Shown here in pieces: positions 1 to 64,000 of a stretch of 64,000 nucleotides of DNA. The position numbers and the translations under genes are program-made. The DNA comes from Octopus vulgaris (lineage: Eukaryota), in contig OX597815.1 in NCBI GenBank assembly GCA_951406725.2, positions 127,844,001-127,908,000 on the forward strand, in the 5' to 3' direction. A model generated the notes under the pieces. It had not been told where the DNA came from. It searched no databases and worked only from the letters and a program-made list of their open reading frames with translations. Positions within the stretch are counted from its first letter, which is position 1, and every line of letters begins with the position of its first letter.

Positions 1-149
1 AGGCATATGATGTTAAAAGGCTAAAATGTATTACAACACTATATATAATATCAAGTATATTACGATACTATATATGATATAAAGTTTTAGAGGAGTCCAT
101 AATATGAGGTAAGGCTAAATAAGAATCCTATAGTTTGATTATTTTTTTA

Positions 150-880
150 AAATTTAAATGGTGAAATATATTTGTGTCTACAGGTAATTATAACATCAGA
201 TATCTTATTAGGTAAACTACTTTAATTGACTTGGATTATGTGGATCACCTCCTTCGTGCATAAATCGCAATTCTTTGTGTGTGCATTATATGGTGTGGCT
301 TCCCTTATTATAGACCAAGTCAGACTGAATTCTTTGTTGATCATTTTTAATCTATTGATGTAGGTTGCTAGTGTAGTCGAGGTTTTTGTTTTGTAGTTAG
401 TGAAAAAGCTTATATGCACCGTATATCTACTTTTAAAGTCAATTATACTACCTATGTAAATCTTTTTAGGTTCATTTAGGGTTGAGACTTTGACTTTATA
501 TACGGTATTTTTCCTTAAACAGAAGCCTTTAAGGGGACAAAATCCCCTATTATGACAATTACATGTTTTTATTTTGTTTCCGGGTTAAGTCTTGCTATCT
601 TTAATATCCAAGCCCTTATTATTGTTCTTCATGTTAGGATCAACTAGATTATCTCTAATGGTTTCATTATTTCTAAGTTTAAGTCTGTTATTGGCTGTGA
701 TGATAGATCCAAGACTGGGAGTGGTAGAATAGGATAACTTAAGACACGATCTATTAAATATAGAATGGTATTTATGACCAGGTGGGAAGTTCCTATCAAT
801 AATGCTAAAAAATAACTTAGGGAGGTTTCTTACCTGGAGGGAGAAGGTGGGGTGTAAACCGTACAATTTCCTGTTTCCTC
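150..880 (-). mobile_element. Penelope-like element fragment (Naiad-type C-terminal region with GIY-YIG endonuclease), decayed
   Basis: Minus-strand frames give IFNRSCLKLSYSTTPSLGSIITANN, CNCHNRGFCPLKGFCL, YIGS..FKSRY..H, WSIIREATPY..CDLCTKE; broken by stops. Confidence 0.75.
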
Positions 881-939
881 CCAGAATAGTTCCTATTCTG
901 CCCTGTATTGTTATTGCTATACTTGAAAAACCTATAGTG

Positions 940-1127
940 TCTTACGGTGGCACGTAAAAGCACCCACTACACTCACGGAGTGGTTTGTGTTAGGAAGGGC
1001 ATCCAGCTGTAGAAACACTGCCAGATCAGACTGGAGCCTGGTGCAGCCTCCTGGCTTCCCAGGCCTCAGTCGAACCGTCCAACCCATGCTAGCATGGAAA
1101 ACGGACGTTAAACGATGATGATGATGA
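940..1127 (+). mobile_element. RTE LINE 3' UTR/tail fragment
   Basis: ggcacgtaaaagcaccc...ttaggaagggcatccagc...gacgttaaac(gat)n, the same terminus as the RTE copies at 8529 and 61763. Confidence 0.85.
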
Positions 1128-1141
1128 TATATATATTCTTC

Positions 1142-1242
<101 letters not shown>

Positions 1243-1260
1243 ATATACATATGTATATAT

Positions 1261-1965
1261 GAGGGAACCTGTGGTAGAGGTAGACCTAGGAAGACATGGG
1301 ATGAGGTGGTGAAGCAAAATCTTCAAACTTTGAACCTCACAGAGGCAATGACTAGTGACCGAGACCTTTGGCAATGTGCTCAGTTCAAAAGGACCCATCA
1401 AGCTAAGTACACCCATGCTGGTGGCATGTAAAATAAAAATCAACCTTTGAACATTGGGCCTCATGGCGGCAAAGTGGCTGAGTATCTTTCAACTGTTAGG
1501 CCTGACAGTGACAAATTGTCTGAGTTCCTTTGGAGTATTAGGCCTCACAGAGGTGAAGTGGTTGAGTGACTTATGAGCAGACCTCATGAAGGCAAGGTAG
1601 CTGAGTTCCTTTTGAGCATTGGGCCTCATGGAGGCAAAGTGGCTCAGCTCCTTTCAAGCGTTGGGCCTCACAGAGGCAATGACCAAGACCTTTGGCCTCA
1701 TGTTGTGTTTGAGAAGATGACCCATCAAGCCGAGCAAAATCTCAGTTGTGACAAATACCAGTGTCCTGCAAAAGTCACCAATGCCGATGGCATGTAAAAG
1801 CATCTATTTCAAAATGGTTGATGTTAGGAAGGGCATCCAGTAGTAGAAAACCATACCAAATCAGAATGGAGTCTGGCACAGGATCCCAGAATGCCAGCCC
1901 AGTCAAACCATCCAACATAGGCCAGCATGGACAATGGACGTTAAATGATGATGATGATGATGAGT
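1261..1965 (+). mobile_element. RTE LINE 3' fragment (ORF end plus UTR with internal ~45-bp repeats)
   Basis: [21 protein letters not shown] end, then UTR and (GAT)n tail. Confidence 0.8.
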
Positions 1966-1988
1966 TGTCATGCCAATTCCAAACTATA

Positions 1989-2020
<32 letters not shown>

Positions 2021-2039
2021 ATCACGCACACACACATAT

Positions 2040-2572
2040 ATGCATATGGATGAGGACAGCATCTTAAGCAGCCGATCTCTTATTGTGGAGGGAACCTGTG
2101 GAAGGGGTAGACTCAGGAAGACATGGAATAAAGTGGTGAGAAAGGATCTTCAGATGCTGGGCCTCACTGAGATGATGAAAGACCAGGACTTGTGGCAATT
2201 TGCTGTACTTGAGAAGACACATCAAGCTAGGTAAAATCGCAGCCATCCATAGACACAGGCATGTTGTTTATGGCCATGCCCCTACACACTCTTCCAGTTT
2301 GAGAGGTCTTTGTTTTGTGGGTGCCAGTGCCACGTAAAATTCACTTGTGCCAGTGTTGCATAAATGCACCTGTGCCAGTGGCATGCAAAAGGCACACAAC
2401 ACACACACTATAAATTAGTTGGCATTAGGAATTGACATCCAGCTGTAGAAACCATTCCAAAACAGACAACTGGAGCCTGGACAGCTCTCCAACTGGCCAG
2501 CTCACGTCAAACTGTCCAACCCATGCCAGCATGGAAAGTGGATATTAAATATTGATGATGATGATGATGATG
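2040..2572 (+). mobile_element. RTE LINE 3' fragment
   Basis: [25 protein letters not shown] end, UTR and (GAT)n tail. Confidence 0.8.
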
Positions 2573-2574
2573 GT

Positions 2575-2582
2575 ATGTGCGT

Positions 2583-2672
<90 letters not shown>

Positions 2673-2868
2673 GTGTGTTATTTCTGTTTGGATCAAGTTA
2701 TTTTCTAGCTACTTTGAGTTTTGCTTCACCTATTCATACACATGTACTTCAGACAGGTTACCCATAAACAAAACTCTGAGTACCAAGAGACTGAATTAAC
2801 AACAGTTAAAATATTAAGCTTTACTATGGTATTGAGTACTCTTTTTTTCCAACAGTCAAGACTAAACT

Positions 2869-2931
<63 letters not shown>
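2575..2931. repeat. (GT)n tract (2575-2678) and (GATA)n/(GA)n tract (2868-2931)
   Basis: Direct reading. Confidence 0.95.
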
Positions 2932-2932
<1 letters not shown>

Positions 2933-3652
2933 AGGGGAGATTTATAATTGTACAACTACCTAATATATCTATATATGTGTGTATGCATGTGTATCTACAT
3001 GTGAGCAGACCCAGATTTATATATGTATGTGTTGCCATTGTATGTAAAAATTCACACATTAAAATACAAGCTACACATAACAACACATAGTACTGTGTAT
3101 AAAAGAAAAAAGTCTGTGATATCATTCTTAAACAGAGCTTACCTTATTACAAGATCCATTTAAAATTTCATGATGTAAGAGGTAAAACTTCATAAGTTAA
3201 AATGGCAAATGCTTTTTAAACTTTAGAAATTTGTTCACCTTTGCTTATTATACACTCAGAGATTAGTGAACCAACAATTTAATCATGAGATAACAACTGT
3301 TTACACTATCATGTATTTATTTTTGTAACACTGTCAATCTATTATATCTATAACAGTGAAGCTAATACAGAGAACATAAAATTGTAGCTGACCTGATAAG
3401 AAAAACGACTATAATTTATTTTTACTTTGGATTTAGTTTGTAAGATTCTTGATGTGGCATTGTGTGTTGAAACATGTTATGCTGTATCTCAGGAGGGTCA
3501 TGGTGCCAATAATAAGCACTCTTTGTATTTCACTTCTTTATTTATATTCATCAATTGGCTAACTGTTTCACCAGTTCACTAATCAATATCAAAGACCACT
3601 TCTTCCTTCACAAAATTTCTGGCCTTTAGACAGAAGACAGTTCTTATGGTTC

Positions 3653-3655
<3 letters not shown>

Positions 3656-3684
<29 letters not shown>

Positions 3685-3911
3685 CATACATACATACATA
3701 CATACATACATACATACATACGTACGTATGCACATACATGCATGCATACATACATACATACATACATGCATACATACATACATACATACATACATACATA
3801 CATACATACATACATACATACATACATGTATACATACATACATACATACATACATACATACATACATACATACATACATACATACATACATACATACATA
3901 CACACACACAT
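3656..3911. repeat. (CATA)n microsatellite
   Basis: Direct reading. Confidence 0.98.
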
Positions 3912-4848
3912 AGCTGAGATGATAGTAACATTGATTATGAAAGCATTGATCATGGACCAATAGCCAGATTACTACCTCCCACTTTGAAGGGTATGCATTT
4001 GCAATCCAGGAACATGAAATATCAATGAAGTACCTGATGCACAAAAGGGATAGAATTGCAGGAAAAGCAATAAAATGTGAAAACTGATGCAGACTTTGTG
4101 TAGTTAACTCCAAAGATATCACCGTTATCATAAGCAGTTTACCCAAAATGTCATCATGATATTATCTACCAATGAGACATGATATTGTTGCTAGGATACT
4201 CTATACTGGAATCTGTTGGAAAGATAACCCAAGGACAAAGAAATAAGGACCTACAGTATGGTAGAAGCCATAGCCACTCATAATAAAAAGGGGTACTGGT
4301 GAAATGTCCCAGTGAAGACCTCAATAAAATGTAGGTATAACAGACCTGATATAATGATTTGGGATAGAGAAGAGAAACTGTGCACAGTTGTGGAAATTAG
4401 CTGCCCAGAAGATGTTAACATAAAGCTGAAGGTCAGTGTAAAAGAGAATACCTACATTAAACTATGGGGAAATCTGCAGTTACTCTATCCAGATTACAAG
4501 TTCAGGTCTATACCTGTAATTATTGGGGCCTCGATGTTAGGCTTCTCAAAACCAGAAAGGAGAAAGCTAATTCAAACACTACAGAACTGTAAAAATCTGT
4601 AAAACTTTCCAGAAGTTTATCATTTAAATATATATGTCTAGATATGCAGCTATAAGGATGAGAATAGATGTCTAGATATGCAGCTATAAGGATGAGAATA
4701 CATACATAAAGCAAGACATACATACATACATACATACAAAAATACCCTGTTGTTGATGTTGAAATTTCAATGAAAGAGCCTCGAATCTAGGTTAGAAACA
4801 GGCTCATTCTCTATTGGTGAGAAATCTTGAAATAAAACTGAAGAACAT
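3912..4848 (+). mobile_element. R4-like non-LTR retrotransposon, 5'-truncated (RLE endonuclease region and 3' UTR)
   Basis: EGYAFAIQE, CRLC, RHDIVAR, NRPDIMIWDREEKLCTVVEISCP (PD..E restriction-like endonuclease); 3' UTR shared with copies at 35115 and 56723. Confidence 0.8.
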
Positions 4849-4990
4849 CAAGGTCAATAAACCCCAGAAGAACCATCATACTCCCAAGTCTGGCATGTGC
4901 TTCCTAAAGCTACCACACTTTGACGACAGAACTACTGCAGCGATACAACATACAGTCCTCAGGGAAGGACCCGACATACAGATAGTGATA
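4849..4990 (+). mobile_element. Short Penelope-like element fragment
   Basis: FLKLPHFDDRTTAAIQHTVLREG resembles the PLE post-RT linker. Confidence 0.4.
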
Positions 4991-5101
4991 GGTGATATAA
5001 AAAACTTAGTTCAATTAAAAAAAATACACTGTTCACTATTCACTCACCACTGCCACCTCCTCCATCACCATCATGATCTCTCTTTCCCTCTCTCTCTTTC
5101 A

Positions 5102-5168
<67 letters not shown>

Positions 5169-5645
5169 TAATTTCACCATCAGAGCATCAACCCTATGCT
5201 AAAATTATATTGTTAACTCTCTTCCTCTATATGACTACCGTCAACTAACATTTTGAACCATGTAATAAATATTACATTCTCCCCTACCTCATGTCATGGG
5301 CGCTTCTCTCTCCCTTTTCTCTCTTCATCTTTTACTTTCTCTCTCTTTTTCTTTTTTCCTCTTTCTATCTCACTGGTTGCCTTATCCTCTTTTTCTCTCT
5401 CATTTCTTTTTCTCCCTCTTGTACTCTCTTTCCATTCAACTAATCTGTTATGGGGATAATAGTAATAATGGAACGCTCCTCCCACGTGGTGAGTGGTATG
5501 TTACTGTTGTTACAAATGCAGTGACGTTGAGCAGTTATGATAGTCAATCATAGATAGTCATGTCTAACTTGTCTAACTAACTATACTGCTAAACCAGAGA
5601 GGACATTATAACAGTCTAATATTGGATTACAACAGTGCCAACGAA

Positions 5646-5740
5646 GAATTAACAAACTCACAAGGAATTAACAAACTCATGAGGAATTAACAAATTCACA
5701 TGGAGTTAACAAACTCACGAGGATTAAACAAACTCACAAA
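5646..5740 (+). repeat. Five ~19-bp tandem units (gaattaacaaactcacnng) in the Gypsy leader
   Basis: Direct reading; contiguous units with no spacers. Confidence 0.85.
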
Positions 5741-6812
5741 AGTTTTTTGTGCAAATTTTATGGTATACAAATCGTAAAATTATAGAAGAATTGTTGGCTG
5801 GTTTGCTCAAGTTGCAAAAACAGTAACAACAACAATGATTACTATTACATCAACAAATGCTACAATTAATAAATAGCAAGTCATCCAAAATTGCTGTAAA
5901 GATGTTTTTGCCAGATTATGTTGCAAACTCATCAATGGAATTTAGGTATGAACCAGACAGAGTTACCTTAGAAGTAAACTATAGAAGATACAAACAGATC
6001 ATCAATAAAGAGTGCAAAGATTGGGATGATATGAAAACACGTCTAATCCTATGAAAAGTGACAGCAGGAATGTTACAGCAATTACATACTCCCCAAAAAA
6101 ACCTTCTGACATAAATTTTAAAATACAACAGATGTATGGTGTAAAATTTTTAATGAGAATCGTTGTTCAATACATGTTGGAAATGTTTGAACCTAGAAAA
6201 GAACAACACGGAGGACTACACCACATATGCCGGCAGATTTAACAGAGAATGTGAAAAGTTCAAACCAGACGAGTTAATGCCTGATATGTTCAAGTGATGT
6301 GCTCATGTGCCTCATATGTTCGAGTGCTCAGGGACTAACTGCAGAAAATACGCAGAAGTAAGAACAAGAATTCTTACTAAGCTGGAACAAAACCAAGCTG
6401 AACTTTACAACAAATGTCAGGAGTAGGTGAAATAATAGTAAATTTAAGAAATGACACAGAGAAAATTGAACATAAAGGTTGCTTCCATGTGAAATAAGTG
6501 CAGAATAGCAGAATAGAACCCAAGTGTGTACTAAAATACAGTACAGACAGGACAAAAGTCAGGAAACAAACCCATGCTTTGCATGTGGAGGCCTACACCC
6601 AAGAAAAAAACTGCCCATTTAAGAAAGTGGAATGTTTCCATTGTGGAAAATGTAAAAACCAAGAAGACAAAACGTTGGAACAAAGAAAAAACTATAAACA
6701 AGATGTCGTCAAAAGAAAATAGTTATATGACAAAAAGGAAATTCGTAAATATGAAAATTGAAAATATCAGAGTAAGGATGCAGTTAGATACTGGAAGTGG
6801 CATTACTATTGT

Positions 6813-7270
6813 GGGACCTTTTCGGTTTGAACGGCAGTTTTTTAAAATAATTTCCACGTAACTAAACACTTTTAAACTTCGTATACTGGTAGAATGTGTT
6901 TATAAAACATCTTTTTCTCTTGGCTTTATTGAGAAAATTCTATAGTTTGTAAGATATTTGTTGTTTTTCTTCAATTTCTGCAATTTCAACCAATCAATGA
7001 CATCTATTCAGGTGAAAACATTCTGTCCCGTATGAATATGTCCCTTGTTTAAGAAATAGATTGGGTTTATTTACATTTCTGAAGAAAAAAAGATACCCTT
7101 CCCCCCAACCCTAACCCTAACCCTAACCCTAACTAATCCTAACTGACCCTAACTAAGCCTAACCCTAAAACAGATTGAAATGCAATAGATCGATACTAGG
7201 GTCATAATTATGGGTGACAATTTCATATGATACCGCTAGAAAAAACTGCCGTTCAAACCAAAAAGATCCT
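6813..7270. mobile_element. MITE with ~31-bp TIRs, 6-bp TSD (TATTGT) and internal (TAACCC)n
   Basis: gggaccttttcggtttgaacggcagtttttt ... aaaaaactgccgttcaaaccaaaaagatcct. TATTGT at 6807-6812 and 7271-7276. Removing the element restores the Gypsy protease reading DTGSGITIVNEEYW. Confidence 0.9.
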
Positions 7271-8528
7271 TATTGTGAATGAAGAATATTGGAAGTATAC
7301 TGGTAAGCCAAAATTATGCAAATCTACAAAAGTAACATGATGTTATGGGTAAAAGATTATATTTTGTAAGTGAATTTGTGTGTAATGTGACATTTTGTGA
7401 CCAAATGAAAATGACAAAAGTTGATCTACTTGACATAGAGTGGATAGGACTGTTCAAATTGTGGAATATGCCCATAAGTGTTTTGCGTGGGAATATAGCT
7501 GGTTCAGTTGAAGGTTCAAATGTGGCTGAGGGATTGAGATAAAACAAAAATCTTTATTTCCAGATGTTTTTTCAGATGACTTGGGCTGCTGCACAAAAAT
7601 GAAGGCAAAAATTGTAATAAAACAAAGTGCAACACCTTTCTTTAAGCCAAAATGTAATGTACTGTTCACGGTGTTAGAACAGGTAAATAAGGGACTTGAA
7701 AGATTTGAAAGCCTAGGAATAACCAAGAAGACTCAGAAGTTAGACTTCTTGGGGGCATACTTACAAATCCAAGTAGAAGAAGAATTTTCACACTTATTAA
7801 CCATTAATACACACCGTGGCTTATTTAAATTTAAATAGCTTCCCTTCATTGTAAAAGTGGCCCCTTCTATATCTCAACAAGTAAAGGATACAATGCTGCT
7901 TGATAGTAATATTGCTATCGCCTACTTAGATAATATCCTAATAAAAAGTGAATTACTTGAACAACACATACAACACGTAAAGAGGATATTCGTAAAGATA
8001 AAGGAATGAGATTTTAAGTTAAGTGAAGATGTGCAAGTACTTTCTGAACGATAAATAAATACTTGTGCCAGATAATAGATAAAAATGGATGGAAACTGGC
8101 TCCATCTAGAGCATCTATGATAAAAAAGAATATGCCCACACCAAATCATGTGACTATGCTACAAGTATTTTTAAGTTTAGTAAATTACTACTAAATTCAT
8201 ATTCCCAATATACACAATGTAAAGGCTCTGTTCAAAGATTTGTCAAAGAAAAGGGCTCTGATGCCGCAGTCAATGCACATAATTGCATACATACATACCG
8301 GCAGCAACCATAAACATTTACTGTAAGTATCAGAGCACTTTAGCTCTTATTTCTAGCACTGTAGGTGTTCTAACAGTCACTGTTATATCTAACTAGCAGT
8401 GTAACCCAGCCTTGCCCAGGATTAAGTTACGATTATTAAGCTAATCAAGTTCTTTATTTCAAACCAAACTAAGTAATATAGACGTCAAATTTGGGCGAAA
8501 TCTCTTGAAATTAGTTATATTATATATA

Positions 8529-10812
8529 TCATCATCATCATCATCATCATTTAGCGTCCACTTTCCATGCTAGCATGGGTTGGACGGTTCAACTGGGGTC
8601 TGTGAAGCTGGAAGGCTTCGTCAGGCCCAGTCAGATCTGGCAGTGTTTCTACGGCTGGATGCCCTTCCTAACGCCAACCACTCCGTGAGTGTAGTGGGTG
8701 TTTTTTACGTGCCACCTGCACAGGTGTCAGACAGAGCTGGCAAACGGCCACGAACGGATGGTGCTTTTACGTGTCACTGGCACGGGGCCAGGCGATGCTG
8801 GCAACGGACACGAACGGATGGTGCTTTTACGTGCCACCGACACGGGGCCAGACAGAGCTGGCAAACGGCCACGAACGGACGGTGCTTTTATGTGTCACCA
8901 GCACGGGGGCCAGCCGAGGCTGGCAATGGACACGAACGGATGGTACTTTTACGTGCCACCGACACGGGGCCAGACAGAGCTGGCAAACAGCCACGAACGG
9001 ACGGTGCTTTTACGTGTCACCGGCACGGGGGGCAGACGAGGCTGGCAGCGGACACAAACAGATGGTTCACTTAACCCCTGCTTTCTGATATATGATTTGA
9101 TTTTGATTGTTCTCACTGGTCTTGCCGGGTCTTCTGACGCACAGCATACTTCCATAGGTCTCGGTCTCTGGTCATTTCCTTGGTGAGACCTAGAGTTCGA
9201 AGGTCATGCCTCACCACCTCGACCCAGGTTTTCCTGGGTCTACCTCTTCCACAGGTCCCCTCAACTGCCAGGGCGTGGCACTATTTCACACACCTATCTT
9301 CATCCATTCTCACCACATGACCATACCAGCGAAATCGTCTCTCTTGCACACAACATCTGATGCCTCTTAGGTCCAACTTTTCTCTCAAGGTACTTACACT
9401 CTGTCGACTATGAACACTGACATTACACATCCAACGGAGCATACTAGCTTCATTTCTTGCGAGCTTACGCATGTCCTCAGCAGTCACAGCCCAAGTTTCA
9501 CTACCATGTAGCATGGCTGTACGTACACATGCATCATACAGTCTGCCTTTTACTCTGAGCGAGAGGCCTTTTGTCACCAGCAGGGGTAAGAGCTCTCTAA
9601 ACTTTGCCCAGGCTATTCTTACTCTAGCAGTTACACTTTCAGCACACCCACCCCCGCTACTGACTTGATCACCTAGGTAGCGGCAGCTATCAACTACTTC
9701 TAGTTTTTCTCCCTGAAACGTGATAGAAGTTGGTCTCTGCATATTTTCAGAGTTTATTGCTCCTGAGCATCTGCCACAGATAAAAACTATTTTCCTAGTT
9801 AGTCTTCCTTTGACATTGCTACATCTCTTATGTGTCCATAGCTTACATTTGGTGCATCTTATAGAGTTTCTACCTATGCCTTTTCTACAGATCGAGCAAG
9901 GCCATCTACCTGAAGGCGTTTGTGATTGGTTTACCTTCCTACTTATTAGGACTTTGGTTTTGGCTAGGTTGATTCTAAGGCCCTTCGATTCTAAACCTTG
10001 CTTCCACACCTGAAACTTCTCCTCCAGTTCTGATAGAGACTCAGCAATTAGAGCAAGGTCATCAGCATAGAGGAGCTCCCAGGGGCATCCAGTCTTGAAT
10101 TCCTCCGTTATTGCCTGGAGGACTATGATAAATAGGAGGGGACTGAGGACTGAACCTTGGTGGACCCCAACCTCTACCCTGAATTCTTCACTGTACTCGG
10201 TGCCAACCCTCACCTTACTAGCAGCGTCTCTGTACATGGCTTGTACAGCTCTCACTAACCATTCATCTATCCCTAGTTTCCTCATTGACCACCAGATAAG
10301 GGATCGGGGGACCCTGTCGAAGGCTTTCTCCATATCGACAAAAGCCAGGTATAGGAGCTTGTGTTTGGCTAGGTATTTCTCCTGCAGCTGTCTTACCAGG
10401 AAAATAGCATCAGTAGTACTTTTCCCTGGCACGAACCCAAACTGCATCTGATCTAAGCTCACTCTCTCTCTAATTTGTTGGGCTATAACCCTCTCCATAA
10501 CCTTCATTACCTGATCTAGCAGCTTGATACCCCTGTAGTTATTTGTATCTAGGGCGTCACCTTTACCTTTGTAGCAGTTGACTATTATGCTGCTACACCA
10601 GTCATTGGGAATGACTCCTTCATGTATCACCTGGTTAACTATACAGGTGACTTGGCTATAGCCAGCACTACCAGATATTTTGAGCATCTCTGCAGTAATT
10701 CCTGATGGGCCTGGGGCTTTCCCTGTTTTCATGCTTGTAATTGCCTTATCTACTAAGGAACTGTCAACTCGGATTGCTGGTCCCTCTTTTGGGTCAACAT
10801 TCGGCAGACTCT
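8529..10812 (-). mobile_element. Young 5'-truncated RTE-clade LINE
   Basis: Long open RT frame, 3' UTR with ~60-bp tandem units and (GAT)n tail at 8529-8550. Possible low-complexity TSD tatattatatata at 8516-8528 and 10818-10830. Confidence 0.95.
9281..10812 (-). pseudogene. RTE reverse transcriptase ORF (N-terminally truncated, premature stop near the C-terminus) with internal PHD finger
   Basis: KAPGPSGI, NYRGIKLL, QFGFVPGKST, FVDMEKAFDRV, GVHQGSVLSP, LLYADD, CSIC..CTKC..HKRC..CGRC, RYLG. The stop after RCVK interrupts the KKC..VEG end seen in other copies. Confidence 0.9.
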
Positions 10813-11704
10813 CTTTATATATTATATATAATATAATACAAATATATATGGGCAACAGACACAAACACACATACACACACATACGTACATACACCTATTG
10901 CATGTTTTGTCCACGCATACATGTTCATAAACAGAAATGAATGGAAAAAATGTTGTTAAATTTGTAGATTAACACTCGCACAATTTTCACTAAGAAAAAA
11001 AATCATTTTTTTTTTGCGTGGAATCAACTACTCTGGCCTCAAAACCCTTTTTGTGGTCCGTGAAACGGAGTGGGGTGGGTGGAAGCGTCGCAAATTGTAC
11101 CCATTTATATTGTGTAATTCACTGACAAATTGTTACTCACCTCTTTGTTTCTTTGTTGTTGAATAAATGGATTGTCAAAAAAACACTTTTTTACTCGCCG
11201 TAAAATAAAAACAAAACTCTTTCGCACCCAAAGCAATGTGTGTGAGAGAGAGAGGAGGGAGAAAGATGAACGATTTGAAATAAATAAATGATTTTAAATA
11301 AATATATTGTAATTGTTGTGTGAGAAAGTATATATACTATGATTATAAGATATAGTGTGTCTTTCAAAAACAAAAAATCAAAACATTTTACATTTTATTT
11401 TTATGAACGTAGTCACTTACTCTCTCTCTCTCTCCCTCCCCCTCTCACTTCGTCTTTCCCATGAAACTCTCTGCCTCCTTCTTCCACTTTTCTTTATCTT
11501 ATTTTTTTTGTTAGACGCCATCAAAAAAGCTATGGCTGATATTTATTATGGCTAAAAGTTATGGTTGAAAATAGATTTTTACCCTATCTGTGGGTGCCTC
11601 GGGAAAAAATATGTTGACAAAACCCAGATAGGATGTTGACGAATGTCCTCCTAAAATTTGAGCGACATTTGTGCTAATTTGTGGACGTGCATAAATTACA
11701 ATCA

Positions 11705-11738
<34 letters not shown>

Positions 11739-11859
11739 CACACATCATGCCTTTTATAGGTATGATGACAATTATAACTTTCTTTTTTGGTCACATATTG
11801 CTAAACTGCTGCCTAATTTAATTACACACACACACAAACACACACATGTATATATATAT

Positions 11860-12012
11860 GATGGGCCTCTTTCATTTTCCATCTACCAAATCCACTCACA
11901 AGGCTTTGGTTGACTTGAGACTATAGTAGAAGACACTTGCCTGAGGTGATATGCAGTGGGATTGAACCCAGAACCATGTGGTTGTGAAGCAAGCTTCTTA
12001 CCACACAACCAC
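11860..12012 (-). mobile_element. tRNA-derived SINE
   Basis: Minus strand tggttgtgtggtaagaagc...gggttcaatccc (A/B boxes) and ggcaagtgtcttctactatag core; same family as 28345-28592. Confidence 0.75.
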
Positions 12013-12729
12013 TATATAAGCTTTGACAAAAAATATTTTTTCACAAGGTGAATTCTAGTAAAAGATATTAAAAGAAGTAAAACGCACAGAAACTTTATTT
12101 TATACAATATATATTTATGAACAAAATATTTACATAGTTGGCAAAACGGACCAATAGAATATGTACCAGGTTTAAATAAAAGAAAAGTATGTACTAGGGT
12201 CAATTCCTTCGACAGTTCTACAAGGTGATGCCTCAGTATGACCACAGTCTGATGATTGAAACAAGTAAGAGATAGAAAAAAAGATAGATGACTAATCACA
12301 ACTAAGAAATTAGTGATAATGTTACCATTTCATGCCATCACAAGAAGCTTCCTTTCTATGCTTGTAAATGAATCAGGAGGCAAATAGATTTTAGGGGAGG
12401 TAATTAATGATTGTTATCATTTGAAGCTGGGGAGTTAATTACCCCACTTTGTTTTCTAATGGTGAATTGATTATATTTGGATTGAAACGATACAATATAT
12501 GTATGTATGTGTGTGTTTGTGTGTCTGTGCTTGTCTCCCCACCATCACTTGACAACCGCAACTTAGCGGTTCAGCAGAAGAGGCTGATAGAATAAGTACT
12601 AGGCTTGCAAAGAATATGTCCTGGGATTGATTTATTTGACTAAAGATGGTGCTCCAACATGGCCAAAGTCAAATGACTGAAACAAGTAAAGGAATAAAAG
12701 AATACAGTTATATATTTAAGAGATGAGGA

Positions 12730-12881
12730 ATTATGTACCTTATTTACATTTGACAGATATTTGTCCACATCTTCTTTGTTGTTAACACAATGTTTTGGCT
12801 GACATACCCTTCAGCACTCATCAGGTGTCTTGGGGAAATTTCAAACCTGGGTTTTCATTCCTAAGGTATTTTCGATGTTAA

Positions 12882-12913
<32 letters not shown>

Positions 12914-13044
12914 TCACTGCCTGGAATTGAACTCGGAATCTTGGGGTTAGTAGCCCATGCTCTTAACCACTATGGGCATATGGTGTAGTAGTTAAGAACG
13001 CTGGCTACTAACCCCAAGAATCCGAGTTCAATTCCAGGCAGTGA

Positions 13045-13094
<50 letters not shown>

Positions 13095-13245
13095 TTAACA
13101 TCGAAAAATACCTTAGGAATGAGAACCTAGGTTTGAAATTTCCCCAAGACACCTGATGAAGGCTGGAGGGTATATCGGCCAAAACGTTGTGTTAACAAAC
13201 AAGATGAGGACAAATATCCGTCAAATGTAAATAATGTAAATAATG
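12730..13245. mobile_element. Head-to-head inverted pair of a tRNA-headed SINE containing a minimal type I hammerhead motif
   Basis: Arms of ~240 bp around ~12973; head gggcatatggtgtagtagttaag...gagttcaattcc; (AAT)n; hammerhead motif in each arm. Confidence 0.85.
13148..13193 (+). ncRNA. Minimal type I hammerhead ribozyme motif (G12>A, probably inactive); mirror copy at 12783-12828 on the minus strand
   Basis: gacac-CTGATGA-a-ggctg(gagggtatat)cggcc-AAAAC-GT-T-gtgtt: stem I gacac/gtgtt, stem II, loop-less ACGT stem III. Confidence 0.7.
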
Positions 13246-13595
13246 TAAGAATAAAAGAATATAAATAGATCTATACAGAATGATCTATATCTACATGTCA
13301 GTTCACTAACTGAATGACCGGTGAATTCTTGAAGGTCTGCCAAGGACAATGGCAAGTGTAACCAAGCATGAAGAATAAATTAACAGTACAAAGAAATCGA
13401 ATGGCAACCCCTTTAATATGAACCTCAATAGCTACCATCCCACTCCATCCATACATTTAAAGCAGTTTATCAACAGACTTTCAGCTACTATGCGTTTTGA
13501 TACACTGAGTGGCTACAACTACCTCGTAAGCCATAACTGATAAAAAAGATGCACTCGAAGCTAAGAATTTGGATTCATGGAAGGAATATTTATAT

Positions 13596-13701
13596 ATCAC
13601 CTGAGGAAGCACAACTAGATCTCGTAATGCAGGGAAATAGTTACATAATCAAACACCTGCAAACCTGGAGAAATACATAGCATGAAAACAATTGTAGTGA
13701 T
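13596..13701 (+). ncRNA. Degenerate type I hammerhead-like motif with long stem II insert
   Basis: atcac-CTGAGGA-agc...gcat-GAAA-acaattgt-A-gtgat; stem I atcac/gtgat; palindromic stem III. Confidence 0.5.
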
Positions 13702-13766
13702 TACAAATAAATGTTCCTCTATACTCCTTTTTGTTGACTCTAACTTATTCAATTATATATATATAA

Positions 13767-13826
<60 letters not shown>

Positions 13827-13885
13827 AAGAAGAAGAAGAAGAAGAAGAAGAAGAAGAAGAAGAAGAAGAAAAAGAAGAAGAAGAC

Positions 13886-14817
13886 GACAACACAACAAAA
13901 GCTATAAAACAAATGAAATCCAAACTAAAACTAGAACAGAAACGGACCAAGATAAAACAATGGCAAGAAAAGCCCCTTCATGGTAAATACTGGACTAAAC
14001 TAAATGCAAAAGAAATAGACAAAGAAAAATCCCAGCAATGGTTGAGAAGCTCAGGACTCAATGCAGAGACAGAGGGATTTTTAATTGCAGCACAAGACCA
14101 AAGCCTCCCCACCAGAAATTACCAAAAACATATAATGAAAAGAAATATAACAAGTAACTGCAGAGTATGTGGAGATGGACAAGAAACAATAAATCATATT
14201 ATCTCTGGCTACCCAGTCCTGGCTAAGAAGGAATATATTCACAGACATGACAGAGTTGGGACCTACATACACTGGAAGCTATGCCAACATTATGGAATAA
14301 CAACAGAAAAAAGATGGTATAGGCACACACCAGAAAAGGTCACAGAAAACGAGAAAGCAACCATACTCTGGGATATGCCAATACACACAGATAGAGAAAT
14401 TAAGGCCAACAGACCAGATATAGTTGTCAGAGAATATGAAAAAAAATACTTTCTAATTGATGTATTAATACCAGCAGATGACGTGTCTCTAAAAGAAATG
14501 GAGAAACTTTCAAAATACAAAGACCTGGACATAGAGGTAACTATAATGTGGAATCTGAAAACAGAAACAATTCCTATCAAAGTAGATGCATTAGGCATGA
14601 TAAAAAAATGTTAAGACAAATACATAACAAAAACACCAGGACTTACAAACACATATAACATACAGAAAATTGCACTATTAGGCACTGCACACATCCTACG
14701 CAGAACACTTTCAATACAGTAACCATCAGAGCATCACAACAAATCACAGCACATACCCAAGGCACACAGAGCTGTGCTTGGTAGTGAAGTGAAAGCACGC
14801 TATAAAAATAAAACTAC
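13886..14817 (+). mobile_element. R4/Dong-clade non-LTR retrotransposon, 5'-truncated, well preserved
   Basis: KPLHGKY, ETEGFLIAAQDQ, CRVC..ETINHIISG, RHD, NRPDIVV, LIDV, EKLSKYKDL; flanked by (TAA)n/(GAA)n upstream and (TAA)n downstream. Confidence 0.9.
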
Positions 14818-14819
14818 TA

Positions 14820-14869
<50 letters not shown>

Positions 14870-14994
14870 GTGACAACAAAAGAATGAGACCTTGATATTT
14901 GATAAATAGAGGATTATTTAATGACAACTTACTGTTTGTTCTTAATTATAATATATGTGTGTGTGTGTGTATAATATATATATATAGATATATA

Positions 14995-17900
14995 TTTCCA
15001 TCTTTCAGTTTCCATCTTTCAGCCATTTGGCGGTCTTTTTTCCTCCTCTTACCATTACGATTCTACAATTTAAATTCCCAATTCAACTAACTTACTTCTT
15101 CAATTTCAACTCCCGACCGATGTCCGCAGCAAGTTCTTTAAAAATTTATCTTAATATTTCTATTCGTTGTTACTACGTTTATTCATACATTGTTACGAAA
15201 ATTTAACCTTTTAAGGCTACTTTCAAGCCTTCGCCATAACTTGATTTATCTTTCTATCTCTCTCTCTACAAAATTTAACCTTAGGCGAGGCTACCTCAAG
15301 CCGTAATCCCATCTCTTCCCATCTCTTTCCATCTTTCAGCCATTTGGCGGTCTTTTTTTTCCTCCTCTTACCATTACGATTCTACAATTTAAATTCCCAA
15401 TTCAACTAACTTACTTCTTCAATTTCAACTCCCGACCGATGTCCGCAGCAAGTTCTTTAAAAATTTATCTTAATATTTCTATTCGTTGTTACTACGTTTA
15501 TTCATACATTGTTACGAAAATTTAACCTTTTAAGGCTACTTTCAAGCCTTCGCCATAACTTGATTTATCTTTCTATCTCTCTCTCTACAAAATTTAACCT
15601 TAGGCGAGGCTACCTCAAGCCGTAATCCCATCTCTTCCCATCTCTTTCCATCTTTCAGCCATTTGGCGGTCTTTTTTCCTCCTCTTACCATTACGATTCT
15701 ACAATTTAAATTCCCAATTCAACTAACTTACTTCTTCAATTTCAACTCCCGACCGATGTCCGCAGCAAGTTCTTTAAAAATTTATCTTAATATTTCTATT
15801 CGTTGTTACTACGTTTATTCATACATTGTTACGAAAATTTAACCTTTTAAGGCTACTTTCAAGCCTTCGCCATAACTTGATTTATCTTTCTATCTCTCTC
15901 TCTACAAAATTTAACCTTAGGCGAGGCTACCTCAAGCCGTAATCCCATCTCTTCCCATCTCTTTCCATCTTTCAGCCATTTGGCGGTCTTTTTTCCTCCT
16001 CTTACCATTACGATTCTACAATTTAAATTCCCAATTCAACTAACTTACTTCTTCAATTTCAACTCCCGACCGATGTCCGCAGCAAGTTCTTTAAAAATTT
16101 ATCTTAATATTTCTATTCGTTGTTACTACGTTTATTCATACATTGTTACGAAAATTTAACCTTTTAAGGCTACTTTCAAGCCTTCGCCATAACTTGATTT
16201 ATCTTTCTATCTCTCTCTCTACAAAATTTAACCTTAGGCGAGGCTACCTCAAGCCGTAATCCCATCTCTTCCCATCTCTTTCCATCTTTCAGCCATTTGG
16301 CGGTCTTTTTTTCCTCCTCTTACCATTACGATTCTACAATTTAAATTCCCAATTCAACTAACTTACTTCTTCAATTTCAACTCCCGACCGATGTCCGCAG
16401 CAAGTTCTTTAAAAATTTATCTTAATATTTCTATTCGTTGTTACTACGTTTATTCATACATTGTTACGAAAATTTAACCTTTTAAGGCTACTTTCAAGCC
16501 TTCGCCATAACTTGATTTATCTTTCTATCTCTCTCTCTACAAAATTTAACCTTAGGCAGAGGCTACCTCAAGCCGTAATCCCATCTCTTCCCATCTCTTT
16601 CCATCTTTCAGCCATTTGGCGGTCTTTTTTCCTCCTCTTACCATTACGATTCTACAATTTAAATTCCCAATTCAACTAACTTACTTCTTCAATTTCAACT
16701 CCCGACCGATGTCCGCAGCAAGTTCTTTAAAAATTTATCTTAATATTTCTATTCGTTGTTACTACGTTTATTCATACATTGTTACGAAAATTTAACCTTT
16801 TAAGGCTACTTTCAAGCCTTCGCCATAACTTGATTTATCTTTCTATCTCTCTCTCTACAAAATTTAACCTTAGGCGAGGCTACCTCAAGCCGTAATCCCA
16901 TCTCTTCCCATCTCTTTCCATCTTTCAGCCATTTGGCGGTCTTTTTTCCTCCTCTTACCATTACGATTCTACAATTTAAATTCCCAATTCAACTAACTTA
17001 CTTCTTCAATTTCAACTCCCGACCGATGTCCGCAGCAAGTTCTTTAAAAATTTATCTTAATATTTCTATTCGTTGTTACTACGTTTATTCATACATTGTT
17101 ACGAAAATTTAACCTTTTAAGGCTACTTTCAAGCCTTCGCCATAACTTGATTTATCTTTCTATCTCTCTCTCTACAAAATTTAACCTTAGGCGAGGCTAC
17201 CTCAAGCCGTAATCCCATCTCTTCCCATCTCTTTCCATCTTTCAGCCATTTGGCGGTCTTTTTTCCTCCTCTTACCATTACGATTCTACAATTTAAATTC
17301 CCAATTCAACTAACTTACTTCTTCAATTTCAACTCCCGACCGATGTCCGCAGCAAGTTCTTTAAAAATTTATCTTAATATTTCTATTCGTTGTTACTACG
17401 TTTATTCATACATTGTTACGAAAATTTAACCTTTTAAGGCTACTTTCAAGCCTTCGCCATAACTTGATTTATCTTTCTATCTCTCTCTCTACAAAATTTA
17501 ACCTTAGGCGAGGCTACCTCAAGCCGTAATCCCATCTCTTCCCATCTCTTTCCATCTTTCAGCCATTTGGCGGTCTTTTTTTTCCTCCTCTTACCATTAC
17601 GATTCTACAATTTAAATTCCCAATTCAACTAACTTACTTCTTCAATTTCAACTCCCGACCGATGTCCGCAGCAAGTTCTTTAAAAATTTATCTTAATATT
17701 TCTATTCGTTGTTACTACGTTTATTCATACATTGTTACGAAAATTTAACCTTTTAAGGCTACTTTCAAGCCTTCGCCATAACTTGATTTATCTTTCTATC
17801 TCTCTCTCTACAAAATTTAACCTTAGGCGAGGCTACCTCAAGCCGTAATCCCATCTCTTCCCATCTCTTTCCATCTTTCAGCCATTTGGCGGTCTTTTTT

Positions 17901-20900
17901 CCTCCTCTTACCATTACGATTCTACAATTTAAATTCCCAATTCAACTAACTTACTTCTTCAATTTCAACTCCCGACCGATGTCCGCAGCAAGTTCTTTAA
18001 AAATTTATCTTAATATTTCTATTCGTTGTTACTACGTTTATTCATACATTGTTACGAAAATTTAACCTTTTAAGGCTACTTTCAAGCCTTCGCCATAACT
18101 TGATTTATCTTTCTATCTCTCTCTCTACAAAATTTAACCTTAGGCGAGGCTACCTCAAGCCGTAATCCCATCTCTTCCCATCTCTTTCCATCTTTCAGCC
18201 ATTTGGCGGTCTTTTTTTCCTCCTCTTACCATTACGATTCTACAATTTAAATTCCCAATTCAACTAACTTACTTCTTCAATTTCAACTCCCGACCGATGT
18301 CCGCAGCAAGTTCTTTAAAAATTTATCTTAATATTTCTATTCGTTGTTACTACGTTTATTCATACATTGTTACGAAAATTTAACCTTTTAAGGCTACTTT
18401 CAAGCCTTCGCCATAACTTGATTTATCTTTCTATCTCTCTCTCTACAAAATTTAACCTTAGGCGAGGCTACCTCAAGCCGTAATCCCATCTCTTCCCATC
18501 TCTTTCCATCTTTCAGCCATTTGGCGGTCTTTTTTCCTCCTCTTACCATTACGATTCTACAATTTAAATTCCCAATTCAACTAACTTACTTCTTCAATTT
18601 CAACTCCCGACCGATGTCCGCAGCAAGTTCTTTAAAAATTTATCTTAATATTTCTATTCGTTGTTACTACGTTTATTCATACATTGTTACGAAAATTTAA
18701 CCTTTTAAGGCTACTTTCAAGCCTTCGCCATAACTTGATTTATCTTTCTATCTCTCTCTCTACAAAATTTAACCTTAGGCGAGGCTACCTCAAGCCGTAA
18801 TCCCATCTCTTCCCATCTCTTTCCATCTTTCAGCCATTTGGCGGTCTTTTTTCCTCCTCTTACCATTACGATTCTACAATTTAAATTCCCAATTCAACTA
18901 ACTTACTTCTTCAATTTCAACTCCCGACCGATGTCCGCAGCAAGTTCTTTAAAAATTTATCTTAATATTTCTATTCGTTGTTACTACGTTTATTCATACA
19001 TTGTTACGAAAATTTAACCTTTTAAGGCTACTTTCAAGCCTTCGCCATAACTTGATTTATCTTTCTATCTCTCTCTCTACAAAATTTAACCTTAGGCGAG
19101 GCTACCTCAAGCCGTAATCCCATCTCTTCCCATCTCTTTCCATCTTTCAGCCATTTGGCGGTCTTTTTTCCTCCTCTTACCATTACGATTCTACAATTTA
19201 AATTCCCAATTCAACTAACTTACTTCTTCAATTTCAACTCCCGACCGATGTCCGCAGCAAGTTCTTTAAAAATTTATCTTAATATTTCTATTCGTTGTTA
19301 CTACGTTTATTCATACATTGTTACGAAAATTTAACCTTTTAAGGCTACTTTCAAGCCTTCGCCATAACTTGATTTATCTTTCTATCTCTCTCTCTACAAA
19401 ATTTAACCTTAGGCGAGGCTACCTCAAGCCGTAATCCCATCTCTTCCCATCTCTTTCCATCTTTCAGCCATTTGGCGGTCTTTTTTCCTCCTCTTACCAT
19501 TACGATTCTACAATTTAAATTCCCAATTCAACTAACTTACTTCTTCAATTTCAACTCCCGACCGATGTCCGCAGCAAGTTCTTTAAAAATTTATCTTAAT
19601 ATTTCTATTCGTTGTTACTACGTTTATTCATACATTGTTACGAAAATTTAACCTTTTAAGGCTACTTTCAAGCCTTCGCCATAACTTGATTTATCTTTCT
19701 ATCTCTCTCTCTACAAAATTTAACCTTAGGCGAGGCTACCTCAAGCCGTAATCCCATCTCTTCCCATCTCTTTCCATCTTTCAGCCATTTGGCGGTCTTT
19801 TTTCCTCCTCTTACCATTACGATTCTACAATTTAAATTCCCAATTCAACTAACTTACTTCTTCAATTTCAACTCCCGACCGATGTCCGCAGCAAGTTCTT
19901 TAAAAATTTATCTTAATATTTCTATTCGTTGTTACTACGTTTATTCATACATTGTTACGAAAATTTAACCTTTTAAGGCTACTTTCAAGCCTTCGCCATA
20001 ACTTGATTTATCTTTCTATCTCTCTCTCTACAAAATTTAACCTTAGGCGAGGCTACCTCAAGCCGTAATCCCATCTCTTCCCATCTCTTTCCATCTTTCA
20101 GCCATTTGGCGGTCTTTTTTTCCTCCTCTTACCATTACGATTCTACAATTTAAATTCCCAATTCAACTAACTTACTTCTTCAATTTCAACTCCCGACCGA
20201 TGTCCGCAGCAAGTTCTTTAAAAATTTATCTTAATATTTCTATTCGTTGTTACTACGTTTATTCATACATTGTTACGAAAATTTAACCTTTTAAGGCTAC
20301 TTTCAAGCCTTCGCCATAACTTGATTTATCTTTCTATCTCTCTCTCTACAAAATTTAACCTTAGGCGAGGCTACCTCAAGCCGTAATCCCATCTCTTCCC
20401 ATCTCTTTCCATCTTTCAGCCATTTGGCGGTCTTTTTTCCTCCTCTTACCATTACGATTCTACAATTTAAATTCCCAATTCAACTAACTTACTTCTTCAA
20501 TTTCAACTCCCGACCGATGTCCGCAGCAAGTTCTTTAAAAATTTATCTTAATATTTCTATTCGTTGTTACTACGTTTATTCATACATTGTTACGAAAATT
20601 TAACCTTTTAAGGCTACTTTCAAGCCTTCGCCATAACTTGATTTATCTTTCTATCTCTCTCTCTACAAAATTTAACCTTAGGCGAGGCTACCTCAAGCCG
20701 TAATCCCATCTCTTCCCATCTCTTTCCATCTTTCAGCCATTTGGCGGTCTTTTTTCCTCCTCTTACCATTACGATTCTACAATTTAAATTCCCAATTCAA
20801 CTAACTTACTTCTTCAATTTCAACTCCCGACCGATGTCCGCAGCAAGTTCTTTAAAAATTTATCTTAATATTTCTATTCGTTGTTACTACGTTTATTCAT

Positions 20901-21692
20901 ACATTGTTACGAAAATTTAACCTTTTAAGGCTACTTTCAAGCCTTCGCCATAACTTGATTTATCTTTCTATCTCTCTCTCTACAAAATTTAACCTTAGGC
21001 GAGGCTACCTCAAGCCGTAATCCCATCTCTTCCCATCTCTTTCCATCTTTCAGCCATTTGGCGGTCTTTTTTCCTCCTCTTACCATTACGATTCTACAAT
21101 TTAAATTCCCAATTCAACTAACTTACTTCTTCAATTTCAACTCCCGACCGATGTCCGCAGCAAGTTCTTTAAAAATTTATCTTAATATTTCTATTCGTTG
21201 TTACTACGTTTATTCATACATTGTTACGAAAATTTAACCTTTTAAGGCTACTTTCAAGCCTTCGCCATAACTTGATTTATCTTTCTATCTCTCTCTCTAC
21301 AAAATTTAACCTTAGGCGAGGCTACCTCAAGCCGTAATCCCATCTCTTCCCATCTCTTTCCATCTTTCAGCCATTTGGCGGTCTTTTTTCCTCCTCTTAC
21401 CATTACGATTCTACAATTTAAATTCCCAATTCAACTAACTTACTTCTTCAATTTCAACTCCCGACCGATGTCCGCAGCAAGTTCTTTAAAAATTTATCTT
21501 AATATTTCTATTCGTTGTTACTACGTTTATTCATACATTGTTACGAAAATTTAACCTTTTAAGGCTACTTTCAAGCCTTCGCCATAACTTGATTTATCTT
21601 TCTATCTCTCTCTCTACAAAATTTAACCTTAGGCGAGGCTACCTCAAGCCGTAATCCCATCTCTTCCCTTCTCTTTCCATCTTTCAGCCATT
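14995..21692 (+). repeat. Tandem array of 21 near-identical 317-bp monomers plus short partial units
   Basis: ttccatctttcagcc recurs at 15010, 15327 ... 21675. Differences seen are T-run length (6-8), one extra A at ~16559 and one substitution in the last unit. Confidence 0.98.
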
Positions 21693-22614
21693 GGTGAACA
21701 CTGTTCTCACCGCCAACACCACCAATACTGGTGAACACTGTTCCTCACCCCCCACCACCAATACCAGTATACCCTGTCCTCACCATCTACACCGGATACG
21801 CCTTACTCATCTACACCGGGTACGCCCTACTCCCTCCTCCTCCCCCCACTACCCCTTCTCCTCATATGCTTTCACTGTGAAAAGACAAGCTGCTAGCGCC
21901 ATAGCTCATCAACTGCCCACCGATCTTACGCTTCCTCCTGACACTGCTTCATTCCGACTATCCCCCTTTAGCACCCTCCCGCCTCGTAATATCCTACGTT
22001 TTTATTTCTTAGGAACCTACACCAACCCTTCCTGCCATCGTTCCTCCTTACCCCAACCTTCCCCACTGGTTGCTCCCCTATATTACCCACCTCAACTGGA
22101 CCCCCCTCTCCCCAACTCAACTCTAGAATATCTGTATTCTTTCCTCTACCTAATAACGTTACTCAGTGACGATAACGAATGTCTTTATTTCTTAGAAACC
22201 TACACCAACCCTTCCTTACTCAGTGACGATAAATGCTGTGACTACAAAGACCCGGGCTGCTTTCTGCAGCAATTCCACATACCCCCTACTCATTATAAGT
22301 ACCCCGGATCCCCAAAGTACCCTGGATCCCCAAAGTACCCCGGACCTCGTTGCCCCCGTGCCGCTGACACGTTAAAATGCTCGAACCGATCGTGACGATG
22401 CCGGACCCTCCGGCCCCTGTGCAGGTGGCACGTAAAAAGCACCCAATCCACTCACGGAGTGGTTGGCGTTAGGAAGGGCATCCAGCCGTAGAAACTCTGC
22501 CAGATTCAGACTGGAGCCTGGTGCGGCCCCTGGCTTCCCAGACCCGGTCAAACCGTCCAACCCGTGCTAGCGCGGAAAGCGGACGTTAAACGATGATGAT
22601 GATGATGATGATGA

Positions 22615-22617
<3 letters not shown>
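21693..22617 (+). mobile_element. C-rich leader-like segment joined to an RTE 3' UTR and (GAT)n tail (non-autonomous RTE derivative)
   Basis: ccaccaccaatac and accggata motifs as in the RTE leader at 58200-58360; 22360-22617 is the RTE terminus ending gacgttaaac(gat)n; no RT or APE sequence in between. Confidence 0.75.
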
Positions 22618-22661
<44 letters not shown>

Positions 22662-22797
22662 GATAAGGAAATAATAATAATAAAAAGTGACAACAAAAGA
22701 ATGAGACCTCGATATTAGATAAATAGAGGCTTGTTTTATGACAACTTACTGTTTGTTCTAAATTATAACATATACAGTATATATATATATATAAAGA

Positions 22798-23478
22798 AAC
22801 TAGAAAAGCACTCAGAGAGCACAGATCTCTGCCAAGCAACTCATTTCCACCCATATAGACGCATGCTGAAAATCGCCCAATTTCCCAAACCAACGCCGAC
22901 AAAAACATAGCCTCCTTGGTGGGGTTAAAAAAAAAATAACACACCCATATAATTTTTTAAAAAACCTTTAAAAACGAGAATCATCTGAAGCAGTCATAAT
23001 ACAGCAATGACAACAGCAAGCTCACAGCGGTGGTGGAGGGAGCAAAGCCTGAGCTTTTTGATTTGATCGCAATAGTTAAGGCTTGTCATGTCATCCTCCG
23101 CAGACCTCCACCAAGCAGCTCATTTTAAGATAGATACGCAAGTAAAATTACTAATAGAGAAACAAAATAAACTTTGGAAACAGCAACGCCACCATAGGTT
23201 ATGTGGAAACGATGAACGTGTTTTCAATGGAGATAATCAAAGAATGTAACATTGTAATACTTCATGTAAAGTAAATATAACAAATGAAAAATCCTTCCCA
23301 TATCACTACCAAAGTTTCATCATCTGTTCATTGTGTCATTACCAACTTTTTCTGCAAGTTTCATCAAATACTGTTCACAACTTTTTGAGTTATTTTGCAC
23401 ACACACAGACAGACAGAGGGACAGACAGACAAACCAACACTAATGAAAACATAACCTCCTTCCTTGGCGGAGATAATA
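22798..23478 (+). mobile_element. Helentron-type non-autonomous element
   Basis: actagaaaagcactcagagagcacagatctctgccaag start; (ACAG)n then gaaaacataacctcc..ttggcggag end (subterminal inverted repeat). Confidence 0.55.
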
Positions 23479-23480
23479 AT

Positions 23481-24005
23481 CTTATTCTCAAGCAAGATAA
23501 TGTTAATAATATGGAATGAACAGGATAACTTATCTATATTTTGCAGAAAAATCTGTTGGCGGCCAGTCATGAGACTTGAACTCACATCCCTGTGATTATG
23601 CGTCAAGTGCTTTTAAAGTTAGATTTATTTATTCTAAATTTGGAGAAGAATTTGTTGTTCAGGCAGTTTAGCTTAATGGTAAAGCACTTGACATGTAATC
23701 ACAGGGATGTGAGTTCAAGTCTCATGGCTGGCTGCCGACAGATTTTTCTGCAAAATATGGATAGTTTATCCTGTTCATGCATTAGCATTATCCTGCATTT
23801 GAGAATAAAATTATTTCCTTATCTGTATCTTTCAATATATCTCAACGCTTCTAAAGCAAACTTTGTTTGTTGACTTTCAACGTAAGTTGAATTTAAGATA
23901 TATATGCTATTCAGCATTGTTATTATGTGTTTGAGAATAAAATACTTCCATATTTATATCTTTCAATACATCTCAATGCTTCTAAAAAAAAGCAAACTTT
24001 ATTTG
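23481..24005. mobile_element. tRNA-headed SINE with an upstream inverted 5'-truncated copy and a tandemly duplicated tail
   Basis: Head ggcagtttagcttaatggtaaagc...gagttcaagtc at ~23661; 23481-23613 is the reverse complement of ~23678-23810; tail repeated at ~23795-23870 and ~23928-24005. Confidence 0.7.
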
Positions 24006-24252
24006 CATACATTGTAATTTTATATATACACATATGTATATACACATACACACAAATGTGTGTGTGTTGTGTATGGAGAGAGTCATATTGTTGTAATGTC
24101 TTATTACCTAACACACTCACCAGTTCGATTTCCACTCATTTATTATTTATATATTTTCTTTCAAAATTTTCGTTGCTTTTGCAACCTTTTCAATGAATGT
24201 TGACTCTGTCCATTATTGGAGTTGTGTTCTTATTTCCACAATATGTCTAGAT

Positions 24253-24423
24253 CAGAGATGGAGAACCTGCAGCCTTCTGGGTCAACAAGTGCGGCCTTCT
24301 GGGTCAACAAGTGCGGCCTTCTGGGTCAACAAGTGCGGCCTTCTGCAGCCTTTGACGTAAATGCTAATATATATTTTTAAGACCTTGATTTTTTTTGTCT
24401 ATAGTTTTTATGCATAATTTACA

Positions 24424-24468
<45 letters not shown>

Positions 24469-27009
24469 GATGAGAGGAAAAATAACTCTGTTCAGTGATG
24501 TCACTCCCAGAAATTGGAAGCATTTTTCTATGAACTTAATGAATATAAACTATATGACTATATGGCTAAACATGACTATATGGGCAACATTTCCTTGTCA
24601 TTCATGCCAGCCTAGTGGAAGTGAGTGACTTCATGCATGATACATGCAGAGTTCTTGTTTTGTCTACCTCCTCACTGTGGTCCGCGCTACATGCTACTCA
24701 GTTAACTGTAGTTGTGACTGAATTCATGTGAGATTGTAAGTCTAAGTTAGTTATAGCTTCATTTGAAAGATGATATTTATTCTTGAATGGTAGTGACAAT
24801 TGCCAAATTCAAGACCAAAAATATGGTTTTGGATGCAAGTTTATTGTATCTTTTGTGAGATTGTTTTTTTTTCTTGGTCAGTGTGCAGCCAGCTTTACCA
24901 ATTCATTATCATCATTTTATTTTTTATTGGTATTCCAAAAAAAAAACAATTTTCAACCCATAAGTATGTTGAAGAGATTGAAACAAACTTTGAAAGACGA
25001 AAATAGGATCTTCAATGAAGAATGGGAATTACAATATTTTTTAGTGAATGGGCAAAATGTCTTGTCTGCTTTGTGATACCGCAATTGTAATGGTTAAGAA
25101 ATCCAATGCACAGCAGTATTATGCTCTTCATAAAGATAATAAATATGCCAAATTAGAGGTTGAGTTTCGAAAGATAACATTGTAGAAACTGAAAGACAAT
25201 TTTTCCTCTTTGTGTTACATCAAGGGAATGGTGTGACAGAAGCCAGCTATAAAGTTGCATATTTGCTTGGAGAAAAAGGTAAACCATTCTTCAATTCAGA
25301 ACTCATGAAAGAATGTATTTTAGAAGTGGTAAGATCTATAGATCCAGATAAAGTTAACAAATATAAGGAGGTGCCTCTTTCAAGAAAAACTAATACAGAT
25401 GGACAGCATGAATTAGCATGCGATGTAACAGAGCAGCTGAAAAATATAATCCAAAAAGAAAATGCATATTGCTCTGTAGCTTTGGATGAGTCGACAGATT
25501 CAGCACAGGTATTGTATCTTATTCATGCTTTAACTGATGATTTTCAATTTTAGGAAGAATTTCTTGCTTTAGACACCCTTAAAGAAGGATGCAGAGGATA
25601 GATATTTTTAACAACTTCAAAGAGCAATGCCACAAAGTAGGACTAAATATTTGTAATTTGGTAAGTGTGTGCACAGATGGTGCTCCAGCTATGATGGCTA
25701 AGAATGAAGGATTTATTGCGCATCTTAAAAGAGAAACCAAAGAATCCAAGTAAACTGATTTCTTTTCATTGTATTTTACATCAGCAAAATCTCTGCACAA
25801 AATCTACCATTTTAAATGACCCTTTACATAAGGTTATAAGTATTGTAAACTATATTCGAGCAAATGCCACAGAGCATTGTCATGCTGATGATGGATGATG
25901 AAGTAATTGCTGTAGATTTGCCTTATCACTCAAATGTACGCTGGCTGTCACAAGTGAAATTATTGGTCAAAATTGTATCTTTACAAAAGCAAATAATTGA
26001 CTTTTTCAATGGAAACAACAAACATTGGGATTTATCAAATCCAAACTTTTACAGAGATGTTGCATTTTCATGTGATGTTATATCAAAACAGAGTTAAACA
26101 TTTCATTGCAAGGCAGAAAATTCAGGCATTTAGAAAAAAGTTGTTGTTTTTCAAGTCTCTTTCGGCTAAATCAAAACTTTCAGAGGAACACTTTCCCTAG
26201 TTTACAAAGGTAATGAGTGAAAATGAAGATATCTCTCGATCTTATGAAGAATACAAGCTAGTTTTAGACTCATTAGTAGAAGTATACAACAAAAGATTCA
26301 GGGATTTTGAAAATCATAATATCACTCTGAAACTTGCTTTTCAACCTCACTTAGTTGATGTAGCAAAGGCCCCTGAAGAGTTACAAATGGAGCTTATTAA
26401 AATGTCTGAAGATAATATCCTGAAATCTCAGTTTGACAACAAGGACGATCCCATTGAAATTGGGCAAAAGGCAATAGAATATCCTCGTTTTCATGAACAT
26501 GCACGCTGACTGATCTCCTGCTTTTCTACAACATACTGTTGCAAATCAACATTCTCGTACTTGACACAAATAAAGAATTCACTGAGAACAAGTTGACAGA
26601 TGAGCATTTAGAGGACCAGTTGATACTAAGAACCATTATGTTAGAACCTGATATCAAAATACTTTCTCAAAAAAGCAAACTCAAAGAAGTCATTAATTTG
26701 AATAACGAGTAAATACATGCCTAAAAGAAATATTTCAAAATTTCATATTCTCGGTGTTTATAAGCTTGACTTTTTTTAAAAAGATTCATTTACTTATTCA
26801 AAAAAAAGTTCCTACTTCAGTAAAATATTTGAAAATGTCATATTTCCAATTTTTATTCATCTGCCTTTTTCTATGACCTTACTAGTAAATTACTTTGTGG
26901 CCTAAGCCTAGGGATAAAATGACAAAAAAAATATTTGTTTAATGAGGCTTCTATGAGAGGCGATGAATAGTAGGGTGGCCTTCATGAATAAAATGGTTCC
27001 CCGTCCCTG
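24253..27009 (+). mobile_element. hAT (Charlie/SPIN-like) DNA transposon, full length with decayed transposase
   Basis: TIRs cagagatggagaacc / ggttccccgtccctg; perfect 8-bp TSD GTCTAGAT at 24245-24252 and 27010-27017; RIFNEEWELQYF, SVALDESTD, VCTDGAPAM, HCILHQQNLC, VRWLS; 22-bp subterminal unit x3 at ~24272-24340. Confidence 0.92.
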
Positions 27010-27352
27010 GTCTAGATGTTTCTTCAATGTATGCTGTGTTCTTGTCTTTACAAGCACCCTCAATGCACTTTATGCTGTCAACTACATTTCTAGTTCTACA
27101 GTTTATGCCAGGGTTAAACTTACATTCTGTGCAGTTTTCAATAGTGCATGTGGTATTTTCGAATGGGTATGTCCTAAACAGCTGCAATCTGATGGAGCTC
27201 CCTGGCTTTTCAGAGATCATAATCTTGAGTTTGGTCACCTTCAGGGCTTTCCTAAATCTACGGGCTAGCTCTCCATGGGGTGTTGCCTCTACAAACATCA
27301 GTCCTAGATATTTTCCAGCCCTGTAACATGTGTTTACTTTGTTTTGCCACAA
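27010..27352 (-). mobile_element. Penelope-like element fragment (GIY-YIG region) interrupted by the hAT; continues at ~24190-24252
   Basis: MFVEATPHGELA, EKPGSSI, CRTRNVV..IKC..AYIEETSR; similar to 46860-47150. Confidence 0.75.
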
Positions 27353-27559
27353 ACTCTTTGTATATTATATATATTATGTGGTAGTGCTTTAGCAAGTAGA
27401 AAAGTAGTTAATTAGCTAAGTGTGTAAAGATAATGTTATAATAAAGAAAAAAATCCACAAATCTTGCTAGATACAGCTACCCTGGGTTTCCTAGTCGAAA
27501 TAATTAATATATTTCACCATTTTCATGTTGAGAACATGAGCATTTGTCAGTTGTTTTTT

Positions 27560-28330
27560 CAAACAGATAATATACCTAAGAAGTTGATAAGTCAGAAAAA
27601 GAAAGATCTGGAAGCTTAAGGATCCTTTAATTGGTCAAAGATTAAGGGATACCTTATGTAGCACCAGTACCCTGCAAGGTTAAGAATGCTCAGCTGGAGA
27701 GGATACACACCCGTGTGCGTGCAAAGTTATTATGCCACTATTAATCCTCCTCAATAAAGCCCCAATTTATTATATGAAAAATTCAGATTTGTCCAGACAC
27801 GAAATAAATATAATACTTGGGGCGTGAACCCCTTTGTAGATTTTGATGGAGAATGCTTTTGATATAGTGATGGGATCATCCAACTTTGTGCAGGTCATTG
27901 ACTTTGTCAGAATATATATCATTAATCCATGTCTTCCTTTCTGGATTAATCCAGTCTTCTTTTCTGGAAATAACAGGGGGTCTATATATGTATGACACCC
28001 TATTCTTTCAGGACAGAATTAGAAAAGTACAATTAGAAAGGCACAAGAAGCATTTCTTTAGACTTTTTAAGAATTTAGGACTCAACATTAATATGGGAAA
28101 GGATTATTGTAGAATAAATTTCCTTGACGCTACCTTCTGTCTTGATACTGGATTATTTGAACCATTTCATAAGCCAAATGATAATATCAAGTATATAACT
28201 GTATGATTCAATCACCCACCTTCGATAATACATGGATTAGTTAAGAAAATTTCTACGAGAATTTCTAGATTATCTGCTAATAAAAACATTTTTGAATCAC
28301 ATGTACCTTATTATAATACTGTGAGAAAAT
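27560..28330 (+). mobile_element. Penelope-like (Naiad-type) RT fragment, decayed
   Basis: FDIVMGS, GGLYMYD, INFLDATFCL, FEPFHKPND, NHPP, RISRLSAN. Confidence 0.7.
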
Positions 28331-28344
28331 TCAATATATACAAG

Positions 28345-29285
<941 letters not shown>

Positions 29286-29296
29286 TATATATATAT

Positions 29297-29525
29297 ATAA
29301 ATAGGAAAAAAGCAACAAGAATGGATCAATATTTCGGTACAATTGTTTCGTACGAAGACATCTTTATTAAGGCTACAAGATTTGCAGTAAATATAAGTGA
29401 CCCGTACTCGTATATTTGTGAACCGTATATTTACTGCAATTCTTGTACCCTTAATAAAGATGTCTTCGTACGAAACAATTGTACCGAAATATTGATCCAT
29501 TCTTGTTGCTTTTTTCCTATTTATA
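29297..29525. repeat. Long palindrome, ~100-bp arms and ~30-bp spacer
   Basis: ataaataggaaaaaagcaacaagaatggatc... / ...gatccattcttgttgcttttttcctatttat; nearly perfect. Confidence 0.92.
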
Positions 29526-30513
29526 ATCACCCCGCATTGTCGTATGGTTGACACCATATAGATTTCTGGTGCATCCAAGTTAAGTACCATATTCATGTAA
29601 ATTCAACAGAACTCACTTGAATCTTAATTGCTTATGTATATATATATATATATATATACACTAATGGGACCTGTGGAAATTCCATGCAATAGAAAAAAAT
29701 AAAGAGGACCTATTTAAGAAAGAAAGGAGGGTTTGCATTTTTATAACATTCATAGTCTAGCTTTCTTTAAATATTCTTTATGTTCATCTACATTCATTTC
29801 TTCACGTCTTTGTCAATGTTGTATTTTCCTCTTTTTATTACGTTTTCTTGCTGTTCCTCTCTGATCCGTGCTCTATATCTGCACATCTTTTCTCGGGCAG
29901 CTTGCAACCATGATTCTTGTGAATCCAGAGTTCAAATTAAATTAACCCTTATAAATAAATATTCATTTTTTAAGCAAGCAGATGCTAAATAATTTCACAT
30001 ATGCATTAAGCAATGGTTACTATAAAAAAATTAGGTCAATAAAAAATATCTTTCACTATCAACACACCACCACCACTACTATCTGCCACCCTCTCTCTCT
30101 CACTTTCTCTCTCTCTCTCTTTTAATATAATGCCTCCCCAGACCATCTCCCTCTATCAGCCTTTCTCTTCAGCTAACTTTTTAACCACTTAATAAGTATT
30201 CCTTCCCCATGTTGTTAACACACCTCTCTCTCCTTCTTTTTCTCTCGTCATCTTTTTCTCTCATTCTTTGCCTCTACCTTCAGCTGATCACGTGATGCAT
30301 TTGGCCTAAGTGTATTAATATTAATCACGTTTCTCCATTTCTTCTCCTCCTTCTTTCTTCACTCCTCCCCCCTCTCTCACTCTCTAATTCTTACTCCACC
30401 TCTCTAACTAACTAATGTGTAAAGGGTGAGTAAACAAGCAGATTATCATTATTATTATAATTATTATTATTATATACATATATACATACATACATACATA
30501 CATAAATACATAC

Positions 30514-30571
<58 letters not shown>

Positions 30572-30572
<1 letters not shown>

Positions 30573-33012
30573 CAGGCCTCAAAGATTCCAAGAAGCAGAC
30601 AAGTCTAGAAAAGGATTTGGAATCTTAAGGGTCCATTAAATAATCAGAGATTTAGGGACACTCAAACTGAGAAATTTGAGGAGGAGGTATTACTAACTTG
30701 TAACATAGAGGGCACCTAGAAATTACTATGGAACAACTTACTGAGTGAAACAAACCAAATCTGTGGCTGGTGCAAATCCCAACCAGATGTAAGTGGTGGA
30801 ATGATGTTGTAGATAAGGCCATTAGAGTGAAGAAACAGGCCCGGAAGGATTGGAATAATGGTAGTAGAAGAGAACTATATCAGGTAGCTAGGAGGGAGGC
30901 TAGAAGACAGGTATACTTAGCCAGAGGAGAAGCAGAAAGGAGGAAGTTTGCCCGTGTTCTATGGTATGAGGACCAAAGGCTTGAGGTTTTTGGTTTACAA
31001 GACAGTGCGTTTGCATGGATGATAGCTCACTCGCAATTAGTGATCCTGCAAAGAAGGAGGCTTGGAAGTGCCACTATGAAAAGTTGCTAAATGTAAAAAT
31101 GCATGGGAGAAGGAAAGCCTGCCTAATGTGAACCAAACAGAGGGGCTGGCTATCAGATTTGACAGTATCTTAGTTGATAAAGCAATTGAAAATAGGAAGA
31201 CAAGGTAAGCCCCTGGCCTACCTGGAATCACCACTGAGATGAATGTCAAAAGTATTTGGTGGCGTGAGATATGACCTATTCACCTGTATAGTTAATGAGG
31301 TTGTCCAGAAGAGAGCCATACCCAATGATTAATGTTGTAGCATTATAGTCAACTGCTACAAAAGCAAAAGTGATACCATAGACAGAACTAATTACTGAGG
31401 CATCAAATTACTGGACTAAGTAATGAACGTTACAGAGAGGATCATAGCTCAATTAATTAGGAAGACAGTTAGATGTAGATAAGATACAGTTTGGATATGT
31501 GCCAGGCAAAAGCATCACTGATGCTATCTTCCTGATGAAGCAACTGGAGAAGTACTTGGCCAAAACTAAACCTCTGTATCAGGCTTTTGTTGACATGGAA
31601 AAAGACTCTAACAGGGTCTCCCACTCCCTTATCCGGTGGGCAATGCAGAGGCTAGGGATTGATGAGTAGTAGATGATATCCATACAAACCATGTACAAGG
31701 GTGCTATCAGTAAGGTGAAAGTCACCAATGAGTATAGCAAGAAATTTAGTGTACAAGTATGAGTCCACTAGGGATTGGTTCTTAAAGCCCTCTTGTTTAT
31801 CATAGTCCTCCCAAGCTACAACAGAAGAATTCAAGGTGGGCTGCCCTTGGGAGTTCCTCTATGCTGATGACCTTGTTCTTATTACTGAATCCCTACCAGA
31901 ACTAGAGAGGTTTCAGGTTTGGAAGCACAAACTGAAGTCAAAGGGCCTTAGGATTAATTTAGCAAAGAGTAAAGCCCTAATAGGTAGGTAAACAGACAAA
32001 TCACAAATCCCTTCAAGGAGACGGCCCTCCTAGATATGTAGAAAAGATATAGGTGGAAACTCTATAAGGTATACCAAGTGCACACTATGGATACAAAAGA
32101 GGTGCAACAGTATCAGAGGAAGTTTAACAGAGGAAGTAGTTTTGGGTGTGGCAGATGTATATCTACAATAAACACTAGAAATGTACTGAAAATATACTTC
32201 ATCAAATACCTGTAGAGATACTTAAAAGTAGTTAATAGCTTCTGTTACCCAGGTGACCAAGTCAGCAATTGATGTGGATACCCTGAAAGTGTAGATGCTA
32301 AAATACAAATGGGCTAGACAAAGTTCAGAGAACTAATTTTGTTGATAATAAAGGGCCTCTCCTCAATAATGAAGTACAGATTGTATGATGCCTGTGTGTG
32401 ATCAGCCATGCTACATGGTAGTGAAACATAGGCCATAACTGCAGAGGAGATGTGAAGGCTTGAAAGAAATAAAGCTAGTATGCTTCACTAGATGTGCAAT
32501 GTTAGTGTGCATGTATAAGAGAATGTAAGACTCTTAAGACAAACATAGGGTATAAGGGGCATCAGATGTAGTGTGCAAAAGTGAAGATTGTGCAGGTATG
32601 GTCATGTGATGTGGACGCAGACAGCTGCATAAATAAATACTGATCTCTAGCATTGGAGAAAAACTGTGGAGGAGGTAGACCCAGGAAGAAGTGGGACATG
32701 GTTATGAAATATGGTCTGCAGATGTTAAGTCTCATGGAGGTGATGACAAGTGACTAAAACTTTTGGTGATTTGCTGTGCTTGAGAAGGCACGTCAAGCTA
32801 AGTAACATGTGAAAGGGTCATGCTGGTGACACTTGTGCTTGTAGCATATAAATGACACTCAGTACATTCAGTGGAGTGATTGGCATTAGGAAAGACATCC
32901 ATCTGTAGAAACAAGCCAAAACAGACTGAAGCCTGGTGCAGCTCTCCAAACAGCTCCAGTCAAACCATTTTACCTATGCTAGCATGAAAAACGGACACTA
33001 ACTGATGATGAT
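30572..33012 (+). mobile_element. Old decayed RTE LINE copy
   Basis: WWNDVVDKAI, ELYQVARREA, RT remnants including FLYADD, 3' UTR and gatgatgat tail. Confidence 0.88.
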
Positions 33013-33146
33013 ATGATGGCAGTTTTTCCTTGTCTGAAGTTCATGTGGAAGAGTGGTGATATAGACTGAACCTTCGCACCACAAATCTTTTCTCATATCC
33101 TGAACTTAGAAGTGTGAGTCACTCCACACATTCTGATTGTACTCTC

Positions 33147-33187
<41 letters not shown>

Positions 33188-34339
33188 CATGCATGCATGT
33201 GTGTGTGTATGTGTGTGCATGCATGTGTGTGTGTGTGAATACTTCAGTGTTTTTTATCATTGACTGATTGTTTATATGTGCTTAAATACATATTTAGACA
33301 GATCTGTAAGTGTGTACATATCAGAACAAAGGTTATTTCAATAGCTGAGTGTTGATATAAACAAAGATAGGTGAAAATAGTTATAAATCACTAGATTGGA
33401 ATGTAGAAAGATCTAAAGGAAAGTTAGATAAACCTGTTTAAGATAAATTGTAACACAATGGTTGAATTGTCCTTAAACAGGATATGTTTTCTTATTTCAC
33501 CAGCATACTCATGTGATAAAAAATGCTAACAGTTTCATTAATGATAGAAAATGGCTATTCAATACAATGGAAGAAACCATTGATAAATGTCAGCAATCTA
33601 GTAAATATATATGTATATACACACAATTGAAGCACTTGAAAAATCAGATACAGTTGTAATATCTTGGTGGAAAATATTGTCCAGACCCCCACTCCCTTAT
33701 CTGGTGAACAATGTAGAAAACTAGGGATAGATGAGTGGTTGGTGAGAGCTGGTGTTGGCTAATTCCACCTGTCATCATATATTTACCATAGAAATCTATG
33801 GATGATTTAGCAGAATGCTAATGCATATACAAAAAATTAATATAAGCAGTTGGATGCAAAATAATGAAACCTCCCCATGACTGAATCAAGAATCTCTCAG
33901 ACTAGACATCTCATTTTGGGTGACTATCACTGATGAAGTGTGCAGTAATATGTGAAACAAGACATCTAGTCTGAGAGATTGTTGATTTGGTCATGGGGAG
34001 GTTTCTTCCCTATCAGCGTGTGTGTATACATTTGTGCCCTTCCTACTGCACAAGGAGTATTTTACTCCTATTTCTAGCAATGTAAGTATCTCAGCACCCT
34101 TAGTCACATTTAGTATACATAAATACATACATACATACATACATACATACATACATACATACATTCATACATACATACATACATTCATACATACATTCAT
34201 TCATTCATACATACATGCATACATACATACATACATACATACATACATACATGCATTCATACATACATGCATACATACATACATACATACATTCATTCAT
34301 ACATACATGCATACATACATACATACATACATACATACA

Positions 34340-34370
<31 letters not shown>

Positions 34371-35010
34371 TAGCTGCCCCTGAGGCATGATATAGTTGCA
34401 AAGATTACTTACAATGCTATCTGCCTAAAGGAATGTGATGATTTATAAATCATAGGCATGTCAGAACCAGCAGGTATTCACACCTTTAAAAACAAGGAAA
34501 CACCCCAATAAAAATATCCATTTGGTAGGACAGGGGAAAAAGTCATGCACTGTTATAGAGGTTATCTGCCCAGCAAATGTGAATGTGCAATCAAAAGTAT
34601 AGGGAAAAGAGAAGAATTTACGGCAAATTAATATGGAACTTACAGCTCTTATAGCCTGAATATGAAGTCTCATTTCTACTTGTCATCACAGGTACATTAA
34701 TTTATAAACCAACAAATTTGCACAAAACCTAGAAATACTGTTTCATGGAGAAAGACCAAAAGAAACTGACATGGATTCTCCAAATCCAATATATTAGTGA
34801 AGATTTGTAAGACGTTCCAAAATTATCCTTCTGAAATTCTTATGTGATTAGAAAAACACACTTGGGTATATGCATCAACAATTCAACCAATACATCAACT
34901 CAAACACATATTTACAAACACTGGGAACTCACATAACTCAAAAAGCTATGTTACTTTGTTAGTGACTAGCTTGAAATCCTCAAGAATTTAAAATAAGCTC
35001 AAAGAAAAAG
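34371..35010 (+). mobile_element. Divergent R4-like RLE retroposon fragment between (CATA)n tracts
   Basis: RHDIVAR, CTVIEVICPANVN; (CATA)n at ~34110-34370 and 35011-35114. Confidence 0.6.
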
Positions 35011-35114
35011 CATACATACATGCATACATACATACATACATACATACATACATACATACATACATACATACATACATACATACATACATACATACATACA
35101 TACATACATACATA

Positions 35115-35883
35115 ACACTGAAGATATAACACACATCATAAGTAGTTGTCTGAAAATGTCATCATGGTATTATCCACCAATGAGACATGATGTTGTTGCT
35201 AGGACACTCTATAAATCTGTTGGAAAGATAACCAAAGGACAAAGATATAAGTACCCACAGTATGGTAGAAGCCATAGCCACTCATAATAAAAAGGGGTAC
35301 TGGTGGAATGTCCCAATGAAGACCTCAATAAAATGTAACCACAAAGATTTGATATAATGATTTGGGATAGAGAAGAAAAACTGTGTACAGTTATAGAAAT
35401 TAGCTGCCCAACAGATGTTAACATAAAGCTGAAGGTCAGTGAAAAAGAGAACACCTATGCTGAACTATTGAGAAATTTGCTGTTGCCCTACCCAGATTAC
35501 AAGTTCAGGTTTATACCTGTAATTATTTGGACCCTGGGATTTGTAATACACTGCCTAAATACCAATCTTGAGAAATTAGGCTCTTAAAGCCAGAAAGGAG
35601 AAAGCTAATTCAAACACTACAGATCCAATCAATCACTAGAACTGTAAAAATCTGTAAAACTTTCCAGAAGTTTATCATTTAAGTATATATAAGCATGTCT
35701 AGATATGCAACTATGTGCATGAGAATACATACATAAAGCAAAGCATACAAATCTGCACATATACACACATACAAAAATACCCTCTTGTTGATGTTGACAT
35801 TCCAATGAAGGAGCCTAGGATCTATGTTAGAAACCAGTTCTTTCTCTATTGGCAAGAAATCTTGAAATAAAACTGTACAATGA
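35115..35883 (+). mobile_element. R4-like RLE retroposon, 5'-truncated, flanked by (CATA)n on both sides
   Basis: HIISSC, RHDVVAR, WDREEKLCTVIEISCP, FRFIPVI; 3' end aaataaaactgtacaatga followed by (CATA)n. Confidence 0.85.
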
Positions 35884-36328
35884 CATACATACATACATAC
35901 ATACATACATACACAAATACACACACACACACACATACATACATACATACATACATACATACATACATACATACATACATACATACACACATACACACAT
36001 ACATACATACATACAGAGGTCTTCATTCGTCTTCCATTTACCAAATCTACTCACTTTGGTCGGCCCTACAGTATAGTAGAAGGCTATAAATCATCATCAT
36101 CATCATCCTAATCATCATCATCACCACCATCGTTTAATGTCTACTTTCCATGCTGTTATGGGTTTAACAGGAGCTGGCCAAGCAGAAGACTGCACCAGAT
36201 TTCTGTGTGTGCTTTGGCACAATTTTTACAGCAGGATGCTCTTCCTAAAACCAACCACCCAGCAGATAACTAGCAAGCTAGATATACATCTATACACACA
36301 CACATAAGTATATATATCTATCTATCTA

Positions 36329-36372
<44 letters not shown>

Positions 36373-36375
<3 letters not shown>

Positions 36376-36586
36376 CAAATTAAGGAACGGCCACAATAGG
36401 CCGTTCAACCCACTAGAAATAACAGCCAAGGCTTCAACCGCAAAATAGTAGCAATTCTGTAAATCAGGAGATTTTTTCTGATTTTTTCTCCTGATTTACG
36501 GAATTACTACTATTTTGCAGTTGAAGCATTGGCTGTTATTTCTAGTGGGTTGAACGGCCTATTGTGGCTGTTCCTTAATTTGCTGT
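36373..36586. repeat. Long palindrome, ~98-bp arms and ~15-bp spacer
   Basis: acagcaaattaaggaacggccacaataggccg... / ...cggcctattgtggctgttccttaatttgctgt. Confidence 0.9.
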
Positions 36587-36690
36587 TGAATTCATAAATA
36601 GTCTCTGACTATTTCCTTTTTTCTCACTAGACCGCTGGTAGCAAAATAATTTCTGCTGAATTTTTTGCTGCCCTATATTGATTAATTAAG

Positions 36691-36742
<52 letters not shown>

Positions 36743-37174
36743 TAGAGATAGAATAGTGGTACAAGGCACCAATGTTTACTGGATATAGCAGTCAATAATT
36801 TTATGACACTATAGTAAAGCTTCGCTGGATATATTCTGACAAAGATGTGTGTGGGCAGCAAACATAAAAATTTCATCTTACTTCTAAGAAGAACATTAGA
36901 TAATTGGACAACCCAGAATTGGATAATCTAGTACCTAGGTTTCAGACTCTTCAAATATGTTTGTTATCGTAAATTTGATTTATAAAAGAAGCACACTCTA
37001 AAATATTAGAGCAATAATATATATTTTTAGGAAGTTAAAAGTTATGGTTGATCATGGAGTGACCATTGGTTTCGCACCTATGAGGTGCTTAGCAGTATAG
37101 GCAACTCAGTAGATTCAGATGGCTGAAAGCACATAACCATTCTACAGCTGGAGAAAGAATTATATCACAGTAAG

Positions 37175-38443
37175 TTATGAGTAGTTCCTGGCTTTAAGGG
37201 TATCATAAAAGGGTAGCATTGTTTTCTTTGCAGGGGAGGCAGGACAACTATTTAGAAGATATGCAAAAAATCATAATGGTATACAATATATCTTTCTTTT
37301 TTTGCAGATTCAATGCATAATGGCAGCTCCTACAGAGGAGTTTGGTAAATTAAAGCACAGGTGGTTGAGAAATTCCTCTTTTTGCAAGGAAAATGGGTGG
37401 TAGAAATCCATGCCAAGATGAAGGAAGTCTTGAAGGATGGCTGCCCATCTTACTCCATAGGGCGAATCTAAGTGTCAAGGTTTCAGACTAGTCATCTTAA
37501 GGTCACAGATGAACCTTGGTCAGGACCTCCAGCTTCTGTGACAATAGAGGGCAAAGCCAACACAGTGCACATCATGATTTTTGAGGACCACCAGATTTCT
37601 GCTAGAGTCTTAGTGTAAACTCTGAGGATTTCCCATGAAAGTGTTGGTACACTATCCACAACATTCTAAACATGAGAAAGCTTTTCAGAAAATGGGTGCC
37701 AAAATGTTTGAATGCTGATCAGAAATGCATAAGTGTGACAACATCAAAGGTGATTTTGGACCATTTGCACCAGGAGATGCTGATTTTATGGCTTATTTAG
37801 TCACCATGAATGAAACTTGGCTTCATCATTATGATCCCCAGGCCAAACAACCATCAACTGAGTGGAATCACAGTGATTCAAGAAGTTTTGAACTCAGAAG
37901 TCAGTTGAAAAGATTCCGGCTTCAGTAACCTTGGACAAAGACAAAGTACCCCTCATAAAATACCGTCCAAAGAGTTGCACCATCAATGCAGAATTCTACA
38001 TGTGTCTCTATTGGATGAACTGTGTGAAGCTTTGAATCAGATATGCCGTAGGAAGCTGAACCATGGTGTCCCATTTTTGCAGGACAATATATCAGTACAC
38101 AAGTACATGAAATTTTATGGAAAATATGTGACTTTGGCTTTGAATTGGTAGACCACTCACCTTAATCTCCTGACTTGGCCCCTCCGATTATCAGCTCTTT
38201 CCATAACTGAAGAAACATCTCAAGAGAATGAAATTTCACTCTAATTCAAAAGTGATCATTGTTACAGCGACCTAGTTGGAGTCCCAAACTTCTGAATTCT
38301 TTTATAGGACTTAGATAAACTGAAGGACTGCTACAATAAATGTGTCAATCTGAGAAGGGAATATGTTGAATAAAATCATAATTAACTGATCTTCCAGTAT
38401 TTTCTTTTACCCTAAACTAGAAACTTTTCAGTATCCCCTTGTA
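37175..38443 (+). mobile_element. Mariner (DD34D-type) transposon fossil
   Basis: WVPKCL, VTMNETWLHHYDP, LQDN, SPDLAP(S)DY, GEYVE*; right TIR ...aacttttcagtatccccttg-ta. Confidence 0.85.
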
Positions 38444-38552
38444 GATTTGTAAACAAACGTATTTGTCCATTTTAGGTTGCTGTGGCTGGGATGGAGTTAA
38501 CCCCCTTACATCAGCTCCAGCCATGGTGATATTTGAAGGAGCTGTAGCATGC

Positions 38553-38780
38553 CTACATTGTTTGCTCCCATTTATATAAGCCCCCAGTTGTCCCTTCCTC
38601 TTTTAGGTGCCATACATAACTGGCCAGAGGCATGATGTTGCACCTTTCTGGTATTCTAAATGAGGATTTGTGGTTGTTCAGATATTGCTTAAATGGGAGT
38701 GCAGCTGAAATGACATATTTTTGTCTTTGTATATTGGATGTGCTACCGTTAATGTTTCTTTCATTAACTCCAGGTCTGAT
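38553..38780 (-). mobile_element. Penelope-like (Naiad-type) GIY-YIG fragment
   Basis: FKQYLNNHKSSFR...LASYVWHLKE. Confidence 0.6.
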
Positions 38781-38934
38781 GTCATTGTTATTGTTGCTGG
38801 AGTCACTACCAGTGCTGATATTCCTAGGCATGGTTCTGACGGTTTCATTGCTGCTGATGTAACAGCCATTTCCAGCTGCAATGTTGGTGTTGCTGCTACC
38901 ATTGTAACTGTTGGTATTGTTGTCTATGGTGAAA

Positions 38935-39120
38935 ATTTTGGGGAGGGAGCCAGTCGATTACATCAATTCCAGTGTTTCACTGATACTTAGTTTATCGACC
39001 CCTAAAGGATGAAAGGCAAATTGACCTTGGCAGAATTTGAACTCAGAATGTAGCAGCAGACAAAATACCTCTAAGCATTTCGCCTGGTATGCTAACAATT
39101 CTGCTAGCTCGCCACCTTCA
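38935..39120 (-). mobile_element. tRNA-derived SINE
   Basis: Minus strand ggcgagctagcagaa...ctgagttcaaattc; same family as 57725-57946. Confidence 0.75.
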
Positions 39121-39199
39121 TCACCTTTAGAAAATGAATATTAATACTTTGGGAAGAGAAGAGTATGTTTAAAGTGATTGAACAGATATTAGTAGATCA

Positions 39200-42120
39200 A
39201 GCTAATGCTATTAGCAGATGAAAGTGGATGACAGAATTGGAGGTAGAAGAGATCCCAAGTGAACTGGAAAAGAAAGACCAGGCAGTAGGAAAGACAAACA
39301 TCATAAGAGATACAGCTCAAATGAAAGAAGAGTCTAAAGGAAAAAAATAATAATAGCTCTACCAATAAGGAAGAGACAACTGGCACCAGTGACTTAAGTA
39401 TTTAAGTAAGGAAGATCAGAGGAATTTAGATGGGTTGCAGGAAGTAATGAGTAAAGAAGTAAGAAAAAGATTGCCAGCATTAAAAGGTACCAACAGAAGG
39501 AGCCTGCTACTTATGACTAGGAAAGTAGATTCTGTTATCAATTGGACAGATACCAAAAATATAGGAGACACTGACATATTGATCCATGCAGGAGCGATAG
39601 TTGTCACCAGAAGATTAGATATCTCACAGGGAAATATTAAAAAAGGAGCAAATGAGGAAAAACAGTCTACAAAATAAAGCGAAGACTTTAAGACAAAATC
39701 TGAGCCAAATAAAAGCCTGGAAAACAAACAAGTTAAGAAATACAAGATGCAAATATTCCCTCAAGAAACGATACTTAGTCAAAGAGAAAGGATTTGGGAC
39801 AGTAATAGAAGAGCTGAAACAGCATATCATAGCAGTATTAGGCAAGCTCTTCAGATATTAGAAAAGAATAGATCAGTATCAACAGAATAGATTATTTGAG
39901 ACAGACCAGAGGATATTTTATAACTAAAAATAACTAGTGGAGAATGAAGTACTGAAGATAAGAAACCTAATGCAGAAGAAGGACCCAGGACCAGATTTAG
40001 CTCAAGAGTATTGGCTAAAGAAATTTAGTAGTTTACACAGGAGGCTGAGGGAACAACTTCAGGATTGCCTGAATGGAAGAATAATACCAGATTGGATGAC
40101 TTGAGGGAGAACAATACTCCTTATGATAGAACAAGGGTAACAGAGGTAGTAATTATAGACCAATCACTTGCTTACCATTAGTGTGGAAACTGTTAACAGG
40201 AATGATTTCACGAAGCATTTACGAGGACCCTAACAACCAGAATTTACTGCCAGAAGAACAGAAAGGTTGCAGCAACTATTATACATAGACAAAGTAGTTC
40301 TAAATTAAATAAAAGCAAGAAAGAAAAATCTAACAATACCATGGATAGATTAAGTCTATGACATCATCCCACACTCATGGATAAGTGAATGTTTCAGTAT
40401 ATTCAGTATAGCAGACAATATAAGAGAATTAATTAGCTTTAGCATGAAAAAATGGAAAGTAAATCTCTACTCAGATAACACACTCTTAGAGAAAGTTAAT
40501 ATCAAAATGGAAATTTTCCAGGGCGATTTGCTGACCCCTTTAATATATGATTCCACTCTGTTTAGTATTAAGGAAGGCAAAGGCAGGGTATCAGCTCAGA
40601 AATAGTAAGGGAAAAATTAACCATTTGCTCTAAATGGATAATCTGAAGCTTTTTAGTAAGAATGAAAGAGATAGATTCCTTAATACAGACTGTAAGACTA
40701 TTCAGCAAAGATATAGGCAAGAAATTTGGCATAGATAAGTCTGCAATATTAATCATAAAATGGGGACAGATAGTCAGCATTGAAAACCTCCAATTACCAG
40801 GCGGTTTGACTTTAAAATCATTGAAAGTAGGAGAGAGGTAGGAGAATTAGAATCTGACAGAGTACTAACTAAAGAAATGGAAACAAAAATTGAAGAGCAC
40901 ATCAGAAGGGTATGGAAGCTAAAGAGGTTAAAGCTAAATGGTTTGAAGGCTGTAAATACTTGGGTAGTATCATTACTTAGATATCCAGCAGCTTTTGTAG
41001 ATTGAATAAAAACTGAATTAGCAAAGCTAGACAGAAGAACTAGGAATGGAGCACTCCACCTAAGATCAGGAGTAGCAAGATTATACCTACCTACAAAGGA
41101 AGGTGGGAAAGAGTTAATATCAGTAGAAGACTGCATGGATTTAGCTAGAGTAGATATAGAATTCTATGTAGGTAATAATGAAGAAAGTTTATGGCAAGCT
41201 GCTAGAGTCACCGCAAGATATAGAGAAACCCCAAAACGCAAACATAGTTAAGAACCAGAAAAAAAGAACAGAAATTGTCTGACTGGCAGAAGAAGATGTT
41301 GCATGATAGATTCCCAAAACTAATTGTAGCATGTAGTAACAGTGAGACATGGTTATGGTTGCAGAAAGGAAGGCTGAAAAGGGAGACAGAAAGTTTGTTA
41401 ATAGCAGCACAAGATCAAGCATTAAGGACTAATTGGATATAAGCCAAGATAAACAAAAATCAAGTAGATTCCTAATGTAGGCTATGCAAATCAAAAGAGG
41501 AAAGTGTTACTCATATAGCAAGTGAATGTTGCATGCTGGCACTGAAAGAATAGAAGAAAAGACATGACAATCTAGGGAGAGTAATCCACTAGAAGTTATA
41601 TAGAAAGTTAGGATTTGAACATACTGATAAATGCTATGAACATGAACCTAGTAAAGTACAAGCAAGTAAGAAATATAAGATGTTGAAGGATTTTAACATT
41701 CAGACAGACAGATTAACAGAGGCTAAAAGGCCTAATTTAGTAATAGTAGTTAAAGAGAATAGAAAGTGCCAGATAATTGACTTTAGAGTCCCAAATGATT
41801 AAAAAAAAAATCAATATGAAGGTATAGGAAAAATAGCAAGGTACAAGGACCTAGCCATTGAATTACAGAGACTATGAAAAGTGCAGGTATATCCCAGTAG
41901 TTATAGGTGCATTGGGAACTATCCCTAAAAATTTGAACAGATGGAAAGAAGAAATAAGCATAAAACACATTTTAGTACAGCTCCTGAAAAAAGTGTTATT
42001 AAAGACAGCTAGGATACATAGGCAGCTTCTTGGCATCTAAGGTTACTTGTTGTAGCCCGATATTAGGATTTGTTTCTTTTCCAATAGTCTAATCTGTTGT
42101 GTGTATATGAATGATAACAA
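39200..42120 (+). mobile_element. Long decayed R4/Dong-like non-LTR retrotransposon
   Basis: NYRPITCLPLVWKLL, LLPEEQKGC, YDIIPHSWI, IFQGDLL, RLYLPTKEGG, AAQDQAL, CRLC, RHD, RPNLVIV, IPVVIGALG. Confidence 0.88.
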
Positions 42121-42464
42121 TGTTATATCTTTGACAACGTTGGATTGAGGTAATACCCACTTCAGTATACAGTATGCTTAGCAAAACAAGTAAAGACATG
42201 ACTATCTCTGACTGCCTACTTTGTACTCTCTCGCACTGTCTCATACTCTCCTATTTATGGTGAACTCTCATACCACTTGTCACATGGGAGGGATGTACTA
42301 TTATTACTTATCCCCTATAACAAATAATAATAAAGATTTTGTGGGACTTACCTATTCAAAGAGACAAAAAGTTACAAAATAATAGACCGAGAATAACAAT
42401 TATAGACAAGGAAAAACAAAGTTGCTTATTTGATTCCAGGATTGTAAAGAAAGAGGAAGAAAAC

Positions 42465-42509
<45 letters not shown>

Positions 42510-43700
42510 TTATGGCTGCCCCTTCGTTATCGAGTATGGCCATTGCACGAAGCTTAACTGTTACTGGTGCTGTGATCGAATGTGACTTTTTAGCCCAGCT
42601 AACGATCTACAATGTCTTGTACAAAATTGGCAGCTAAAACCTTTATTGGTAATAGCCAGCTGTAGTTGTAACTGGGCTTCATGTACCTTTGCATTTCGTT
42701 TAAGTCCTCCTGCCAAATTACACTCTCTTCCACATGCCCGACAGATATGATTAGTATGGTGTGTTACACCACCATCAGTAGCCAGGTTGTCACTCATCTG
42801 TCTCGTTTTATGACTACGAAGATGACTCATGAGTCCAGCTTTACTGAGGCAGGGTCTTGCACAGACATTGCATGTCAGAATCAAAGGAAGACCCTTCCCT
42901 TCTGGAAGTGTAATAGCGATGCCCTTCCTGACATCCCTCCTTACTTTCTCATGTGCAACTCGAGATTTCTCAAACGTGGCTGTTCCCTCATGCACAATCC
43001 TTCTCCACCTGCTACGATGAATAGCTATGCCTTCCCATGTATCAGGAGAGATGCAAGCATCTCTTAAGGAAGCCTTCAGCACGTCCTTATACCTTTTTTC
43101 TGGTTTATGTGGTCGTTCTCCTTTAGCTAACTCACCATAAAAGAGTTGTTTTGGCATCCTTGAATCCTTCATTCTGACCAGATGACCACTCCATCTGAGT
43201 CTTTGCTTTAACACAGGAGCTTCTATACTTTCACACCGAGAGCCTTTGAGTATTTCAAGATCACTGATGCGGTCCTTCCACTTAATGCCATAGATCCGTC
43301 TGAGGCACATCTGATGGAAACGCTCCAGTTGTTTAAGGTGGTATCGATATGTGACCCACGTCACGCAGGCCTAGAGAAGAGAAGGGAGCACACATGCCTT
43401 GTACACCTTTATCTTTTTATTTCTGCATATGTCTCGCCGACTTCAGAGGCACTTTTCTAGCCTTCCGAAAGCATCACTTGCTTTCCTAATTCTATATAGA
43501 ATTTCATCATTCACATTGCCATATCTATTAATTGTGCTTCCAAGGTAGACAAACTGATCGACTACATCAAGTTGTTTACCATTCACATAGATATTTGGTA
43601 CACTATACTGCTTACCAGGGGCAGGTTGATGCATGACAACAGTTTTCTTGAGATTGACTGTCAATCCTAAGGCAGTGCAAGCATCAGAGAATGCATTCAA
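42510..43700 (-). mobile_element. RTE-BovB-like LINE, 5'-truncated, with three C-terminal C2H2 zinc-finger motifs
   Basis: GLTVNLKKT, FVYLGS, LERFHQMCLRRI, LRWSGHLVRM..SRMPKQLFYGEL, then CNVC..HLRSH, CRAC..(N)AKVH, CQFC..HIRSQH. Confidence 0.88.
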
Positions 43701-43987
43701 AATCTCGAATCCCGGACCGGGCTGGGTGTTGTGTTCTTGAGCAAGGCACTTTATTTCACGTTGCTCCAGTTCACTCAGCTGTAGAAATGAGTTGCGATGT
43801 CACAGGTGCCAAGCTGTATCGACCTTTGTCTTTCCCTTGGATAACACTGGTGGCGTGGAGAGGGGAGGCCGGTATGCATGGGCGACTGCTGGTCTTCCAT
43901 AAACAACCTTGCCGGACTTGTGTCTAGGAGGGTAACTTTCTAGGTGCAATCCCATGGTCATTCATGACCGAAGGGGGTCTTTACTTT
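43701..43987 (+). mobile_element. SINE with truncated head and a conserved CORE/V-like central domain
   Basis: tcgaatccc B-box remnant and tgtgttcttgagcaaggcactt core. Confidence 0.6.
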
Positions 43988-44499
<512 letters not shown>

Positions 44500-44559
44500 G
44501 ATATTTGAGGACAGGTTTATGTTCATAAAACAACATATATAATAACAGATAATAACTTT

Positions 44560-45698
44560 ATATATCAAAAAATGCTATGAGGATAAAAATAAACCTTCTT
44601 TTCTATAATGTTATTCAATAAAGCCACCATCAGCTTCAACAACTGCTTCTATATGAGATCTAAATCCTCCACACGCTCGAATCAAGTGGTCCTGGTTCAT
44701 TTTGGACATTACCCTAACTATGGCAGCTTTCAAAGAATCTTTGGTGTTATGAGTGTATTCATTGACCTCTCTCTCAACAATGCTCCACATGTAATAGTCC
44801 AATGGATTGAGATCTGGGGAATTAGGATGCCAAATGTTACGGGTGATGTGATTGTGAAAATTTTCAACCATCCATTCATGTGTTAGGGCCATGTGTGATA
44901 GTGCAGAGTCTTATGGCCTTCCATTGCATTGTCTATCCAGGTCTTAATGATTATTTCTGGGGACCTCAATGTAGGTGGCAGAGTTAACTCTAAGGCCTTG
45001 TGGAAAATAGTAAGGTGGCATCACATGTCCTTCATTGCTGACAACCCCTAAAACCATGACATTTGCAAGAAATTTTGTATGCATAACACTTGGAACTTCG
45101 GAAGGGTCTGCCCATAACCATCTGTCATTTCTTCAGTTAACTTTTTGATCTTGGTTGAAGTTTTTTCTCAAATCTGCTGGATTTTTCAGTTTATTTAAGA
45201 GCCTTTTAGATCTAATGTAGTGATTTTCTTTTGCTTTTTCTGACATATTGACCTTTCTTTATCATATAAGACATATATCTGCTGTTTTCGTGGACAACAT
45301 TTCTGACTGTTCCTTCTGACACAGGGAGATTTTTTTGTATTTGAGCTCATGGACTTTCTGGAATTGTAATCAATGGTCTGTTGAACTTGCTGGATATATT
45401 CAGGTGTTCTGATGATTTCAGAATGTTTAGAATACTTTTTATGCTTTAATACTGGTGATACGTTTCCATCTTCAGTCTCCAGCTCCTTACAAACTTTGTA
45501 GATGAAAGATCTGACAACTTTTAAAAATTGAGATATTTCTAAATCGTTATGCTCAGTTTTTATAACCACCTCTTCATTTCTTGAGTAAGCTGAGGATCTG
45601 CCATTAATATTTTCTGAAACAAAGATTATACAGAGTTAGCAAAAAATGCAGCAATGACCCAAAAAATGTATATACTAAAATACCTTATGCACCCTGTA
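44560..45698 (-). mobile_element. Tc1/mariner (DD37D/maT-like) transposon fossil
   Basis: WHPNSPDLNPLDYYMWS, FRSHIEAVVEADGGFIE; terminus ta-cagggtg on the minus strand at ~45698. Confidence 0.8.
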
Positions 45699-45700
45699 TA

Positions 45701-46000
45701 TATCATCATCATCATCATCATCATTTAACGTCTGCCTTCCATGCTAGCATGGGTGGAATGGTTTGACAAGAGCTGGCCAGGCAGAAGCCTGCACCAGACT
45801 TCTGTAACTGTTTTGGCAGGATTTTTACAGCTGGATGTCCATCCTAACACCAGTACTTTTCAAATGGCACAAGCACAGGTGAGGTCAGTTTTGGCAAGGT
45901 CGTTTTTAAGCTGGACGCCCTTCCAAACGCCAACCACTTTACAATGTGGACTGGGTGCTTTTAAGTGGTACCTGCACTGTCAGCTCACCAAGTACTTGCA
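45701..46000 (-). mobile_element. RTE 3' UTR/tail fragment
   Basis: (CAT)n-ttaacgtc...ccatgctagcatggg. Confidence 0.75.
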
Positions 46001-46142
46001 AGACAAAAAAAATCTTTTAAGAGGAGAGGGGGCATTGGAGGAAGTAATCAAAGGTTGTAATGAGACAGAGATAGAAACAAGTGTCTTGCTGTAGTGGAGG
46101 TACAAGGTTACCTGGCCCGAGAGAGAGAGAGAGAGAGAGAGA

Positions 46143-47860
46143 GATCATCAGGGTTAGCATTGCTGGTGATGTGGCCAACCTTTTCATGGTATGGTGGGAC
46201 AGGAGGTTTAAAGAATGCTTGACACAGAACTCCATACTCATGAACATATACTCTCACTATGTCGATGATATCAACATAGTGGTAAAGGCACCCCCACAAG
46301 ATAGTACTCTTGAAATAGAAATAGAAACTAATACTATAGAAGTATCCAGCAAATAGCTAACTCCATCCACCAGAGTAATAAGGTCATGATAGATTACACT
46401 ACAAAACACCCTAACCATAGACTACCAGTTCTAGGTACAGAATTCTGGTTGGAAATTGTGAATAATAAAACCCAAATCTTCTATTCACACTATGCCAAAC
46501 CTATGGCCTCCAAATACCTAGTCCTCTGGAAGTCAGCTATCGTGGACAATGCCAAATTCAATATATTGATGGCAGACCTCATCAGAATAATGAGAAATGT
46601 GTCCCTCATGTGTGACCCTACAGAGTTAAAGAGACACATACAACACTTCGTTCACCGCATACAGTTCTCTGGATACAGCCTTAGAGAAAGGATCAGAGTA
46701 AATAAAGGAACCATGAGTAAATTTGAAACTATCATATGTAACAACAGGAATGGGATTTGCTATAGGAGCAAGTCATGGAATACCATTGAAAGGACTAAGA
46801 AGAAAATAGGAAAGACCAACTCATGGTATGATAGGCACAAATACCAGAGTGTCATGTTCGTCAACACCACTCCTAGAGGCAAACCGGCATACCGCTATAG
46901 AAAGGCCCTAGACAAGCTTAAGCTAAGAATTAAGGCTGTAAAAAGGCAAGGTAACCCTATCAAATCTCTAATCGGTAGAACCTACCCTTTTATTAGAACC
47001 CCTGTACTGATAGGAACTGTATTGTATGTAGATTTAACCCACACACAAACTGTAAAGCTAGGAATGTAGTCTATAGTATAAGATGTACAGAGGGATGGTG
47101 CAGAAACAAGACAACAACGTATGTAGGCAAGACAGCACAGAGCATAGGAGAGTGGGTAAATGAGCATTGGAGGGAACTTAAGGAAGAGAAGAGGTCATCG
47201 GTTCTGTACCAGCATGCCAAGTGGGAACACAGAGGCCCACTCAACTTCATAGAAGTTAACACTTAGACAAATTACAGAAGCTACACACATAATAAAAGAT
47301 AAACCTAGCCTAAATAGAAAACTAGAATGGAACACTAGCACACACACACACACCCCACACCACAACCTATGACAGAATAAGATCCCCATAAACTAATAAT
47401 AATATGACACTAATGCAATACACAGATAAATAAATGGAATTAAATAATTATATACATAAACAAAAAATAGATTAAATTAATAGAAAAGAAAGAAATGAAA
47501 AAGTAAGTAGATAAAAATAAATAAAATAAATAAAAACAAATTAAACGAATGTGAATATACAGGAGATACTGGTAATGCAGGTACCATACACATTCTAACA
47601 CACACACTTACTAAACATAGACACACACAGGGATATATGCATGCACAAATAAAGACACACACTGGGATATACGCATGTGCAAATAAAGACACATACAACA
47701 GGAATACAAAATGGCAGAGCGTTAGTAAGGAGAAAGAAAAATGCAAAGGACCACTGATGAGGTCACAGAAGTATGATGAAAGAACTCTGACTGAAATACA
47801 ATTAATATAAAATAAAGATGAAGCAGGTGAACACCAAATATATAGTGTGTGTATTTTCAT
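46143..47860 (+). mobile_element. Penelope-like element (RT C-half, GIY-YIG and pseudo-LTR with hammerhead motif)
   Basis: VANLFMVWWD, HYVDDI, LPVLG, HYAKPMAS, SGYS, MFVNTTP, YVGKTAQSIGE; hammerhead-like motif downstream. Confidence 0.85.
47750..47800 (+). ncRNA. Hammerhead core remnant in the PLE 3' region
   Basis: CTGATGA (47754-47760), ggtca...tgact stem II, GAAA (47793-47796); stems I and III not clearly intact. Confidence 0.5.
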
Positions 47861-48209
47861 TGGCTAAACTGGCAACATGACCATCCCCAAATACAGCAAT
47901 ATATATATGTATATTGTTTTCTTCATATAGGGGTTTCAAATGTAATAATTATTTTAAATACACTCAGCATATTGATTTCGTTCAGCAAATGTGTTGTATA
48001 TATGTGAATATGTGTATGTGTATGTGCATGTCTGTATGTCTATGTCAATGTGTCTGAGTGTGCTTGTGTGTGTGAGTATGTTTGAAGGTATATGAGTGTG
48101 CATGCACATGTGAACTATGCATGTGTGTGTGAATACCTCAGCATATTTTTATCATTGACTGCTTGCTTATATGTGCTTATAAACATATACGTATATGTTT
48201 AGACAGATA

Positions 48210-49693
48210 GGTCAACAAGGAAAGCTTTAAGTCCATCAGGAGCCATTGCTGATATGCTTAAAATATCTGGTAGAGCAGGATATGGACTAGTCATCAATAT
48301 AGATAATCAGGTTATTCAGGAGGGTGTAATCTCTAGCAACTGGTGTAGAAGTAGCTATATAGTCAGCTGCTACAAAGGTAAGGGAGATACCTTAAATAGT
48401 AATAATTACTGAGGCATTATATTCCTGGACTAGGATGAAAATTACAGAGAGAGTTATAACCCAATTAATTAGGAACAAAATTAGATAAAATGCTGTTTGA
48501 CTTTATGCTGGGAGAAGCACTACTGATACTATCTTCATAGTCAGGTAACTGCAAGAGAAGTATTTAGCTAAGAATATACCATTATTCTTGACATTTGTTG
48601 GGCTAGAAAAAGCCTTTGACAGGGCCCCTTGCTCTGTAATATGGTGGTCTCTGTGGCAGCTAAGGGTAGATGAAAGGCTTATGAAAGCATTCCAGACTAT
48701 ATTCAAATAAGTTGTTAGGAAGGTAAAAGTTAGTCGTGAGTAAAGTGATAAGTTTATTGGTACAGGTAGATGTTCACCAAGGCTCAATCCTCTGCCCTTA
48801 CCATATTCATCATAGTCCTCCAGGCCATAACAGAGCAATTGAAGACTGAAAACCCATGGAAACCACTATATGTTGACTTTGCTCTCATAACAGAATCTTC
48901 CAGAAAAGAAATTCCAGGTGAGACAACAAAACCTGGAATCAAAAGATCTTAAAGTTAACTTAGCAAGGACCAAGGTTCTAGTGAGCAAGAAATCAGACAG
49001 AACCCTATCTTCTCCATGTAAATGGCCCTGCTTAATATAGGAAAAGTGTAGGCAGGAATTTTGTTCAGTATGCCCAATGCAAGATATAAACACACAAGAT
49101 GCAGAGGAATGGTTGGGAGGTTAGCAGAGAAAGTAGGGTTTATATGTGGAAGAGATGCAGATACTATAAAATCTACAGATGCATGAGAAACTGATTTCTT
49201 TAAATGCCCCAGAGGCTCTTGAGAAATGATAGATAATTTCTGCTACCTAGGTGACCTAGATAGCAATAGAGAAGGTGTACCAAAAGTGTAATTGTTAGAA
49301 TAAGAATTGGATGGAGAAAGTTCAGAGAGCTTTTACCTCTGTTGGCAGTCAAAGGTCTTTCTCTCTTAGTGAAAGAAAGATTGCATGATGCATGCGTACA
49401 AACAGCAATGCTACATGCAGTGAGGCATGGGTCCTAAATGCAAAGGACATGTGAAGACTAGAGAGGAATGAAGATGATGTACTCTGTCAGATGTGCAATG
49501 TCATTGTACATGGGTGACAGATGCTAGTGTATTGAGAGAAAATTTAGGCATAAGAGGAATTAGATGCAGTGTGCAAGAGTAATGGTTTGGTCATGTGATG
49601 CATATGGATGAGGACAGTTGCATAAAGATGTGCCAATCACTTAAAGTGGATGGAACTTGTGGATGACATGGAATCAAGTATTGAAAGACAATC
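48210..49693 (+). mobile_element. Decayed RTE LINE fragment (RT half)
   Basis: Homologous to the RT ORF at 9281-10812; many lesions. Confidence 0.85.
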
Positions 49694-50855
49694 TCAAAAT
49701 GCTGCTATTCCTTTTACTATGTAAACTTGTTGCCTGGCTTCCCTTCTGGCTATATGATATAATTCTCTGCTTCCATTGTTTTCCAGTCTCTTTGTTTTTA
49801 TCATAACTGTCTGCCTTCTTGTTCCATCACCATGTTGCCCCTTGCACCAGCCACAGATTTGCTCTGTAGTTCTCAGTAGATTGTTCTGCGGGAACTTCCA
49901 GTTGTCCTCTAAACTATGTCCCCAACTCTCGTCAGAAGCTTCCAGTAGAATATCTCTGAAATTTGTCGGTTTGCTGAGTCTTTGAGCTTCCATAATCTTC
50001 CATTCTAGAATGGTTTATTTCTCTGAGTCCTTCTAGCTCTAATTCTGAAGTCACTAATCAGTAACTTGTGTTGGATTGTACATTATTTACTTTGGAATGA
50101 CTTTGCATTTGTAAGCACCTATCTTGTTAACTGGTTAGGATGTCATCAAGCTGGCTTCTGTACCCACCAGACTGATAAGCAATCAGGTAGCTGGCTGCTT
50201 CTCTGATGCAGTTAATGTTGCAGATAATGAGATCATCTGCAACACAGAACTCCAGCAGCTTTGTTCCCTCCTCATTCTTAGGGCTAAAGCCATCACCACT
50301 GTGCATATCATAGAATCCATAGGGATGCTACTTAAAATGTCTATTGAAGTCACCAGCCACAATAAATAAGTCTGTCATTGAGGTAGTCTGCAAAAGACCT
50401 TGTAAAATTGGTCCTTCTGGTCATCAGCCAGCCCAGACTGGGGAGCATAAGCAGAGATAATCATAAATGTTAACTTACCTACAAGTTTCAGCTTAATCAC
50501 TCTATCGCATGCTCTACCTTAGTTACCATATCTACCCACTTTTCTGCAAAAAATGTGCCTACATTACCCATGCTATCACTCCATCCTACCCAGAATTTGA
50601 ACCTCTGTTTCTTACCTGTGAGAAATTTAGAACAGCCCCCACTCCATTTTACCTCTTGCACACCACACATGTCTGCATGATGTCATTCCAGCATTTCAAT
50701 AATCTCACCAGTCTTCATTTCATTGTGCCAACATTGATGGTAGCAGCCCTGAAAATGTGTACTTGGGTGTGACAGAGGGAAGGTAGTGTCCAAATGGAAA
50801 AGAGAAAAAAGGGCTGCCAGAAAGTACAAAGTGAACTCACCCTTGCAGCCTTTGT
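49694..50855 (-). mobile_element. Decayed RTE LINE fragment (APE endonuclease half)
   Basis: ATINVGT, VQEV.W, ISAYAPQSGL, VAGDFN, HKLLISDF, ELYHIARREA. Confidence 0.8.
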
Positions 50856-50858
50856 AAT

Positions 50859-50906
<48 letters not shown>

Positions 50907-52681
50907 TGTGTATGTTCCTTATGGATTCAAAAACTGAGTTGCTGATTTTGACATGTAAGGTATCAAAAGATTCAGTAATCTTTCAGCTACCAAGTGCAGT
51001 ATATTTTTTTGCACAACCTCAAAACAAGGTTGGATTGCACAATTTTGAGGTCATTTTGGGGCAATATTGCTTCCGATGTACACTACCAATTTTAATGTTT
51101 ACTGTGTCAAAATGCAGCAACGTACAAGGAGTACTATGAATGCATTTGTGATGCACAAATGGAAAATGACCAAAAAATATGATTTTTTGGAACAATTATT
51201 GGCACATTTTCTGTCAATAATGGCCTTTGCACCACAACTAAACTGTCAATGTGAATGTCTTCATATTCCATGATTAAACAATGTCTTTGAAGTATTGTGA
51301 TACTCATTTCTTTGCACAAAGCCCTATTTTTCAACAGAAAATTGACTAATGAACCATGCTTCTGGCATAATTGTGATCGTTTTTGGCATTACTACTGAAA
51401 ACAATTTGTCCATATAGATTTTCCTGGTAGCAAATAACTCAGGAATGTCAAAGGAGAATTCTTAGGTTTAAATTCAATAAAATTTCCCTAAGGTTTAAGC
51501 ACAATAAAAGCCTATACTCATTCAAGTGTGGTAAAAATGTGAAGCAATGACTAAAACCTTTTTGAGCTCTTTTGCCTTTAACATTTTTCTCTTTATTCAA
51601 CCCAATTTATGCAAAGTTGCTTATTGTTATTAGTATATATTCATGCCTATTATTCAATCCATAAGCTACAATGTTCATGCAGTAGTTTACTACACTCTCC
51701 CTATTTTTCACAGTGGTTGAGTGTGTACTATAACGCAGGTGGTGGAATGGAAAACAAATGTCTGACCTTGATAACCCCAGTGAAGACAACAGCAACACTG
51801 TACATCTATACGAGGGAAAATTAAGGTCACAAACATGAGTCCATCCATGGCATGTCTCTTCAATGGTCAGGATGCACACCATGTTCAGTGACTTGTTCAA
51901 TTTCAAATCAACTTTTCCTTATCAGTTGGTTGTGGTATTATTGTTATCAATGACCCGGGCAATGCTGGAATGTATTGTGTGTGGTGCATAAGTTCCACTT
52001 GAATTTTAAAATTGTGTATATATATAACACAATGGCTGTAGGTCATAACACCTGGAAATGCCAGGTTTGCATAGCTGGTATCAAAATAAAATTCCTTACA
52101 AATTATTGGTGCTCTAATGTAACAATCATAAAATATCTGCTTCATGATTTGTACTCAATTCTGCAATCCTTTATTGTATATGACAATGAAAATGTTTAGT
52201 AATTGGATTTTGATATTTTTATTCCCTACTTCAATCCCTATATAATGGATTTATTTAGTTATTTTTGTAAGATCTTAAAAAATTAGTTAAATGATGACAT
52301 CAAACAATTCATAAGGTAAAAGTAAAACAACTTTTAACTCTTTATATGACAATTGCCTTGTAAAATGCTTTGATAGTTTTTTTTTTTTTTACCTTCATTG
52401 CAATAAATAATGTATTTTACAAACATATTTCACAAAAATAGATTTGCATTGTAAAAGGATTTCAGTAACATAAAGTGTAAGTTAGTAGCCAGCAAAATGT
52501 ATACAGATAAAAGTTCATACACGCACAGATATTTTATTTGTTATTATTTCTTTTTCCTTTAGGTACCAATGGAATTATTGAGTCAGCAAATTAGTGGTGT
52601 CTTCTTGTGAAATCTGCTATCCATAGATATGTCTTTTATTCTGAGTATTTTTTTCAAGTCAACAGCAACAAAAACACATAG

Positions 52682-52743
52682 CTAATCATCCAGTACACTG
52701 TCGAGCCAATCTTCCAATGAAGATGTTGCAGTACTAACATATT
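52682..52743 (-). CDS. AVEN: Terminal coding exon of a probable Aven (cell death regulator) homologue
   Basis: Acceptor gtcttttcag, then (Q)YVSTATSSLEDWLDSVLDD*; LEDWLDS matches the conserved Aven C-terminus. AT-rich 3' UTR-like sequence with AATAAA follows. Confidence 0.7.
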
Positions 52744-53758
52744 CTGAAAAGACATAATATTTAAAATATGATGGTATTTTTTGATTTTGGAGGCAAATAT
52801 TTACAAACATACAAAACACAAATGTCTAGAGAGTAAGTGGTAAAAATTAGTAAGTAAATGTGCGAAGGTGTACTTGTGAGCATGTATATTAAAAGTAAAA
52901 GGTGAAAATGCTTTGAGAATGTTATCATAAATAAAAGGAGGAGAATACTTACATTTTTATCAAAATATGCTACCAGTTTCAATTGCTTAAGATAATTTAG
53001 TCATGCCTTAAGAAAAGGGAAAATAAGCTGAACTAAATTAATCTTTCCTGGAGCACAGTTTTGAAAGCTTTCATGTTTTCCTGACAAACTTTATATGGTA
53101 GTGGCTAGTTAGTCTTCTTCTGATGGCTGCTGGGTCATAATAGTAACAATAACAGTTTTGGCAGTGGTAGTTGTCTATTGAATTTTTTTGTACTTTATTC
53201 ATCCACTTATTAAGACAGCAGGTTATTAAATTTGATGAGGAATTGGTTGCTATTTCTAACAAGCCACACAACAATATACAGGTTTCTTGTGTTGGTTCAT
53301 AATTTTATTTTAATTTAATACCTCAAAACATAACAAAGCAACAAATGCTAAAGACTCGGGAAATAAATATGACTAAAACCTTCAGTTAAACCTTAATTTT
53401 TTAAACCTCTGCGCTCATTTCTACTGCAACGACAAAGCAATATTGTTACTGTTGACTCTTTGGTTTATTTTATTCTAATTAATCCCAAAACAGCAAGTAA
53501 TTTGATTTTCTTAATATCTTTTAGTCACAAGAGAAGGTTAGTGCCTATGATGTTTCACAGGGCCTCTGAAATTTGTAGAAGTAAAAGAGGAATGTATTCT
53601 CAAACCAGATGCCTGGTCTGAATGGCAATTTCTTTATTGTCAATGGAAATTAACTAAAAACACTCAAGATGCCAGAGGGGGATATTGGAAGGTTTCATAT
53701 AAAAATCATTAAACAAATGCAAGTGAATTGTTTTGAAGGTCAATACAAAATTACATAC

Positions 53759-53875
53759 GCTTTTCCGTTTTCTTAGGTAAAGTTTCTGGGCCGTTAATCT
53801 GTGCTAATTCTTCATCCTTGGATTGTTTACAGGATGTATCATTCTGCATTAATTGCTGATTGCCCATATTTACAT
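53759..53875 (-). CDS. AVEN: Penultimate coding exon (117 nt) of the same gene
   Basis: Acceptor ...tttctaccaatatag, open frame VNMGNQQLMQNDTSCKQSKDEELAQINGPETLPKKTEK, donor GC/gtatgt; phase 1 joins the terminal exon in frame (C+AA = Gln). Confidence 0.6.
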
Positions 53876-54719
53876 CTATATTGGTAGAAATAAATAGCAA
53901 TATAAAAAATGAACATTACAAAAAGAGAAAGCAAAATAAACAAACCAACAGCTTTAAAAGAAATCAATAAGCAGTAAGGTAACAGTATATTTAATGTAAA
54001 CTTTTATAGTTTTGGGTAATTCCTGTTGAATTTTAAAATATAAAAGACGTTTAGAAGTTAAACAACAAAACTAAAATCATTGTCATTGATTTACATTCAC
54101 TTTCCATGCTGGTATGGGTTAGTTCAGTCACTTTTATTCTTCTAGATGGGTCATGTAACCTCATCTCACTTCTAAGTTTCCTTTCGGGATTCATTTCTGT
54201 GGTTGGCTGCCCTTCCTAATACCAACCATTTAATAGAGGGTACTGGGTGCACTATTTTGTAGCACAAGTAATATAGAAGTTGGTATATCCCCGAAATGAC
54301 CAAAGGGACTTCATAACTGTATACTTAACAGAGTGTACTGCGTTCATTTTATTATGACACCAGTGATAGAAGTGAGAGAGCAATGGCTAACAAGAGGTGG
54401 ATAAATGAGAAAAGTGAATGACAGGTACTGGTACCAAATAGCCAGTGGGGAGTATAGGTAAGGTATATGAGGTACATACATTTCTCCCTTTCTCCAGTCT
54501 GTAGAATGTACTCACTGCCACCACATACTAAGATAAAATTCATCACTACTGATAAAGGAAAATAGTGACTGAACAATCATTAGAAACAGATCTGGTCTGA
54601 GCTTGTGGTTGCTAGGGAGTACATGCTGGCAACAGAGGCCTGAGGCAGAAATGTGCATCTAGCATTCTTAAAAATGCTGCTGGCTGATTTTCATTTGCTA
54701 CTGGTATCATCCTCCACTT

Positions 54720-55000
54720 CATCATCATCATTTAACGTCTGTTTTTCCATGCGGGCATGAGTTGGATGGTTTGACAAGAGTTGGCCAACTGGAGAGCTGT
54801 CCATGCTCCAATTGTCTATTTTGGCATGGTTTCTATGGCTAGATGCCCTTACTAACACCAACCACTTTACAGAGTGTACTGGCTGCTTGTTATGTGATAC
54901 CAGCATGGGTGCTTTGTAGTGGCACTGACATGGGTCCATTTTATGTGACGCTGATACATGTGCTTTATATATGACACTGGCACGAGTGCTTTTTACACGT
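54720..55000 (-). mobile_element. RTE 3' UTR/tail fragment
   Basis: (CAT)n-ttaacgtc...gatgccctt. Confidence 0.75.
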
Positions 55001-55926
55001 TTTAAACAGTATGGTCATAGGAGCAAATGTCTTCTATTATAACTTTGGCTGACCAAATAGGAGATACTGTTTGCAGGTGAATACTGCAGCTAATTTGCTT
55101 TTTTGCCAATGCATATGCATTAAGTATGATACACAGATGGCTATTTTAAACTAATATGGCATCTGTTGCAAATAACATATTTATATCTTTTATTTTTACT
55201 AGTTTCAGTCATTAGACTACAGCCATGCAGAAGCACTGCCCTGAGGAATTTCAGTTGACTGAATTAAACCCAGTACTTTTTTTTTTTAAACCTAGTTCCT
55301 ATTCCATCAGTTAATCAACCTGATTAACTATATGGGTGACTAGGCTATATACTATTCCACCAGATATTATAAGCATCTCAGCAGTGAATTCTGATGGGCC
55401 AGGGGCTTCCCTGTTTTCCCTTAGTTGCTTTATCTACCAAGCTACTAATGATTTGGCTAAGCTGGTCCCTCACTTAGGTCAACATTTGGCAGAGTCTCCT
55501 TCTCCCATCCATCCTCCACATTTAGCAGCCTTTTATGTTGGCATTTCCAAGCCTGTTTCTTTGCAGAATCATTAAACACATGTTCATGTATGTGTGTGGG
55601 TGAAGCTGCATACCACTACTCAATAACCTGTGTTGGCTTGTTTATATCTTTGTAACTTAGAGGTTTGGCAAACATGACTGATAAAATAATTAACTAACTC
55701 TAGAAAATAAATACTGGAGAGTTGGTTTCTTAAACTAACCCCTTGAAAGCAATGCTCCAGCATGGCCACAGTACACTGACTGAAACAAGTAAAAGTAAAA
55801 GAAAAAAATAAACAAGCTTTCATACAGTTTCCATCAACCATTTTCCCTTACAAGGCATTGGTCAGTCTGAGGTTATGTTAGAAGACACTTGCCAAAGGAG
55901 TTGCACAGTGAGATAGAAGCTGAAAC

Positions 55927-56622
55927 TATTCGGTTGGCAACTAAGTTCCTGCCATTTTTTTAAATTTTGGAATTTATTGCGTTTTTAAATTTTGAAATCT
56001 ATTTTTTTCAAGAATTCTATTTTTGAATCATTTTGAAATCTTTTTTGATTTTTTCTAGTTAATTTTAGTTAATTTTTGTTTATTTTCAGATAATTAGAAT
56101 GTCAAGTTAAGAAAAAGAAGCATTTCCGAAACCTCCTTCTTTTTGCTTTTAATCAAGGTTCTAAGGCCGCAAAAGCTGTTTGTGACATTTGTGCTGTGTA
56201 TGGAGAGGGTACCATAGCTGAAAGAACCACTTGTGATTGGTATGCCAAGTTCAAAAATGGAAATTTTGACCTCAAAGATGCACCTCGTTCTGGCCATCCA
56301 GTTGAGTTCAATGAAGAGCAATTAAACCAACTTTTGCATGAAAATTCTTGTCAAATGACAAGGGAACTGGCAGAGAAAATAGAATGTTCCCACGCTGCTA
56401 TAGAGAAGCATCTTTACTCAATGGGAAAGGTTCAGAAGTATGGAGCATGGGTTTAAGTGACAACAACAAAATCAACGAGCCACAATCTCCGCTGGTTTGC
56501 TTGCTCGTCACTGCTCAACTCATGGACACAAGCAACGATTTCTTTACCGAATTCTTACTGGCGATGTAAAATGGTGCCTGTACATCAATATGAAGCAGAG
56601 TATGGAATGGCTTAGCCCCAGT
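55927..56622 (+). mobile_element. Mariner transposon 5' half, cut by the gap
   Basis: ta-ttcggttggcaactaag TIR-like start; YGEGTIAERT..WYAKFKNGNFDLKDAPRSG, GAWV, RILTGDVKWCLY. Confidence 0.85.
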
Positions 56623-56722
56623 NNNNNNNNNNNNNNNNNNNNNNNNNNNNNNNNNNNNNNNNNNNNNNNNNNNNNNNNNNNNNNNNNNNNNNNNNNNNNN
56701 NNNNNNNNNNNNNNNNNNNNNN
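56623..56722. other. Assembly gap (100 N)
   Basis: Direct reading. Confidence 1.
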
Positions 56723-57269
56723 CACAGATGATATCAGCCACATCATAAGTAGTTGTCTGAAAATGTCATCATGGCATTATCTACCAATGAGACATGATGT
56801 TGTAGCTAGGACACTCTATAATGAAATCCATTGGAAGAATAACCCCAAGGCCAAAGAAATAAGAACCTACAGTATGGTAGAAGCCATAGCCACTCATAAT
56901 AAAAAGGAATACTGATGGAATGTACCAGTGAAGACCTCAATAAAATGTAAACACAGCAGACCTGATTTGAGATAGAGAAGAGAAACTGTGCACAGCTGTG
57001 GAAATTAGCTGCCCAGCAGATGTTAACATAAAGCTGACAATCAGTGAAAATGAGAACACCTACACTGAACTATTGAGAAATCTGCAGTTACTCTATCCAG
57101 ATTACAAGTTCAGGTTTATACCTGTAATTCTTGGGGCCCTGAGATATATAACACACCACCTAAATACCAATCTTGAGAAATTAGGCTTCTCAAAATCAGA
57201 GAGGAGAAAGCAAATTCGAAAACTACAGATCAAATTTATCACTGGAACTGTAAAAATCTATAAAACTTT
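56723..57269 (+). mobile_element. R4-like RLE retroposon, left part; its 3' UTR resumes at ~61767-61945
   Basis: Colinear with 35115-35660; agcatgtctagatatgcaactatg resumes after the RTE tail and ends aaataaaactgaacaatga(CA)n. Confidence 0.85.
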
Positions 57270-60200
57270 GTAGTTGACCCTTCAATATATAACTTCCTAA
57301 TCTCTCTCTCTCTCTCTCTCTGCCTTCGTTTCACCTTAATTCATCATCTAATTTTCTAAATGGAATCTCCTAAATTAACCCTTGCTTGTTCATGGTGGCT
57401 AAGTACTTTTCGTACTATTCTCTTATTCCTTCCCACTCACTATGGCTTCTTATGCTACTCTGTTACTATCATTGCTATTGTCTTCAGCACCCTCCATAAT
57501 GTCCACTTCCAGCCATAGCATGTCTATAAAACACTTACTCACAAGCTTTCTTCCCTGCTTTTCACACAACTCTTTCCAATGCAAACGTTTCTTAGATGCC
57601 CAGTTATGCATTGCTAAACTAAGATATTCTCTCATTTTTTCGACCTTTTCATGCATTCATCCATCATCACTATTAATACTTTAATGTGTATTTACTAATA
57701 CCTGCTTTCATAAGCTAATTATTTAAAATGAAAAGAAGCGAGCTGGCAGAAATGTCAGCACGCTGGATGAAATGCTTAGCAGAAGTTCATCTGTCTTTAC
57801 GTTCTGAGTTCAATTTCCACCGAGATCAATTTTGCCTTTCATCCTTTTGAAGTCGATAAATTAAGTACCAGTTATGCACTGGGGTCAATTTAATTGACTG
57901 AACTCCTCCCACCAAAATTTTGGGCCTTGTGCCTAGAGTAGAAAAGAATTATTTCAATTGACCGTTCAATATATTACTTCCTAATCTCTCTCCCTCAGCC
58001 TTCATTTCACCTTAATTCTTCATGTAATTTTCTTGATGAAATTTCAAGTTGACTACATATTTTTTCATACCAACTCTCTGAATCAACCCTTGCTTGTTTG
58101 TTCCACCTTAATTCTTCATGTAATTTGTTTATTTCACCTTAATTCTTCATGTAATTTTCTAAATGAAATCTCCTAAATTAACCCTTGCTTTTTTGTGGTG
58201 CGCCCACCCATTCCCAGCCCCACCACCAATACTTGATATCTCTCTCTTCTCTTACCACCAATACCGGATATCTCTCTCTTCTCCCACTACCATTACGGGA
58301 TCTCTCTTCTACCACCATTACCGGATCTCTCACTTCTCCTACCACCATCGTCAGATATCACTCTTCTCTCACAGGAAAACCTATCCCCTCTATCATACCT
58401 GCAATAGAGTGCTTAAGCTCAAACTAGTTCTGCAGAATAGTAAAGCCACAATTATCTCTGCCTATGCCCCACCAGTGGGCCTACCAAACAATCAGAAGGA
58501 CCACTTTTATGATACCCTTCTATAGGCTACCTTAAAGACGAGTGGCAATGACTTCATCTTTGTGGCTGGAAATTTTAATGGGCAAGTCAGATGGTAATAT
58601 GGTATCTTCCACGGTATTCACAGGGGTCATAGAATTGGTTCCCGAAATGAAGAGGGAACTAGGCTACTAGAGTTCTGTGATGCATGCAACCTATTAATCT
58701 GCAACACTAACTTCAGGAAGCCAGACAGCCACCTGATAACCTATCAATCAGGTGACTTTGCTAGCCAAATCGATTTTATCCTCACCAGGCAGTGGGATGC
58801 AAGATTGCTCTTAAATACAAAGACCCTTCCTGGTGAAGAATGCACCCCCCCCCCCCAGCATAGACTAGTCATGAGTCACATTATAGACTCGAGGCCAGAA
58901 GGATGCCAGGAAGCAGACCAATCCAGAAAAGAAGGCTTTGGAAGATAAAGAATCCTTCACATATTCAGAGATTTAGGGACATCCTCATTGAGAAATTTGA
59001 TGAAAGGGAAGAGGAGCTAGACTTTGGACATAGAGGGTAACTGGGAATTCCCATAGGACAGCTTACTGAGCACCACAGATCAAATCTGTGGCTAGTGTAA
59101 AGTCCCTTCCAGACCTAGAGTAACGTGGTGGTGGAATAATACAGTAGACAAGGCCATTAGAGCAAACAAACAGGCCTGGAAAGCCTGGAAGAGTGGGGGT
59201 AGCAAGGAACTGTACCAGATAGCCAGAAGGGAGGCTGGGAGACAGGTATACAAAGCTAAGGGAAAGGCAGAAAAGAAGAGGTTTTCCGATGTTCAGCGAT
59301 GTGAGGACCAAAGAACTGAAGTATTTTGGATTGCAAGACAGTATGTGAGAAAAAATTATGATGTCACAGGGGAGAAATGTGTCAGCATGGATGACGGTGC
59401 ACTTACTTTTAAAGATTCTGCAAAGAAAGAGGCTTGGAGAAGCCATTACAAAAGACTGCTAAATGTGGAGAAGGAATGGAAGAAGGAGAGTCTGCTAAAG
59501 GTTGACCAAATTGAGAGACCAGCTACTTGAAACGACAGTGCCCAGGTAGATAAAGAAATTAAGGATATGAAGTTAAGAAAAGCACCCAGCCCATCAGGAA
59601 TCATTGCTGAGATGCTTAAAATATCTGGTGTTGTGTATTTTGGCCCAGTCACCTGTATTGTAAACCTGGTAGTTTACAAAGGAGTCGTACCCAATGACTG
59701 GTGTAGCAGCCCCATAGTCAACTGCTACAAACGTAATAGTGATACTTTAGATAGAAATAACTACAGGGGTATCAAACTGCTGGATCAGGTGATGAAGGTC
59801 ATGAGAGGGTGATAGCCCAACTAATTAAGGAGAGAGTTTGCAGTTTGGTTTTATGCCAGGTAGAAGCACCACTGATGCTATATTCCTGGTGTGGCAACTG
59901 CAGGAGAAATACCTAGCAAAAGATAAACCCCTATACTTGGCTTTTGTTAACTTAGAGAAAGCCATTGACAGGGTGGGTAATGTGGAAACTAGGGATTGAC
60001 AAGTGGTTAATAAGAGCTGTAGAAGACCTTTACAGGGATGCCGTTTGTAAGGTAAGGGTCGCCAATGATCATAGTGAAGAATTCCAGGTAGAAGTAGAGG
60101 TTCACCAAGGATCAGCCCTAAGGACTCTCTTATTCATCATAGTCCTCCAGGTAATAACACAGGAATTCAAGACAAGTTGCCTCTGGAAGCTCCTCTATGC

Positions 60201-61763
60201 TGATGATCTTGATCTCATAGCAGAATCACTACAAGATCTAGAGAAGAAATTTCAGGTGGAAGCAAGATTTAGAATTGAAGGGCCTTAGATTCAATGTTGC
60301 AAAACTAAAGTCCCAGTAAGTAGAAAGGTGAACACATCATTAACCCCTTCAGGTAGATGGCCCTGCACAATCTGTAGAAAAGTTGTAGGTAGAAACTCCA
60401 TAAGATGTACCCAGTGTAAGCTATGGATGCATAAGAGGAGAAGCAACATCAAAGGAAGGTTAACTGGGAAGACAGCTTTTGTGTGCAGCGGATGCACAGG
60501 GGTAATAAACACCACAGATGCTCAGAAAACTGATTCCATCACATGCCAAGGAAAGAAACTAGAAGTAGTTGATAGCTTGCTCTACCTAGGTGACCAAGTC
60601 TGTAGTGAGGGTGGATGCTCGAACAGTGTTGCTACTAGAATAAGAATAGCCTGGACAAAGTTCAGAAAGCTGTACTGGTGACAAAGGCCACTTGCTGAGA
60701 GTGAAAGATAGATTGTACGATGCATGTGTGCATACTGCCATGCTACATGGCAGTGAAACATGGGCTGTGACTGCTGAAGACATGCGCAGGCTTGAAAGAA
60801 ATGAAGCTGGTATGATCCGCTGGATATATAATGTCAGTGTGTGCACACGACAGAGTGTAAGCACCCTTAGAGAAATGTTGGACATAAGAAGCATCAGATG
60901 TGATGTGTAAGTGAGACCACTGTGATGGTATGGTTATGTGCTGCATATGGATGAGGAGAGCTCAGTGAAGAAGTGTCACCTCCTAAGAGTGAAAGGAACC
61001 CATGGAGGAGGGAGATCCAGGAAGACATGGGACAAGGTAGTGAAGCATGACCTTCGAATGTTGGGCAATGATGAAAGACCGAGACCTCTGGAGATACTGT
61101 GATTGAGAAGACCAAGCAAGTAAAGTGACACCACAGCCATAGCCTACACCAGTGTCGCATAACCAGCCCATTTAAAAAGTATCTTTGAATCGTTGGGCGA
61201 TATTCCGTGCATGAAGAGACCTATTGAGTCAAGTAAAATCAAATCACAATCAAATGGAAATTGTAGTTGTGGCAGCTGCCAGTGCCATCTGGCTGGCTCC
61301 CATGCTGGTGGCATGCAATAAGCACCATGCATGCATGGGTTATTGCCATTGCTACCTGACTGGCTCCCTGTGCTGGTGGCATGTAAAAAGCACCATTCAA
61401 ACATGATTGATGCTAGCCTCCCTGCCCCAACTGGCTCCTGTGCTGGTAGCATGTAAAAAGCACCATCCAAACATGATTGATGCTAGTCTCCCACCCCAAC
61501 TGGATCCTGTGCCGGTAGCATGTAAAAAGCACCATCCGAACATGGCCGATGCCAATGCCACCTGATTGGTTCCCATGCTGGTGGCATGTAAAAAGCACCC
61601 ACTACGCTCTTAGAGTGGTTGTGTTAGGAAGGGCATCCAGCTGTAGAAACACTGCCAGATCAGACTGGTGCCTGGTGCAGCCTCCTGACTTGCCAATCCC
61701 CAGTCAAACCATCCAATCCATGCCAGCATGGAAAACGGATGTTAAACGATGATGATGATGATG
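57270..61763 (+). mobile_element. Long RTE LINE with tandem 5' monomers, C-rich leader, partial APE, RT-PHD and 3' UTR
   Basis: LKLKLVL..IISAYAP, GNFNG, RNEEGTRLLEFC, NYRGIKLL, LLYADD, WPCTIC..CTQC..H..CSGC, (GAT)n tail; bounded by the two halves of the RLE element. Confidence 0.9.
57725..57946 (+). mobile_element. tRNA-derived SINE with 8-bp TSD aattattt
   Basis: gcgagctggcagaa...ctgagttcaattt head; aattattt at 57717-57724 and 57947-57954. Confidence 0.8.
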
Positions 61764-61944
61764 AAGAGCATGTCTAGATATGCAACTATGTGCATGAGAA
61801 TACACGCATAAAGCAGAATTACAAATCTGCACACACACATACACATACATACAAACAAAATTACCCTGTTGATGATGTTGGATCTAGGTTAGAAACTGGC
61901 TTTTTCTCTATTGGCAAGAAATCTTGAAATAAAACTGAACAATG

Positions 61945-61976
<32 letters not shown>

Positions 61977-62029
61977 ACACATTTCCTCTGTTACTCTTCT
62001 ACTCTTGGACGCATTTTGGCTGCAATCTG

Positions 62030-62640
62030 TGTACATACTGGGATACTGACGTTGATGTTGCTACAATTTAATTAACCTTCATTCTTTGAAGCTGCAACTC
62101 TCATTTGCATTAGTTACTATGAAGTAAGTTCATCAGGAATATCAGATAACAAGACATCCAGTTGTCTTTTAAAAACATTTATATCCACACCAAAAAGATT
62201 TCCCAAGCTTTTTGGCAAAAATGTGAAGTGCAATGGACCTTTGAAACCTAAACAATGCACTATCTGGTTCAAACTTTACATAGCAAAAGTTGAAATTTTG
62301 GCATTGTGCACTAGTGTCCTTTACAAGGACTTTTGTAGTTTTCAATGACAAAGGTTGTTTCAAGCTCTTTGAAGTTCTTCAAGATGTATATCTTTCTAAT
62401 CTTCACTTCAAGGAAGTCAGTAATTCCTCTGATGCATTGAGGCAAATATCAGGGTGTAGTAGCATTAGATTGCTTCAAGTTATGAGGTTAATTTCATTCA
62501 ATGTGCTTACAATAATTGAGAGCAGCATATACAGGGCATGATGGGTATTTCAGAAAATTTACTTATCGGTATATTATTTTCTTCAAAGCAGTTAAAAAGG
62601 TTGTTTTTTCTAGATCCATCATAGTAAATAACATGTTAAC
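62030..62640 (-). mobile_element. Decayed CR1/L2-group LINE C-terminal fragment
   Basis: KGPLHF..LPKSL.NL..INVFKRQLDVLLSDIPDE...VAAS, typical of LINE ORF2 ends. Confidence 0.55.
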
Positions 62641-62949
62641 ATGAGAAATGAAAAGATATGCATTCATTGTGTAGAACAAAGTGATTTAGAAATTGCCAAC
62701 TGTCCAAATGTTGCAAGATCCTCCCATCACTCTTCTAACTATGGCACTACTCATCCCTATCAATATGTACTTTCCACTGATCAGCCCTCTTTCCTCCTAC
62801 CCTTTCGATTTCCCTCAACTTTAACAACTCTTAGATATATTTTACAATCTTTTTTATTATACAAAGTTCAGATGGAATTGAAAGACTCTAGCAGAATGTT
62901 TCAATTGTATCAAAGAGGAAAAAAAAAAATTCTAAATGTTCAGACATAA

Positions 62950-63660
62950 TAAGGATACCATAATTCATCCAACAGGCGCAAAACATTGATGATTCTGAAA
63001 ACATTGAGGCTCACCACCAAAGAACCATAGGTGTTGGAATGGATTATCAAAATCGTGGTCCACAAAGACATTTAATACAAGTCATATGTACTGAGGAGAA
63101 GCTGATTTATGTCAGCGAAAACAGGAAAACCATTTGATCTATGCCAAGTGGTTACTTAATGAGGTAAAAACCTTCACAAACATAGCATGTTTGGTTCTTT
63201 GATGAGAAAAACTTCAGTATGTGCAGATCCTTCTGTTATTCATTGAGTAATGAACAATAAGTTTCCAGCAACTATGACGGTTTTAGGAGTGGTGAGTAAT
63301 GAAGGTCATGTCACACAACTTCACATCTTTTAACAAGATATTAGAATTAAAGCTGTTGGATACATCGAAGTGTGGAAGACATTTGTTAAGCCTTGGATAG
63401 GTGAAGTGTCCAGTGAAAGGCCATGCATATTTCAACAAGACTCAGTACCATCTAACAAAATCCAAGAATCAATGCCAGACAATCTAGACAATCTTTAGTC
63501 ATATGGCACCTATCTTGTGACATACACAATCACTAGATTTAAATCCCATTGATTACATTTGGGTTATTGTTGCAAGGGAGACTAATCAATTTACTCAAGA
63601 TATCACAGCTTCACTGAACACTGCCATTGTCCAGGTGATATCCAAAAAAAGGCCTGTTTA
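62950..63660 (+). mobile_element. Tc1/mariner (DD37D-like) fossil
   Basis: FFDEKNF, VLGVVSNEGHV, FQQDSVPS, DLNPIDY; related to 44560-45698. Confidence 0.7.
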
Positions 63661-64000
63661 GTGTAGATATGTCAAAAATCTGTGACTCATCAATTTTTCT
63701 TCCCCACCTCTGATTTCCCTCATCAAAGTTGAAGGCATGTTCTTAGAATAATCTTATAAAAATGCTTATTGAGAGAGAACTTGTGCAGGAATTTTTATTA
63801 AAATACATTTGGCTTTTGTTAGATTAGAGTTATTTATTGAATTACCCCCTATGAACATACATACCTACTTACAAATCTAACAAGCCCCCCCACACACACA
63901 CACACACACATACAAAAGCATCTCTTTTACCTTTGTAACAATTGACTATGACACCTTCCTGTAAAATCTAATTAACCACAGGGGTTAGTACACTTGCATC

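Follow-up and report, generated by a model that had tools for sequence, protein, structure and literature searches.

Introduction

Bipartite non-autonomous relatives of RTE LINEs, among them Bov-A, RTESINE1/2, WALLSI3 and RTE-N2_Lch (Kojima 2018, PMC5786205), consist of a 5′ UTR fused to a LINE 3′ end by internal deletion. They have no ORF, end in a microsatellite and share both ends with a partner LINE. Members tabulated in that paper measure ~200–600 bp, and elements of this kind are said there usually to keep the LINE 5′ end. Mouse L1Md elements open with CpG-rich tandem monomers, followed by a tether and the ORF; the number of monomers differs between copies and is higher in younger subfamilies, and copies begin partway through a unit (PMC6454616, PMC9022269). 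Promoter activity of these monomers has been demonstrated. Dispersal of variable-length arrays by a mobile element, with expansion of some, is described for tandem-repeat satellites of Lathyrus LTR retrotransposons (PMC7004042) and for oyster Helentron arrays (PMC7492417).

Here we analyse an element in Octopus vulgaris that combines features of these systems. It shares the bipartite RTE architecture but has no fixed 5′ end, carries 0 to ~35 units and spans ≤12 kb. Its layout and variable unit number are those of L1Md, whereas the octopus LINE to which it is related has a single ORF without ORF1, a (GAT)n tail, TA targets and units of 250–390 bp. As in the Lathyrus and oyster cases, a mobile element disperses the array; in contrast to these, the carrier is non-LTR, the array is its 5′ end and no expansion into an element-free satellite was seen.

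Results and Discussion

The window is a 64,000-nucleotide stretch (contig OX597815.1, positions 127,844,001 to 127,908,000, forward strand), and the features of the element within it are collected in Table 1. TRF and the sequence itself confirmed the predicted order of 21 near-identical 317-bp units, C-rich leader, LINE 3′ end and (GAT)9 between TA tracts, the leader joining the array directly. TRF gave a copy number of 21.1 with 99% matches. Sixteen of the 21 units are identical; of the other five, four differ by a single inserted base or in the length of a T run, and one has a substitution. The figure of about 11 CpGs per monomer amid CpG-poor DNA was also borne out, with 11 in 20 units and 10 in the remaining one, and an observed/expected ratio of 1.41 in the array versus 0.23–0.37 in the flanks. 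The single long open frame (21655–22395) had no Pfam match, so the element lacks an RT or APE domain, as had been proposed. It retains the LINE start codon and the final ~150 nt of the LINE ORF. A self-match links 21998–22033 with 22181–22216.

Table 1. Coordinates of the element and its target tracts in the window
Feature	Position	Strand	Evidence
GT/TA tract, 5′ side (target)	14955..14994	.	sequence
14-bp duplication of first monomer bases, 5′ junction	14995..15008	+	TRF period 14 x 2, 14995–15022
21 tandem 317-bp monomers, homologous to parent LINE 5′ UTR monomers	15009..21692	+	TRF; LINE comparison
C-rich leader, corresponding to the non-repeated "tether" of the LINE 5′ UTR; stops 5 nt into ORF, ATG 22179	21693..22183	+	467/492 identical to L141
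49 bp copied again from two leader segments further upstream, up to deletion junction; younger-subfamily mark	22184..22232	+	self-match
LINE ORF end (18-bp repeats) and 3′ UTR	22233..22591	+	379/403 identical to L141, one 17-bp gap included
(GAT)9 tail	22592..22618	+	TRF
(AT)21 target tract, 3′ side	22617..22658	.	TRF

A 104-bp repeat flanks the element on both sides (14853–14956 and 22670–22773). It was rejected as a target-site duplication because its copies are only 93% identical, and is older than the element. No empty paralogous site was found in C2:127,720,001–127,844,000 or C2:127,421,000–127,561,000.

The element is an internal-deletion derivative of a young LINE of the same genome, which encodes APE and RT in a single ORF. 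This parent ORF (~1,090–1,115 aa) matches Exo_endo_phos, RVT_1 and, weakly, PHD in Pfam. In the 1,091-aa example, APE and RT (PF03372/PF14529 and PF00078) lie in one frame directly after the leader, with no ORF1. The 3′ UTR is short and ends in a (GAT)n microsatellite. Compared with one parent copy (L141), the element is 95% identical over 492 bp of leader and 94% identical, one gap included, at its 3′ end, and 3,153 bp of ORF are absent. The leader matched 16 of 20 LINE loci and the element 3′ end all 20. Monomers of the LINE lie upstream of the same leader, with periods of ~333–392 bp and 73–93% identity to the element monomer. They were present in 35 of the 54 LINE 5′ ends inspected, four of which carry at least 10 units; one LINE (L244) has ~42 units without a gap, beginning after a TA tract. 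The LINE shows the L1Md-type arrangement, with tandem monomers of variable number upstream of tether and ORF and a 5′ end within a unit. ORFs of 15 parent copies are 98.9–100% identical, and the exact UTR/ORF junction motif occurs in 90 LINE copies. The predicted young non-autonomous LINE derivative with a 5′ monomer region has an identifiable parent, whose own 5′ UTR carries monomers. The exact 317-bp unit was absent from the LINEs inspected (best 92.8%), and the present helper is for that reason deduced from the 3′ end. The parent probably belongs to the RTE clade, an assignment made from architecture and not from a tree with named references; its PDB matches were confined to RTs of L1, of R2 and of group II introns.

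Two other LINEs were rejected as parent. The RT-bearing family at window positions 9281–10894 has tails ~85% identical and no monomer or 5′ leader match at 20 loci; its protein is 75% identical to that of the true parent. RTE-2_OV, an octopus RTE LINE (PMC9115989), resembles the parent in encoding endonuclease and RT in one ORF of comparable size (1,109 aa), but it contains a C2H2 finger, whereas the parent has a PHD-like insert, and is a different family. Four of its published primers match no fetched locus at ≤2 mismatches, and the element motifs were not found in the part of its supplement searched.

The exact deletion junction occurs 172 times in the assembly, compared with 0 for a reversed-pattern control, so the element is one of at least 172 such copies. 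The element thus has both ends homologous to the LINE, its coding region deleted and one junction common to many dispersed copies, as in bipartite non-autonomous LINEs. Monomers are present in 41 of 57 junction copies on C1–C5, and the remainder stop in the leader. No unique head was seen upstream of the monomers in any copy inspected, and Rfam gave no tRNA- or 5S-derived SINE head over 20900–22700. Several marks of target-primed reverse transcription were observed. The 5′ ends are staggered at varied points, a 5′ inversion lies inside one array (L075) with a similar one in a LINE (L131), and a tail is present. AT-type tracts stand at the end of 37 of 54 copies, against 15% of AT positions in the window. 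At three loci with an interrupted target tract (L189, L201, L068), repeats of 17–35 bp lie on either side; flanking repeats of at least 7 bp were absent in 20 of 62 copies. Divergence between nearest neighbours is 0.10% in one subfamily and 0.22% in the other, and the 49-bp re-copy marks 26 of 56 copies on C1–C5. The shared 3′ end and this youth make it likely that the LINE protein mobilises the element in trans. Junction-spanning pieces also appeared in DNA reads from another organism (X18), with 17 letters on the short side, a hint only.

The assembly contains 1,429 exact monomer cores. The first 100 exact matches listed form 15 monomer clusters; 14 of these were inspected, and each has a leader motif just downstream. 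Beyond this locus, all 17 arrays picked by the monomer alone were followed, on their own strand, by both leader and tail, so that the refuting condition set for the original prediction, copies unlinked to leader or tail, was looked for and not found. Its further suggestion of satellite seeding went beyond the data. Reliable arrays reach at most 11–15 kb, and no long element-free array was seen among those inspected, all of which are joined to the leader.

Derivatives carry from 0 to ~35–40 units and extend up to 12 kb. Of 40 that bear monomers, 33 have ≤6 units and seven have 13–35, so that arrays of at least 10 units are far commoner (7/40) than in L1Md, where 99% of promoters have ≤10 (PMC6454616). 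A two-class mixture of array lengths beat one exponential (1/400 bootstraps). The long arrays contain at least eight unit types, each internally uniform. Both observations demand that arrays re-expanded quickly and more than once. Mere copying of long templates does not account for this, a point against the reading that we prefer below.

Our preferred reading, in which we have good confidence, is that an internal deletion left the element without genes but with the array, leader and 3′ end of the LINE, and that it is likely copied in trans by the LINE enzyme; its monomers are predicted to work as a repeated internal promoter, like those of mouse L1. A monomer would serve as transcription start. 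LINE protein bound to the 3′ UTR would prime at (TA)n, probably through pairing of the (GAU)n tail, and reverse transcription would then traverse the leader and enter the array, stopping or finishing at a variable unit. Block duplication in DNA by unequal exchange would lengthen arrays in some source lineages, which would then pass long arrays to new insertions; in L231, units 4/14/20, 5/15/21, 9/26 and 10/27 share variants, a sign of block duplication.

The strongest competitor accepts the same origin but has only 1–6 monomers inserted from RNA, the retroelement being a seed from which long arrays grow later at each locus by unequal exchange, as in a VNTR. We give this a real but minority chance. 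The two length classes speak for it, as do unit types F, O, K and P, each seen at one locus only. So do block-duplicated and patchy variants within four arrays (L231, L244, L063, L200). At 18 kb, L244 is also long for a single reverse-transcription event. A 50-monomer mouse L1 promoter has been attributed to unequal crossing-over (PMC6454616). However, arrays of at least 12 units occur in 7 of 26 younger-subfamily copies and in 0 of 30 older ones (Fisher p=0.003), although the older subfamily has had more time. The long-array subfamily is the one with fewer private changes, and long arrays follow lineage, not age. The youngest have 0–2 private substitutions across 12–34 units, and type A fills long arrays on C1, C3, C7 and C29, both of which also count against growth locus by locus.

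Alternatively, arrays may be built during insertion, the reverse transcriptase re-priming or jumping among monomer-bearing RNAs to make many units from short templates. Uniform arrays of many unit types have arisen within <1% divergence, and L244 contains variants fixed elsewhere (L234, L132, L142), as expected from template switching. The same mosaics would, however, also come from gene conversion or from long arrays being mixed in assembly, and exchange at the DNA level is the simpler account of the 10–18 unit offsets in L231; we consider this route unlikely.

The largest array (C2:127,450,017–127,489,378) comprises 39 kb and ~125 units. It is the only one above 15 kb and is suspect. Its right flank matches window positions 22619–56622 at 99.6%, halting at the N gap of the window; another gap lies 3.6 kb away, and the distal ~80 units are of mixed types. 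We rejected it as proof of in-place growth and take it for a second assembly of the present locus, which makes the difference between 21 and at least 40 clean units only a hint of allelic length variation. Long arrays are difficult to assemble, and this locus is present twice in the assembly.

For the monomers, a role as repeated promoter is likely by analogy with mouse L1; activity is demonstrated there and predicted here. Contigs of four runs presumed to be RNA cover monomer and leader. None of the contigs listed from the presumed-RNA runs bridged the deletion junction by 31 letters per side. The YY1 motif GCCATNTT had no match in the monomer. Along the monomer, 5′ ends are non-uniform (n=55, p=0.0006) with a peak at 120–160. 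This peak may mark a start site within the unit, but no other part of the monomer is as rich in AT, and microhomology to the TA target would account for it equally well. Truncation profiles of L1Md are also uneven along the monomer (PMC6454616).

Spread of the monomer through circular RNA, as a ribozyme-bearing, retrozyme-like unit, is very improbable. The metazoan retrozyme size range includes unit lengths of this order, which together with HDV-like ribozymes predicted in some RTE 5′ ends (PMC5786205) lent the idea some appeal. Yet an Rfam scan (E≤5) found no ribozyme family, hammerhead and HDV core motifs are absent from the monomer, and its predicted folding is no better than that of shuffled sequences (z=0.07). 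Chance insertion of a LINE tail into or beside an independent satellite is refuted by the linkage of all 17 monomer-picked arrays to leader and tail, by the same arrangement in the intact LINE and by the junction common to 172 copies.

Conclusions

Bipartite RTEs and mouse L1 monomers are each known; we found no paper in which both are combined. Tandem-monomer LINE promoters are portrayed as a mouse L1 speciality, where the regain of units against 5′ truncation is an open question (PMC6454616). The octopus family, with about 170 gene-less copies and about 90 parent copies, provides a second, independent and very young monomer case with far longer arrays and subfamily-specific unit types. With such a family, long reads can discriminate between unequal exchange, post-insertion growth and growth in the course of reverse transcription. 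The family is also a cause of assembly errors in the octopus genome. More tentatively, and with somewhat less than even confidence, we propose that a non-L1, single-ORF invertebrate LINE independently evolved a mouse-L1-style monomer promoter, and that arrays of 10–40 units travel as RNA with this LINE and its gene-less parasite (7–18 kb insertions), retrotransposition itself scattering ready-made satellite-like arrays genome-wide. The family also gives a clear view of how a LINE 5′ UTR might turn into satellite DNA.

Results and Discussion

Sixteen of the 21 units in the window array were identical, the rest varying by the T run, one inserted base or one substitution, and every unit carried 10–11 CpGs. 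The array is followed, with no break, by a C-rich leader, then a 3′ end of LINE type, (GAT)9 and (AT)21. TRF, unit comparison and the sequence itself bear out the original description of array, leader, tail and CpG content. The absence of RT and APE sequence is likewise consistent with the lack of a Pfam match for the element's sole long frame. Rfam searches gave nothing close to gathering score.

Features of the element and neighboring LINE sequences (window positions)
Feature	Position	Strand	Details
LINE copy, 5′-truncated	8528–10894	−	Second young family besides the parent's; 75% protein identity to parent
Different LINE, 3′ end	13874–14866	+	zf-RVT-like hit; (AAT)n tail; close to element's left end
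14-bp duplication at element's opening	14995		TRF
Monomer array, 21 head-to-tail 317-bp units	15009–21692		TRF, 21.1 copies, 99% matches
Match to L141, 5′ UTR and five ORF bases	21693–22183		467/492
Match to L141, ORF end, 3′ UTR and tail	22233–22618		379/403, including one 17-bp gap
N gap	56623–56722		
Decayed full-length LINE of parent's group	57950–61767	+	5′ region 66% over 190 bp to young leader

The LINE family at window 9281–10894 was rejected as parent, its tails being only ~85% like the element's and its copies having no monomers. A second LINE family was sampled as 20 loci picked for long open frames. The 3′ part of the element was matched in 20/20, its leader formed the 5′ UTR in 16/20 and related monomers preceded the leader in 14/20. 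This LINE has a single ORF (~1,090–1,115 aa) with an APE-type endonuclease, RT and a weak PHD hit. Its architecture is that of RTE elements, which makes it a putative member of that clade. Fifteen copies were 98.9–100% identical in the ORF. Compared with the reference locus L141, the element lacks 3,153 bp and has a 49-bp re-copy of leader pieces at the join. Exact searches found the LINE UTR/ORF junction motif 90 times and the deletion junction 172 times (0 for either reversed control). The element originates from this second, young LINE family, and its two matching ends and missing 3,153 bp mark it as an internal-deletion derivative.

Other LINE sequences were also observed. The decayed LINE resembles the young leader in its 5′ region, indicating that the C-rich leader is old. 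In the family of the truncated copy, the 3′ UTR contains tandem repeats of 61 bp that differ in copy number among loci, and we take the LINE end beside the element to resemble Dong/R4 elements. P0031, a 47%-identical relative of the parent protein, is labelled as coming from a bacterial MAG, probably through eukaryotic contamination of that record.

The monomer had 185 candidate places in its own genome, 23 of which were scored. Leader and tail lay downstream on the same strand at all 17 other monomer loci fetched among the matches listed (150 of 237), one with an additional internal deletion (C7) and one with its 5′ part inverted (C17). Linkage of monomers to the leader and RTE sequence had been anticipated from the window alone. 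In a check sample chosen without regard to likeness to the window (first 100 listed exact matches, contig C1), the leader motif lay just downstream in all 14 monomer clusters inspected out of 15. Locus L065 (G000:C7, 5548–6121) carries a second internal deletion, and the 29-bp monomer piece inserted where the new ends meet suggests that repair was templated or that a template switch occurred. Locus L143 (9300–9894, minus strand) holds a separate LINE deletion derivative joining leader 1–370 to the 3′ part; its different junction indicates that such derivatives arose more than once.

Junction copies listed on contigs C1–C5 numbered 57, 41 with monomers and 16 ending in the leader. With a single duplicate of the window's locus excluded, the monomer-bearing copies (n=40; two counts from extended fetches) had a median of 2.65 units, with ≤6 in 33 copies, ≥10 in seven and ≥20 in five. 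Among 54 LINE 5′ ends, 35 had monomers and four had ≥10 units. The arrays at loci L244 and L231 reached ~42 units (gap-free) and ~38 units (up to a gap). In none of the inspected copies were the monomers preceded by a unique head. An AT-type dinucleotide tract followed 37/54 copies, compared with 15% of the window's AT positions. Flanking repeats of 17–35 bp were seen where the target tract is interrupted, and repeats of ≥7 bp were absent in 20/62 copies. Target-primed reverse transcription typically leaves staggered 5′ ends, inversions, a tail and target repeats.

Assembly duplication probably affects the locus. The window insertion recurs at C2:127,450,017–127,490,396, where the array spans 39 kb. 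On the right, the flank of this copy (C2:127,490,392–127,524,363) duplicates window 22619–56622 (34 kb, 99.6%) and stops at the N gap of the window; on the left, its flank is unlike the window's, and its distal units are mixed. We interpreted this copy as a second assembly of one and the same locus. The true left flank is probably the window's, since an old 104-bp repeat is common to it and the right flank. Window 56723–64000 duplicates C2:127,771,420–127,788,629 (98.4%), and the stretches on both sides of the gap are probably haplotype or overlap duplications. Elsewhere, an N gap separates two derivatives in head-to-tail arrangement (L181/L166, G000:C19:47,678,278–47,691,237), and at L144 (G000:C11) a derivative precedes the monomers of a LINE by ~1.4 kb, reflecting clustering or assembly duplication. 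At L072 (G000:C25:1–5836), at least 15 units of a type seen only there run off the very start of the contig, 5′ end outward; this edge reflects a break in the assembly or else an insertion at a chromosome end.

The majority of arrays were internally uniform, with unit types varying among loci and sublineages (periods of 248–338 bp in derivatives and 333–392 bp in LINEs). Long arrays occurred in 7/26 copies with the 49-bp re-copy compared to 0/30 without (p=0.003). Private changes averaged 0.27 per copy in the re-copy subfamily and 0.63 in the other (p=0.049), making the former the younger as well. This favors a model in which long arrays are inherited from source copies over one in which they lengthen slowly as copies age. 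A two-class model fitted the lengths better than a single exponential did (1 of 400 bootstraps), and arrays of ≥10 units comprised at least eight uniform unit types. Both results indicate repeated re-expansion and count against simple inheritance. Variants shared at offsets of 10–18 units in L231 show block duplication, either in place or in a source copy. The LINE 5′ array at L140 (G000:C10, 871–4660) shows a higher-order pattern of alternating unit variants with two partial duplications. Whole long arrays may be carried as RNA. Conversion to a true satellite, the outcome envisaged as RTE-driven satellite seeding, was not seen.

From their position and the parallel with L1Md, mouse L1 with tandem-monomer promoters, we infer that the monomers may act as a promoter. 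The 5′ ends were unevenly placed along the monomer (n=55 after exclusion of four doubtful ends and four further loci; p=0.0006), peaking in the AT-richest bin, where TA-target microhomology would also act. Motif scans of the monomer revealed neither a GCCATNTT motif nor a ribozyme core, and its RNA folding was no different from shuffles. Public runs guessed to be RNA held the element sequence in contigs only, a form that cannot show starts.

Published work places the element among known systems. Rodent L1 promoters mostly have 2–3 monomers, 99% having ≤10 and the longest 50 (PMC6454616; PMC5381506). Monomer number in mouse L1 is inversely related to age (PMC9022269), and the octopus derivatives are similar in that the long arrays belong to the younger group. 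Satellites are known from internal repeats of LTR retroelements (PMC7004042), and RTE target patterns are treated in PMC6007223. A review of element-derived satellites does not use RTE as a whole word (PMC9659126). Literature searches, with most subscription papers and Repbase/Dfam entries outside their scope, listed no work describing the present family or tandem monomers at the 5′ end of any RTE-type LINE; a recent octopus repeat library (PMC13282606) might already include this family. The element is real, young and probably mobile. It joins two known kinds, the bipartite non-autonomous RTE (a class described in PMC5786205) and the monomer promoter-type array, a combination that appears to be new.
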